DNA of 64,000 nucleotides. Source: Tortispora ganteri (lineage: Eukaryota). The DNA is taken from contig PPNB01000005.1 in NCBI GenBank assembly GCA_003707115.1, forward strand, positions 124,001 through 188,000. The letters run 5' to 3'. The notes under the pieces were generated by a model. It worked only from the letters and a program-made list of their open reading frames with translations. It ran no database searches and had not been told where the DNA came from. Shown here piece by piece: positions 1-64,000 of this stretch (within the stretch, counting starts at the first letter, position 1; each line of letters opens with the position of its first letter). The position numbers and the translations under genes were made by a program.

Positions 1-259
1 CGTCCACCCCAGCGCCGACATGTGTTTATGACCAAATCTATTAACATCGTTAGACCACAAAGTATTTCTCGGATCTTTGCCAATTTTCTGCTTGTTCTGT
101 TTGCCTGCAAGGCCCATAGTCAAAGTTGCGTTATGGTGGGGAAGGAAAGAAGAAAAAAATATCAGGAATCAAGTATCCTTTTATTCTCCCAATGAAGCAA
201 AAGTACTACACAATGTAGGAAAATGTCATACAATCATATAAAATCGCACAATTTTAAGC

Positions 260-3058
260 CTAAATTTCAACAATTTTGGCTTTCTTTTTCTTCTTCACTT
301 TTGTTCGTGTAGTAGAAACATTAATATCGTCATCCACTGAGTTCTTTAGCTTCTTTTTGCTCTCAGACTTCTTCTTCGGCTTCTTCGATCGCGCCTCTTC
401 CAGTGCTAATGACTCCTTCACTTGCTTAATCGCTTCTTGCTCAGCGTCGTACTCTCCTTCCTTTAACTGCGGTTCAGCAAACAAATCAACGTCTTCTAGT
501 TGCTTGCGGTTAAGGTTGAATATACCCGCTTTGCTGCTACCTCTTGAGTGAGATACAGCTCTCGATTCGCTCGTTTCTTGTTCTTCCGTATCACCGCCTT
601 CTAAGTTCTCATCCGCAAGAATAGCTACTCGTGGCTTCCGCGCAGCTTTTTTCGCTTTATATTTCGATTTATCATTTAAACTCATTGCGCCAATCTCAGA
701 GGCTAAGCTCGACGAAAGATTGTCTGCAACAGCTGGCCCAGTAGACGGAATAGACTCATGGCTTCGGCCGCTAGGTGACCCTGAATCCATAATGTAGAAA
801 GGATCATCTCGCTGCCTGTTCATCCGTTCTTGCAGTTTCTGTGCAGTATCAGTTTCAGATATATCTTCAGATGACGGCTCATTACCTGACATTAGTTCGG
901 ACTGAATTTCGTCTTCGCCATCTCCGTCACTGCTGAGATCCCATTCAATGTTTTGCAGAATCGCAATTGCTTCGGAATCAATTGGAGCATCTAAGTCCAA
1001 GTCATGCGGAGGGCGGATTTTTCTTTGAGCAGAAGGAGCCATTGCATTAAGTTCCCATTCATTGAACAGCGAAGGCAGAGCCCGTACAATTAGTTTCGGC
1101 GGCTGGATCAGTCCATCAACTTCGGTTTCCGAACTCTGAACCAATGAATCGAGAATAATCTGGAAAAGCTCTAAAAATTCCACAGATCGCTCTTGTACTT
1201 CTATAACCATAGATTGTGAATGAATTTCGAGCCAGGAAATTAGTTCTTGTGCGAGTGATTTTGCAGACTTATAATGTTCCAAAGACCATTGCACATATTC
1301 CTCATTTGCAATGTACTGCGCATAACTCTCGTTAGAAGGACACACTTCATGTGCGTATACCTTGGGTAGTGCTTGCATCGCAGTAGCTAATAGAGAACTG
1401 GAGTCTACTGCTCGCAAGCTCTTAGTATACCTGATAACAGAACGAATAGCACCTGGTCGATCCTGAAGATAGTGTGCATGTTCTCCGATGATCCAGATAG
1501 CGTATTTAATGAGAGAAAAGTGAGGTTGCGCCTCTATAGAGCTTTGATTAGTAAAGGCAAGATCAATCAATGTTTTAGCGGCAGCCACAGACTCAGGGCG
1601 CACGTCGCGTACCCGAACTGTGATATTGCGCAATTCGAAGCCAATTCTATCTGCACAGTCTGGTAAATCTCCAGATAAACAGGAAAGATCTAGCAAAACA
1701 GACGTGTACCAGTCGAAGTTAGTAACATGTTCATAGTAGTTCGTTGAGCACATGTCTAAAATGGTATTTATCACAGCGACTCGGTAAGATACGGGAAGAA
1801 GAACAGTCATACCATAATCATTCCCAGATACATCTGATTGGATTAAGTTGCTAGCAGCATTCGCAGCTGGTGACCCTTCTGGTGGGTAATTTTTTGGGGC
1901 GGCTAATTGCAGCAGGAGTTTCGAAACCAAGTCGAATAGTGAATCTTCAGTAACAATTCCAGGCAGCAACGAAAGAGCACTACGGCGAATTGCAAAATCC
2001 TGGTCTGCAAGACAGTCGAGTACTGTTTGTAGTTCTGCAGCAATGACTTGAGGATGTGTTTTGACAATTTTCGCAAAGGCCAGGAGAGCAACGTACTTGA
2101 GATTTTGGTCAGCTTCTTGAAAGAAGAGTCTGAGGCGAGTAACTAGTAATTTCGCTAGAGAATAATCTTCGGCTTCTAACATGCCTGAAGATACCACGCA
2201 ATTGATCGCTTCATAGAGGATAGACATTGCTGATGTAGACTCGATGAGGTCGGTTAAGTAAGGTAGTAATTTTGGCTTGAGGCGTGGTTCAGCCGGAGTG
2301 AGTATAGCAAATAGTTTTATAAGTTTGATAGTCATCCAGTTGTTTGAGCTGGTAGTGAAAATGTCGAAGAGGTTTGGGGTGAGTGGAAGACAGTTATTCG
2401 GATTAGCCTTTGCGAGTTCGCATATGACGTTAACTGTTGCAGAAACGACCGATATGTCGGGATCTGCAAGTTTATCTTTGAGGCGCGGAAAGGCAATACG
2501 CAATGCATCAGGGAACTGGAGAAAAACTTTATAGAGCGCGAGAACTGCTTTCTTTCTAACATGAGGGCGAGAATGAGTGATCATGCGAATGAGGTCATCT
2601 GCTAGGTCTTGAGCCAAACCAGGAGTTACAATATTAGCAATTCCAGAGATCGCGACTGAAACATCCAAATGACTCGATGAAGAAAGATCTTTCTTCAGAA
2701 GATTTGTAGTAAGCATGAGTATGTCAGAATCTTTGCGGAATGATTGGATGGCAGCTAGGTAGCCAATGCGCTTCTGTTGGAATTTAGAGGAAGACATGAC
2801 TTCGAGGACGTGAAAAGCAGCCCATTCCATATCGTAGCCGTACATTTCCAGGTAAGCTAATTTGAGGACGGCCGTTGATTTTACATCGAGATCCTGGGAA
2901 CGACATTCTGCCTGACATTCGCGAATAACTTTGAGGAAGTATTGTCGCTGAGCGGCAGAGTTCTTCGGGGTTGTACGTAGGCCGCGAATAAGATCATGCA
3001 AAGATTTCTCAAAAGATAGCCCAAAGGGTCTAAGTCTGAGACGCAGGTCGTCAGACAT
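260..3058 (-). CDS. APL5: AP-3 adaptor complex delta subunit
   Basis: 932 aa ORF. Adaptin N-terminal motifs typical of AP-3 delta (FEKSLHDLIRGLR, KLAYLEMYGYDMEWAAFHVLEVMSS, EVQERSVEF) and a Lys-rich tail. Confidence 0.93.
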   Translation of the reverse strand: MSDDLRLRLRPFGLSFEKSLHDLIRGLRTTPKNSAAQRQYFLKVIRECQAECRSQDLDVKSTAVLKLAYLEMYGYDMEWAAFHVLEVMSSSKFQQKRIGYLAAIQSFRKDSDILMLTTNLLKKDLSSSSHLDVSVAISGIANIVTPGLAQDLADDLIRMITHSRPHVRKKAVLALYKVFLQFPDALRIAFPRLKDKLADPDISVVSATVNVICELAKANPNNCLPLTPNLFDIFTTSSNNWMTIKLIKLFAILTPAEPRLKPKLLPYLTDLIESTSAMSILYEAINCVVSSGMLEAEDYSLAKLLVTRLRLFFQEADQNLKYVALLAFAKIVKTHPQVIAAELQTVLDCLADQDFAIRRSALSLLPGIVTEDSLFDLVSKLLLQLAAPKNYPPEGSPAANAASNLIQSDVSGNDYGMTVLLPVSYRVAVINTILDMCSTNYYEHVTNFDWYTSVLLDLSCLSGDLPDCADRIGFELRNITVRVRDVRPESVAAAKTLIDLAFTNQSSIEAQPHFSLIKYAIWIIGEHAHYLQDRPGAIRSVIRYTKSLRAVDSSSLLATAMQALPKVYAHEVCPSNESYAQYIANEEYVQWSLEHYKSAKSLAQELISWLEIHSQSMVIEVQERSVEFLELFQIILDSLVQSSETEVDGLIQPPKLIVRALPSLFNEWELNAMAPSAQRKIRPPHDLDLDAPIDSEAIAILQNIEWDLSSDGDGEDEIQSELMSGNEPSSEDISETDTAQKLQERMNRQRDDPFYIMDSGSPSGRSHESIPSTGPAVADNLSSSLASEIGAMSLNDKSKYKAKKAARKPRVAILADENLEGGDTEEQETSESRAVSHSRGSSKAGIFNLNRKQLEDVDLFAEPQLKEGEYDAEQEAIKQVKESLALEEARSKKPKKKSESKKKLKNSVDDDINVSTTRTKVKKKKKAKIVEI

Positions 3059-3999
3059 AAGAGGCGATCAACGCGAGCAGTTGCTGATTGTCGTGGTGGT
3101 GCAAAGAGCAGGGTTTGAACACTGTGTGGGCCAAGAAGCCCTTAACCCAGGAGATCTTGGCTTTGGTTGCTAGGTGTAACCGGGACGTTGGGTAGTATTT
3201 GGCAGGCTCTGCAATTTAATAGTAACCTTCAGTAATGTTACATACAAATCAATAATTGATATAATAACTATAACTGCTGTAACTGAAGTGGTAGGTATAA
3301 TTTTTTTTGTTTTATAATTAGTAATTGATTATAAAACAGTTACTGGGAAGTAATAATGGCCACTCTAGCCACAAATGGATCACGAAATGACTAAATATCT
3401 ACTAATCACGCGAAACCTTATTTAATAATTTAAGGTTTTGCGAACCCCCCTCCCCCGGAGTTGATGATATTGTATGACCAACTTCGACCTAGACCCTACC
3501 GAAGACGTCCGGGGACGACTTTAACGACCTAATTATATACATAGTAGTGTATATAATTGTATAAATACCCTTGCATTGCGTTGATTTTCTATTGCTTGTC
3601 GTTTTTATTCGATATTTATTATTTCGTCTCAACGACCGCTTTCGTTAATTCCTCTGTTTCATCAGGGTGAGATAGAAGTGCCACTTTCGCCTATTTAACA
3701 GTCAGGCTTCGAAACACTTCGTATCGGCTAACTTGTACGTATATTCTCTTCGGAATTTATACCATCCTTGATTTATAAACATTTCTTTCCTGCTTGGAAA
3801 TTAGTTAGTGCAATTCTGCCCTTCCTCTTTTCGCCCCTTTTCGCATCTTTAGCCTACTACGGAAGCCCATTGCTTCTATAATTCGGCTAATTTGCGCTCG
3901 GAAACACCTGCAATCGCATCACAGTAAAACTAGTGATTTAAAAAAGCACTTACAGTGCCACTTTCCGTTAAATCTTCGTCCTAGCCCTCCATTGCGATT

Positions 4000-6048
4000 A
4001 TGACTGAATCTCATCCCGACATGCAGCAGCCCTATGCAGCAACTCAAAGCCCCGCTAACACATACGCCTCTGACCAGTCTGTACAGTCTGTTCAATTGTC
4101 TCAAAACTCTCCCCCAATTGCACCGGGATATGTTCAGATGACAGGATACCCCGCATACGACCCGTACGCGATGCCGACTTCACTAGGAATGGCTTATTAC
4201 CCTCAGGACCCGAACGCTCCTCCACCTATGCCTCCTATGGGTATGATGTCTTCGCCGTACGCTCCACCTATGGGAGACCCGGCAAATACTATGTCGGCAA
4301 ACTCGAGTTTTCATAGGTCACCCCAAGACATTGGCGCAGGTACTGACCCGGGTTCCGATAGATCTTTTCCGCAACAGTCAGCCATCCCCGGTCCTCACTT
4401 CGCTCCTCCTCCAGGCTCCCTTGCAATGCCTGTACCAATGCCTTTCCAATATTCTGCGGGCGCAATACCGCAATTGCCCCGCTCAATGATGTATCCAATG
4501 ACTCCAGGATTTCCCCCTGGTATGCCAATATCCCCTGGCATGCCACGTCAACATTCGCGAAATGGCTCTAATCGTCATAATGGAGCAAGTCCTTCCCAAA
4601 GGCCACAGCAAATGTATTACAATCGTCAATTTTACAATCAACAGCAAGGATATGGGTATGCGAACCCTGGCAGGAAGAGCTTTTCTACCTCCCGCGCACC
4701 TGTATCGTTGCCTCGCGGACCACCTAGGAAACCAAAGCAATCCGGACACGCACTATGGGTTGGCAATTTACCGGCGGGTGCCACTGTATTGGAAATAAGA
4801 GACATATTTGCTGCGGACGGCATTGAATCCGTTTTCTTGATTTCAAAATCATCTTGTGCTTTTGTAAACTATCAAACAGAAGCTCAAGCTGCCGCGGCAT
4901 TGGAGAAATTTAAGTCTGCTCCAGTCATACTTCATGGTGCAGAACTTGTTGCAAGATTCAGAAGAGACCCTTCAACTAATCCTAACAATTCGAGAAATTC
5001 TGGATATACGGATTGGGCCCAAACTAGACCATTTGCTGTGCAAACTATTTATGGTCCTTCTCCACCCAATTTACCTCCTCGTCCTCATCAAGAGAATTCC
5101 TATTTCATAATAAAATCTCTGACGTTGGAAGATTTGGACCTATCATTGAGACTAGGCGTATGGGCTACTCAACCCCATAACGAGCCTGTGTTCAATGAGG
5201 CGTTTGAGAAATCCGATAACGTTTATCTCATTTTTTCTGCAAACAAATCTGGCGAGTATTACGGATATGCTCGTATGTCATCGAAAATCGGTAAGCATGA
5301 TGACTCTGATGTATTGCTAGAATGGTCGAAACTAAAGCAAAAGGCACAGCAGCGACGTACAGCCACGCGAGCTACTGAAACTTCCGAGCCTGCGAAGGAT
5401 ACTATAACTACGCCTCGGACTGAATCGCCGGCAATTACACCGACGGATTCAACACCATCGGAAGTGAGTGCCCCTTTAGAGGTTAGAGTAGCGCAAGATG
5501 CGTTATTCGCTGATTCCGACGACGCTGATTTGCCTAAAATGATGCAAACTCAGCCGGGGGATAACATTCCATCGGGTCGAGTAGTGGACGATTCCGTTAG
5601 AGGCACTATGTTCTGGGAAGCCTTAAAAGATCCAAATGAAGAAACATCTCCTGGTTGTGAGGAATCTCAAGATGTGGACAAGACATGGGGAATGCCGTTC
5701 AAGATCAAGTGGGAGTCCACTAATAAGATACCATTTTTCCGTACGCGGTACTTAAGGAACTCATGGAATGGCAATCTGGAAGTTAAGATTGCTAGAGATG
5801 GCACAGAAGTTGAGCCGTATGTTGGTGCTTGTTTACTGGAGCTTTTCAAGGAGCAGCCAGTGATGCCAGCACCACAGCCGATAGATGCTGTGCCTATAAT
5901 GATGGGATCGATCGCTCCACAGGTTGCTGTTGCTGGTGCTCCTGTACCGATGCCTGTTGCCAATCTTTCATCAGAGGTCGCAAATCCAACTTCTTCCTTA
6001 GTAGAGTCGATGGATAAACTGGATATACATAGTGCGGAACAAAACTAA
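4000..6048 (+). CDS. RRM + YTH (YT521-B-like) RNA-binding protein with a Pro/Met/Gln-rich N-terminus
   Basis: RRM (ALWVGNLP...CAFVNY) and YTH motifs (YFIIKS...GVWATQ...VYLIFSANKSGEYYGYARM...LRNSWNGNLEVKIARDGTEVEP). Confidence 0.88.
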   Translation: MTESHPDMQQPYAATQSPANTYASDQSVQSVQLSQNSPPIAPGYVQMTGYPAYDPYAMPTSLGMAYYPQDPNAPPPMPPMGMMSSPYAPPMGDPANTMSANSSFHRSPQDIGAGTDPGSDRSFPQQSAIPGPHFAPPPGSLAMPVPMPFQYSAGAIPQLPRSMMYPMTPGFPPGMPISPGMPRQHSRNGSNRHNGASPSQRPQQMYYNRQFYNQQQGYGYANPGRKSFSTSRAPVSLPRGPPRKPKQSGHALWVGNLPAGATVLEIRDIFAADGIESVFLISKSSCAFVNYQTEAQAAAALEKFKSAPVILHGAELVARFRRDPSTNPNNSRNSGYTDWAQTRPFAVQTIYGPSPPNLPPRPHQENSYFIIKSLTLEDLDLSLRLGVWATQPHNEPVFNEAFEKSDNVYLIFSANKSGEYYGYARMSSKIGKHDDSDVLLEWSKLKQKAQQRRTATRATETSEPAKDTITTPRTESPAITPTDSTPSEVSAPLEVRVAQDALFADSDDADLPKMMQTQPGDNIPSGRVVDDSVRGTMFWEALKDPNEETSPGCEESQDVDKTWGMPFKIKWESTNKIPFFRTRYLRNSWNGNLEVKIARDGTEVEPYVGACLLELFKEQPVMPAPQPIDAVPIMMGSIAPQVAVAGAPVPMPVANLSSEVANPTSSLVESMDKLDIHSAEQN

Positions 6049-6288
6049 AGAAGGGAAGGCGAAATACTGAGAAAACGCACTGAAACTCCTGTAGGTCAGA
6101 GAATCACTCAAGCACGCAATTTTAGGGATACTTGATTGCGATGTCAATTTTTAATCTGATCATGGCACACAAAGCATCAAGAATGTGCCAGATCTACTAA
6201 ACTACCCTATCAGGACTGTTTGCAACAGAATCGTTGTAGTTATCGTACAGCAATGTAGAAGATATTCTTAAGAACCAAAAAACTTGAG

Positions 6289-6296
6289 TTACCCGG
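6289..6296 (+). promoter_or_regulatory. Reb1-type site TTACCCGG upstream of ALA1
   Basis: Exact match; the same motif occurs at 12613-12620, 58225-58232, 63248-63255 (reverse) and as TTACCCG at 36660-36666, all intergenic. Confidence 0.6.
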
Positions 6297-6418
6297 CTTT
6301 AGTACTTCTAACAAAATTCACCACATTCATCAATTTGTGACTCTTTCTAACCACAATTCGATCTACAGCGAGAGGATTTTTTAGAGCGGCAAAGCCCGTT
6401 TTAACTAGAAATAACATA

Positions 6419-9325
6419 ATGAGCTCTTCTACTAATGATATTGAATGGCCGGCGCAAAAGGTGCGCACTGCATTCCTTGACTACTTCATGGCCACACGAG
6501 GTCATACATATGTTCCTTCATCCTCTGTTATTCCTTACGATGACCCAACTCTTCTTTTTACGAATGCCGGAATGAATCAGTACAAGAGTATTTTTCTTGG
6601 AACTGTTGATCCTAGCTCTTCGTTTGCTAAGCTTAAACGTGCGTGCAACTCGCAGAAGTGTATACGCGCTGGAGGAAAGCATAACGATCTTGAAGATGTC
6701 GGCAAGGACAGTTACCATCATACTTCGTTCGAAATGCTTGGAAACTGGTCTTTCGGAGATTACTTCAAAAAAGAGGCTATCTCATGGTCTTGGGAACTAC
6801 TTACAAAAATATACAAGCTTGATCCCGCTAACTTATATGTCACCTACTTTGAGGGTGATGAGAAAATGGGTCTTGGACCGGACTTAGAAGCTCGTCAGTT
6901 CTGGCTTGAAACGGGAGTTCCTGAAGATCATATTCTTAAAGGTGATTCAAAGGATAATTTCTGGGAAATGGGTGACCAAGGCCCATGTGGCCCTTGCTCT
7001 GAAATCCATTTCGATCGTATAGGCGGACGTAATGCTGCGCATCTAGTCAATCAGGATGATCCGAATGTTCTCGAAATCTGGAACAACGTCTTCATCCAAT
7101 ACAATCGTGAAGCAGACGGTTCTTTGAAGCCACTGCCCAATAAACATGTCGATACAGGCTTAGGTTTCGAACGTCTAGTATCCATCATGCAAGGTAAAAT
7201 GTCCAATTATGATACCGACGTTTTCACTCCTATATTTGAACGCATCCAACAAGTTACTGGTTCTAGACCATATTCTGGAAAGTTTGGAGCCGACGACACT
7301 GATGGTATCGACATGGCGTATCGTGTTATTGCTGATCATGTACGTACTCTTTCTTGGGCGATTGCTGATGGCGGAGTTCCTAACAATGAAGGACGCGGAT
7401 ACGTATTACGTCGTATTCTGCGTCGTGGTGCTCGATTTGCGCGAAGAAAATTCGATGCTCCTATTGGTCACTTTTTTTCGCAAATTGTGCCGACTGTTGT
7501 CGACCAACTTGGTGAAATTTTTCCCGAATTGCGCAAGAATACCGAGAATATATATGAGATACTTGACGAGGAAGAAGAATCTTTTGCCAGAACTCTGGAT
7601 CGCGGTGAAAAGTTGTTTGAATCCTATGCTCAGGAGGCAAAGAAGGGCAACGGTATACTTGACGGCCGCGACGTTTGGCGTTTGTATGACACATATGGTT
7701 TTCCTGTTGATTTGACTCGTATAATGGCCGAAGAAGCTGGCTTAGATATTGATGAGAAAGGTTTTGAAGCTGCGCAACTTGCTGCTAAGGAAGCTTCTAA
7801 AGGAGGAAAGAAATTTTCAGGTAGAGACTCATTGCTGAAGTTAGATGTCAATGCTTTGGATGATCTAAATCGTCGTGAAGGTAGCCAAGCTATTGCGAAA
7901 ACTGATGATAGCTTCAAGTTTGAGACAGGAACTGTTGAGGGCAGCATAAAAGCTATTTTTACCAGAGATGGCTTTGTGCAGTCCATTGAAGATACTGAAA
8001 TCGAATGTGGTTTGGTTCTAGATAAAACGAATTTTTACGCAGAACAAGGTGGACAAGAGTACGATACTGGACGTATTGTTATAGACGGAAAGTCTGAATT
8101 TGAAGTTACAAATGTTCAAGTTTACGCTGGATACGTCTTACATACGGGTAGAATGAAATACGGTTCTTTGAAGGTTGATGACAAGGTCATTGCAGAGTAC
8201 GACGAACTTAGACGTTGGCCGTTACGCAATAATCACACTGGTACTCATATCCTGAACTTTGCATTGAGGGAGGTTTTGGGTGACGGTGTAGACCAGAAGG
8301 GCTCTCTTGTTGCTGCTGAGAAACTGCGTTTTGATTTCTCGCACAAGGCAGCATTATCTTCGAAAGAGCTTGGTAAAGTTGAGGATATCTGCTCTGAGTA
8401 CTTAAAGCGTAACGATTCTGTTTATACTATGGAGGTTCCTCTAGATATTGCTACTAGCATTGCTGGTGTTCGTGCTGTCTTTGGCGAGACATATCCTGAC
8501 CCTGTTAGAGTTGTTTCCATTGGCGTCCCTGTCGAGAATCTGGTCAATGACCCTAACAATGAGACTTGGAAACAGATCAGCATTGAATTTTGTGGAGGAA
8601 CGCATGTCAAGAAAACTGGAGATATAAAGGAACTTGTAATCCTCGAAGAAAGTGGAATTGCGAAGGGCATTCGTCGTATAATTGCCGTTACTGGCTCAGA
8701 TGCGTACGAAGTGCAAAAAGAAGGCCAACATTGGGAAGAGAAATTGAAACATCTTGATTCGCTACCTGCTGGAGCGGAGAAAGAAGCACTCTCGAAGAAA
8801 CTTGGATTTGAACTCGGTAGCGCTACGCTTGCTGTTCTTAAGAAACAAGAACTTCGTGAATTTCACAATAAGATTCAGAAGAAAGTCACTGAAGATAGTA
8901 AACTGCGACAAAAAGAGCAAGCTAAAAAGGTTATTGAAAGTGTTGTTAAACACTTTGAAGGCGATGACGCTAAGAAGTATGCTGTCATTAGTGTTGAAGG
9001 AATCGGCGCTAATACCAAAGCTGTTTCTGAAGGACTTAACTATGTCAAATCGAAACTTCCTGAAGTCGAATCAGTATATATTATTGGACTGCCAGAAGAT
9101 GGACAGGGTGAATCCAAGGTTGCTCATGGAGCATTCGTTGCTCCGACTGTCTCAGAATCCAAATCGATTACTGCACAGGAGCTAACTAATATTACAAGTG
9201 AACTGCTCGGGGGTAAGGCTGGTGGTAAAGGACCGCTTAGCCAAGGTGTCGCCAACAACGCTAACAAAATAACTGAAGCAGTTGAAGCCTTGACCAGTGT
9301 CTTTGAATCCAAGTTGAATATCTAG
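6419..9325 (+). CDS. ALA1: Alanyl-tRNA synthetase, cytosolic AUG form; a probable mitochondrial isoform starts at ATT 6356
   Basis: [28 protein letters not shown], editing-domain HTGTH and EFCGGTH motifs. Confidence 0.97.
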
Positions 9326-9637
9326 AATTTATTATTTTACTACAGTTCTCATACACATTATAAATTCCACCTAATGCAAATTCCAGCAGCGTAGAACTTA
9401 GACTAATATTTTTAGTTTGCTCAGAAAGAGTAGGCACAGTAAGAAACCCATAAAATTAAGACTAAGGGAAGCAAAAAAACAAAAACAAATAAACAAACAT
9501 GGACATTCCTATAGAAAGTATACAACTGGAAACTTGAGCTATAAGCTGTCATATAAAGAACAATCATCAAAGGGAAGAAGAGATTAAAACAAATATTAGG
9601 CACATAAAGAATCATCGGAGAGAATAGGTCGTTCAGT

Positions 9638-10852
9638 TTACGGGTGCTCAACTCCTGGATTAGACATAGATGAAGAACGCTGAGCAGCTGTAGATGTTTC
9701 TGCTGCATTAGATGTGGATTCTTCGTCTGTTCGGTTGGGAGAGGCCCGGCCACGGACGCGATTAATAAAGCGAGTAATAGAAGATCCAGCTGCGTTGCTG
9801 GTAGTGGTTCCTTCATTGCGTGAACCAGCAGTGTTTTGCTGCAAAGATTGGCGACGATAATAGACATAACTCGGTCTTGCATTCATAGCCATCGCAAAGG
9901 GGAAATGCGAAGAATACACACCGAGAGCAGCAGAAGACCGTCGTCTCTGGGAAGCAATAGCAGCGTTACTTTGAATATCATCGGAATCATCATTACCTGA
10001 ATCATTAGCTGGTCGTTTAAAATAGTCAGTTTTGCAAAGCGGACAGCATGCTCTTCTGGTAGTGAACCAGGGCGTTATGCAGTCGCTGTGGAAGACATGT
10101 CTACAGGTGAGACCACGAACTTCGGAATCATCTGTAAAGTTGTCTAGGCATATAGCACATGTGTCATATGTGTCTAAATCTTCCGGGAGATCAGTAACAG
10201 TGTCAGCATTTTCTTCGTCGTTGTCAAGGGGCAGATTGTCAGAGGCGAGTTTATCAAAAGAATGAGGATTGGCTGAGTTGTCAGAGGAAGGGATTTCAGT
10301 GACGTCCATCTCATTGGGGATGGCAGTACTTTTTGAGTCTTTGGGATCGATAGACTCATCGGGCAGAGATATTCTGTCTGATTTGTTCTCTTGTTGTACA
10401 TGTCGAATCTGCGCGCGTTGCACTTCACGCTCGGCATGGACAGCGGCAACGGACGCACGAGAGCGTTGTTCGCGCCACTCTTTGTAGGTTTCTACAGGAA
10501 ATCGAATATTGACTTCCTCTTCCGACATCAATTTACGTTCGCGCCTGTTGTTGAGGTCGCCTAGAACGATGCGATCAAAGGCGCCGAGGCCAGGGCCCAG
10601 ATTCTCAGGCCCATAGCCACCTTGGTTGCCAAATCTCGCACGAGCACGTTGCCGCAGGCAGTATCGCGTACCCAAGACAATCCATAAGTTCGCGAACACT
10701 ACACCAAACCCTAATGCGACAAAAAATAGCAGTGGTGAACTGGAAGAAGACGAGCCAGAAGTGTGCGAGGATGTGGGCGAAGAGGTGTCTAAGGTAGATG
10801 TGGGTGAGGCGAGCGTTGTACTGCTGAAAGTAACAGAGGCAGTGTCCGACAT
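9638..10852 (-). CDS. Membrane-anchored RING-H2 E3 ubiquitin ligase (ATL-like)
   Basis: Ser/Thr-rich N-terminus, one TM helix (LLFFVALGFGVVFANLWIVLG), RING-H2 CAIC...CRHVFHSDC...W...CPLC. Confidence 0.85.
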   Translation of the reverse strand: MSDTASVTFSSTTLASPTSTLDTSSPTSSHTSGSSSSSSPLLFFVALGFGVVFANLWIVLGTRYCLRQRARARFGNQGGYGPENLGPGLGAFDRIVLGDLNNRRERKLMSEEEVNIRFPVETYKEWREQRSRASVAAVHAEREVQRAQIRHVQQENKSDRISLPDESIDPKDSKSTAIPNEMDVTEIPSSDNSANPHSFDKLASDNLPLDNDEENADTVTDLPEDLDTYDTCAICLDNFTDDSEVRGLTCRHVFHSDCITPWFTTRRACCPLCKTDYFKRPANDSGNDDSDDIQSNAAIASQRRRSSAALGVYSSHFPFAMAMNARPSYVYYRRQSLQQNTAGSRNEGTTTSNAAGSSITRFINRVRGRASPNRTDEESTSNAAETSTAAQRSSSMSNPGVEHP

Positions 10853-11512
10853 ACTGAGCAGGAAAATCTAATATATGCAAGAGTTTCGCCTACGGAATAG
10901 CTATGTATAAAGCTAGAAGGGGTATAGGAGTCGGAAGTCTGCGATCTGCAGGATGAGGTAAAGATAATGCAATGAACAAAGTGACGCAAAAGATCAAGTT
11001 TGAGCTTAAGTTCAGTTTGAAATTAGGAGTATTAGTCACAAAAACTCCTTAGTATATGAAAAGAAGCCCACAGAGAGCGTTTAGAATCCTTACGCAACCC
11101 AATATAGCGAAAATGTACTGTGTAGGAAGGATTTGGCAGAGTTGCTGTATTATATTGTCGCCTCTGAAGGTTTTAGAGTTCATGCTCTTCCACCCCGCCA
11201 AAGTTTACATATATTGACCAATAGGAGCACCTGTACAAGTTGGGTAAGGGTTGCGCCACGATTGGCAAGCCTGTATGTATATGATGGGGGGCTTATGTGA
11301 AGGAATGCCAGTCTACATAAGTTGTTTCAGTATAAGACAAGAGTTTGTTGTTAAAATTCTAGACGCCTAGAGGTAAATAACGCCGAAGAACAGAAATCGA
11401 TTTTGATTTTGTTACTATTCTTCAAGGCTGAGAGGAGGGAGATGTAGAAGGGTGGGCATGGTTTATGTCGACAAAAGAGTAAAAGGGGAGTAACACGCGA
11501 CAGCTTGCTAAA

Positions 11513-12539
11513 TTACTCAAGAGACGAGGCACCAGTAATGATATCCACAAGCTCGTTAGTAATGACAGCTTGACGGGTGCGGTTGTAGAGAATCGAATAA
11601 GAGCCGATCATATCACTGGCGTTGTTAGAAGCATTGTCCATAGCTGAGCGACGGGCCTGGATTTCGCAGGCATGTCCTTCGACAAGTCCCCAGTGAATAA
11701 CATTGGCCAAAGAGAACTCGGCAAGGTTTCGGAGAACATCGTCTTCAATTTCATACTGGGACAACTCTTTGGAGGCAAGAATAGAGGTCTCGTTGTAAGC
11801 GTCAGCGACAGTGGGTTCAAAAGAGAGGGCACTCTTGAAGCCATTATAGACAACAGAAGTCTGAGCGTAGTCGGTTTCGAGTTTGGAAATCTCGTCAGCG
11901 ATAGCGAGAGACTCAGCGAAAGTAGGAATATCCTTACCGACATTTGAAAAAGACAGGACAATATCATTGCCTAGAGCAGCACCGAGTTTAGCCTTGGCTT
12001 TCTCGCCAAGAACGACAATGTCGAAATGTTCGGGGCTTTCGGCCTGCATTTGGCGAACCTTTTTGGACAATTGAGAGTGGACACCACCGCAAAGACCTTT
12101 ATCGGAAGAAGCAACAACAACAAGACGCTTGCCAACTGCGCCGTCTTCGGTAGCAGCGGCAGTAGTCTCAGCTTGCTTGTAGATTTCCTCGGAAGTCTCA
12201 CCGTATACACGAGACTCCGCCATGGCACGTTGCGCTTTGTTCAAACGAGTGGAAGCGACAATTTTCATGGTGTTTGTGATTTTCTCGATGTTCTTAATAG
12301 ATTTCAATCGAGTTTCAATTTCGCGAAGGGTTGCATATCCGCGCACATTGCGTCTATTAGAGGTTTGTTAGTAACAGGGGAACATTGCCAAAACATGTCG
12401 GTACCGTTTAAGGACACGAAGGCGGGCACTTGTACGGCAAAAAAAAGCCAAGAATATAATCAATTGACTATAAATATTTATTTGCACCCGCAATTTTACC
12501 AGGTACTTACGCTAAAGCAGGGCGAAAAGCAGCCAACAT
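11513..12539 (-). CDS. ATP3: Mitochondrial ATP synthase gamma subunit; exons 12539-12511 and 12353-11513
   Basis: ATLREIETRLKSIKNIEKIT...RQAVITNELVDIITGASSL. Splicing gives the presequence MLAAFRPALARNVRGYAT. Confidence 0.95.
12354..12510 (-). other. Spliceosomal intron of ATP3 (157 nt)
   Basis: GTAAGT donor, TACTAAC branch point, TAG acceptor; removal joins exon 1 in frame. Confidence 0.9.
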
Positions 12540-12964
12540 TTTCGAATTAACCGTGTGTTCGGAAAAGTGAAAATCTACTACGAAGCCGAACCACTCCGAT
12601 TGAATAGTGTTGTTACCCGGCTTTTTCATTCCAGCCTGGGTCAAGGGTGCGCAGTAACAGAGCGGAGAGCCAGGACGGCGTAATACGAGCGCCAAGGTCT
12701 GACAGTATATATGGAATATGGAGATGGGATACTTGATAGTATATGAAGAAGTCGTAGAAAATTATATATGTGCGGAATGATTGTAAGGGTGTTTAAGAGA
12801 GTGATTTGACATGATATGAGTGGAGAAATTCGGGGCACTTGAGGTGGTTCGTTACTATGCGAATATGCTATATCCAACGGTTCAAAGTCGACGAAGCTGT
12901 TCCCCCACATTATTGGTACGAAACAGAAAACCAACGCGCTAGATACGGCAGTAGGAACGCGAGA

Positions 12965-13513
12965 ATGTCTACTGTGCTGTTTAAGCTAGGGACACTTGCT
13001 ATCCGGACGCTGTCGAAGCCGATTGCGTCGTCTATTCAAGCTCGAGCGACGAAAAGCGGGCCGTTTCGATCCATATGCATCAATCTGGCGCAGGGTGTGA
13101 ATCGGACAGAGCATTTTTTGAGGAACAAGATAAGCGGTAAGAATAAGACGCCGATGCGGCCGTTGAACGATGCTAAAGCTATTGAAACGGGAGCGAAGTT
13201 TCTTTCGGAGACATTTTTGTTCTCTGTAGCGGGGACTTTAATCATATGCGAGAGTCTGAGGACACGGAACGCGAACCAGACTCGGCGGGATGGTGTAGCT
13301 GAGGACATTCTACAGCTTCAACAGGCAATTGCGGAGTTACGGCATGACCTGAACGCTATGCGTCAAGATCTGAACAACTCGGCTGCGTTCAACACAATGA
13401 CCAGCCTAGCGCAGCCTGTACGACCCGGGTATATCGAACAGCAAATATTGAAGGAACGGTCTACTAGCAAATACCGCGAGTCGAAGGAATTGCTGGTGGA
13501 AAAAGGTAAATAG
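12965..13513 (+). CDS. OPA3: OPA3-like mitochondrial protein
   Basis: Family motifs KLGTLAIRTLSKPIA and RPLNDAKAIETGAKFLSETFLFSVAG; start placed at ATG 12965. Confidence 0.88.
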   Translation: MSTVLFKLGTLAIRTLSKPIASSIQARATKSGPFRSICINLAQGVNRTEHFLRNKISGKNKTPMRPLNDAKAIETGAKFLSETFLFSVAGTLIICESLRTRNANQTRRDGVAEDILQLQQAIAELRHDLNAMRQDLNNSAAFNTMTSLAQPVRPGYIEQQILKERSTSKYRESKELLVEKGK

Positions 13514-13621
13514 AGACTAAAACTAGAGTAGATAAATCTAATAGATATTACTATTTTTCGTTTGGACTATTGGCCGATCAATGACCCTTTGGAGCGCAAA
13601 ATAACTTTAACGTTTGACTAC

Positions 13622-14326
13622 ATGGATCTCGATGGGGTGGTGTCGCAGATATACAAAGCTGCCGAATCTGATCAGCCAAATGAACGGTTTGAATCAATAA
13701 AAAGAGATGTGTATCAGATGGAATATGCGATCATGGATACAGATCTACATCCTGATTTGACCTCGCGTAGACCAGAGGTACTCGCGGCTTTGACGACGCT
13801 GAGAGCCACCAGGCTACAGGCGCACTATGATATATACGAACACTACCAAACGCAACGTCGATCGCGGGCTAAAGAGCTGAAAATTGCATATATGGATCAA
13901 CCCACCATGATTGAAGATGCTCATACAAATACCAAAGCGCGTACCAATCTAGAATACTCTGCGGCGGGCATGTTGGCTCAGGAAGCCACAATTAGTCTCA
14001 AGAGCGCGTTGCAAATGGCCCAACAGGAACTGCTAGTATCGCAAATATCGCTGCAGTCACTTGCACAGTCGACGGAAGACCTGTCCCGTGTTACCGCCAC
14101 CCATGACCACACATCTGTATTAACTGCTAATGCTTCGAGTCTGATTTCGAAGCTAAAGGTGAACGCCCTGTCGGACCGCCAGAAAGTGAAATTGTGTCTC
14201 TACTGGATGACTACTGTGTTTCTTTACATCGCCTGGTCCCGCATGAAGGCGCTGGCGTACACAGCAGCAGCCGGATTTGTCGCAATAGCATTGTTCTTCA
14301 AGCTACGAAGCTACATATACAAGTAG
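13622..14326 (+). CDS. SEC20: Sec20-family ER SNARE
   Basis: Coiled-coil SNARE-like segment (MAQQELLVSQISLQSLAQSTEDL...SSLISKL...SDRQ) followed by a C-terminal TM ending WSRM. Confidence 0.65.
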   Translation: MDLDGVVSQIYKAAESDQPNERFESIKRDVYQMEYAIMDTDLHPDLTSRRPEVLAALTTLRATRLQAHYDIYEHYQTQRRSRAKELKIAYMDQPTMIEDAHTNTKARTNLEYSAAGMLAQEATISLKSALQMAQQELLVSQISLQSLAQSTEDLSRVTATHDHTSVLTANASSLISKLKVNALSDRQKVKLCLYWMTTVFLYIAWSRMKALAYTAAAGFVAIALFFKLRSYIYK

Positions 14327-14362
14327 GACGGCGGCACGTCACATAATTATGACTACTGATAT

Positions 14363-15349
14363 CTAAGCATTAACTCCAGAAATGTAGAACCATTTGTCAA
14401 TGGACGGGTCGATGGGGTTAGGGGCATCGTTCGTAGCAGCAGGAATATCTACAGCGCTGACGAGGTAGGGAGAATCGGTGACCGCAGTGTTGGTCAGCGA
14501 AATTCCCTTAGAGTCCGCCGCTTTTCCGTGAATAAGACGGTTCCAGGCTTCAGAGCACTCGCGGATAACTTCCAAGGCGTAGGCACGGTTCTTACACTCG
14601 CCAGAAAAAGCGAACTGGTTCTCAGGCTTGCCATCGGGGATCTTGTAAATACGGAACCATTCGTTAGTAGCACGAAGCAGGCCAGGGAGGTGGCGCTCTA
14701 CGTCCTCGACGTCGTTCAGCTTGGATGCTAAGGGGTCCTTGACATCAATGACAATGACCTTCCAGTCGGTTTCACCTTCATCAAGGAGGGCCATGACGCC
14801 AAGGATTTTGACCTGCTTGACCTGGCCAGGGTAGCCTACGGTCTCGCCGATCTCGCAGACGTCGAGCGGGTCGTTATCGCCACGAGCCTTAGTCTCAGGG
14901 TGAATGCTGTTTGGGTCTTCCCATGTCTGCGGGAAAGCACCGTAGTTGTGAATGTATCCGTGGTGCGGGAAACAGTTGCGGACGAAGCGGAGCTTGCCCT
15001 TCTTCGTGTCCTGCTTAATAGGGTTGAGAGTTTCTTCTTTGGAAATCTCCAGCTTGGCGTTGGTCCAGCGCGGAACTTCAACGATCATGTTAGCGATACC
15101 ATTCTCCTTGTCGGCCCAAAGCGGGATATCGTGGAAAGCAGAGATTGGTTTTCCATCTTGTTCAATCCAGACACGGAAGTCGGTGGAATATTGAGGTCCA
15201 ACTTTTCTTACACCGTATGAAGAGCTCATTGTGCGTTTGTTTCCGGTAGTAATATTTGATTTTAAATGACCTTGAAGAAGATTGAGACGCAGCAAAGGTT
15301 TTCCTATAGCTATTTGTTTCAACAATGGAGTCGCAGTTTTTGTTAGCAT
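14363..15349 (-). CDS. IPP1: Inorganic pyrophosphatase; long form from ATG 15349 with presequence, short form from ATG 15229
   Basis: [47 protein letters not shown] motifs. Confidence 0.95.
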
Positions 15350-15821
15350 TCTGCCTTCGGTGGTGTCGTTATATCTTGCAGATTCGTTTGTTGCCATGTC
15401 AACTTTATGGCGTCAATCCGTGTGATTTGGTGCAGTGCGGGGGAGGAAGTATGATAGACTGGGCCAAGTTGCGGTTAAACGAATTTCTAGGACTTTTCGA
15501 GGACGTTTAAAGAGTTCGGTGTGTGTCTATAGTCTGTATAGTAGCCAGAAAGACGCACTGTATCGTTTTATGGACGTCTATGTGGGTGCAGAGGGCGTAC
15601 GATGTACTCGATCTATCTATGGTACTGTATGTACTTTATGAGACCCAATTTATGTAGTTGAGGGCGCTGTGAAATGTAGAAGTAGAACTGTTACAATGAG
15701 ATTACCCCTGGGAAATAGATCACCAATAAATAAAATGGCAAAAGGGCGTTTGTGAGCGCTGGTGGCAGGTTGAAGACAGAGAGAATTCGAACGGCTGGGT
15801 CAGGTAATTACCAATACTTAT

Positions 15822-15831
15822 ATCACGTGAC
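15822..15831. promoter_or_regulatory. Cbf1/bHLH E-box ATCACGTGAC in the IPP1/TPC1 divergent promoter
   Basis: Matches the RTCACGTG consensus. Confidence 0.45.
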
Positions 15832-16106
15832 AGAAAGGCTACAGGTCGGCGTGGTGATGATCGTACCTACCCGAAGCGGAGGACGACCTTAGAGCGGTTT
15901 ATTAATAGATAGCAATGCGCTTTAGACGGATAATAATAGCTCTTGATATCTGGTAAAGAGCTAGAATTGTTACGCGGACAGGATCAGGGTGGTTCAATCA
16001 TTAGCGGCAGCAGACGTTAAGTGCAGCAAGTCCCAGAGACAGTCACTGTTAAAAAGAGAAAAAGAGATCACGCAAAAGATTTGTTTTAAAGTCACGGCGC
16101 GGTGTG

Positions 16107-17015
16107 ATGAAAAAAGACAATCATGTCGCAGCACATGCCGACATTGAGGCTTACGAGTCATCTTTTTGCGGGGCTATGTCGGGCCTGGTTTCACGGTTCT
16201 TTGTTTCTCCACTTGATGTGATCAAGATAACGATGCAATTACGTGCGGTCAGTGACCATTCATGTACATTATATTCTACAGCAATTGACATTTTTAAAAA
16301 AGAAGGTCTTACTGCTTTTTGGAAGGGTAACTTGTCCGCAGAAATCTTGTATTCGACATACGGTTTATCGCAGTTCTACACCTATGGTTTAGTGAACCGA
16401 GCGCTAAAGGATTTCGAGATCGGATCTACGTCTAACTTTTTGGCCGGATCGATCGCTGCGCTTTCGGCGACACTTGTCACTTATCCATTTGATTTGTTGC
16501 GGACCCGCTTTGTGGCTCAGTCGACCCAGAATAAAGCATACCACTCATTACGGCACGCGATCGCTTCTATATACAGACAAGACGGTCTGCAAGGTTTCTT
16601 CAAAGGCTCATCTCTATCGTTGATCACTGTATCGCCATACATGGGCATATTTTTTTGGACGTATAGTATGCTCTACGATATAATTAATGGCTCCTTTTTG
16701 CCCCCTGAAGCCACTGCGGGGTTCCTTGCTGGTGGATTTGCTAAAGCCGCAGTCTACCCGTTGGACACTGTTCGTAGATTTATACAAGTACAAGGCGCGA
16801 ACCAAACAAACTTTTCATCACATCCGAAACTGCACTCATATATGGATACAGTGCGTTACATTTTGAGAGAAAACGGTGTGCATGGACTCTATAGGGGCCT
16901 GCCTGTGAGTGTCATTAAGGCTGCGCCGGCGAGCGCGCTCACAATGTGGTCATTCGAGCTGTCCTTAACGACATTACGAAAGATTACAAGAAAACATAGG
17001 TCATTTGAGCCATAA
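16107..17015 (+). CDS. TPC1: Mitochondrial carrier, probably the thiamine pyrophosphate carrier
   Basis: Three PxDxx(K/R) repeats (PLDVIK, PFDLLR, PLDTVR); FWKGNLSAEILY and KAAPASALTMW resemble Tpc1. Confidence 0.8.
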   Translation: MKKDNHVAAHADIEAYESSFCGAMSGLVSRFFVSPLDVIKITMQLRAVSDHSCTLYSTAIDIFKKEGLTAFWKGNLSAEILYSTYGLSQFYTYGLVNRALKDFEIGSTSNFLAGSIAALSATLVTYPFDLLRTRFVAQSTQNKAYHSLRHAIASIYRQDGLQGFFKGSSLSLITVSPYMGIFFWTYSMLYDIINGSFLPPEATAGFLAGGFAKAAVYPLDTVRRFIQVQGANQTNFSSHPKLHSYMDTVRYILRENGVHGLYRGLPVSVIKAAPASALTMWSFELSLTTLRKITRKHRSFEP

Positions 17016-17078
17016 ATGAAAAATAAGCATAGCTGTTTACACCCGACAGTTATGTGGGCACAAGGCCTAGGCAAAGGT

Positions 17079-18557
17079 CTAGACATTCCACTCGACGTAA
17101 TCTGCCATTACCGAATCAAAGTCTTCGTACTCCGTCGGCACAGAGTTTCGCGGTTGTCTGTTAAATTCGGCCTCAATGAGGGTATGGTAAGAGTGGTCAA
17201 GAAAATCTTCAAGTACATAGTTCGGTTTTCTGAATGGTTCTTTGAATATGCGTGCCAGTGATGATACGTTCGGATGGTAATGCGACATCAAAGTATCGAT
17301 TTCCCAGAGCGATGATTCTAGCGCACCAGTTTTGTAAGGATCAGGTTCCTGAGGATCGTACAAGTCTTTACCGGAGTTCTCAGATGGCTCCGAAACATCT
17401 TGGATCATGATCATGCATGATGGGTGTCGTTTCAGTAAATTATAGATCATAGGCAAGATCGTGACAATAGCAGAAGGTGGAGCCGTCAATGACAATCTAG
17501 ATAATCGCTTAATAAAAGAAGCAACCATAGATGCAGATAAATGTGTAGAAGTCATAAACAGGTCAAACAATCGGAAGAAACGACTGCGGTAGCGAACAAT
17601 GAAAAGGTCTTCGTTCAAGAGTCCATAAAGTTTCTTGTAAAAGTCAGGGTACTCTAAATTGCGATCTTGCATTAATCGGAACAAACTGTTTAAAGCAAGA
17701 ACACTGACAGGACCACCAAAATCGTAAGCGGCGGTTAAAAAATCCATAAGAAGTTCAGGCGTAGTCATGTAAGGAATAATCTGTTTGTGTAGCACCCTCA
17801 AAACGGCTTTGTACTGATCTAGTCCTAAAGGCAAGCGCAGAACTGATATGTAAGCATTTTGAAATGCTTTACGGTGAGAATCAGGCTGTATGAGTTTAGA
17901 TGATTTAGAGGGTTCCGCTAGAAACCATTGAGGCTCTGCCAGCAGATCGTTAGGAAACCCTAGCGCTAGCAAAGACGAAAGAAACCATTCTGATAATGCA
18001 GCAGTATCACTATTGATATCTTCTCTGGCTTCTTCGGCAAGTGTATCTTCTTGAGTCCACATATAATACCGGAGATCATCATACGAATCAATTTGGTTCA
18101 AGAATGCGTTCTTCACTTCTTCCGGTGCTGATACCATCCCCTTTAACAGGCTTTGAAATGTCTTTGCAGGAAAGTAGTATTGATTTCTAACAGGTGCCAG
18201 CTCACAGCTCTCGAGCTTAAGAAGATCAAATGACAGCATGAGTCTGCTTTCATCGTTGAGTTTCGAATGTAAAATGCTTAAAAACAAACGGTACTTCTTC
18301 ATGAGCCATTTTGCTAGTGTTGACTGAGCATCTGAACCTTTTTTACCCGGTTTAAAGTGACCCTGCGTCATAATATGTGTAAAGCATTCTGTACAAGCGT
18401 TTTGCGCGAATTTGTTCGATCGCGATAACTCGATCAGCTGCGCTAGCTTGTTGTAATTCTTCACTGATCCGATTATATCCCGTTGTAGTCTCAATGCATC
18501 AGAAGATACAGTACTTATCCCCTTCTTAGGCGACTCTAAAGCTATACTTCTAGCCAT
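17079..18557 (-). CDS. NOC4: Nucleolar complex protein 4 (CBF/Mak21 domain)
   Basis: NLEYPDFYKKLY, STHLSASMVASFIKRLSRLSL, ALESSLWE, SHYHPNVS motifs. Confidence 0.92.
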   Translation of the reverse strand: MARSIALESPKKGISTVSSDALRLQRDIIGSVKNYNKLAQLIELSRSNKFAQNACTECFTHIMTQGHFKPGKKGSDAQSTLAKWLMKKYRLFLSILHSKLNDESRLMLSFDLLKLESCELAPVRNQYYFPAKTFQSLLKGMVSAPEEVKNAFLNQIDSYDDLRYYMWTQEDTLAEEAREDINSDTAALSEWFLSSLLALGFPNDLLAEPQWFLAEPSKSSKLIQPDSHRKAFQNAYISVLRLPLGLDQYKAVLRVLHKQIIPYMTTPELLMDFLTAAYDFGGPVSVLALNSLFRLMQDRNLEYPDFYKKLYGLLNEDLFIVRYRSRFFRLFDLFMTSTHLSASMVASFIKRLSRLSLTAPPSAIVTILPMIYNLLKRHPSCMIMIQDVSEPSENSGKDLYDPQEPDPYKTGALESSLWEIDTLMSHYHPNVSSLARIFKEPFRKPNYVLEDFLDHSYHTLIEAEFNRQPRNSVPTEYEDFDSVMADYVEWNV

Positions 18558-18764
18558 CAGGAAATGCCTCAAATTGAACTTGAAGCAATTTGTTTCCTCG
18601 ACAATGCAAGTTCGCGCTACCTTACACTACCTACCGCAATTAAGCTCATTTTTTTTTCTCTCTCGGTGGAGTTGGTTGTCATAACAACCAAACAACCTCC
18701 TAAAAAGCACCAAACGGCCTGTCTCCCTTTCCTTTCCCGATATAAGCCGATTACAGAAAAGAAG

Positions 18765-19649
18765 ATGCTTCGCGCTTTCAAAGGTAAGTGAAAGAAGTAA
18801 TTGCCGGGGAAATATATCTATGTTATGAAATGACGTTTCGCAATCGACCGAATTGACCAAAAGATGGCGTGTGAAGCGCTCAACGTGGATATTTCGCGAC
18901 AACCGCTCTGAGTACCCGATGACATGTAAAAAGTCCAGGTACTAACATCTACAGCAAATAGCAATGTCCTAAGAGTAGGTTTGAGAGCTGGAATGGGGTC
19001 AGTTACCGCTGTGCCGGTTATGACCCGTAGAATGTATTCCGCCGAACAAGACCCTAAGGCTAAAGCCAACGCCTTCATTGAAGCAGTACCGGGCTCTAAC
19101 TATCTGTCGAAAACCGGCATTGTGGCCACCGGAACTGCAGCCGGTATTTATGCCATTGCCAACGAATTGTTTGTTCTTAACGAAGAAGCGCTTATGCTCG
19201 GCACTGTTGTGTTCATTTTGACCTGTGTTGGCAAGTTCGGTGGCCCTGCTTATTCTGAATTTGCTAAGGGTTACATTGACAACGTAAAGAAGATTTTAAA
19301 TGACGCCAGACAAGCACATGCTCAATCTGTCAAGGATCGCATTAATGATGTTTCTCAATTTAAGGACGTTGTTACCACTACTGAGCAACTATTCGCAGTA
19401 TCTAAGGAGACTGCTAAATTGGAGGCTGAGGTTTTCGAGCTTAAGCAGAAAGTTACTACCGCACATGAAATCAAGTCTGTGCTTGACTCTTGGGTCCGCT
19501 ACGAGGCTTCTGTTCGTCAGCGCGAACAAGGTGAACTTGCTAAGTCTGTTATCGCTTCAATTGAGAAGGAAATTCAGAACCCTAAGTTCCAAAAGGACTA
19601 CCTTGCGCAAAGCGTCGCTGACATCGAAAAGCTTTTTTCTAAGGCTTAG
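18765..19649 (+). CDS. ATP4: Mitochondrial ATP synthase subunit b; exons 18765-18783 and 18955-19649
   Basis: DPKAKANAFI...KSVLDSWVRYEASVRQREQ. Splicing gives the presequence MLRAFKANSNVLRVGLRAGM. Confidence 0.95.
18784..18954 (+). other. Spliceosomal intron of ATP4 (171 nt)
   Basis: GTAAGT ... TACTAAC-ATCTACAG; the phase-1 join restores the frame. Confidence 0.9.
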
Positions 19650-19715
19650 GAAAGTCAATATTAAAGAGCAAATATACCACTCTTTATGTTTCATATAATA
19701 CCTTAAGATGTACGT

Positions 19716-20858
19716 TTAAATTGTCCTGTCGTAGTCCTCGAAGTTCGCAATCATGTGGTGTGAACATTTTAGCATCAGTTCATCATATTCCGGGTAAAAG
19801 CGCGCAAAATCCTTAAATGCACGAAGCACCTTTATCCAATGAGAGTCAGCATACCTTTCAGGGACCAAAGCCTTTTGGGCAATCCAATCCCAATCGTGCG
19901 TAACATTCACGGAATCGAGCAAAGAGGCATTCATTGTCGGTCTGATCCTCACCAGTATGTGTACGAAGTATATCCACAGGGTCTGCAAAATGAGCTTTTT
20001 GATACGGCCTGAGATATGCGGAAATACGCATAAACAAGCGTAAACCGAGGTGATTCCATGCAACAGAAAGAAATTGAACTGCGGGTCGCTTGTAGAGAAG
20101 AGTACCGACGTAGAGTAGGCCAGGTCTTTTAGTGCAGCATCAGGATTGGATACATCATATGCTTTATAATATTTTTCCATGATAGGTAGACTTTCATTAA
20201 ATTGAGCAAGCGTGACTTTCACAGCATGAACTGAGCTTTTAGTAATGGTGGAATCGTGCTGCAGATCCAAGATGAGAGAATAACTGTCACATTTAGAGTC
20301 TTTCAACGGCATCTGATTGTCCACTAGATCGACTATATAGTCAGTATAAGTAATTTCTCCACAAGCAGCCATTACTAATGCTTCACATGCGACTTCAAAA
20401 CTATCAAGCTCATAAGCATATCCCAAATGAATAACACCGTGGGCAAAACCACTGACTAGTGACGTCACGAGATCATCCCTATTATAGAGATTATGATCCA
20501 GAACTTTAGAGTAATTGTAGTTATTCTCAAATTCAGCCATTTTATCATCATAATAGTTTTTGAAACTTGCCTGGTATTTCACTTTGTGGAGCATTTTTTC
20601 GTAAGTGTCTTCAGTGACTTCATCTGGGACGCCTTGCCATTGGTCAAGGTCAGGCACAATTGCCTCGTAGATTTCCGTCAATTCGCTCGAAGAGGCACCT
20701 AATTTATATGCAGATCCAAGACTGTGTGGCATATGATTATGGAATCCATTAGGACCGTAATAAACCGTGTAAAACTCATGATTTGCTCGAAGAAGAGCGT
20801 TGAGCTTCTCTTTTGGTGTAAGTGGCTTCACCACTTCTTTAGATGCAATAACACCCAT
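19716..20858 (-). CDS. Questin oxidase-like / DUF4243 (HypA/MGS207-like) oxidoreductase
   Basis: GFHNHMPHSLGSAYKLGA, SGFAHGVIHLGYAYEL, FNFFLLHGITS, DSHWIKVLRA. Start at ATG 20858 or 20885. Confidence 0.8.
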   Translation of the reverse strand: MGVIASKEVVKPLTPKEKLNALLRANHEFYTVYYGPNGFHNHMPHSLGSAYKLGASSSELTEIYEAIVPDLDQWQGVPDEVTEDTYEKMLHKVKYQASFKNYYDDKMAEFENNYNYSKVLDHNLYNRDDLVTSLVSGFAHGVIHLGYAYELDSFEVACEALVMAACGEITYTDYIVDLVDNQMPLKDSKCDSYSLILDLQHDSTITKSSVHAVKVTLAQFNESLPIMEKYYKAYDVSNPDAALKDLAYSTSVLFSTSDPQFNFFLLHGITSVYACLCVFPHISGRIKKLILQTLWIYFVHILVRIRPTMNASLLDSVNVTHDWDWIAQKALVPERYADSHWIKVLRAFKDFARFYPEYDELMLKCSHHMIANFEDYDRTI

Positions 20859-21066
20859 TCTCGCTAATCTGTGCGCCAATCGCATACACAAGTTAACGTT
20901 TACTTGATCGTTAACAAAAAGACAAAAATATAGATAAATTACCAGTTCACAATTCACGAGATCGACAATGACCTGATATTTTCGTCAGAGATCGTCATTG
21001 TGTGTGAATGGATGATTTTAATAAGAGTATAAGAGAGCAGGGTAACTTACACACTCGACTATTAAA

Positions 21067-21990
21067 ATGAGAAAGATGAGTAAATTTATAGATATAGCGG
21101 TCAATTTGACCGACCCTATGTTTTCAGGACTATATTACGGTAAAGCTGTTCACTCACCTGATCTGTCAGCAGTTTTGCAGCGGGCAAGGGATTCTGGTGT
21201 TGTGAAAATGCTGGTTACAGGCAGCAATCTGACTGAATCACGTATAGCAAAGGATATAGCTGAGTCTAATGATCTAGGGTTTACAGTTGGCGTACATCCA
21301 TGTTGCTCTGCAGATATTATCAAAGAAGAAGGCTATATTAATGACTCGCAGTATTTTCAACAAGTGTTACTGCTAGCGAAATCTTCACCTGCAGTCAGAG
21401 CATACGGTGAACTAGGCCTAGACTACGATCGATTCCAATATGCAGACCAAGAAACACAAATTCGGATATTCAAATTGCAAATAGATATTGCTATACAACT
21501 ACAGTTACCACTTTTTTTGCATTGCAGGGCTGCATTTGCGGACTTTAAGTCTATACTGTTCCCGCGACTGCCTGAGCTACCTAGGAGCGGCGTGGTCCAC
21601 AGCTTTACGGGCACTAAAGAGGAAATGAAAGAAATAATAGATCATGGACTGTACATTGGAATCAATGGATGCTCATTGAAAACAGAAGAGAACCTAGAAG
21701 TGGTCACAGATCTGCCACTAGACAGACTAATGCTCGAGACTGATGCTCCTTGGTGCGAAATCAGACCGTCTCATGCTTCCGCCAAATATATTTCTTCTAG
21801 CTCATTCCCAAGTGTGAAAAAGGAGAAATATAAACTTGAATTGGACAAATCTGTTAAAGGCAGATGTGAACCTTTCTCTATTCATCAAGTAGCTGAAGTC
21901 ATTGCTAACGTTAAACGGGTTCCTTTGGCTACAGTCACTGAAGCTGCCTTTTTTAATAGCGCAAAGATGTTTTTTCCGGAATTACTATAG
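21067..21990 (+). CDS. TatD-family nuclease (TATDN1-like)
   Basis: IDIAVNLTDPMF, TVGVHP, GELGLDYDR, PLFLHCR, GVVHSFTG, ETDAPWC motifs. Confidence 0.92.
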   Translation: MRKMSKFIDIAVNLTDPMFSGLYYGKAVHSPDLSAVLQRARDSGVVKMLVTGSNLTESRIAKDIAESNDLGFTVGVHPCCSADIIKEEGYINDSQYFQQVLLLAKSSPAVRAYGELGLDYDRFQYADQETQIRIFKLQIDIAIQLQLPLFLHCRAAFADFKSILFPRLPELPRSGVVHSFTGTKEEMKEIIDHGLYIGINGCSLKTEENLEVVTDLPLDRLMLETDAPWCEIRPSHASAKYISSSSFPSVKKEKYKLELDKSVKGRCEPFSIHQVAEVIANVKRVPLATVTEAAFFNSAKMFFPELL

Positions 21991-22391
21991 ACTCTACAAC
22001 TAATAAGTTAGTTAGAAACAGCATTAATTGAGTAATATTGCACCAAACGTTACTGAGAACTCATTGTACGAATAGCAAAACTGAGTCGTTACAGATCATC
22101 ACAGGAACGCACAAAAAGAATACCTAAACAGACGAAGACTGTAACAGAAGAAAAATGTTAAGAAAAAGATAGATCCCATCCAATAAACGAACGAAAGTAT
22201 GCTAAAAATTGTATGTAGCTTTGATTGTTTATATTCTCCTCATCTTTCTTTCGTCTTAATTAAAGAGAAAATGACAAAGACAGAACACACGGAAACAATG
22301 GAATAGTTAACAAAATTCACACTATCCACAAAAGCATACTAAGCATTCAAAAATACTCTGTAACTATTTATGTACTCGTCCCATCAGTGGT

Positions 22392-23859
22392 TTATAAAGT
22401 TGACCCGGCAGAATCTGGAGTAACTGAAACTCCTTCATTAGAAGCAGACACAGAAGAATCACTAGCAACCGCTGAAGTGACTCCGTCTGATTCAACCTCT
22501 TCAATGTTATCTTGATCTTGCACTTCCTCGACTTTTCCACTAGTAGTATCATCCACATGCCAATATCCGTTATTACCATCGTCACTTTCGTCATTTAATG
22601 AGCCTGTTAGAGCGGAAAGATCACCATCTAGAAACAAGCTTTGAATACGCGACGCAGCGTCTAGTCCCATAGGTGTAGCAAAAAATCCCGCTCTGCCTGG
22701 AAGACCCAGTCTAATACCCATTGAATTATCAGGCGACTCCGCGTGGCCAGTGAAATCATGTACAACAGGCTCTATTGTTTCAAGCGAAGCAGCAGGGCCA
22801 TCATTAGCCTCAACACGCTCTTTAACCATCTGATACCATTCTGATATAGTGTGGCCTTGAAGCAGGGCGACGATCACTATTGTCATATTGTCGCATCCAT
22901 TTCCAGATAAGTCAGAAGCCGGAGCCAGACAATTGTTCATAATATTTTCACATATTTTTTCCAGGTCTTGGCCTTCGGCCACTGAGCGGCGCACAAATTC
23001 CACGACTTGCTGGTTGGTCATACAATCCCATATACCGTCACATGCCAGAACGACAAACTCGTCGTCGGCTGTTATAGTATGTTCGATAATTTCAGGTACA
23101 GCAGATACAATTTGCTCTTCAGGGGGTAAATTGGCAGATCTTTTGAACGAGAAGTCACCGAGAGCTCTGGAGAGGGCAAGGTTGCCGTTTACACGACCGC
23201 TTTCGACCCAGCCGCCTGCGCGGTCGATGCGGAGTTTCTCAAACTCGTTTTGCGGTTTGTGGTCGAAAGAGAGCGGTTTAGCATATCCACGACTACCTAG
23301 CACGGTGCGAGAATCGCCGGCATTAGCGGCGCAAATTAGCGTGTCGGAGAGTAGAATGGACGTCGCCGTGCACCCGGAAGGGTCATTCTCTAATTGCGGG
23401 TAATTTAGTAGAGAGCGGTCGCAGCTTAGATAACTGTCCTTTAGCGCTTGCGGATAATCCTTTGCCGCTAGAGCGGGTTGTTCAGCCAGCAAATCATGCA
23501 AGTTTTTCCCAGCAAACTCCGCAGTAGAGGAGCCACCATGACCGTCGTAAACGGCAAAAAAGCTCAAATGTTCTGGAGATTCGTTGTTCTTATTCACAAG
23601 ATTCAAAATTGCGGCGTGAGCATCTTCCATTGACACACGCCATCCTTGCATGCTAGATACACCATAAGCTACGCGTTTGTCGGAGCCAGACTCAGATTCC
23701 TGTCAATGTTAGTATTCTTGAAGTGTGCGCGTGAGTGCTTTTGTGGAGGTAGGCGGTTTCATCTAAGATTGATCTTTCGCATATCCACGTACTCAAACAG
23801 TTCTACAACAGTCTACTACTTACTTTCTCCGTTATGGGCTCACTTAACACCTGACCCAT
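22392..23859 (-). CDS. PTC2: PP2C protein phosphatase, Ptc2/Ptc3 type; exons 23859-23824 and 23699-22392
   Basis: Spliced N-terminus MGQVLSEPITEK|ESESGSDKRVAYGVSSMQGWRVSMEDAH; DGHGG, LSRALGD, LACDGIWD, GCDNMT motifs. Confidence 0.93.
23700..23823 (-). other. Spliceosomal intron of PTC2 (124 nt)
   Basis: GTAAGT ... TACTAAC-ATTGACAG; the phase-0 join restores the conserved PP2C N-terminus missing from the ORF track. Confidence 0.92.
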
Positions 23860-24124
23860 AGTAATACTTATTCGAATTTTTCCTCGATTGTTTGGATTTT
23901 TTCCTTCTCGTGCAAGGTGTCGCTATCTGGGTTGTTGTTTTTTTCTTTGATGTTGCCAGGGGCGGGGGCGGGGTCTTCTGGTTTCGTTGGGACATCATTG
24001 TCTGCTGCTTTGTGAAGTTGACCGGGCATAGAAATCAGCCGGCCCATTTGACTTCTCCAGGGCAATCAAGATCGCAAAAATATATATAAAATAATCAGGC
24101 AATTGCTAGAGAATCAAATAATCG

Positions 24125-25849
24125 TTAGAATGTAAAAATATTACACACCCCGCGGATGTACAGCCGCCCTGATATCAGTACTATGGTCATGTAGATCATG
24201 TGCTCGGGAGGGTCTTTAAACAGCACTGACTGCTTGTCAACGTATACTTCTGTGCCAGAATCGCGCAGTCGAGCAATCCCGTCCCGGAAACTCGTCTCGT
24301 GGCACATATATCCAATTTTAAGGCAATTAATAACCTTACGCGACTTTTCCTTTGCCTTGCTTCCATGTGTCGCAAACGGGTTCTTGCTGGTTTGGCAATC
24401 GATAAGCTCACAAAGTTTCTGGTATATTCTTTCTGCTCTCACTAGAATATTGAATTCCAAGTCGTTATCTGCTGCCCATTTGCGTCCAAAGTCGCTCAAT
24501 TTAGATTTCGGATGGTATGCCACAAACACATTCAGCCAAGTCAGCGGATCACCCTCAGAAGCCTTGAATTGCGTAATCGCCGTTCTTTTCGTGAACAAAG
24601 ACGTAGATTTTTCTTCTAAAGCCTGCGACATAGCTAAAACAGCGCACACTTCGTGCTCAACTTCTTCCTCTATGGCCCTCAAAATGGTTGTTCCTTCCAT
24701 AGTATTCAGACCGAGCGCAGTCACTTTCCTGCCAAATGAGGTGACTTGGCAGTTAGAGTCAATAGATTCGGTGCTGCGCAGGTATCCCAAGGCATGTGCC
24801 ACTCCAGAAGCCGGCAGTCTGTAATCTTTGAAGTTCGATACATCGAGCAAGCGGAGTACAAGCACATGGTCGTAGAGCGGACCTGAGATAGTAGGTTCGG
24901 TCAAGCGGCCAGACGACGGCGTATACAGACGAAAGCACTGACCAACTACTTTATCCGTAGTAATAGAATATGTTCGCAAAAACTCTTCGTCCGGGGTTGT
25001 AGGTGTAGTGACCATAGCGGGACAGTTATCTATAAAGTCAAACTGTTGCCTAAGTGCGGTGCCGCAATCAATTACGGCAACCACATTAGCGGGAAGAATT
25101 TGTCTTTGAGGCACTCCAGTGGTTACCAGTATGGTTTTGTGAGTATAAAAATCGGTGTCTAACAGCAAGGAAGCCGTAGCGTTAGTAAGGGAAGGAAGCA
25201 CCTGGAGCAAAGAAATGCGGGGCCCGCATTGTTTTGAGAGCACAGCAGATATCTGATGTGCGGATTCTTCATCAGCAACGAGTACGAGTACTGTACAAGG
25301 ATCATAATTTTCAGCAAACAAAGTTGATACCGCACGAGCGGCTAGAAGACACTGCTGAGTGTTCGAGACGTTGGTATTTAGACTGGTAATACGCACAGGT
25401 AGTGGGAACGGCGGTATTTGGAGCACGTTGTCTGTTTTGAGTAAATTAGCAGTTTCTAGTACCACAGGGGCAGAGCTTGAGAGTATGAGAACTTTGAAGC
25501 TGCAGAAAGTGGGATGATTAAGGAGTTTCAGAAGGAGAAGCGTCGACAGGGTGCGTTGCTGCGCTTCGTCGATGATGAGCAAATTCATTTTGGGGGCGTT
25601 TGAGCACATAGCAAAACAGAAAGCGGTGTCGTGCATGTAGCGCAAGTAACGAGATTCAGCAGAGGACTGTAGAATGTGAGATCGTTGGAGATTAGGCTGA
25701 GTGCATATGACAGGGGCGAGAGTAGTTGACGCAAATGCGTGCGGGATTCTGGATGATTTGCCGAAACCCGGCGGGGCGACAAGGAAAGTAATTCGATTTG
25801 AATATACACGATAGATCAAATTGTTTATAGTTTCATTATACGAGATCAT
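24125..25849 (-). CDS. Divergent DEAH-box RNA helicase-like protein (DHX35/Gih35-like) with degenerate catalytic motifs
   Basis: Walker [35 protein letters not shown]2/OB-like segments [11 protein letters not shown] and QSVLF. First ATG is 25849. Confidence 0.72.
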
Positions 25850-26217
25850 TGCGAAGACTGATGTTTTGGTGGTTTTTCGTATGAGTTTGGGGAAGGCGGT
25901 CTGTGGTTGCAATTGTGCTTTGAGCAGTCTTCTTCGTCACTAGAGCTAGAATCGCTATCTGAACTACTGGAGTCTTCGTCTGAACTCTCGTCAAAAGCTT
26001 TCGGACGATGATATATGCAACAGATCTTACTTTTCTTCTTGTTGAGATGCTCGTTGTCTACGATATCTTCGACCCAGCGGACAGTTCTTCTTGACGGAGT
26101 GTCTTCCGCTTGCTGTTGTTGCTGTTGATGCGTTTCACCTGTCAAATGCAATTGCCTAGGTTGTTCGATTTGTGTTTGAGTGCTTGAATGGTCATGAACA
26201 AGGCGATTTTGCGCCAT
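25846..26217 (-). CDS. YPI1: PP1 regulator Ypi1 (inhibitor-3/PPP1R11)
   Basis: RTVRW (RVxW PP1-docking motif), [18 protein letters not shown], acidic Ser tract, SPNSYEK. Likely start ATG 26217; an in-frame ATG also lies at 26295. Confidence 0.93.
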
Positions 26218-26403
26218 CTGGTATGTGTCAAGAGAGTAGTGGAGTGACAAGTGGGATGCAGGTGGGTGGATAAGGGGTTCCCAGTCATCAAACATTAGCC
26301 TGTAGTTTTAAAAACCTATCATAATTTGTGATTCTCCTTTCAAGTACATCAAATAAGTATTTTGGCAAGTAGGTTTGGCTGCTATAACAGCTAAATATTA
26401 AAC

Positions 26404-26979
26404 ATGCTTGCACCACCTGACTTGTTCGGAATGGTCGAGAACTCATTGTATCGATGCGCGGTGGTAGAACCGGTCAACTTTGCGTTCCTGAACACTCTCG
26501 AACTCAAGATGATCTTATACTTCAATCAGGAAAAACCATCTAAACATCTCACCGGATTTATGCAGGAACATCACATCGAGCTTGGAAAGTTCGGCCTGAG
26601 GCCCTGGCGTTCGATAGCTGAAGATTGGAAAGTACTCCGCGACGATGTCATACAAGATGCTCTTTCCTTCATACTCGATTCTTCTAAATACCCTATACTA
26701 ATTATCGATTCGACCTGCACATTCGTTGGAGTTTTAAGAAAACTACAGCACTGGTCATACACTTCAATCGTGGCAGAGTATCGTATAATGAACGGCTCAA
26801 AATCGCACTACTGGAACGAACTATATTTAGAGATGACTCACATTGACATCGACTGCCAGGGACGAGTCGTCATCGGCAACAGAAACGCATTCGAACTGCC
26901 GAAAAACCTTCCCGATTGGTTTAGGTACCAGCTAGACTTGTGGAATGCCGACAAGCAAGCCCTCATTGAGGATTCGTGA
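26404..26979 (+). CDS. OCA4: Oca4-like Siw14-family pseudo-phosphatase
   Basis: MLAPPDLFGMVENSLYRC, NFAFLNTLELK, GVLRKLQHW...EYR; no HCx5R catalytic motif. Confidence 0.78.
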   Translation: MLAPPDLFGMVENSLYRCAVVEPVNFAFLNTLELKMILYFNQEKPSKHLTGFMQEHHIELGKFGLRPWRSIAEDWKVLRDDVIQDALSFILDSSKYPILIIDSTCTFVGVLRKLQHWSYTSIVAEYRIMNGSKSHYWNELYLEMTHIDIDCQGRVVIGNRNAFELPKNLPDWFRYQLDLWNADKQALIEDS

Positions 26980-27126
26980 CCTACATTAGATGACATTCAC
27001 AGAAATACACTCTCGTATTCGGTCCTGAAGTGATTAATAGCGGCAATACCTTTGCGCATTTGGTCGCGATTGTTATATATGCTTTTGCTTCTTATCCTGT
27101 ATAGATTGTTTCGTGGGGTTTCTGCC

Positions 27127-28359
27127 TTACTTGGGTCGCTCCTCGGTATCAATATGCCAAACCACATAGTTCGGCAGACCGACAACTCTGTAGCCAGCAC
27201 GTTTAGCCATTTTAGCAAACCCTTCAGTCTCAGCTTGATTTTCAAAAGCATAGCTAGGAAAATTAATGCCGGCACGATGAAGGTCAGCCTTAACCATTAT
27301 AATGACACCACCAACACCATCTAGTTCTATTTCTTCCGACTGATCTGCGCGCCAGTCGCCCATGCGACACATGTACGTGCGGTCCGTTTTGATTTTGTCA
27401 GGATAACCCTCAGCAATGATGAAATCTCTGTCGAGATGCTTTTGTAACTCTAGAGCGGTCTCACTCTCGATCCAGGCATTATAGTCATATCTTCCTTCAA
27501 TGTCTTTGCCGTTGCGATATCTGTGGAACCAAATATTTGGTACGACTATATCAGTATCGTGGCTGGTAAGGTCTTCAATAATGGTTGCTGGGCTTTCGAC
27601 AATATCGACATCTCTCCAAAGTACCCATGAGTGGTCATATAAGAGCGTAGAGTAGAGAAGAAAGTTTCGAGCTTTAGCCATAGCCTTGCGACGTACGCCT
27701 TGAAACTCATAGGCGTGTCTCTCTTCGACATCCTCAGTCTGTCCAATAACACCGAAATCTTTGTATATTGTTATAAAGTTTCTGAAGCGTTTTGAGCTTT
27801 GTTGGATTCTTTTTATTTCGAGGGCTAGCACTGCTTTAGTTTCATCAGAAGAGTCAGAGACAAGAAAACCAATGTCAATTAATTCATGTGGGTATGTGAT
27901 TTGCGAGATTAATTCGAAATATTTTGCTAGGTAAGGCACAGCGTCTTTCAGTGGAGTAAGGATAAGTACTTTCTCTTCGTAAGATTTTGCCTGAGCAGAG
28001 GCAGTTAAATTATTTAGGTCGTATATGGCGGCTGCGTAGTCGTTGACATTGCCGATCACTATAGGTCGCGAAGGATTGTAGACGACAGGCGAGTTTGACC
28101 TAAATCCTGCAGCAAGCAGGCTGGGATCAACATCCAGCGGCGACATACCTATACCGGTGCAATAGTAATCACCTTTCCTATTGATTATTGTTATAGCAAG
28201 AAATGTACAACAAAGAGATGTTATTATGCAGGTTAAAAGGATCGACGAGCTTGCGATTCTGCATGCGAGCAGGTAAATACGAGCGAGCAGTTGCGATATT
28301 GGCGACTTCTCGATTTTCTTAGTAATAGTCCCTATTTTCCCCGGTATCGAGAATCTCAT
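27127..28359 (-). CDS. Anp1/Van1/Mnn9-family (GT62) mannan polymerase subunit
   Basis: TM anchor, VLILTPLKDA, TYPHELIDIGFLVSDS, WRDVDI (DxD), LDGVGG, ETEGFAKMAKRAGY. Confidence 0.9.
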   Translation of the reverse strand: MRFSIPGKIGTITKKIEKSPISQLLARIYLLACRIASSSILLTCIITSLCCTFLAITIINRKGDYYCTGIGMSPLDVDPSLLAAGFRSNSPVVYNPSRPIVIGNVNDYAAAIYDLNNLTASAQAKSYEEKVLILTPLKDAVPYLAKYFELISQITYPHELIDIGFLVSDSSDETKAVLALEIKRIQQSSKRFRNFITIYKDFGVIGQTEDVEERHAYEFQGVRRKAMAKARNFLLYSTLLYDHSWVLWRDVDIVESPATIIEDLTSHDTDIVVPNIWFHRYRNGKDIEGRYDYNAWIESETALELQKHLDRDFIIAEGYPDKIKTDRTYMCRMGDWRADQSEEIELDGVGGVIIMVKADLHRAGINFPSYAFENQAETEGFAKMAKRAGYRVVGLPNYVVWHIDTEERPK

Positions 28360-31300
28360 TTTGCCTACAGTTGAAAATGGCGAACTTGCAAGGAACGACA
28401 AGGTAGTATATTCACCCTTTCGTGGATATTCCTCGTATGACCTGAAAAATCTACAGAGGGTTAAGGATGATTAAGGTGTGAAAGTTTGAGTGTGTCAAGT
28501 GCTCCCTTTATCTCTATCTAGCCGCTTGCTGGATGGACCGCCTTCCCACCTTTGTGTAGCCGTGCAACGCAGTTGAGAAATAATGCACATATACCACAAC
28601 AAATTTCAATAGTTAGATCACAAAATATCAGTTTCTGGGAGCCTCGTACGCCAATGGTCGATGTTAATGATCATAAAGTCGTTACTCTCGTGATCACTTG
28701 CAGCGCGCTCCTCCCCAGCAACCAACATATGATCAGATCTCGCACCAGCTATCGAAAGGCTAATGAATTAGATGCAACGGGATATATTTCGTTTTGGTCG
28801 GTATTTTCAGCTGACATCCAGTTGGAGCCTAGTCCACTATTACCGCTGCATTATACGGTGTTGATAGAGTTTTGCAGCGGAAGAGATAGGTGATTGGACG
28901 TGATACGGCTATAGGGGGCACGCAAAGGCTAGGCAAGAGCACATTATGAAGCCTTGTTGTTCTATTCCAGTGGCTGTAATAATACGGCAACAAACAGATT
29001 AAACTCTCGCAGTAGCGGTTCTAGATTTATACACTGGATCGTCCAGCAGTGTAAGCATCAATATCAATTTATCACTCTCGAGGAAGTTAGCGACACCAGA
29101 AAAACTGTATTACCACTAAGGTTTCAGAATCAACTTTATTTGCTCGAGGAGTCAGGTTCAGTAGTGCAAAAACAGCACTAAAAAATGGGTAAGAAAATAA
29201 AGAAACATGCGAAATAAAATGCAGCAGACAACAGGTCGAGACTTGTAGGAAGCACTGTGATCAGGTGTGCCGAAAGACGTGATGCAGACTCAGTTAATTA
29301 GAGTGACGAATAGCTAATGAGCAGCGACTATCGATCCCAAGGTTACGCAATCACGATACCGAAATTAGAAGTCAAGTCAGTAAGGGCGGCCGTGAGAGCA
29401 AGACCATGCCGTTCGCAGGAATATATAACAAGAAATACGGTTTTGCAGTGCTATCACGGGCAATTGGTGTAATGTTCGCGGCGGTCGATGTCAGTAGATA
29501 CAAAGCTTACATATCCAACAAACCCCAATTCCGGGCATTGGACTGCAGCCGATTAGTAGAGTAGTAGCAACAGCAGCTGCAGCAGCAATCAAAATAGAGT
29601 CCGGAGCATGATTGTGCCAAGTGTCGGGAATAAGCTTATATTGAGATACTTACACTGTTATGCATTTTTCAGAGAGTTAAGTTTGCACTTTAATTTCAGT
29701 GAGGTTAGCTTGGCAAAAGCGATGTGAAATGAAATTAGCCAAAATTCAAAGGCGCAATTTTAATAAATAGAAAATGAGGAGCTTTTTACGCGGTTAAAAT
29801 TATGAGATAGCGAGCGATGAGATCATAAACGAAGACTGCGGTAGCTGGTCAAAATCTTGAATCCCAAGAAGTTTGGATGCGCAATATTGCGCGCGATTGA
29901 GGCGGCTAAGAAAAAAAGCGTGTTTGTAGCGAATGGAAAATGTCAAAAGGATTAGCGGCGCACGGAACAAAAGAGGTCCAAAAAAAGAAAAAAAAAGAAA
30001 ACAAAAAAACAGGAAGGAAGCGCGTCAAAGTGACTTATTTTGCACGTTTTCACAACCTGGCCGTTCCATAAGCGGCCAGCAGTTTCCGCATTAGATATGG
30101 GTATGTACACCAAGCTTTTCTTTATTTCTATTGCGATTGAAATTTGTTTTCAGGCGGATATTTTGTTGCAAGAATTCCTTGTTTGAGTGACGTAGATTTT
30201 CCATAAGCGCTCAACAACAGAAGCGGGGATAAATGGGCGGCATATGTGGTAGGTACATACAGGCTTATGATATTAGTGTTTTAATGAACTTTTACGCGTT
30301 ATGCACGTTTAAACATCAAATACTATTTTGAGCAAGGCACTATTATATGAAAGAAAAGGCTAAATAGGTGCGAAACGGTAAAAGATAGAAGCCAAATACA
30401 AGAAAAAAGACGCGACTTGCATAAAGTTTTACTGCGTGTTAAGTTAGGGTAAGGGTTTTTACTTTTTACGGTTACATTTGGCTCTAATAATTGTTGCAGG
30501 TAAGCGGAGCGGAAGCAATTTTTTTCGAATACCACGAGTACCACGAGTGACGCAAAATGTGGTGATGCTTATGAAGGTCGTTATAGTCTAGGCGGAGATA
30601 ATCGCGATTTTACCTGAGGGCGTAAACGCCAAAAATATGGCGCAAAAGTTGACGACAAGACGATAACTGGTCTCGGTAATAGATAGGAAAGTACTAAAAG
30701 CGACTGCTTTGGCGTATTGGAGATAGAGTTTTCTTGCTATTAAAGGTTGAGCGTGATAGAGTTTCGGTTTTTTCTTTTATGAGGGCTTTGGTTTAACAGG
30801 TGTGGATACAAAAAAAAAGCAGTAATGTTAGGCCTACAAAATATCTAGAGCATTTCCGGCAGACCAGCCTAGACCTTTATGCACGCATGCTAACATAACT
30901 TTGAATCTAGTGTTTTTTTGCTACTTCTTCGGATAAAAATAGACCATACAGCTTATGAGCGGGCAAAAATATTGCAATCAATTGATATCGATAAGTCTTC
31001 AATTAGAACTTAAGTAGTTTATTGATAATCGACTATTATTGTCTATAGTCCTCTTGTAATGAGTTCATTACCAAATCGATTTGACCTAGACTTGCTTGAC
31101 TAGACCAATCCGCGCGTAAACACGAGTAATTTAGCTCGAGATATATTAACTCTGGTGCCTTAGCTTTGCTATTCGCTATCCAATACAAGTTCCGGGCACT
31201 TTAGCATAGCTTCTTTATTTGCACTACCGATTAGTTTAGTTAACTAGCACCTAATAGAACCCCTTGCTATATTACTACAATTATCAAATTTAGCCTGACC

Positions 31301-31541
31301 TGCTTTTGTTACTGTATATTATTCTTAGTGGTTTGATTGCGGCCTACCGATTTTTTCACGTTACATTCTTTCACGCTACGCACAAATCCATATTATCCTC
31401 AGGTCTTTCTCACTATAAGGTTTCTTTATAGTACTCTTATTGGTTTACTGCAACTAATTTATCTATTTTAGGCAATTTTAAACTTTCTGCTCTCTACTGA
31501 TTTTAGATTAATACCTAATACACACAACATACAAGAACTAT

Positions 31542-31559
31542 TATATATATATATATAAA
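31542..31559 (+). repeat. (TA)8 microsatellite ending in TATAAA; candidate TATA box of the C2H2 gene
   Basis: TATATATATATATATAAA read directly. Confidence 0.6.
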
Positions 31560-32265
31560 TCTCACACCTGTGGTGCGTGTATCTTGTTCCTTTTTTTCCC
31601 TGTATCATCAGATATATTCAATTGCGAATATCTTTCTCGATTGCTGAAGTATCTTGTCTCAATACTAGGCGTTCTATATCAATATCTAGAAAGCCTTTCA
31701 TTTTCCGTTTCGCGGCTTAGCAATTCTTATCCGAGCCGAACCTCGCGGCTCGTACAAGAAGAAAAACACCGTGTAGTGTCACGCACAGAGCTTTATTCTC
31801 TAGCCTCTTTCGACATTCGCCATCCTTATCATTGCTATTGCAACAAAGACCGCTTAAACGAGAGTTTTCTTGCTTTTTGTTCGTTCCAACTTGTCTTTCT
31901 TTTTACTATTCGGACAATTTTATCCCGCTTCTTGCGTATCTATCTATCCAAACTGTATCACATTCGCACCAAGAAGGCCTAAAATTATACCACCACTACC
32001 TTGCCGATCGATTACACCTGAACTTTCTTTTTACTTTTTTTAGCCATATTAACTTTTTGGCACGGAAACCTTATTAGGAATTTAAATTTTTTCCTCACAC
32101 CAGAAGAACCCTGCGAGTATTTATCTTGACTTTATCTCTCGATTTTGCTCACTATTTCTTCTTAATTTCTTTTCTTTCTTTTTCTATCTGGTCATTCGTC
32201 ATTTTTGTAAGTGACTTGCTTCACGCTCAGCACCACATTGTCCTTCTTTGACCGTTCAGAAAACT

Positions 32266-33669
32266 ATGTCTCCTCAATTGCAACAGCACACTAGACATAT
32301 GTCTTTGGCTGACCTTTCGATGACTTGCCCTCCTACACCAGGAACAACCCATTGTTGCGATCCTAACATCCTCTCAACTCCTGTTACTCCTCTTGAACAG
32401 CGTCCAATGCGCAGCCTATCGTGTGATTTTTTTTCGCACTCAACTAGCATATCGGACTTCTGCACTCCTGACTTGACTCCAGATATCTTCAAGGATCTTA
32501 CTGTCGATGACACCACTCACGACTCGTCTTCCTCGTCATTCTTTCCCGATATCGACGCTAGCTCTCCTCTTGTCTATGTTGGCGGCTCGTCAGACTTCCT
32601 CACCACGCCTTCGCACTTCGCAACGAACGATATCGCTCCGCCTACACCCTTCGAGTCTCACCCGACTTTGCTTTTCCAAGATTTCGTCTTCGACCAGAAC
32701 CGCGACTCGTTTATGAACGACATCTCATTCAACACAGCACCACCTTTGAGCAGATCTACTTCTGCATCCTGTGTACCCACTCTCCGCTCCAAGAAAATTG
32801 GCAAACACAGTCGACATAAGGCAAGTCTCCAAATGACTAGGACCGAAACTGAACCCCTTCCTGGCCTAACCCGTGTCGGTAATAGACCTGCTGCTATGCG
32901 TTCCAGTTCGTTCGCTGCCCCAGAAGGTTCTAACCCTTTCTACACCCCTACTTTCCTGGCCTCTTCGCCTTCTTCTCCAAAGTCTCGCGCTTCGGTAGCC
33001 GCCTCACCCGCCGTGTGTAAACGCTCTCACCGCAGAACTAAGAGCAAAACTGTACCAGCTTCCCCTTTACTGGGCGCAAGCTTAGAAGAAGTTGTCAATC
33101 GCCAACGAAAAGGCGGATCATTCTCCTCAACTGTCTCTTCAGTCCCCTCTTTGACTTCTGCTTCTTCTGATACTTCAGGTATGAGCCCCGTGTCGCTAGG
33201 TTCTTCTGTCTCTTTTACTGACGAGCAGCCCATTGTGCTTTCACTGGATGATAAGCCTAAGGCAGCGATGGCGGCTTCTTTAGCCTTGCAACTTTCTGCT
33301 ATTAACGATTCTGATGATGAGGCTTCTGGCAAGCCTATCTCCTCCAGATCTCACAGATCCAAAGATGTCCACGATGCTGTGGCTGGTTCTACCCGCACTC
33401 GAGCTACACGCGCTGCTGCAAGAGTTTCGCGTGTAGAAGTTGATCCGTCCGAAGACAAACCTCATGCATGTACTGTATGCAATCGCAGCTTCAAGCGCCA
33501 GGAACATTTGCGCAGACATATGCGTACCCACACTGACGAGCGTCCTTTCTCTTGTGATGTTCCTGGTTGCAACAGACGTTTCGGTCGCTCCGATAACCTC
33601 AGAGCACACAAACGTACTCACTTAAAGCCCGGATCCAGAAACGGATTCTTCAAGGACTTGGTGGTATAA
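32266..33669 (+). CDS. C2H2 zinc-finger transcription factor with Msn2/Mhy1/BrlA-type recognition helices
   Basis: Two C-terminal fingers: CTVC...[10 protein letters not shown]...H and CDVPGC...[10 protein letters not shown]...H; long Ser/Pro-rich region. Confidence 0.85.
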
Positions 33670-33961
33670 AAAACTAGTCTTCTCGCTTCAGCTGATCAGA
33701 AAAAGAAAAATGCGCAATTGCGAAGCATCTTCGACTCACAGCCACTCACATACACGCACATAAAGTCATGTGCAAAACGATATAGATGAACAATAAGAAA
33801 TGGGTATGGTCACAATAGTATATACGCTTATGATCTTTTAACAATATGATATCAGTGTCATCAATAAGTGATTCTCTAGATGTATTTTACATGGCCGAAC
33901 AGATCGGCTGGAACTGCGACCGTGAATTGCGATCCGCGCCAGGGTTGCGGGTCTAATTTTG

Positions 33962-33971
33962 CCCTAACCCT
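33962..33971 (+). promoter_or_regulatory. Telo-box/Tbf1-like element CCCTAACCCT upstream of SUP45
   Basis: Tandem TTAGGG-like unit that recurs in many promoters of this window. Confidence 0.5.
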
Positions 33972-34171
33972 TAATTTATTTTTTTCTTAAACATTTTCGC
34001 TTTCCTTTCAAAATCTAACGCCGTTATTCTTTTTTCTTCACCTTAGATAGGCAGATTAAAGTGCGTTAAAATTTGAGACTGTATATTTGAGACGCTAGTA
34101 TTGCTTTATATATACATAACGTGAAAAGATTGTGTTGTTATTTGTGAATTCGCTGCAAGAAAGGAGTCAAC

Positions 34172-35476
34172 ATGGCAGGCCAAGACAACGAAGCCGAGAA
34201 GAACATCGAAATATGGAAGATCAAGAAACTGATCAAATCGCTTGAAGCTGCTCGTGGAAACGGCACTAGTATGATCTCATTGATTTTGCCACCTAAATCT
34301 CAAATTTCACAAGCGGCAAGAATGCTTGCTGATGAGTATGGTACTGCATCTAACATCAAATCTCGTGTAAATCGCCTTTCGGTGCTTGGTGCCATTACAT
34401 CTACTCAACAAAGATTGAAATTATATAATAAGGTACCACCTAATGGTTTAGTGGTATACTGCGGTGAAATTATTACTGACGAGGGCAAAGAGCGCAAAAT
34501 CAATATCGACTTTGAACCCTTTAAACCAATTAACACATCGCTCTATCTTTGTGACAACAAGTTTCACACTGAGGCGCTATCAGAGCTTCTTGAAAGCGAC
34601 GCCAAGTTTGGATTCATAGTCATGGATGGTAACGGTGCACTTTTTGGTACGTTATCGGGAAACACACGTGAGATTTTGACCAAATTTACCGTCGATTTAC
34701 CTAAGAAGCACGGTCGTGGTGGTCAGTCATCGGTGCGTTTTGCTCGTCTGCGTGAAGAGAAACGCCATAATTACGTTAGAAAGGTCGCTGAAGTTGCCAC
34801 TCAATGTTTTATCTCGGCAGACAAAGTTAATGTCGCTGGACTAGTGCTTGCAGGTTCGGCTGATTTTAAGAACGAACTGAACGGCTCAGACCTATTTGAT
34901 CCAAGATTGCAGTCAAAGGTCATGAAAATTGTTGACGTGTCTTATGGTGGAGAGAACGGATTTAACCAGGCAATTGAATTGTCTGCAGAAACTCTTAGCA
35001 ATGTCAAGTTCATACAGGAAAAGAAACTTATTCTGAACTACTTCGACCAGATTGCTCAGGACACTGGTCGCTTCTGCTATGGTGTTGAGGACACTTTAAA
35101 GGCATTAGACCTGGGAGCGTGCGAGACAATTATAGTGTATGAGAGTCTGGACGTCATGCGCTATGTTCTGAAAAACTCTGCCGGTGAGGATGTAGTGATC
35201 AACTGCACCAAGGAACAAGCAGCTGCAGACAACCGAGCTATCTTCCAAGATAAAGATACAGGGTCTGAGATGGAAATGGTTTCAGAGCAGTCATTGCTCG
35301 AGTGGCTGGCAGAGCACTATAAGGACTACGGAGCTCAACTGGAATTTGTTACTGATAAGTCTAGTGAGGGCGCACAGTTTGTCCGAGGATTTGGTGGTAT
35401 TGGTGCGCTACTGCGTTACAAGGTCAATTTCGAGCAGCTCGTTGATGAATCTGATGATGAATATTATGATGACTAA
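34172..35476 (+). CDS. SUP45: Eukaryotic release factor 1
   Basis: TASNIKS, YLCDNKF and GRGGQS motifs. Confidence 0.98.
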
Positions 35477-35693
35477 GCCATGCCCCTCTAACCTCCACGA
35501 AAACATATTTGCGGATCGCAATTGAGACGCATATATACAGAAAGTGGGAAGATAAGGACAATGACAAGGAACGACACGTTGTTGGCTAATTATGGGATTA
35601 TGGAATTCGATGTTTCTTTGTATACCTTATCCTTCCTTTGCGATATAAAATTTTATATAAGAATATATACATATGTATTTTCTGCTGCTAACT

Positions 35694-36566
35694 CTATTCG
35701 ACCGTATCTACTTCGTCTAGCAGTGTCTGGTAGGAGAAGTCGGGTGAACCATTGTAGAAGTCGGAGATCAGTTTGAGTCTACGCTGTCCACGCGCCGTAG
35801 AGAGGTCGGCTGTGTAGAATTTTTGCATTGATAAAAGCAGAAACTGGACGTCGGAGGTGCTAATAACGTCAGTGTCCACCTGACCTGCCATTAATACCAA
35901 ATTCTTCTTATGACTGAGCAAGTCTGAATGGAATGATATCATTGAGTGCGGACGGGCAAATTCTTGGTGCAGTTTGTACTCCTCGAGTGGCGTGATAATC
36001 AGATGAACAGTATGTCTCTCTGGAAATGACCATTGGAGGTAATGCATTTCATAGCCGTTATCCCGAGGAACCGGCAGCAAGAACAAAGGGTACTCCCTGG
36101 CGACCTGTCGCATTCTGGCATAAGTGGTAGGATCCAATGCTGCCGAGACACTGTATTCGCCCTGGTGTCGAGCACGCCATAAATATTCTATTGATTTTTC
36201 GTCTAACTCGATCATTTTCTCGACATCGACGAAAGAGTCTAGAGTTTTAATCTTTTGGGATTCGATGTTGTTAGTTTTTGTGTTTCTGGCGGTCGAAGTA
36301 GAGCCTTCAATGGCTGAAGATTCCGGGCTGGATTTATTTAGTTTCTTTTCAAACAAATGTTTCATCTCAGGAGCAACATGTTGTTTCGGTTTTGCGGATG
36401 CGCGTTTTATGAGCTCTTCTGTGGATATGCCGAGTTCTTTCGCTTTGGCTTCGATTTGATTTATGTATTTTGAGGTCAGTTCGGATTTGCATCGTACAGC
36501 GATTCTCAAGGGCAGTAGAGGAGCATAAAGGCATCGCGACCGACTGAACAAAGTAGTTCTAAGCAT
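35694..36566 (-). CDS. ATP11: F1-ATPase assembly chaperone Atp11
   Basis: Presequence; IKTLDSFVDVEK, YPLFLLPVPR, EMHYLQW, LEEYKLHQEFARPH. Confidence 0.9.
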   Translation of the reverse strand: MLRTTLFSRSRCLYAPLLPLRIAVRCKSELTSKYINQIEAKAKELGISTEELIKRASAKPKQHVAPEMKHLFEKKLNKSSPESSAIEGSTSTARNTKTNNIESQKIKTLDSFVDVEKMIELDEKSIEYLWRARHQGEYSVSAALDPTTYARMRQVAREYPLFLLPVPRDNGYEMHYLQWSFPERHTVHLIITPLEEYKLHQEFARPHSMISFHSDLLSHKKNLVLMAGQVDTDVISTSDVQFLLLSMQKFYTADLSTARGQRRLKLISDFYNGSPDFSYQTLLDEVDTVE

Positions 36567-36872
36567 AATAAGGTAGTCTTTGTATTGGGCTGTTGTGGAG
36601 CGAAGAAGGGTACAGATTCTGTCGAAGATGAAGAGTTATAGTAGGATGTATGTTGAGAGTTACCCGATTGGGACACAGAAGCAGCCAAAAGGATGACAAT
36701 AGGGAAGGAGAGTAGCCAGGACGGTGATTGGTGCCAGCAGAAAAGGTCGTAGCAGTGAAAATATATAATAAAGCCTCCTTAGAGCTGAGAGTATGGATTT
36801 TGGGCACATAAAAGGGAGGCGAATCAGGAAGAGGGGATTGTGGTGCTGTTCGATGAAGAATGAGCCAACCGG

Positions 36873-37520
36873 TCATTCAGGATGTTGTCTGCGCTGTTCT
36901 GGAAACCACCATGCAGGAGGTGCAAGAGGTCTAGAGCCAGATGCCAGAGACGGGTATATGTCCTCAAAGAAAAAGTAGATGTGACCGACGGCAATACCTA
37001 CTATATCTGCGGCGGCGAGACCGCGGTCTCTAAAGATAGACGTGGCCAGAAAGGCCCAAGGAAGGAAGGGTGCTCTGAAGACGAAGAGTCCCAGGAAAGA
37101 GACTTGAACATGTGGATTTCGGCGGGACCAGATGTAGACTAGTGCCAATGCGAGCGGAGAGCCAAGTATAGTAAGCGAGAAGAACGAGGAGACAGCGATA
37201 AGAGTGGCACTACATACAAGGATAAGCCATAGGAAGTCTGTAGTTTTTGTGTATCCCTCTTCGATCATCTGACAATTGCGGGCAAGAAAGTATAAATGTA
37301 TACATAATTCGAGGCTGAGCGGTCCGTTATAAAGGAAAGTGGTGACGATCCTCCATAGCTGTAGCTGCTGGAATGCAGTGGCAGCAGTATAATAGAGCTG
37401 GAACTCTGAGATAATGTTAGCTTGGACGAGCACAGATGTAGCAATTGATCCAAGAATCCAGTAGCGGGTAACAGGTGGTACGCCAAAGAACCATGCTTCT
37501 AGTGGGATGGCGTTGTCCAT
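36873..37520 (-). CDS. DER1: Derlin (ERAD rhomboid pseudoprotease)
   Basis: VPPVTRYW, QLWRIVTTFLY, YIWSRRNP, FRAPFLPW, GIAVGHIYFFFED. Confidence 0.9.
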   Translation of the reverse strand: MDNAIPLEAWFFGVPPVTRYWILGSIATSVLVQANIISEFQLYYTAATAFQQLQLWRIVTTFLYNGPLSLELCIHLYFLARNCQMIEEGYTKTTDFLWLILVCSATLIAVSSFFSLTILGSPLALALVYIWSRRNPHVQVSFLGLFVFRAPFLPWAFLATSIFRDRGLAAADIVGIAVGHIYFFFEDIYPSLASGSRPLAPPAWWFPEQRRQHPE

Positions 37521-37665
37521 AGTAATTTGAATGGTGAATGTAGAGATTCAGGTGTGTGTGTGTATGGTAAAGTTAGATCCATAAGGTAGCGCTAATACGT
37601 GGTAATATGGCGAAGTTGTGATGAGTGACATAATAGATAACAGGAAGTAAATAAAATAAAAAATT

Positions 37666-39876
37666 TTATAGCGATTGAGGCATGTTCATAATTAAAACAA
37701 CAAGTGAAGTCCAACCTGTAAATGGTTTGCCTCCTTTACCGTATCCGGTGTCTGGGTCGTACTGTTCCCAGAGGTAGCCAGTTCGATTGTGTTCATTGTA
37801 AACGGTATTTACGAGATTCTGTCGTAGTTCCGTGTAAACATTCGAGATTTTATCATGGAGTGGACCTTTAATCTCTTGTCCGTATTTCTTAAGCGCGTCA
37901 AGTACCATATAGTTAATATTGATCCAGATTGGGCTGCGCCAGTAGTTCTCTTCGGTGCCATAATCTGGATCCTGCTTGCTGAGACTACGCAAGCCGTACG
38001 GCGACCATATAGTTTCAGGGTCACGCATGAAATCAACGATAGACTCTATATGCGGATTCTCTGCATCTAAAAGTTGCAACATAAACGGGAATAGTGACAG
38101 ATAACCTTTGCGACATGCAGGTACAGACTTACCTTCAACTACTGCGAGGTCGCAGTATGAATTTTCACTCTCGATCCAATGTAAATCCTCAATATTTCGT
38201 ATAATCGCATTGTAGTCTTCCTCAAAATCCTCAGCATCTTCTGTCTCACCGATATAGAGAGCAAACTTCAGCATCGCCCGTGAAAATGCGCCGACCCAGC
38301 TGAGTAGGTCCACGTTCAGTTCGCCGCTATTAAGTACGTCTGCGCGCGGATAATCGTCGAGTCCAGACGCAAAACAGTGTGTGGCCGTACGATCGCGCCA
38401 ACGGTAGCCTTCAACAGACGAGAAACTACGGCGGTCGTATGATCTGATCTCGCCACGTTGTGTACGTCTGAACCATTCGTAGTGCGTTTTGACGGACTGG
38501 TAGATTTTTTTAAATGCGGCAGTCATCTCAGTGTCTGCCTCGCCGTACACGTCTAAGTCATCAAATTCCGATTGTTCAGCACGTGCACCAAACCCGTGTA
38601 GTTGATCAATTATGTTCGACAAGGCCATGACTAGCGTTGGTGGATTTGCAGTGTACGGATACTGTACCTGGAAATCTGGCGGGACGCGTGAACGCGCTTC
38701 AGGGCCGAGAATCTGTTCGCGCGCAATCCAGCCGTCTTCGTCAACAAGCGAAAACCAGCTCTCAAGGATTTCAGCAGCGAGATCTAGATCATACGGGATA
38801 ATCGGTAGCAAATGGAACCCCTCATCCCAGTAGAATCCACGCGGGAACTTCGACCGACTTGGTGTACATGTGAATAAATTATAAGGACCTTCTTCTTCGG
38901 CGTCTTCAGGTAGTACACGATCTTCTAGCACTGATTCGTCAAATACCTCGACATGCAAGTTCGTTCGGTCGACGAGCATCTTGCCATAAAAGGCACCAAT
39001 ACCGCCTAACAGATCTGAGAGTACCTGTTTACCGAAATTTATATATTCGGGCGTGTCAAAGGGTGCCTGTAAGTTATAAGTATCCAAAAAATGCTGATCA
39101 ATACGCTCTAAAGTCTGGTCATATTTCTGCTGCACGTATACCGGCAGTGGTGCCGACTTGGATGCCGCAAAGGAGATATCAAAAGTGAAGGGCTTGTCGA
39201 CGATCACCTGAACAAACAAGCCATTAGCAGAAGGCGATAGAACTTGTGGGAGCAGCATATAGTCTATATTATTAAGCGCTTTAATTTCTTCATCCGAATA
39301 TGTTTCCTGTAACTTTCTGAGACGTAACTGGATTAGTTCAGCGAAAGCGTCAGTGGCGCGGTGCCGGTTTTCTTCGACTACAGGGAAAGACGCGAAAGAA
39401 TGAAGTGAAGGGATCTGAAATTTGTAGTCTTTATGCATAGAAGCAACTGTAAGTGTATCAGGACTTTGACGGATATCGAAACTGTCGGTGGCACCGTTAA
39501 CGTGCAGGTACGTGAGAAAGGAGACTGGTCCTTTAGGTTCGACTAACACGCGAATGACGTAGCCATGTTGCGATTTGATAAATCGTGTTTCAACGACTAC
39601 TTTGTGACCATCATCATTGACAATATGTCTTCCGCCTATTCGTGGGTCGAAATCCGTCCAACCATAGCCATTCAGAGCAACGTCATTGTCGCACGTGTAC
39701 CTGATGGGTACAGACGTGTTCATTTCAAATGAGTGCCATAAAAACGACAAAGTAGGTAGTTCTGGGTCGCGCGATCTAAACCCAGAAAAAACTCCAGGAT
39801 TGTACGGTCCCCATAATAGATCCTGGCTATTACCGGCTAGTACACAGCCAATCACACAGATTAGCAAGTGCAACAT
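37666..39876 (-). CDS. CWH41: ER glucosidase I (GH63)
   Basis: LLWGPY, PSRSKFPRGFYWDEGFH, GWIAREQILG, ASGLDDYPR, ENYWRSPIW, FTGWT. Confidence 0.95.
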   Translation of the reverse strand: MLHLLICVIGCVLAGNSQDLLWGPYNPGVFSGFRSRDPELPTLSFLWHSFEMNTSVPIRYTCDNDVALNGYGWTDFDPRIGGRHIVNDDGHKVVVETRFIKSQHGYVIRVLVEPKGPVSFLTYLHVNGATDSFDIRQSPDTLTVASMHKDYKFQIPSLHSFASFPVVEENRHRATDAFAELIQLRLRKLQETYSDEEIKALNNIDYMLLPQVLSPSANGLFVQVIVDKPFTFDISFAASKSAPLPVYVQQKYDQTLERIDQHFLDTYNLQAPFDTPEYINFGKQVLSDLLGGIGAFYGKMLVDRTNLHVEVFDESVLEDRVLPEDAEEEGPYNLFTCTPSRSKFPRGFYWDEGFHLLPIIPYDLDLAAEILESWFSLVDEDGWIAREQILGPEARSRVPPDFQVQYPYTANPPTLVMALSNIIDQLHGFGARAEQSEFDDLDVYGEADTEMTAAFKKIYQSVKTHYEWFRRTQRGEIRSYDRRSFSSVEGYRWRDRTATHCFASGLDDYPRADVLNSGELNVDLLSWVGAFSRAMLKFALYIGETEDAEDFEEDYNAIIRNIEDLHWIESENSYCDLAVVEGKSVPACRKGYLSLFPFMLQLLDAENPHIESIVDFMRDPETIWSPYGLRSLSKQDPDYGTEENYWRSPIWININYMVLDALKKYGQEIKGPLHDKISNVYTELRQNLVNTVYNEHNRTGYLWEQYDPDTGYGKGGKPFTGWTSLVVLIMNMPQSL

Positions 39877-39991
39877 AGGTTTGAGTCTGAGAGTGAAATC
39901 TGTCCTCGACGAAATACACCAAAAAACTTTAATCTCTCCATCCCACTTCCCCTAACTTATATTTCTTTTCTTTTGAATAGATTAATATCAC

Positions 39992-40627
39992 ATGGATGAT
40001 TCTGGTATCGTTCCATTTTATGCCACTTATGTTCGATACCCGAGCGGTGATATTATTGGCTACTTCTTTGCCTTCTGTTCGCTCGTTCCGATCTTGTTAC
40101 TTAACAACATGGCATGCGAATTGCTATCTCGACGCGAAATCGAGACCGGTATTCTCGCAGCCGGTCAATGTGGATCAATTGTCTTGAATTATATCTTAAA
40201 ACGCATAATTAAACAACCACGTCCACATTCAGATGATTATGGTATGCCAAGTGCTCATGCACAGTTCTTTGGCTACTTTTCCACTTATTGCATTCTCTGG
40301 ACCTACACTAACGGGTCGCACTTTCCTCCTTTGAAGCGTCGACTTTACTACATAGTCTGTATTTTAGGCCTCGCCTGCGTGCCTGCATCCCGCGTGTACC
40401 TGGGATATCACACTATTCTACAAACAGTTGTCGGTGTAGTTGTCGGCGCAGTTACGGGTTACGCATGGCTAAAATGCAGCATATTCCTGCGCAAAAAGGG
40501 GATACTCGACTTCCTCCTTCACACAAAACTGTTCAAGTTTTTCTATATAAAAGATACAGCATTGACACGCAACTTTGTCGCTGAAGAACACCACGAATGG
40601 CTCGCAGCGACGAAAAAGGTGCAATAA
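39992..40627 (+). CDS. CAX4: Dolichyl pyrophosphate phosphatase (PAP2 family)
   Basis: KRIIKQPRP, YGMPSAHAQF, SRVYLGYHT motifs. Confidence 0.9.
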   Translation: MDDSGIVPFYATYVRYPSGDIIGYFFAFCSLVPILLLNNMACELLSRREIETGILAAGQCGSIVLNYILKRIIKQPRPHSDDYGMPSAHAQFFGYFSTYCILWTYTNGSHFPPLKRRLYYIVCILGLACVPASRVYLGYHTILQTVVGVVVGAVTGYAWLKCSIFLRKKGILDFLLHTKLFKFFYIKDTALTRNFVAEEHHEWLAATKKVQ

Positions 40628-40655
40628 CACATACCTTTTTGTCATGCATAGCCAA

Positions 40656-42152
40656 TTAGTCCCCAAGATCAGGGTCCACATTCTCAATGTCTATATATGA
40701 CACTTGATTATTGTATGCAGACGCTTTGATCTCAACTATTCGGTTGCGTGGAAACTCTAAAAATGGAATATCTGTCGCAGAACACGCCATCAGGTATCCA
40801 TACAGTACCCGCAGCACCGACTTGTGCGCAATGATTAATAGATCTTCCCGCGACGTCCTCTCCAGCTCCAATATGACGGGTTCCATCCGCACAGCCACAT
40901 CATGGTATGACTCCGCGCGAGGATAGCGGAAATTATATGGGTCTTTAACGAATTTCTCCACTTCTTTTGGATACTGTTCTGTAACTTCTTCGTAAGTCAT
41001 CCCGTCGCAGATCCCCGGGTGCATCTGCGCCAATTGCGCCCGTTCACGCACGGGGTATCCTTTTTCTGCAAACCCAGCAGCTGTCTGAATAGTCCGGCTG
41101 CGTGTAGATGTCCACACAACTAGTCCACGTTTCGGTAGCTCCGTACCTGCTGTAGCATTCTCGTCCTGGTGCTCTTTTTCCCTATGTACCTCCAGCGACG
41201 CACATAACTTCTTAGCATATTCCCTACCTTCTTCTGACAAATCAGAGTCAATCTTATACCTGATTTCGCCTCCCTCAGGCCTTCCAGCACGTGCAAAAAA
41301 CACTGATCCAAATCGGCGCTGCACGTTCATCAGGTACAACAGAATCCTGTTCGCCATGTAACCCATGCGTAGTCCGTTTAGCACTAGTCTTTCGCCGTAA
41401 TTGATTAGTTTAATATAGTTAGAAGTGGCTTCAGACTCTCCAATCGTTTCAAATTGCGGAATCCGGCTATGAATGCGGTTCAAGTAATCTTCGATCGCTT
41501 TCTTTTCATCCCAGCCCTGGTAGTCCGGCGACAAGATTTTGACCTCGCGTACATTTTCTTCGATCAATGCTTGGTCCGTGCATACGCTTTCAATAAAAAT
41601 GACCTGTATATTCTTCTTTTCAAACCACGTCTTTAAAGCTTTCCTGCCAGCGGCCGTGGGATTCACAGCGTCGAAGATCGCAACCTGGCCGCCCTGTTCC
41701 AATAGATACGCCGCAACATCGTTACGACAATTTGACATGATCCGCTGCCGAATCATGACGGTCTCAGAGGAAGCGTTCGGTAGGAAGTAATCTGCAGGGA
41801 TGTCATCATTCGGGATTTCTGCCCGCCGATAATCACCCAAGTGGAAAGCATGCGTCTTGACTCCAAGCCACCGCAGGTACCTGCAAAGGCCAACTGCCAA
41901 GTGTGTTTTACCGCGTGCGGGCAATCCAACAAGGGCAATGCAGATATGACCTGCGTGGAAAAGACGTCCAGAGTCTGTAGAGTACAATTGGCCTGGTGCA
42001 GGACCCACATCTTCACCGAAATCGTGTACAGCATCGACAAACACCGACGATTGTCGTCTGCGTCGCATAGGCATTTCTGTGACCCCTAGCTGTGGCGCAT
42101 CTTTTGTGTACTGATTCTTAAATAGCATCTTCCTTAAGTCATTTCGATCCAT
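40656..42152 (-). CDS. 6-phosphofructo-2-kinase/fructose-2,6-bisphosphatase, YLR345W-like
   Basis: PGQLYSTDSGRLFHAG, Walker A GLPARGKT, RYPRAESYHD; phosphatase RHG motif replaced by RAG. Confidence 0.88.
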   Translation of the reverse strand: MDRNDLRKMLFKNQYTKDAPQLGVTEMPMRRRRQSSVFVDAVHDFGEDVGPAPGQLYSTDSGRLFHAGHICIALVGLPARGKTHLAVGLCRYLRWLGVKTHAFHLGDYRRAEIPNDDIPADYFLPNASSETVMIRQRIMSNCRNDVAAYLLEQGGQVAIFDAVNPTAAGRKALKTWFEKKNIQVIFIESVCTDQALIEENVREVKILSPDYQGWDEKKAIEDYLNRIHSRIPQFETIGESEATSNYIKLINYGERLVLNGLRMGYMANRILLYLMNVQRRFGSVFFARAGRPEGGEIRYKIDSDLSEEGREYAKKLCASLEVHREKEHQDENATAGTELPKRGLVVWTSTRSRTIQTAAGFAEKGYPVRERAQLAQMHPGICDGMTYEEVTEQYPKEVEKFVKDPYNFRYPRAESYHDVAVRMEPVILELERTSREDLLIIAHKSVLRVLYGYLMACSATDIPFLEFPRNRIVEIKASAYNNQVSYIDIENVDPDLGD

Positions 42153-42500
42153 AGCGTAAACCAGCAGCTAAGGTACGCTCACTGATGCTCTAGATTGCCG
42201 TAATTGACTGTATCTGGGGTAGTAGCCTTTTGGGGTCTCTGCTGGAACTATCGATAACCATTCAAATACAGGGTTAGGGTCAAATTCACATGGTAACGTA
42301 AACCTCATTGACCCGTTTAAGATTTTTTTTCCTCCTTTACCAGTGAGAGAACCAAATTTCTCGCAAATAGAAACCTCAGCTAAACCGTAGTCCGTTGACA
42401 GTAGGGTAGCCAATTTTTCTGTTTATTAAGTATCTGCGATTTTGTGTGCAGTAGGAAAACTAATCACCTGAAAAGCAACCGCTAATATCAAGGACTGATT

Positions 42501-43640
42501 ATGTCTGTACCAATCGCACAGCTAGGAGCTCCTGGTAGCTTGCCGGCACCTGACGCAGTTATAGAAGTTCCCCAAAAATCTTGGTACGAAACTACACCTG
42601 TTTTGTCGCATATTTTTGCGGCTTATGAAGTTGTGGCTGCCAGAAGAAAGGCACTAGGCTTGACCAATCCTGGCTCCGCCGAGAACATCAACAAGGAAGT
42701 TGCCAAAGATGTGTTTCTGAAGAACAGCATGTTTACCGGTCTCAGAGCCGAACTTGCTAAAGGTTTATCTATTATGCCTTCTTTTCAAACTACTCACATA
42801 TTTTCGATCGGTGGTGTAGGTTTCCCTCCCTACCAATTTGGCACCTATTATGCTACCGACGATGTTTTCGCCCAAGCCGGAATCAGTTCTGACGGCTCTA
42901 TGAATGGCCGCTTCAACTTCCGCAACGGACCTAACATGATTTTCAAATCAGCTGCACAGGCCGCTCCCGGACAGCCGTTCATGATGCAGCTCGAACAAGA
43001 CGTCGCAGGCCCCGATTTCTCGCTCAACTTCAAGGCGCTCTACCCGTCAATCCTTGACAACACCTTGACCGGCGTTTTTGTCGGTTCCATGCTCCAGTCG
43101 GTCACCCCAAAGCTATCACTTGGACTTGAAACTATGTGGTCAAAGATGGCCGCTGCCCAGCCTGCTGACGCCGCCGTATCCTACATGGGTCGTTACGTTT
43201 CCGGAGATTGGATCGCTTCGGCGCAAATACAACCGCAGGGTATCCTTCAGGCCTCATTCTGGAGAAAAGTCGCTGAACGAGTTGAGGCTGGCGTAGAGTG
43301 TCAGATCACTGCTGGTGCCGCTGCTATGCGTAACGCCTCTCCTGAGATGCTCATGATGGGCGCTATCCCTGCTACTGAAGGTGTCACTACGCTCGGTGCC
43401 CGCTACGAATTCAAAACCAGCATGTATAGAGCACAAATTGATTCTACCGGTAAAGTCGCCTGCACGCTCGATCGCCGTGTACTCCCGAACGTCATGTTGC
43501 AATTCGCCGGAGAGATCGACCATGCTACAACTGCTTGCAAAGTCGGTGTCGGCATCCAGGTCGAATACGGCGGAGAAGAGCCTCCTTTCGGAGAGGACGG
43601 CACTCCTCTCGAACTCAAGCAGATTTCTCCCCCTGTTTAA
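42501..43640 (+). CDS. TOM40: Mitochondrial outer-membrane import channel Tom40
   Basis: LGLTNPGSAENINKEV, LQSVTPKLSLG, YRAQIDSTGKV, FAGEIDH. Confidence 0.95.
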   Translation: MSVPIAQLGAPGSLPAPDAVIEVPQKSWYETTPVLSHIFAAYEVVAARRKALGLTNPGSAENINKEVAKDVFLKNSMFTGLRAELAKGLSIMPSFQTTHIFSIGGVGFPPYQFGTYYATDDVFAQAGISSDGSMNGRFNFRNGPNMIFKSAAQAAPGQPFMMQLEQDVAGPDFSLNFKALYPSILDNTLTGVFVGSMLQSVTPKLSLGLETMWSKMAAAQPADAAVSYMGRYVSGDWIASAQIQPQGILQASFWRKVAERVEAGVECQITAGAAAMRNASPEMLMMGAIPATEGVTTLGARYEFKTSMYRAQIDSTGKVACTLDRRVLPNVMLQFAGEIDHATTACKVGVGIQVEYGGEEPPFGEDGTPLELKQISPPV

Positions 43641-44610
43641 ACGACATTTATTTTGACTGCATCGGTTGAAACAAACAGGGATCATTTCTTTAAATCTATT
43701 TTTTTTTCCCTTGTCCGCTTTTGTCCGCTTATGTCAAAGAGCACTTGCTCTCCTCTCTATCATCGATCTTGTCCTCCTACACTCTTCTTGTCCCGCTAAC
43801 GATTAACCCCTTTACAATTGCTCATTCCCGACCCAATTTTGCAATGTATATATACCTCGTGCAATTCTCTGTCGTACTTATGCATAATGCAGTCGTATAT
43901 TCCGCCAACGTAATCCACAATTTCGCAGTATTCTAACGTGGAGAAAGCACGTTCATTAATAAACTTTCTACCCCGCTGATGTTGTCATGACAACATGATA
44001 ATCTTACGAACACAATACTAACATTCGTCCCACCTGCTAGGGCTGCCATGTCTGGCGGGGCCAGCAGGGGGGGATAAGGTGCTCTCTTCCTCCTTCTTCG
44101 ACTACCAACACTTTGCTTGTAGATCTCCTTTATTGCGCTATTCCCACATTATTTCACGTATTCGAAGGAAACACACACACTTTTGTATAAATCAGGTAAT
44201 TTTGCTATACATTAATTACCTATTTAATTATCTTCTTCCTTGATTCCGACACGTGTTTGCCGACTTTCAAGCAGCCCAAGGTCTGTTTTTCCTCCCCACC
44301 TTATCCCCTCCTTGTTACTAAATATCGCAGCTGCTCTTCCGCTTCATAGCAGTTCTAAGATCGAAATTTTACCAATATCGTCGACAGCGTATTCTGGGTA
44401 TTCTATTGCAACCCGCTGCTCGCTCTTCACTCAACCCCACCATCTGCGTCACCTGTCCCCTCCACAGTGACGATACCACACTCTCCTGCTGTAGCAGGCG
44501 ACGGATACTGACTGCTACCTTCTTTAACACTGGCGCTTTTTACTATTCGTTATTGCGTTCTACGATAACCTTAGGTTGATTTTTCTAGAGAATAGCCGTT
44601 CTAAGATATT

Positions 44611-45759
44611 ATGACTGAGATTGTTCGCAAAGAAGTTCAAGACGGCGTCACCGGTGAAACCCGTGAACTATCTTACACTCGCTGCAGAGTCGTCGGAAAT
44701 GGCTCTTTCGGTGTCGTTTTCCAAACTACACTACAACCAAGTGGTGAAAATGCTGCGATAAAACAGGTATTGCAGGATCGACGCTTTAAAAACAGAGAGC
44801 TTGAAATTATGCGCCTGGTGCACCATCCAAATGTTGTCGACCTAAAGGCATTCTTCTATACCAAAGATGAATCACATGGTGACGATGTTTACCTAAACCT
44901 CGTGCTCGAATATATTCCTGAAACCGCATACCGTGCGCTCAGATTTTTTACGCGAGCTCGAAAACATATGCCTATGCTGGAAGTGAAACTGTATACATAT
45001 CAGCTGTTCCGGGCACTCGCATATATTCATTCCCTTGGGATCTGCCATCGCGATATTAAACCTCAGAATTTGCTCCTTGATCCAGCTACTGGAATTTTGA
45101 AGCTATGTGACTTTGGTTCTGCTAAAATCTTGGTACCAGGTGAGCCTAATGTTTCATACATTTGCTCACGCTACTACCGTGCCCCTGAATTGATTTTCGG
45201 TGCCACTAACTACACAACTTCTATTGATGTTTGGTCAACCGGATGTGTTATGGCTGAACTCACACTGGGGCAGCCCCTTTTCCCTGGAGAATCGGGCATT
45301 GACCAATTAGTTGAGATTATTAAAGTGCTTGGTACGCCTACTCGAGAACAAATACAGACTATGAACACGAATTACATGGAGCATAAGTTCCCACAAATTA
45401 GGCCGCATCCATTTTCAAGGATTTTCCGTCGTGGTGGGTCTGATTTTGTGGATCTTATGTCGAATCTATTGCAATATACACCTACGGCCCGCCTCACGGC
45501 AATACAGGCTATGTGTCATTCATTTTTTGATGAGCTACGAGACCCTAAGACAACTTTACCTGATTCGCGTGTTCCAGAGAATCCTGATCATCCACTTCCT
45601 CCCCTATTCAATTTTTCTGTGCGAGAATTGTCGATCTGTCCAGAATTGAACGATAAACTCGTTCCCCAGTTTGTTCGACCTGAGCTGAAAGAGCAGGGGA
45701 TTGATATGGACAACCTCACTTTAGTGCCGCAGGATCAACTGAAAGCACGGATGGACTGA
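44611..45759 (+). CDS. GSK-3 family kinase (Rim11/Mds1-like)
   Basis: [42 protein letters not shown]. Confidence 0.96.
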
Positions 45760-46051
45760 ACAAATCCTGTTTAACTGAAAACATTATCCCAAAGGGGAAT
45801 CCGGAAAGAAGGTGTTTATGCCTATAAATAACCTTACGGAGACAGGACGAACTTGAGACGCTGTATTCACTGCAGCCTCCTTGCTCGCACATTGACCTTT
45901 TATTTTGCATCGAAGCCCTCTCTTGGTTTATTTTAGGCGCTTATAATTTTCGTTCATGATGTATGTCTACTATACGATTAGTAAAAAGAATGTATGGCTG
46001 GGGCCAGTAGTATAATAAGTGTTATTGGTGTAGATGGTAAGGGCAGAGAGA

Positions 46052-46555
46052 CTAAAGCGCTAAAGAATATGTATACTCGTCCTGAACGTTTTGTGCGCCC
46101 CAAAGGACCATACAAGAGAGCATAATTAAGGAATTTGCTGCAACATTTGCAGCACCCATGTAAACGGTGCCGGAGGTATAGGTGGGCATTACGTACTTAA
46201 GTACGAGGACGACAACGGAGCCGGCAAGACCGCCTGCGAGGAGTGCGAAACCAAAGAAAAGGACAAGACGTGCACGCCATGTTGCAGAACCAGAATAATA
46301 GTCACCAGTTAGAGTGTTTTTGTCTACACTATTTATGACTATGAGGCCCATAGTAGAACATATAGAGGGGATCCAGTCTGGGAATGTGACATGGATAGTA
46401 GATCCGTTTTTTACGCTGTGAGAGTAGAGCGCTGCATCTAGAATGAGCCAAAAACCAATAGCAAACATCGCACCGGATACATAGATACCGAACGACCGCA
46501 AAGTCGAGGCGGACGGCAAAATTGACCGGATATTGAACTGAAATGCGGCTGGCAT
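46052..46555 (-). CDS. VPS68: Vacuolar protein sorting protein Vps68
   Basis: GIYVSGAMFAIG, HVTFPDWIPSICST, WRARLVLFFGFALLAGG, EYTYSLAL. Confidence 0.9.
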   Translation of the reverse strand: MPAAFQFNIRSILPSASTLRSFGIYVSGAMFAIGFWLILDAALYSHSVKNGSTIHVTFPDWIPSICSTMGLIVINSVDKNTLTGDYYSGSATWRARLVLFFGFALLAGGLAGSVVVLVLKYVMPTYTSGTVYMGAANVAANSLIMLSCMVLWGAQNVQDEYTYSLAL

Positions 46556-46692
46556 TATGGTGGAAGAAAGGCGAAATAGTGGTGGGTACCTCTTGTTTGG
46601 ATTATAGGCTGGCAACGGGCCATTACCTACCCAAAAGCCTGGTGACAGACAGAAAAACCTTACTTTTGACACCAGTCTTTTTTAAATCAGCG

Positions 46693-48048
46693 ATGCTAGA
46701 CATATATTCATTTCTCGAAGAGAAAGGCGGGAACCCAGAGGCAATTAGGGTGTCGCAGAAAGCACGCGGTGCGCCTGTAGAGATCGTTGACGAGATCATC
46801 AAGCAGTACAAGGACTGGACGAAGACCAAGTTCGATCTCGATGAATTGAATAAACGTCAAAATAAAATCCAGAAGGATATTGGACTAAAATATAAGGCAA
46901 AGGAGGACGCTACCGAATTGCTTGAACAGAAGAAGGCGATTGAGACCGAAAAACAGTTGCTTAGCGCTTTGGCCGACGACCAAGACAAGCAATTAAAGGC
47001 TAAACTGAATACCGTTGGCAATATTGTGCACTCGTCAGTGCCTGTGTCCATGGATGAAGATAACAACGAACTCATCCGCAGCTGGGCACCGGAAGGCTTG
47101 TCAGTTGAAAAGAAAAATTGTCTTTCGCACCATGAAGTTCTGACTCGTCTTGATGGTTACGATCCAGAACGCGGCACCAAGATTGTTGGACACAGAGGAT
47201 ATTTTCTCAAACAGCATGGTGTCTTCTTGAACCAAGCTCTTATCAACTATGGCCTGCATTTTCTTGCCGAAAACGGCTATACTGCACTACAGGCGCCTGT
47301 AATGATGAACCGAGACGTCATGGCTAAAACTGCCCAACTTTCGCAGTTCGACGAGGAGCTATACAAAGTGCTTGATGGCGAGGACGAAAAATATCTCATT
47401 GCCACTTCCGAGCAGCCTATCTCTGCTCTTCATTCGGGTGAATGGTTCGAACAGCCTGCCACTCAACTTCCTTGTCGTTACGCTGGCTACTCTTCATGCT
47501 TCCGCCGTGAAGCTGGTGCCCATGGCAAAGATGCTTGGGGTATTTTTCGCGTGCACGAGTTCCAAAAGATCGAGCAGTTCTGTCTCACTGAGCCAGAAAA
47601 ATCGTGGGACGAGTTTGATCGTATGATTGGACTTTCTGAGAAGTTTTACCAATCGCTTGGTCTGCCGTACCGCGTTGTAGCCATTGTTTCAGGCGAATTG
47701 AATAACGCTGCTGCCAAAAAGTATGATCTTGAGGCCTGGTTTCCATTCCAGGGTGAGTACAAGGAACTTGTTTCATGTTCTAACTGTACTGATTACCAAT
47801 CTAGGAACCTTGAGATCCGTTGCGGTATCAAGAAGATGAACGAGAAGGAGAAGAAGTACGTGCACTGTCTGAACTCTACTTTGTGTGCGACTGAGCGTGC
47901 ACTCTGCTGCGTTTTAGAGAATTATCAGACTCCAGAAGGACTTATTGTGCCTGAGGTTTTACGACCTTACTTGCCCGGTGCGCCTGATTTCCTTCCGTTT
48001 ACAAGGGAGCTGCCCAAGGACTCTACTTCGCAGAAGCGCAAGAAATGA
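46693..48048 (+). CDS. SES1: Cytosolic seryl-tRNA synthetase
   Basis: MLDI start, YLIATSEQP, FRREAGAHG, ELVSCSNCTDYQSR, LNSTLCATER. Confidence 0.97.
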   Translation: MLDIYSFLEEKGGNPEAIRVSQKARGAPVEIVDEIIKQYKDWTKTKFDLDELNKRQNKIQKDIGLKYKAKEDATELLEQKKAIETEKQLLSALADDQDKQLKAKLNTVGNIVHSSVPVSMDEDNNELIRSWAPEGLSVEKKNCLSHHEVLTRLDGYDPERGTKIVGHRGYFLKQHGVFLNQALINYGLHFLAENGYTALQAPVMMNRDVMAKTAQLSQFDEELYKVLDGEDEKYLIATSEQPISALHSGEWFEQPATQLPCRYAGYSSCFRREAGAHGKDAWGIFRVHEFQKIEQFCLTEPEKSWDEFDRMIGLSEKFYQSLGLPYRVVAIVSGELNNAAAKKYDLEAWFPFQGEYKELVSCSNCTDYQSRNLEIRCGIKKMNEKEKKYVHCLNSTLCATERALCCVLENYQTPEGLIVPEVLRPYLPGAPDFLPFTRELPKDSTSQKRKK

Positions 48049-48817
48049 GCAGGGTATTGATGAAATTGTTCAAACTTTCCTTGTGTTCGCTCTCCCCGTA
48101 GAGCTGCTGCAGGGAGCGTGCTAGAATTAAGTAATGCTTTGCAATTGATGGATTTTCGCGTAGAGTGAATAACATGAACGACCAGCCGGAAACGTCATTA
48201 ACGTGCGTTGAACACCATTCCCAGGTCATTTGGGCGATACGATCTAGGTTGACTGTAGTCCATTTGTCGTTGCGTAGCATGTATCGTGCATGAAGCCAAG
48301 CGTAGTAGTTTGACAGGTGAAATTCACCAGAATCACGCACCAATTGCAGTTCCGTGTCAAGATCGACGGAACTCGGGTTTTCCGCTTGCAACTGCGTAAT
48401 AACCCAACGTCGGTGATCCCATAAGATAGAACTTTTGTTTACCTTATTTATCCGGCAGGCTAGCAGTGTCGCAAGTACGTACAGTTCATGAACTAGCCAG
48501 TCAGATCTCTGTTGAAGCACACATTTGCGAATATTGACGGCAGTACTGTGGTTAGGACAGCATAAAATCACTACAAATGTCAATTGCATTGCCAGGTTAT
48601 GTTGCGTGGACAGATTAGGCATGATCTGTTTCAGTTGCGCCGCCGATTGTGGGAGGATAGTGTATAATGACTTTTGATCGATAAATAAACAGTTCTCATG
48701 CAATTCTAAAGGGTTTGACAGCCGCATAATTTCTACATGATGACTTATATTAGTAAATATATCACCTAAAAAAGTAAAATAAAACTTACATGTTAGTGTT
48801 GGAGTGGTAGACTGCAT
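48023..48817 (-). CDS. Protein prenyltransferase alpha-subunit repeat protein (Ecm9/PTAR1-like); start uncertain
   Basis: PFTA-repeat motifs NKSSILWDHRRW, HLSNYYAWLHAR, HVNDVSGWSF. Confidence 0.7.
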   Translation of the reverse strand: MQSTTPTLTCKFYFTFLGDIFTNISHHVEIMRLSNPLELHENCLFIDQKSLYTILPQSAAQLKQIMPNLSTQHNLAMQLTFVVILCCPNHSTAVNIRKCVLQQRSDWLVHELYVLATLLACRINKVNKSSILWDHRRWVITQLQAENPSSVDLDTELQLVRDSGEFHLSNYYAWLHARYMLRNDKWTTVNLDRIAQMTWEWCSTHVNDVSGWSFMLFTLRENPSIAKHYLILARSLQQLYGESEHKESLNNFINTLLISCASAK

Positions 48818-48977
48818 CGATCGCGGCAAGCATCGATGGTGAAGTCGAAAGGAGAGTTGTGGAATTAGCGCTACGAGTAAGAGAAGTACATACTTTAAGT
48901 GAATCAAAAATAGGCGTTAAACAGCTATAAATAATGAAGTGCAGCAGATTTGTGACATTTTTTGAGACTGTTTACGC

Positions 48978-50204
48978 TTATTTGAGGACCTTACCGTCTG
49001 CTATTTCGAGCAACTTGCCCTCAATCTCAACAGGTTTATCCCAAGCCCAGACAGCTTCAATGAACTCCTTGTCCTCAGGCTTGGAGGCATCAAGTTTAGT
49101 GAACTTGTAGGATTCCCAGTCAGGAGCGACATCAAAGGCAGGAGCAAAGTCCTGACCGCGGACGAGAACAGCACCAGTGATACCGTTACTGTTGTTCTCG
49201 CCAGCAATGACGAGGCAGCCAAACATGTACTTGACAGAAGCAGACAAACGATTGAAGAAACCACCAACAAGATTTGAAGACATGAAAACAAGAGTCAACT
49301 CGTCGTTGTACTTGTAGTCTACGCGCCAGATAGAGTACTCTTCAGGGTCGTAGTTTTCCCAGAACCAGGGAAGAGCTTTTTCGCGAGTTTCCTCGTTGGA
49401 GTAGACGCGTTTCCAAGAGTCAAGAGGCATCTTTTTGGCAGGTCCAAGAGCATCAAGCGGATGCTTAGGCTTAGGAGCAGGCTTATCTTCAGCGGGTGCT
49501 TCTACCTTCTTAGCTTCCTTCTTGGGCTGCTCTTTCTTAGGAGGGGTGTATTTAACCGGTACGTCGACGAACTCGATGTCACCGAAGAACTCCTTAAAAC
49601 AATCAAGGCTCTTCATAAGAGTAAAGTAGCGAGTAGTGTGAGGGTGTTTTTGACGCCATTCAGTACCGAAGACGAGGGTAAAGGGACGGGCCAACGTAGC
49701 AGATATTGCGATATCGGCAGCGGTAAAGCGCTCGCCAACGGTATAAGTGTTGTTAGCATAATGAGGCTCCAAAATGTCGTCCATTATTTTGTTGGTGAAA
49801 GCTTCAGAAGCAGCAGAAGCTTTCTTATCGTAGGGGATGGCACCAATGAGGGGGCGAAGCCAGTCGCCAGATCCAGGAAGAAGTTCTTGGTTAGCAATGT
49901 TAATCCATTGGAGGACCTTAGCCTGCACATCAGCGGTGGCACCAAAGAGTTTGTTGAATGCTTCAGGTTTCTGCTGAGCGAAGTAGTACATGATAGCAGG
50001 GGTTTCGGTAAGCTTGTAGCCATCCTCGCCAATAAAGGCAGGGACCTTCTTCAAAGGGAAGTTATCAAGGAATTCTTGAGAATACTTATTCTCAGAGGGA
50101 ATGGTGGTTGACAGAGTGACATCAAGACCGGCTACTTTTGCAGTGGCGAGAACAGTAATAGCACGAGGGTTGCCTTCGTATGAGTAAATAGTTCCGAATG
50201 ACAT
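48978..50204 (-). CDS. TEF4: Translation elongation factor eEF1B gamma (Tef4/Cam1)
   Basis: GST-like N-domain (FPLKKVPAF), KPKHPL, WKRVYSNEETR, FMSSNLVGGFFNRL, ADGKVLK. Confidence 0.95.
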   Translation of the reverse strand: MSFGTIYSYEGNPRAITVLATAKVAGLDVTLSTTIPSENKYSQEFLDNFPLKKVPAFIGEDGYKLTETPAIMYYFAQQKPEAFNKLFGATADVQAKVLQWINIANQELLPGSGDWLRPLIGAIPYDKKASAASEAFTNKIMDDILEPHYANNTYTVGERFTAADIAISATLARPFTLVFGTEWRQKHPHTTRYFTLMKSLDCFKEFFGDIEFVDVPVKYTPPKKEQPKKEAKKVEAPAEDKPAPKPKHPLDALGPAKKMPLDSWKRVYSNEETREKALPWFWENYDPEEYSIWRVDYKYNDELTLVFMSSNLVGGFFNRLSASVKYMFGCLVIAGENNSNGITGAVLVRGQDFAPAFDVAPDWESYKFTKLDASKPEDKEFIEAVWAWDKPVEIEGKLLEIADGKVLK

Positions 50205-50732
50205 TGTTAATTGTGTAGAATAAAAGAGTCGAAATTTAAAAAAGTTGCAGAGCGGATATTGACCAGAGAAAATTATCGAATAAAGTTTAAGCGTAGGGTA
50301 AATAATATATAAACAAAATGCAAGTTATTCGCACATACAGCTACTTGAATGAATCATCTATTATATATACTTATTTTATAACAATTAAAATATGAATAAA
50401 CAACAATTGAAACCATTGAAACAGCTAGTGTAGTTGAGGTTTGATGTATTGTAGTTGAGCCTAGGGTAAGGGTAAATATTTGACTTTTTTGATGTAATTC
50501 CATTTGCAGTAGCGAGCGACGTCTTGTTTGGCAGTTTTTGTGTAATAAATTAGATGGAAATATCCTGTAACATATAATGTCATATTATTATTTATACGAC
50601 AATCCTGATAAAATGAATGCTGTGACAAATGGCGGGTAGATTAGATGTTGATGGTTGTGATTGGTCAATAGTTTGAGAGTTTTTTATCGAAACCTGTACA
50701 CTACTACCACCACACAAAACCATACCAGTATC

Positions 50733-51551
50733 ATGCTTGGACGGATATTAAGACAGACTGGTGGCAAATGGGGCTTGCGACTGATTGAAAGACGCGGGTT
50801 ACATATCAGTCGACAAGTACGAGCGGCAACGAGCCCGCGGATAGTGCCGATATCGCCGTCATTCTTCACGAAAGACCCTGTAGGGTACGATTTCATATCG
50901 TATGTAGAAACTGTTCTGGCAGCTCACGAGAATGCCACCAAAAAGGACACCAGTTCTGCATTCGAACCGGTATCTTTTGAAGAATACAAGAACATTTCTG
51001 GCGCTAGCACGTTGAAGAATTATCGGCGGCTCGTGGCGGCACTGGAACAACTTGCACAGTACAAGCCTGAGTATTTATCTGCAGAAGCACAGGAACTGTT
51101 GACGAAATTCGCTAAAGTGCAAGAGGGACGTGTTTCGAATAGAAAGATACGGCAACTAGATGAGTTCGGAAGAGCTTACGGAACCGGGTTTCGAAAAGAA
51201 GCTAGTGCACAGGTTTACTTAGTGAAAGGTACAGGTCAAGTCTTAGTAAACGGTAAGCAGCTGGACGTATACTTCCCGCGCGCATCAGACCGCGCTAGAG
51301 TTGTGTATCCACTAGAAGTAATTAGTGGAGAGCTACAGTACAATGCGTTTCTCGTAACGAAAGGTGGCGGAACGACTGGTCAGGCTGATGCATGTGCTCT
51401 GGCGATTGCACGCGCATTAGTCGTACAGAACCCAGGATTCAAGGATATCTTAGAGGAATCGAATTGCCTGTTCAGAGACCCGAGAAAGGTGGAGCGTAAG
51501 AAACCAGGCCGTCTAAAAGCACGCAAGAGGCCGACCTGGGTCAAACGCTGA
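50733..51551 (+). CDS. MRPS9: Mitochondrial ribosomal protein uS9m
   Basis: GGGTTGQA and RDPRKVERKKPGRLKARKRPTWVKR; presequence from ATG 50733. Confidence 0.93.
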   Translation: MLGRILRQTGGKWGLRLIERRGLHISRQVRAATSPRIVPISPSFFTKDPVGYDFISYVETVLAAHENATKKDTSSAFEPVSFEEYKNISGASTLKNYRRLVAALEQLAQYKPEYLSAEAQELLTKFAKVQEGRVSNRKIRQLDEFGRAYGTGFRKEASAQVYLVKGTGQVLVNGKQLDVYFPRASDRARVVYPLEVISGELQYNAFLVTKGGGTTGQADACALAIARALVVQNPGFKDILEESNCLFRDPRKVERKKPGRLKARKRPTWVKR

Positions 51552-51675
51552 TGCGAATATGTCTGTTATGTTTGTATGTGTATATATGCAAAAACACTTT
51601 TGTGGTGTAAGAATGAAGGTATTGAACATAATTGTAGAACAATTATAACAAATAACTTTTATTAAAGAATCAATT

Positions 51676-52215
51676 TTAGAACATTTGATCAAGATTCATA
51701 GCTTTTGCAACATCCAGTTCTTGCACGAGTTGAGTAAACTCTTCAAAACTAAGCCGTTTGTCTCCGTCTTTATCATTCTCCATAATGGTCTTATCGACAA
51801 TCTGTTGAAGCTGTTCATCAGTCAAATTACTACCGACCATCATTTTTAAAACCAAAAACAACTCGCCATTGGAAATATAGCCGTCCCTATCAATATCGTA
51901 TACTCTGAAAGCAAATCTCAGCTTATCGAGGTTAGGTCCTGTGGACGTGAACGCTGAAAGAAGCATCACAAATTCTCGAAAATCAATATCACCACCAGCA
52001 TCCTGGTCAAAAAGCGCAATTAAGCGATGTGCTAATGGATTATTCCTGATTCCAGGAATCGCCATCAATTCTTCGCGGTCGATCGTCCCAGAAGAATCCT
52101 TGTCAAGTTTCATGAACCTCTTTCTTAGCCGGTCCATCTCTTCAGCGGAAAACCCCGTCCCAGAACTCATTGATTCAAGAAGTTGCTGCGTATGTGCACT
52201 TTCAGCTTGTCCCAT
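51676..52215 (-). CDS. CNB1: Calcineurin regulatory subunit B
   Basis: MG start, [15 protein letters not shown], four EF-hands, [23 protein letters not shown]. Confidence 0.96.
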
Positions 52216-52836
52216 ATTGTCTAATAATGTCGTCTTTACACGGTCTCGTGTTCTAGGGCACTTGTTCAGATCTGAATCGCAAGTTGGTAGTTTGTATAAC
52301 CCTAACCTGGAATTTACAACGATATGTAACTCGCATTCATAAGGTATGCTATCACTGCAATCCAGCTATACTTTTAAAGTGGAATATCTACGGTTTACTT
52401 GTATGTAATAAATATGCAAATACTAGCTGTAAAGCACTTGAACAATCTATAGCCGTATGTAGCAAGAATATTGACAGGGCTTTCAGAGTAATAGTTGCTA
52501 TGGAAAACTGCTTGTTACTGCTGATATACAACCTTAAGAGAGCACCCAAACACAACCCCCTATTTCCGCCACCTTCTGGTGTCTTTTTTGTCGCATAACA
52601 GCGTCACGCGTTCCTCCTTGACAAAAAACGTCGATTTGGTTGGTCTGCTTGCATTTACCATCGCGATTTCAGGAGGTTTACCGCACGTTTTCCCCGTTTT
52701 CACTGATTTTTCCTAGCAAAATCACAGACCTAATACATACATTTTCCTTGCGGTTGCTAGGCTGTGTGCACTGAAAATTTGCATTCACCTGACAATTGCC
52801 TATTTGGGATACCCCACAGTTTGTTAGCATTATCAG

Positions 52837-54888
52837 ATGGTATTAACGTCGAGGCAGGAGTCCGCTGCGCGGTTCCGCCAGCGTAAAATCTCTGTCAAAC
52901 AGAGCCTTCAGATTATCCCACAATCAGAGATACCGGATATTGATGACGAGGCCTTGCAGCGAGACGTTCAGCCTTTAGAGACCGGTGTCGAAAAACACGA
53001 AGAGGAGGAAGTCCATCTCCAGCAGGTCATCAACGCTTCTCAGGCCGCAGCCCTCAGCGGTAAGGTCGAAAATGTATATATTCCTACTCGCGACTCTACT
53101 AAAATTCCTATCGAAGAGTATAATAAACTCTACCCTGATAGATTTGTCGAACCTGCATCTTATATTCGCTTCTCATCTACAGTGGAAGATACTTCGGGCG
53201 TCCCATACTGCATGGACGAGATCGATGAGGCGTTTTATAGCAAAACATTCATGTCAGAGCCAGTATGTACTCGGGATGTATTTGAAGAGATTATGTACGC
53301 TTTTGAATGTTTAATTGATGTCAAACAGCCGTACTTACATCTCAACCCTAACGAAATTCTGCCCTTCGAAAGTTTGCGCGACGAGTTTGGCTACGATGAT
53401 GATGACGAACCACTTATTAACGACAACCATACATTTCCGTACCAGATAACGTTTGGACATATTCCTGCTTCTGCAGTACAAAAATTTGCAGAACAAATAT
53501 ATCTACATTGGAAAGCTCGCCGGATTGAACGAAACGGTAAATCTATAATTCCTTCATTGCGTTTTGAAGATGTCAATGACAAAGACGATTCTGATCCTTA
53601 CGTCTGTTTCCGTCGACGAGAAGTGCGCCAGGTGCGCAAGACTCGAAGGGCTGACGCACAAGCTTCGGAACGTCTACGCAGACTTCGTGCTGAAATGGAT
53701 ATGGCCAAGAATCTTGTAGAGCTTGTCTTGAAACGTGAACAACTGCGCAAGGAGAGTCTTATTACTGAATTGAATGTGTTCCAACAACGGTGTCATTTGA
53801 AAGAAGTTAAACGGAAGCTTGGAATCAAAGGCGACGATGAAGATCTTGTCAACCATAAAAAGAAGAAAATTGTACCTTCACCTGTCGCACCTAAACAGGC
53901 TGCTGAACAGCGACCGGCTCATGAACCTTCTGCATCGGCTCAAACTACTCATAACAATAGTGGTACTACGGCTTCTGCCTCTGCCATGAAGCTACAACCT
54001 TCTAAGATCCCTGACTTAGATATGATTACCCTACAGGATGTTAGACGCGAAAAGAAACTAGCTCTGGAAACAGCTATTGAAGCCAGACTGGCCCGCCGAC
54101 GAGAAGGTGACAGTGGATGGGTTAATTACACAGAAATAGCCTATGGAGCCTCTCCTTTCATAACAGCTAGTACCGGAGAGCAATCGTCTGCGACATTTTC
54201 TTCGTTGACTGTGCCTAATGCTAATCTGGTATCTGGTGCAGATACATCAGATAGTGAGAAGGAATATGTTCCTGAAATTACGAAGCACTACAGTTTGGAT
54301 AATGTTAAGGCTCGGCGAGTAGGAGTGGCCGGGTTTAGAAGACGCATTGGACGTGGAGGTAGAGTTTTTATTGATCGTATGGGCCCTACTACTTTTTCGA
54401 ATCACTTGTTTAGGAAAGACAAGGAAACCCTGGTAAAAAGCCAACATATGGAACGACTTGAGGACCGTTTCAAATTTGATCGTGACGAGGACCAAGACGA
54501 GGATACTGATTTCTATTACTCGCGGATGTTTAAAGTACCTGAAGAGCTTCCACGTACCACATCTAGTTTTTTGGACCCCTTAGACGATGCGAGTATTCGG
54601 TTTGGTACTGCTCTTATATCTAAAGCGTATGAGGCATACCGGGAGACTTACATGCGACAACAAGCGCAGGTACAGGCGCATGCTCAGTCGCGCGGTGAAG
54701 TGCGGTCTACAAGCAATAATGCTACTGCGCCCAAGAAGTCTAATGCGGATATATTGAGTGATTCATTAAGTACCATTAAGCAGGCTGATGCTAGCAACAA
54801 AGAAAGTGGATTATCTGGCGGGAGTTCTAGTACGTCACCTCGAGAATCGCCGAGCATGATTAAGCCATTATCTACTAAAGTGCATTAG
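52837..54888 (+). CDS. EPL1: Enhancer of polycomb-like NuA4 subunit
   Basis: RFRQRKISVKQ, ETGVEKHEEEEVHLQ, YIRFSSTVED, DPYVCFRRREVRQVRKTRR, RRRIGRGGR. Confidence 0.95.
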   Translation: MVLTSRQESAARFRQRKISVKQSLQIIPQSEIPDIDDEALQRDVQPLETGVEKHEEEEVHLQQVINASQAAALSGKVENVYIPTRDSTKIPIEEYNKLYPDRFVEPASYIRFSSTVEDTSGVPYCMDEIDEAFYSKTFMSEPVCTRDVFEEIMYAFECLIDVKQPYLHLNPNEILPFESLRDEFGYDDDDEPLINDNHTFPYQITFGHIPASAVQKFAEQIYLHWKARRIERNGKSIIPSLRFEDVNDKDDSDPYVCFRRREVRQVRKTRRADAQASERLRRLRAEMDMAKNLVELVLKREQLRKESLITELNVFQQRCHLKEVKRKLGIKGDDEDLVNHKKKKIVPSPVAPKQAAEQRPAHEPSASAQTTHNNSGTTASASAMKLQPSKIPDLDMITLQDVRREKKLALETAIEARLARRREGDSGWVNYTEIAYGASPFITASTGEQSSATFSSLTVPNANLVSGADTSDSEKEYVPEITKHYSLDNVKARRVGVAGFRRRIGRGGRVFIDRMGPTTFSNHLFRKDKETLVKSQHMERLEDRFKFDRDEDQDEDTDFYYSRMFKVPEELPRTTSSFLDPLDDASIRFGTALISKAYEAYRETYMRQQAQVQAHAQSRGEVRSTSNNATAPKKSNADILSDSLSTIKQADASNKESGLSGGSSSTSPRESPSMIKPLSTKVH

Positions 54889-55389
54889 CTTAGGTAAGAA
54901 AAAGAACCGATATATGTGGCATTAAGACGTTTAACTTCGCGTGAACATGCCTGTTTGAAGTTTTGAAGCTTTACGTCTGTTGATTTCTTTGAATGAGTGT
55001 TTAGAGTTTTCCTTCCTAAAAAGGCGAATTGAATATACTTCAAAGACACTTACTTACAACAAGATTTTGATGTTACACGGACTAAAACTTCTTGACGGAC
55101 GACTAATTGTACTTCTAGTTTTGAAATATATAAATAATATTGATGACTTTTAACGATATGAATAATGTAAGAGGTTGAAAGATGATTATTATAGACGAAG
55201 TTTGTGACCGTTTAAAAACTCTATTTAGATATACACATGTTTTCTTTGAATGATTGAAATAAATAGAATTAGTTACAAATTATACATCAAAGAAAGGAAA
55301 AAGTGTGAATTGAGGGTTTTTAACGGATGGTAATATAAATAGCTCTAATTAAAAACATAGATCAAGGGTTGAATTTTTTCTGCGCGCTA

Positions 55390-55986
55390 ATGATTGAAGA
55401 GTGTTCACGGTTAAACAAAATAGCGCTACAGGGTCCATATGGAACGTACCAGGAAAGCATTGATTTAGCAACAAATGAAGGGAACGAGACGAGTAGTTTG
55501 AGCAATATGAATTGTACTACGTATAATGGATTCAAGAGTTGTTCAACTACATCTATATACAAAAGAAGACATCGTCGTGCTATGCCTAGTCTACAATTAT
55601 CAAGTAAACACAAATTACCATCAAGAACGGTTAAATCTGCAACACTTGCAAAAGATTTAACAATGCAAGATATTGGACTAGTATGTTTATCACCACTTAT
55701 TTATAAGAGTTTAACACCGACAATGCAGGAAGCATTGAAAAGTGCTAATACGATCGCTGCTGAACAAAGAGCGTTGATCGCTCGTAATGAACTGGTAAGC
55801 TCCTCTGTCGAAGATGATGAAAGTGATTCGGAATATTATGATTCTTATAGTACTCTACCAACTCCATGTGCATCTTCAACAACAATCCCAGATATTTCTG
55901 ATGTATTTGAAGACGGTTCAGTCAAACCCACCCTGATCCCTGAACGACCGTCTTTTTCACCACTTACACCTACATTCCGCTACTGA
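55390..55986 (+). CDS. Hypothetical protein, function unknown
   Basis: About 198 aa ORF filling the EPL1-CDC43 gap; low-complexity with one helical-looking block (DIGLVCLSP...MQEALKSANTIAAEQRALI). Confidence 0.55.
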   Translation: MIEECSRLNKIALQGPYGTYQESIDLATNEGNETSSLSNMNCTTYNGFKSCSTTSIYKRRHRRAMPSLQLSSKHKLPSRTVKSATLAKDLTMQDIGLVCLSPLIYKSLTPTMQEALKSANTIAAEQRALIARNELVSSSVEDDESDSEYYDSYSTLPTPCASSTTIPDISDVFEDGSVKPTLIPERPSFSPLTPTFRY

Positions 55987-56064
55987 GCCGGTCTCCTTTC
56001 TGCATATCCACCTGATACGCGTATATAGCATTCATTCACATTCTATAAATTTGCATGTAGTCTC

Positions 56065-57033
56065 ATGACAGTAGACAACTTGTTCAAGTTCCATTTGGGG
56101 CTATTACCGCCACAAGCCGTTACAGAAGATTCTAATCGGCTAGCAGTCGCTTACTTTGCCATATGCGGATTCGAACTCTCAGGTACGCTTTCAGATGTCT
56201 GTCCAGATGTACTAGATTCATGGGCGCGTACAGTGTCTCTTAATTTAATTGATTGCATGGCATTCCGTGGAAGCTGGAGCATGAATCTCGGCGTGCCCTG
56301 TGTTTACGATTGTCCGGACATAATGGGCACGCTGTTCGCCTTACAGGTTCTTACTCTTCTTGCTCGACATGGGTCATCTAATGCCACTGAAACACTTGAG
56401 TCTATAAATACTGCTAAAACCGCCGATTGGTTGCGTAAATGCGTCCAACCAGATGGTTCTGTTGCCGCCCGGGTCCGTGATGACGGCACACCGATCAGTG
56501 AAGTCGATTTGCGGTTCACTTATGCCGCATGTGCTATCCAGCGATTATTGCACATTGACGCACTAGACGGTGACAAGATAACTGCATACATTGCGCGATG
56601 TGTTGCTTTCGATGGCGGGATCGGCGCTTTCCCGGGAACCGAAGGTCATGCCGGGACTACATTCTGTGGTCTGGCAGCTTGCCGTTTGCTTGATCGTGAC
56701 CTCACAACACTGCCATTCATTTCTACAACAAGGTTCCTTCACAATTTACAAGGATCCGGGTTCTGCGGCCGTATAGGCAAGCTCGAAGATACATGCTACT
56801 CTTTCTGGGTAGGTGGTAGTTTAGCGCTGTTAGAAATAGACCGACCACCAGTTAGTTTCGCTGCAGAAGACGATTTTTTACGACGCACAGAAGATAAACT
56901 CACTGGTGGACATTCACCGCATCCAGAAGGTCCGCCAGACTTGATGCATTCTTGTCTTGCCTTGGCTGCACTGGCCCTACGAGAGAATAGGTTTGACCCT
57001 CTAACGTCTCTTCCTACATGCGATACAAATTAA
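56065..57033 (+). CDS. CDC43: Prenyltransferase beta subunit, most like geranylgeranyltransferase-I beta
   Basis: DLRFTYAA, FDGGIG, EGHAGTTFCG, GRIGKLEDTCYSFW, PDLMHS; N-terminal DSNRLAVAYF. Confidence 0.8.
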   Translation: MTVDNLFKFHLGLLPPQAVTEDSNRLAVAYFAICGFELSGTLSDVCPDVLDSWARTVSLNLIDCMAFRGSWSMNLGVPCVYDCPDIMGTLFALQVLTLLARHGSSNATETLESINTAKTADWLRKCVQPDGSVAARVRDDGTPISEVDLRFTYAACAIQRLLHIDALDGDKITAYIARCVAFDGGIGAFPGTEGHAGTTFCGLAACRLLDRDLTTLPFISTTRFLHNLQGSGFCGRIGKLEDTCYSFWVGGSLALLEIDRPPVSFAAEDDFLRRTEDKLTGGHSPHPEGPPDLMHSCLALAALALRENRFDPLTSLPTCDTN

Positions 57034-57076
57034 TAAGACAAGAATTCATTCATTCTTATTCTATAATTAGACTGGT

Positions 57077-58093
57077 CTAGGGGTTCTCGGCGACGAACTT
57101 GACGCCCTTGGCGATATTGCCCTTGAGAGTCTCCTTGGAGGTCTCGATGAGCTTTGCTTCGTAGTCACTGACTTTGCCGACCTCGTGGACTTTCTCGACA
57201 CCGGACTTTCCGAGAGTGACAAAAGAGGCAAAGAAGTCAACACCCTCTGACTTGTAGAGAGGAGAATCGATGTATGCAGGCTCGACGGGGCTCTCGCCCT
57301 TGAGGCCCTTAAGGAGAGAAGAGCCGAAACGGGCGGCGGCCTGGGCCATGGAAAGAGTAGCAGAACCGGCACCGTCCTTGGCCTGGACGACCTCATCACC
57401 ACCAAACTGAATGCGGTGGGTGAGGCTGTCGAGAGTCTCGCCAGAGATATCAGGGTGAGAAGTCTGAGAAATCAAGGGCACAATGGTGACACCAGAGTGA
57501 CCACCAACGACAGGAACGTTCTCCTTGGTAGGGTCAGAGGAAGTGACTTCGGCAATGAAGCGGTTAGCACGAAGAGTGTCTAAAGTGGTGATACCGAAGA
57601 GACGCTTGGGGTCGTAGACACCCTTGGACTTGAAGACCTCGGCAACAATTGGAACAGTGCTGTTGACAGGGTTGGAGATAATTCCAACTAAAGCCTTAGG
57701 AGCATTGTCGGCGATAGCCTTGGCGAGGTCGCGAACAATAGAAGCATTGGTGTTGAAAAGATCGTCTCGGGTCATACCGGGTTTGCGAGGCATACCGGCA
57801 GGAACAAGGACGACGTCGACGTCCTTAAGAGCCTTAGACAATCCATCACCATCGGGACCATATCCCTTGACGACCGAGTTAGTGTCAATGTGAGAGACAT
57901 CGGCACCCACACCAGGAGCTCCGCGGATATCATAGAGACGCAGGTCAGTGACATCGTGGTTGAGTTTCATTAAAAGGGACAGCGGTTGTCCGATACCACC
58001 ACCGGCACCGAGGACAGCAACCTTGTATGCGGTAGCAGCAGAAGAAGAAAAGTTGCGCACACCCGGAACAGTTAATTGTCTAGCAGAAAACAT
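57077..58093 (-). CDS. MDH1: Mitochondrial malate dehydrogenase
   Basis: Presequence MFSAR...[49 protein letters not shown]. Confidence 0.97.
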
Positions 58094-58399
58094 TTTTTAG
58101 TCGAATTTATCTAATTGACGAGGGTCTTTCAGTAAATACAGGCGAACCAAGCAAAAAGGCTTAAAGGAAGAGGGTAGAAGATTTGGCTATGATGTTAATA
58201 TATCGGTGGGAACATTCGGTGTAATTACCCGGCTCCCGGGTTTCCGGTCGATAATTTGGGAAATGCGGCTTGCAATATCCGGGGTTGATCGGCAAACAGA
58301 AACTAAGATGAGGTACTTCTTTTAAACGAATATAACTGAGTATGAAATAAAATGTACATGATATGTAGTGTACGATAGATCGGCTATTTAGTGATGTAT

Positions 58400-59479
58400 T
58401 TATAGTCGTGGAGAAGATTGTGTCATTGTGATTACAATCTTACCGAACTGTTGGCTGTCGCGCATCACCAAAAATGCCGTCTCCACATCGTCGAAGCTGA
58501 ATTGATGTGAAACAAGGGGCTTGACTTTATGGCTGTCCACAAAATTAATCATTTCTTTAAATTCAGTAAACGAACCCATAGTAGATCCACGAACGTCCAT
58601 GTGAGCGAGTACGGATCGCATAGTATACGTGATCTGCGGGCCAGCGGTCATGCCGTAGCAAGAGATAATCGCACCTGGTCGGCAAAATTTGATCGCTTTG
58701 GTGGCAATATCGGCACCGGCACCGTCAATGACTACATCTATAAGTGCACCGCCTAGTGTTTTCTTGACCTGATCGGGCCAATCCTTTTCCTTGTAATTAA
58801 ATCCACCTTTCACACCTAGGCGTTCGATTGCTCCGTCAATTTTCTCTTTCGAGCTGGACGTTACATAGACATTATGACCTGCATGGACTGCAAACATTGC
58901 AGCGAACACAGCAACACCGCCACCAATTCCAGTGACAAGAATATTCTTAGCTGGTCCACTCAAGGGTAGTTCGCCTTTAGTGAAGGTCGCGCGCCAAGCG
59001 GTAAGTCCAGCTAACGGCAGTGCAGCAGCTTCACTATCGGATAAATGTGCAGGGCATTCCACAAACTCTTCATTTGTACATGCCACATATTCGCACCCAG
59101 TTCCGACGGGAAGCATCTTGGTGCCTCCTAATATGGCGAAGTGGTTAGTGTCAGGAGCTCGAGGATCGCTGACCCAACCTCGAGAAGGTGCAACAATGAC
59201 TCGTTTGCCAGCCCATTGCGAGCGAATACTTTCCGACCCGCCATCAGCGACAGTGCCAATACCATCTGCAAAAAGAGGTACACCAGGGAGAACACCCGGA
59301 TATAGATTTTGGCGCGAGAACACATCGCGATGATTGAGTGCCACAGCTGATATCTTCACCAGGACCTCATTCGATTTCGGGACGGGTTTCTCAATGTCGA
59401 CAATCTCGATAGGATGCCAAAGATTAGGTGAAGGTTTTGCTTTCAAATCAGCGGATTTGCTAATGACAATGGCTTTCAT
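58400..59479 (-). CDS. Medium-chain dehydrogenase/reductase (quinone-oxidoreductase-like)
   Basis: ALNHRD, AAALPLAGLTAWRA, ILVTGIGGGVA, GSTMGS, QFGKIV. Confidence 0.88.
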   Translation of the reverse strand: MKAIVISKSADLKAKPSPNLWHPIEIVDIEKPVPKSNEVLVKISAVALNHRDVFSRQNLYPGVLPGVPLFADGIGTVADGGSESIRSQWAGKRVIVAPSRGWVSDPRAPDTNHFAILGGTKMLPVGTGCEYVACTNEEFVECPAHLSDSEAAALPLAGLTAWRATFTKGELPLSGPAKNILVTGIGGGVAVFAAMFAVHAGHNVYVTSSSKEKIDGAIERLGVKGGFNYKEKDWPDQVKKTLGGALIDVVIDGAGADIATKAIKFCRPGAIISCYGMTAGPQITYTMRSVLAHMDVRGSTMGSFTEFKEMINFVDSHKVKPLVSHQFSFDDVETAFLVMRDSQQFGKIVITMTQSSPRL

Positions 59480-59922
59480 TATGGGCTAAATCGACTTGAA
59501 GTTGCAATAAGTGGGGAAGAATCGAAGCCGAGGGAGGGTATCTGCTGCTCAGCAAATATTGGGAGGAGATTTTGTCATCGCTCGTTGTTATGGGCCAATG
59601 TCAAATCTGATAGTTGAATCAGGTTGCATAGTCTGTGCGGCTGCATGCAAAAATGACCTATACAGATCAGATATTTAGTGTTAAGACAATGCAGGAAAAA
59701 TCCAAGTCATAACTGGAGATCACAGGACGGCATTTGGCAGGTGCGGTGTTTCAAACGGGTGGAGAATGTTTGAGAACCTTATAGTCGTCACGAGACTTTG
59801 AAAGTTGTATCAAGAGGTTATATATAATACCCAATGCAATTGTCCTCATTCCCAGATATTGCCGCAGGATTAACAAAGGAACAAGGAAAAACAAAAAGAT
59901 CGACATCAATAATTTAATAATA

Positions 59923-60186
59923 ATGAGTAACAGAGAATCGAAGCCAATGTCTTATACGTACGACCGACCGACATGGACGGGAACGCGAGAGGAGATTGTG
60001 CGAACGGAAGACAAAGAAGGAGCCATGTACAGTGCACAGGAGGACTATGAAAAGCTGCGTGAAGAGCAAGAAAGAATTGAGTTCCAGTTTGCGTCGGGTC
60101 GTAGAAAATCGAGCAATTATGAGCTTGAGATTGCAATGGCGAAAGCACGCGGAAGCATTCCGCAGCCGCCAAGTCAGAGACAATGA
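59923..60186 (+). CDS. Small hydrophilic protein (87 aa), function unknown
   Basis: TATATATAA about 100 nt upstream, A-rich leader, ATA-ATG context; sits in an otherwise empty interval. Confidence 0.55.
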   Translation: MSNRESKPMSYTYDRPTWTGTREEIVRTEDKEGAMYSAQEDYEKLREEQERIEFQFASGRRKSSNYELEIAMAKARGSIPQPPSQRQ

Positions 60187-60461
60187 TGGACGCGTACCAG
60201 ACAAAGTAACGAGCCAAGTATTAAAAAACTCGTAAGATTAATGATCTGAGGGCTTCCAAAACGTTCAATAGATCATCATGAATCAAAGATTACCTGCATG
60301 GCGCAGGGTCGCCGAGTAATCAATTTGCATGAGTACAGGTTCTTTTCGGGCCAGTCCGGTACAGTGCTACCACTGAATGGAATAGTAATAATAGCAACAG
60401 TAATTCGAAAAAAGAAAGTAATGAAAAGAGACTAGAAAAGAGGAAAAACGAGTGAAGGTAG

Positions 60462-61166
60462 TTAACGAAGCCATTTGATGATAAGTACAAAAAGGACAAG
60501 GAGCGTAAAAGCACCACCGTAGAAGACGAATTTATCTTGTTTTGCGCGCCTTCGTACGCGGTTGATGACATCTCCGGAAAGTCCAAGGGTACCAGCAGCC
60601 TGTAATAGGCGGGCCTGGGTTCCCCGGAGGAAAGTAGACTGCTCATTGAGATCACCGAGTACTTTGGCGCCAGTTTCTAAGAACGAATCTAATGCGCTGT
60701 TGATGCCTGCTAGAGCATCATGTTCATTTAGCGTACCTGACTGACGTGAAGCCCACCGTGGATCGTTGTAAGTGTCGTTATTGGCGAACGGGTTCTCAGA
60801 CTGTTCTACAGCAGTCGAGTCGCGATCGCGGTGCCGCAGTAGTTCAGTACGGCTAGACGCGGTGCCCGAACCAGAAGCAAGTTCGCGAGCGCGCTGCTGG
60901 CGTAGTTCCTGATACTTTGAAGTGAACTTTGTGAGTTCTGTGCGAAATTGGGCAACACGTTCTGAGGCTTTGGCTTTCTTTTGAGTGTCTGTCTCACGGG
61001 AGACGAAGGTATTATATTCGTCAATTGTGCGCGTGAATGTGGCGAGAGATGCAGAAATCTGGCCTTGAATAGCAAGATTGGCTGTAGATGGCGATTCAGC
61101 AAACTTTTCTAGATCAGCTTTAAGCGTGTTTGATAGTCGCAGAGCGTGATTGAAGGCGGAGTTCAT
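60462..61166 (-). CDS. BOS1: ER-Golgi Qb-SNARE Bos1
   Basis: MNSAFNHA, QGQISASL, TLGLSGDVINRVRRRAKQDKFVF and a C-terminal TM. Confidence 0.9.
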   Translation of the reverse strand: MNSAFNHALRLSNTLKADLEKFAESPSTANLAIQGQISASLATFTRTIDEYNTFVSRETDTQKKAKASERVAQFRTELTKFTSKYQELRQQRARELASGSGTASSRTELLRHRDRDSTAVEQSENPFANNDTYNDPRWASRQSGTLNEHDALAGINSALDSFLETGAKVLGDLNEQSTFLRGTQARLLQAAGTLGLSGDVINRVRRRAKQDKFVFYGGAFTLLVLFVLIIKWLR

Positions 61167-61418
61167 ATGTAAACGTGGTCAGCAGAAAGTTCAGGATAGG
61201 TGAAAGGAGGAGGCACAAGGATAGTAATGAGAATGTATGTAATGAATACCGTGTATATTTACAGGTAATGTGTTATAAATATGTACAGATATACTGCTAC
61301 TGGATGCAGAAGGGTAGCTTAGAATGGTGATGCAGTTATGATCGATGGTTGGTGTAATACCAGGACGTGGTTGTGTGCAGTCTTTGGGAGGGTAAGGGAC
61401 CTGGAAAGTGACAGAACT

Positions 61419-62228
61419 ATGGAGAAGCTATTAAAATGGTCATTAAATGCAAGCAATGGACAGGCAGATGGAACGGCACCTGATCCAGAACTGATTGCGC
61501 AACTTTTCGGTAGCCCGGATGATACGGAGATCATGAAACAAGCCGGTGTAGTACTTAAGAACGAGTCCAGCAGCATTGAGGAGAAAGAAGCTGCGTTCGA
61601 CAATTTACAGATGCTCGTAGAACAAGTAGACAACGCTAATAATATGGTACCTCTAGGGTTATGGCCTGTTGTTTTACAGTACTTGGATGCCACAGAAGCA
61701 AGTTTACGACGATACGCTGCTTGGGTGGTGGCGAGTGCAGTACAGAACAATGACAAAGCGCAAGAAGAGCTGGCGAAGTATAAAGAGATTATGAAACGAT
61801 TACTGGAACTCGCCTCAGATTTAAAAGAGACTGACGTGAGTCGTATGTGTTTATTAGCTATATCGAGTCTTATTGGTAACTGTGAGAGTGAGTACTCATT
61901 GTTTGTACACAACGGAGGCTGGGAAGTCGCTGGTGATATTATTGAACAGAATCCCGATAATGGTCGAGCAATTCGAGTAATCATGACAGGTCTACGGAAT
62001 GAGAAGGATAAAGCAGGTGTTGTGGCACGTGAACGTGGGATTGTAAATAAAGTGCTTGAAGGGTTTGACAAAACTACAAAAGCAGATGCAGCATTGTCGT
62101 ATGTGCATGTGCTAGATATTCTAAAACCTGGACTCGATGCCAAAGAACTTGCGATAATTAGAAATAAGATAGAACAGCATCAAGCGGCTGATTTGCTTAC
62201 AATGGATGAAACTAGCGAGTGGAATTAA
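61419..62228 (+). CDS. FES1: Hsp70 nucleotide exchange factor Fes1
   Basis: MEKLLKWS, PDPELIAQLFG, AFDNLQMLVEQVDNANN, AVQNN. Confidence 0.9.
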   Translation: MEKLLKWSLNASNGQADGTAPDPELIAQLFGSPDDTEIMKQAGVVLKNESSSIEEKEAAFDNLQMLVEQVDNANNMVPLGLWPVVLQYLDATEASLRRYAAWVVASAVQNNDKAQEELAKYKEIMKRLLELASDLKETDVSRMCLLAISSLIGNCESEYSLFVHNGGWEVAGDIIEQNPDNGRAIRVIMTGLRNEKDKAGVVARERGIVNKVLEGFDKTTKADAALSYVHVLDILKPGLDAKELAIIRNKIEQHQAADLLTMDETSEWN

Positions 62229-62481
62229 TGCTAGATCAATTTAAAAACTGATACTTGAAATGAAACTAAAGCTGAATATTACTGAATCTTAGGTGAAGTT
62301 AGAGTAGTGTCTTAAGAAATGCCTGTTGTCAATCTAACGGCAAACAACGGAATATCTGCGGCAGTGCAGTTCTGAATATAATGAAAAAAGTAAAAATTTG
62401 TAGGATACTGCTCGACATCGCGCAGTATACAACGCAATGAATACGCATATGCATAATACCGGTTGTTGACTGTATGTTCGT

Positions 62482-63054
62482 TCACGAGCTATGGTCGTCT
62501 TGGTCATCATCATCGTCATCGTTAGGCGCATTAATGGAGAATCTGACACGATCGGAGCTAGGAAGTTTGGGGATGACTGCAAATAGACATATAGCACAGT
62601 TAATAACAAACTGTGTCAAGTCATAATCAGTGTAATGCGTCGATATCAGAAATAAACCTACAGGAACGCCAAGAAGAAATTTCTTAGTAGGAGTGTACTG
62701 ATCGCCATCGTCTATTTGTTCCCACATATTGAGATTGTCGTAAGCACCTGAATTGAAATCAAATGGGATGCCGGTCACATGATGAAACATAATGTAAGAA
62801 CCTACGACATAAGTGAGGTTGGTTAAAGTCCAGCTCATATTGCTGGAAACCCAGGGAAAGAGTCCATATATGACTTTTAGCAACGCAATTATAACTAAAT
62901 GTATAAGCCATGCACCACGGCTATTTACCCAGTCAGCGTTCAGATTTGGTAGCGATTGTTGATCTGATTTCTCTTCGATTGTCTCCTCCTTGATGTGCTG
63001 AATGAGCGACGACGATCGCTTCTGTCTTGTTCTGGGCCTGTTCATAGTTGGCAT
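62482..63054 (-). CDS. ORM1: ORMDL/Orm sphingolipid homeostasis protein
   Basis: KRSSSLI, NLNADWVNSRGAW, FHHVTGIPF, MWEQIDDGDQYTPTKKFL. Confidence 0.95.
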   Translation of the reverse strand: MPTMNRPRTRQKRSSSLIQHIKEETIEEKSDQQSLPNLNADWVNSRGAWLIHLVIIALLKVIYGLFPWVSSNMSWTLTNLTYVVGSYIMFHHVTGIPFDFNSGAYDNLNMWEQIDDGDQYTPTKKFLLGVPVGLFLISTHYTDYDLTQFVINCAICLFAVIPKLPSSDRVRFSINAPNDDDDDDQDDHSS

Positions 63055-63319
63055 GCCGGCAGAAAGTAGTCGGTATGGAGTTCGATCGATTATTTGCGCG
63101 CACTAGAATGTGCTGGAAAACAGTATCGATACGTGTATCGGTCCGACCTAGGCAGTTAAAAGGGCGAGGGGGCTTCGAAAATTAGGTAGGCAAAAGGTCA
63201 GGTGCAACTACAATTTATTCCCCAAGTGTTACACTGCACCCGGGGTTCCGGGTAACGCTGAATGTTCCGTGCCCGCGTCCGGGCAACCACGCTGTACTGG
63301 GGGAAATACATCAGCGTGG

Positions 63320-63985
63320 TTACGTTCGACGTTCGACAGTGAAAACAATTGGTATCGACGCTTCAATTTGTATAATGTTGCAGTTAAGCCAATTCGAAGT
63401 AGACACTTGCGTCCAGAAATCAGTTCGCCATTCAGTTACGTCCCACTCAAGCCCGCGCGTCGTCAATACCGTGCTCCCACCCAGAGGAATCATCCCGCAT
63501 GTTGGGCCATACAGTTCCTTAGCAACGGCTACCTGTGCGCTTTTCACGAGCGTCGTAACGGATTCTGAGCTGACTAGCCATATCCGTCGCCCCAGGTCTT
63601 TCCACGTTTTGTACATTGCATGATAAACATGAAACATTTGATCAACACGGCCACCATCGCCACCGATCAGTACAATATCCAGATCGCGCAATGACGCAAC
63701 CTCAAGTGCCTTTATCGATTTACCCAGATCTGTACTGTATTGATCTGGGTCTTTTTCGATCCGCACATCATGAGCTGCATAATATTCGCAAACATCCGTC
63801 CTTAACGAATCAAAATCGCCTACAATAAGATCTGGCAATTTACTGCTGTCGTAGTCATGCAGACGATTGGCTCCACCGTCTGCGCAGATCCGATACTGCG
63901 CTCGGTCCCACACTGCCGCTATAACGCCACCGTCTAATGGCTGGTTTAATACAATCACCGCAAATTTCAAATCGTCTCCACGCAT
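63320..63985 (-). CDS. THI80: Thiamine pyrophosphokinase
   Basis: VLNQP, ICADGGANRL, GDFDSL, DQYSTDLGK, GGRVDQ, TRGLEWD, QVSTSN. The start is near the window edge. Confidence 0.9.
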   Translation of the reverse strand: MRGDDLKFAVIVLNQPLDGGVIAAVWDRAQYRICADGGANRLHDYDSSKLPDLIVGDFDSLRTDVCEYYAAHDVRIEKDPDQYSTDLGKSIKALEVASLRDLDIVLIGGDGGRVDQMFHVYHAMYKTWKDLGRRIWLVSSESVTTLVKSAQVAVAKELYGPTCGMIPLGGSTVLTTRGLEWDVTEWRTDFWTQVSTSNWLNCNIIQIEASIPIVFTVERRT

Positions 63986-64000
63986 TATATTATCAAAACT

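Follow-up and report, generated by a model that had tools for sequence, protein, structure and literature searches.

In the compacted genomes of the microsporidia Encephalitozoon cuniculi and Antonospora locustae, transcripts overlap and have separate 5' ends near the ATGs, and 3'-end signals can sit in the downstream coding sequence (CDS), according to the account in PMC2803860. The same source describes true head-to-tail CDS overlaps in E. cuniculi as very rare once start codons had been corrected. A different arrangement is reported from green algae (Chlamydomonas, Chromochloris), whose polycistronic loci have short upstream ORFs, median inter-ORF distances of 212–260 nt and a product ratio governed by the upstream ORF's Kozak-like sequence; the evidence presented in PMC7896298 comprises Iso-Seq, proteomics and in-vitro translation. 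In the victorivirus HvV190S, fungal ribosomes reach the RdRp frame from the CP frame at an AUGA tetranucleotide, which requires an H-type pseudoknot directly upstream, within a 38-nt element, as described in PMC6631646. Potentially bicistronic transcripts have also been reported in yeasts (bioRxiv 10.1101/399394).

The locus described here lies in a 64,000-nt stretch of Tortispora ganteri DNA (the window) and belongs to a free-living budding yeast that is far less reduced than the microsporidia. It shares with them spacers that are very short or absent, so that transcripts necessarily enter the neighbouring CDS. With the algal loci it has in common a short upstream ORF, a close downstream ORF in another frame and an upstream start context as the likely controller; unlike them, its two ORFs overlap, and just behind the upstream stop the sequence looks like a 3' flank. 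The victorivirus shows the same AUGA, but in a viral RNA and not in a nuclear gene pair. Among yeasts, two conserved nuclear genes on the same strand seldom show a stop/start overlap.

Two genes sharing four bases

YPI1 occupies positions 26217-25846 of the minus strand (123 codons plus TGA) and ends ...TCG CAA TGA, with its stop at 25848-25846. On the same strand a helicase-like ORF of 574 codons, DEAH-family and DHX35-like, runs from 25849 to a stop at 24125, in the -1 frame relative to YPI1. The sequence-only reading had proposed an ATGA overlap between the two, and the sequence and the ORF list bear this out: the helicase start (25849-25847) and the YPI1 stop have the four bases 25846..25849 in common. 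No other in-frame ATG is able to open the 574-codon ORF, and upstream of 25849 the helicase frame stays open for 29 codons without a further ATG. An ATG across the stop arises automatically wherever a gene ends NNA TGA, and the window contains a second ATGA, at 36873-36876, where the DER1 stop meets a 105-aa ORF without a family. The YPI1/helicase case is non-trivial in that its ATG leads into a real, conserved gene and no other in-frame ATG precedes the P-loop. This geometry places the helicase leader necessarily inside the YPI1 CDS and the YPI1 3' UTR necessarily inside the helicase CDS.

The assignment of the upstream gene to YPI1, also made in the earlier reading, is clear: the protein matches the family of regulators of type-1 protein phosphatase (PF07491, PPI_Ypi1) with E=4.8e-23 and 81.1 bits, against a cut-off of 27. 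In an alignment of 6 sequences, the core starting VRW contains columns that are invariant across the fungal homologues. The T. caseinolytica orthologue, CANCADRAFT_46027, is 90% identical and ends in the same SSQ; since both proteins measure 123 aa, we place the start at 26217 rather than at the upstream in-frame ATG at 26295.

The closest relatives of YPI1 and of the helicase are themselves adjacent in T. caseinolytica (CANCADRAFT_46027 and 46026, whose locus tags follow one another on a single 2.61-Mb contig). Beyond Tortispora, 80 YPI1 loci, taken mostly from distant organisms and 34 of them at least 4 kb long, were queried by tblastn with 4 canonical DEAH proteins and the helicase of the window; none gave a match, and on this sampling the adjacency is not widespread. 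A search of metagenome contigs for relatives of the helicase returned 68 pattern matches, none of which was confirmed.

The helicase-like protein and its first 87 codons

Searched with phmmer against the PDB, the 574-aa ORF matched 9l5s_z (1.6e-21), human DHX35 (1.1e-18) and DHX16 (5.3e-17), the two best being DHX35 orthologues; the protein may be an orthologue of DHX35 or of another DEAH paralogue. An AF2 model, computed from an alignment of canonical helicases, reached a pLDDT of 82.7 and a pTM of 0.80, and Foldseek aligned it to 9esh_z (TMq 0.75) and 9l5s_z (TMq 0.73), with E-values down to 9e-32. The predicted fold has the full RecA1-RecA2-winged-helix-helical-bundle-OB architecture of the DEAH spliceosomal helicases. 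The earlier label "DHX35-like" accordingly holds for best matches and domain architecture, but not for the catalytic motifs, which are degenerate. In the alignment, the segments that we take to be motifs I, II, III and VI read GFGKSS (residues 28-33, keeping GxGK[ST]), DEAQ for DEAH, SSS for SAT and LRTYSITT for QRxGRAGR. Motif V, TTGVPQR, also departs from DHX35 and its DEAH relatives, as do a deletion of ~24 residues after motif Ia, the missing N-terminal extension and the missing Pfam match: no family was found at E<=0.01, including DEAD, Helicase_C, HA2 and OB_NTP_bind, the only hit being DUF2677 at 0.015. Given DEAQ, SSS and LRTYSITT, all three also aligned in the T. caseinolytica relative, the protein is probably catalytically impaired. 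That relative, CANCADRAFT_46026, is the only close one to turn up among 1.84 billion representatives; over residues 88-571 the two proteins are 82% identical, without gaps.

Codons 1-87 of the helicase (25589..25849, minus strand) specify a helix, strand 1, the P-loop GFGKSS, TQP and YMHD, and they are absent from the T. caseinolytica gene model, which begins at Met88. Taken at face value, that model would allow an overlap that is never used: translation would begin at Met72, 81 or 88, or the gene would be decaying, and codons 1-87 would be an open relic serving as spacer, 3' UTR or leader. We consider this improbable. It agrees with the degenerate motifs and absent Pfam match, with the non-coding-like composition of codons 1-20 and with the E. 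cuniculi precedent, where, of 129 CDS overlaps that had seemed to exist in head-to-head or head-to-tail orientation, start-codon correction is reported to have removed 120 (PMC2803860). In codon usage, codons 1-87 (0.078) fare no better than the probably spurious 105-aa ORF (0.052), a comparison that is uninformative. An unselected frame of 87 codons would, however, be expected to close, and the gapless identity of residues 88-571 between species argues against a pseudogene. Further, in an N-terminal HMM built from 14 canonical DEAH proteins, residues 9-52 score 16.5 bits, their helix, strand, GxGKS and TQP falling where the profile has them; none of 2000 shuffles reached that score (best 5.1). 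In the AF2 model, residues 1-50 have pLDDT values of 77-94, and a start at Met88 would remove the three predicted strands 20-24, 47-51 and 69-73 from the RecA1 core. As for the Met88 model itself, gene callers commonly avoid same-strand CDS overlaps, and we infer that it weighs little.

In the alignment, the N-terminal extension of 40-90 residues seen in the relatives is absent, and the helicase begins exactly where the conserved core starts; a search for N-terminal helicase fragments among shorter proteins found none. Because the first 87 codons are significantly homologous to the beginning of the helicase core, the overlapping ATG at 25849 is likely the helicase start, and the public T. caseinolytica model probably lacks 87 codons.

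Possible routes from one mRNA to two proteins

The arrangement could allow a bicistronic mRNA. A transcript from the YPI1 promoter would span both ORFs, and some 40S subunits would pass both the YPI1 AUG and the AUG at 26195 and start at the helicase AUG. This is possible, and in our judgement somewhat unlikely. The features on which the earlier reading had built were found as stated, namely a single intervening ATG (26195) between 26217 and the helicase ATG, C at -3 for YPI1 and G at -3 for the helicase, and GAC-G at Asp-Glu pairs, so that 3 of 3 such pairs in YPI1 avoid GATG. Leaky scanning is physically plausible here, the intervening AUG being weak (T at -3) and opening just 17 codons (26142..26195, minus strand). 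Also in favour are the shortness of the upstream ORF, an overlap too tight for a classical promoter to fit in, and the adjacency kept in T. caseinolytica. Precedents may be seen in the algal polycistronic loci described in PMC7896298 and in the potentially bicistronic yeast transcripts of bioRxiv 10.1101/399394.

ATG content bears on the same question. Of 40 genes, YPI1 is the one with the fewest ATGs for its length: the 369 nt after its start contain 2, the helicase start included, where CDS windows of equal length average 6.9 and 353 of 10112 such windows hold two or fewer. Much of this appears to be a family trait: an internal Met is absent from 25 of 120 YPI1 homologues, and Leu replaces the common Met in 35 of 119, so the scarcity is mostly an effect of family composition, as far as the homologues indicate. 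Synonymous resampling, by which 3.8 or 3.1 off-frame ATGs would be expected where 1 is observed, left a marginal signal (P=0.044 and 0.091), which ranks YPI1 third of the 40 genes. Nor is its start context unusually weak: the -3 base at the 40 first ATGs in the window, which are first-ATG guesses as starts, is A in 20, C in 9, G in 8 and T in 3, so C is ordinary and the Kozak context does not discriminate. Budding-yeast ribosomes use the first AUG efficiently, which also counts against leaky scanning, and adjacency in two close species tells little when a DEAH gene flanks none of the distant YPI1 loci searched. Finally, leaky scanning needs a transcript that the 3'-flank-like stretch behind the YPI1 stop would cut. 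In its fullest form the proposal would have the AUG-poor 372-nt YPI1 CDS double as the leader of a DHX35-derived pseudo-helicase, with output set by leaky scanning and the arrangement fixed in the genus Tortispora; this too we hold as a tentative idea, more probably wrong than right.

Termination-reinitiation would require that ribosomes finishing YPI1 restart on the overlapping AUG, as between the victorivirus CP and RdRp frames. Reinitiation after a 123-codon ORF is inefficient without helper elements, of which the UGGGA-type motif is one; this 18S-complementary motif (TGGGA) is absent from YPI1. The AUGA tetranucleotide is the exact motif of victoriviruses in their fungal hosts as given in PMC6631646, but folding of the 121 nt at this junction gave no structure signal to set beside the viral pseudoknot: z is +0.64, and 146 of 200 shuffles do as well, in a prediction limited to pseudoknot-free folds. 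We regard reinitiation as very unlikely.

A fusion of YPI1 and helicase by -1 frameshifting is the most doubtful of the routes. The heptamer C CCA AAC, at 25885..25891 on the minus strand and 42 nt before the YPI1 stop, has the canonical X XXY YYZ form in the right frame and lies within the 29 codons over which the -1 frame is open upstream of the helicase ATG. Chance should yield one such heptamer in about 256 codon positions, by our estimate ~0.1 in 29 codons, and no stimulatory structure was found downstream of it (MFE -5.2 kcal/mol, z +1.19, 178 of 200 shuffles as good). We know of no frameshifting precedent for CCCAAAC, which also counts against this route.

Splicing was considered separately. 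A GTAAGA at about 26030, a candidate donor for splicing into the helicase frame, was rejected, as it sits inside the invariant KKKSKICC core of YPI1. The TACTAAC at 25181-25187 falls within codons whose product can be aligned to T. caseinolytica and to DEAH proteins; the window holds 8 TACTAAC against 6.6 expected. One clear intron was seen locally, in a PP2C gene, with GTAAGT and a TACTAAC 8 nt before the AG.

Proposed overlapping mRNAs in a compact genome

The window is very compact, with short spacers in all orientations, and 37 of its 44 ORFs could be assigned to a Pfam family; scans for Rfam families and tRNAs returned nothing. Stop-to-ATG gaps of the 15 tandem pairs are -4, 78, 108, 145, 160, 265, 265, 306, 306, 370, 501, 502, 660, 970 and 982 nt, and convergent stops stand 28-66 nt apart, one convergent pair overlapping by 26 nt. 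Upstream of YPI1, a divergent spacer of 186 bp (26218..26403), presumably a shared promoter region, separates it from a tyrosine-phosphatase-family gene on the plus strand (26404-26979; PF03162, E=2.3e-32). The T. caseinolytica genome is given as 9.2 Mb with 4657 genes in PMC5499181.

Base composition changes across the junction. Directly after the YPI1 stop, the 60 nt at 25786..25845 (minus strand), which are also helicase codons 1-20, are 75% A+T, a value matched or exceeded in 0.1% of 60-nt CDS windows, and include TATAAA and TGTATA. With dinucleotide models trained on 38 sequences, their 3'-flank versus CDS log-likelihood ratio is 3.6, reached by 0.37% of 2431 CDS windows. The A+T richness comes mainly from the choice of amino acids (12 of 21 residues are I, Y, N, K, F or M, as in 0.14% of windows), and a synonymous test was not significant (P=0.13). 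On the other side, the last 20 YPI1 codons, the 60 nt upstream of the helicase ATG (25850..25909, minus strand), are A/C-rich and G-poor (8% G); their 5'-flank versus CDS ratio of 1.62 is reached by 3.9% of 2431 CDS windows and falls in the upper half of true upstream regions, and no stable fold was found in them. An AT-rich, unstructured sequence at the start codon would also aid initiation on a bicistronic mRNA. With its 3'-flank-like stretch, the locus fits YPI1 mRNAs that end within the helicase ORF more closely than it fits a dedicated bicistron.

These observations lead to the hypothesis that genome compaction in a Tortispora-like yeast abutted two genuine genes, giving overlapping but separate mRNAs and no translationally coupled bicistron, a reading to which we would give an even chance. 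Mechanistically, cleavage and polyadenylation of most YPI1 transcripts would take place over the first ~100 nt of the helicase ORF, which are AT-rich. The helicase, in turn, would be translated mainly from its own transcripts, starting inside, or reading through, the G-poor 3' part of YPI1; an internal transcription start within the 372 nt of YPI1 is an assumed step. We favour separate mRNAs because the 60 nt on either side of the junction look like flanking sequence, a 3' flank downstream of the YPI1 stop and a 5' flank upstream of the helicase ATG, because the window is compact and both genes are real, and because the scarcity of AUGs is largely a matter of family composition. Overlapping transcription with separate 5' ends is, moreover, what compact eukaryotic genomes show in the account of PMC2803860. 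Counted against separate mRNAs are the extreme ATG density of YPI1 and the weak AUG at 26195, as well as the origin of the A+T richness of codons 1-20 in amino-acid choice and the small training set of the dinucleotide models. The sequence clues are mixed and appear to lean slightly against one mRNA serving both genes.

The YPI1/helicase pair offers a clean natural test of how promoter and poly(A) site are placed without a spacer in a compact yeast genome. If it were bicistronic, leaky-scanning polycistrons would extend from green algae to budding yeasts, and the pair would represent a compact design for expressing two genes. GPATCH1-DHX35 is described as having a role in splicing fidelity, rejecting aberrant substrates (bioRxiv 10.1101/2021.03.19.436190). 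The presence, in an early-branching and relatively intron-rich lineage of yeasts, of a DHX35-type fold whose catalytic motifs are disabled may bear on the loss or repurposing of spliceosomal fidelity factors.

The YPI1-helicase overlap

On the minus strand, the 123 codons of the YPI1 ORF run from the ATG at 26217 to the TGA at 25848-25846, and the 574 codons of a DEAH-family, DHX35-like ORF (the helicase ORF) from the ATG at 25849-25847 to the stop at 24125. The end of the first and the beginning of the second share the tetranucleotide ATGA (25846-25849), an overlap described in the sequence-only reading and borne out by the sequence and the ORF list. It follows from this geometry that the helicase leader lies within YPI1 and the YPI1 3' UTR within the helicase. 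The helicase frame stays open for 29 codons 5' of its ATG, with no further ATG.

The naming of the upstream ORF as YPI1, a type-1 protein phosphatase regulator, is secured by a match to PF07491 (E=4.8e-23), whose 81.1 bits far exceed the cut-off of 27. The best of its 422 homologues (E<=0.001) is T. caseinolytica CANCADRAFT_46027, likewise of 123 aa, with 90% identity and SSQ again at the C terminus. Shared length, identity and C terminus place the YPI1 start at 26217 and not at the in-frame ATG 26295, and the same match makes an assembly error at the position of the stop unlikely.

Among 1.84 billion representative sequences, the helicase ORF has one close relative, T. caseinolytica CANCADRAFT_46026 (82% identity, 398/484, gapless), the second-best match being only 25% identical. 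The two genes are neighbours in T. caseinolytica too, where a check of synteny found CANCADRAFT_46027 adjoining CANCADRAFT_46026, their locus tags following each other on a single contig of 2.61 Mb. Two genuine genes, then, have been shown to share the ATGA.

Character and start of the helicase-like protein

No Pfam model matched the helicase ORF. A phmmer search of PDB sequences returned 37 DEAH-helicase matches, headed by DHX35 orthologues (9l5s_z, 1.6e-21; human DHX35, 1.1e-18) and followed by DHX16, DHX8, Prp22 and Prp43. A 16-sequence alignment yielded an AF2 model (pLDDT 82.7, pTM 0.80) that superposes over its full length on DEAH helicases; for the S. pombe chain 9esh_z the TMq is 0.75. 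The earlier label of DHX35-like holds for the top matches and the DEAH fold, with DHX35 itself a candidate orthologue.

Aligned with DEAH proteins and CANCADRAFT_46026, the ORF keeps motif I (GFGKSS), TQP and YMHD, while motif II reads DEAQ, motif III SSS, motif V TTGVPQR and motif VI LRTYSITT. About 24 residues are absent after motif Ia, and the ORF also lacks the N-terminal extension, of 40-90 residues, seen in its relatives. Judged on these residues, we take the product for a DHX35-like protein in which nucleotide binding may persist, but which is probably not an active helicase.

A start further downstream, or decay of the gene, would leave the overlap unused; the T. caseinolytica model indeed begins at the equivalent of Met88, and correction of starts often abolishes apparent CDS overlaps, as it did for 120 of 129 in E. 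cuniculi (PMC2803860). Against the Met88 start, residues 9-52 by themselves reach 16.5 bits with an HMM drawn from 14 canonical DEAH proteins and fall at the right place in the profile (helix, strand 1, P-loop, helix, strand 2, TQP); the best of 2000 shuffles scored 5.1 bits. Starting at Met88 would also delete the RecA1 core strands of the AF2 model (residues 20-24, 47-51 and 69-73), whose residues 1-50 have pLDDT 77-94. The codon-usage score of the N-terminal codons was uninformative. The overlap coincides with the beginning of the helicase core; from sequence and model we hold with good confidence that 25849 is the start, and consider a downstream start or gene decay improbable. The public CANCADRAFT_46026 model probably lacks 87 N-terminal codons including the P-loop (window 25589-25849), presumably because gene callers shun same-strand overlaps.

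Start contexts and translational signals

The sequence-only reading proposed a bicistronic mRNA read by leaky scanning or reinitiation, and its observations proved accurate: the sole ATG between the two starts is at 26195 (T at -3, opening 17 codons to 26142), position -3 holds C before the YPI1 ATG and G before the helicase ATG, and all 3/3 Asp-Glu pairs of YPI1 use GAC-G. Among 40 genes, ATG density is lowest in YPI1. The 369 nt after its start hold 2 ATGs, helicase start included, where same-length CDS windows average 6.9 (353/10112 have <=2 and 46/10112 have <=1). With the protein fixed, 1 off-frame ATG compares with 3.8 expected from window codon usage (P=0.044), or 3.1 when its own codons are permuted (P=0.091), and YPI1 ranks third of the 40 genes in this synonymous-codon resampling. 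Internal Met is missing from 25/120 homologues, and Leu replaces a frequent Met in 35/119. The resampling and these homologues indicate that the scarcity is mostly family composition. Nor is the YPI1 start context distinctive, since of the window's 40 first ATGs 9 have C at -3, against 20 with A, 8 with G and 3 with T. Leaky scanning of a bicistronic mRNA strikes us as possible but rather unlikely.

Stop-restart coupling at the AUGA appears very unlikely. The victorivirus AUGA restart requires an upstream pseudoknot (PMC6631646); RNA folding at the junction was no better than shuffles (z +0.64; z +1.19), and a motif scan found no TGGGA in YPI1. A -1 frameshift would yield a YPI1-helicase fusion, and a C CCA AAC heptamer does lie in the YPI1 frame 42 nt 5' of the stop, within the open stretch of the helicase (-1) frame. 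With no structure downstream of it and a chance expectation of about 0.1 for such a heptamer in the stretch, we rate the fusion as extremely improbable.

Possible overlapping transcripts in a compact window

Directly 3' of the YPI1 stop, 60 nt have an A+T content of 75%, which 0.1% of 60-nt CDS windows attain, and contain TATAAA and TGTATA, which we take to be yeast 3'-end signals. Their 3'-flank versus CDS dinucleotide log-likelihood ratio, 3.6, is met by 0.37% of 2431 CDS windows and would rank among the top third of genuine 3' flanks. On the other side of the junction, the 60 nt preceding the helicase ATG have 8% G and a 5'-flank ratio of 1.62 (met by 3.9% of CDS windows). The A+T richness stems from amino-acid choice, 12/21 residues being I/Y/N/K/F/M, as in 0.14% of windows; synonymous choice does not account for it (P=0.13). 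Across 25300-25900, plus-strand GC skew runs at +0.33 to +0.38, much higher than elsewhere nearby, so that on the coding strand both the RecA1 region of the helicase and the 3' end of YPI1 are C-rich and G-poor.

We give about an even chance to the reading in which YPI1 and the helicase would be expressed as overlapping but separate mRNAs. The nearest known systems are overlapping transcription in compacted genomes (PMC2803860) and green-algal polycistrons (PMC7896298); potentially bicistronic yeast transcripts are already described (bioRxiv 10.1101/399394).

Several other features of the window merit mention. Around 23700-23830 (minus strand), the PP2C gene opens with a short 5' exon (ATG 23859), and its intron, with GTAAGT and a TACTAAC only 8 nt from the 3' AG, provides a local reference for splice signals. 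A second ATGA joins the stop of DER1 (36873-37520) to a 105-aa minus-strand ORF (36559-36876), which fills the whole 306-nt spacer between DER1 and ATP11 (35694-36566) and overlaps the ATP11 start by 8 nt; it has no Pfam family, resembles pyrimidine-rich spacer and is probably a chance ORF. The seryl-tRNA synthetase ORF (46543-48048, plus) overlaps a convergent prenyltransferase-alpha-repeat ORF (48023-48817, minus) by 26 nt at its 3' end and, by first-ATG assignment, a divergent UPF0220 gene (46052-46555, minus) by 13 nt at its 5' end, reflecting either compaction or mis-assigned starts. On the plus strand, 78 nt separate the stop of a 198-aa unknown ORF from the prenyltransferase beta ATG (55390-57033), and 108 nt the OPA3 stop from the Sec20 ATG (12857-14326); both pairs might give overlapping or read-through transcripts. 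A 3.9-kb gap (28360-32265) in the otherwise dense window, upstream of a C2H2 zinc-finger gene (32266-33669), holds neither an ATG-started ORF of at least 100 aa nor a tRNA or Rfam match.

Genes are packed very tightly across the window, and 37 of its 44 ORFs have a Pfam family. Measured from first ATGs with introns ignored, stop-to-ATG gaps of the 15 same-strand neighbour pairs are -4, 78, 108, 145, 160, 265, 265, 306, 306, 370, 501, 502, 660, 970 and 982 nt; convergent stops lie 28-66 nt apart in five pairs, and one pair overlaps by 26 nt. T. caseinolytica can be cultured and has been sequenced; its genome comprises 9.2 Mb with 4657 genes (PMC5499181). Given the compactness of the window, the YPI1-helicase junction is the far end of a gradation along which transcripts already have to enter neighbouring genes.
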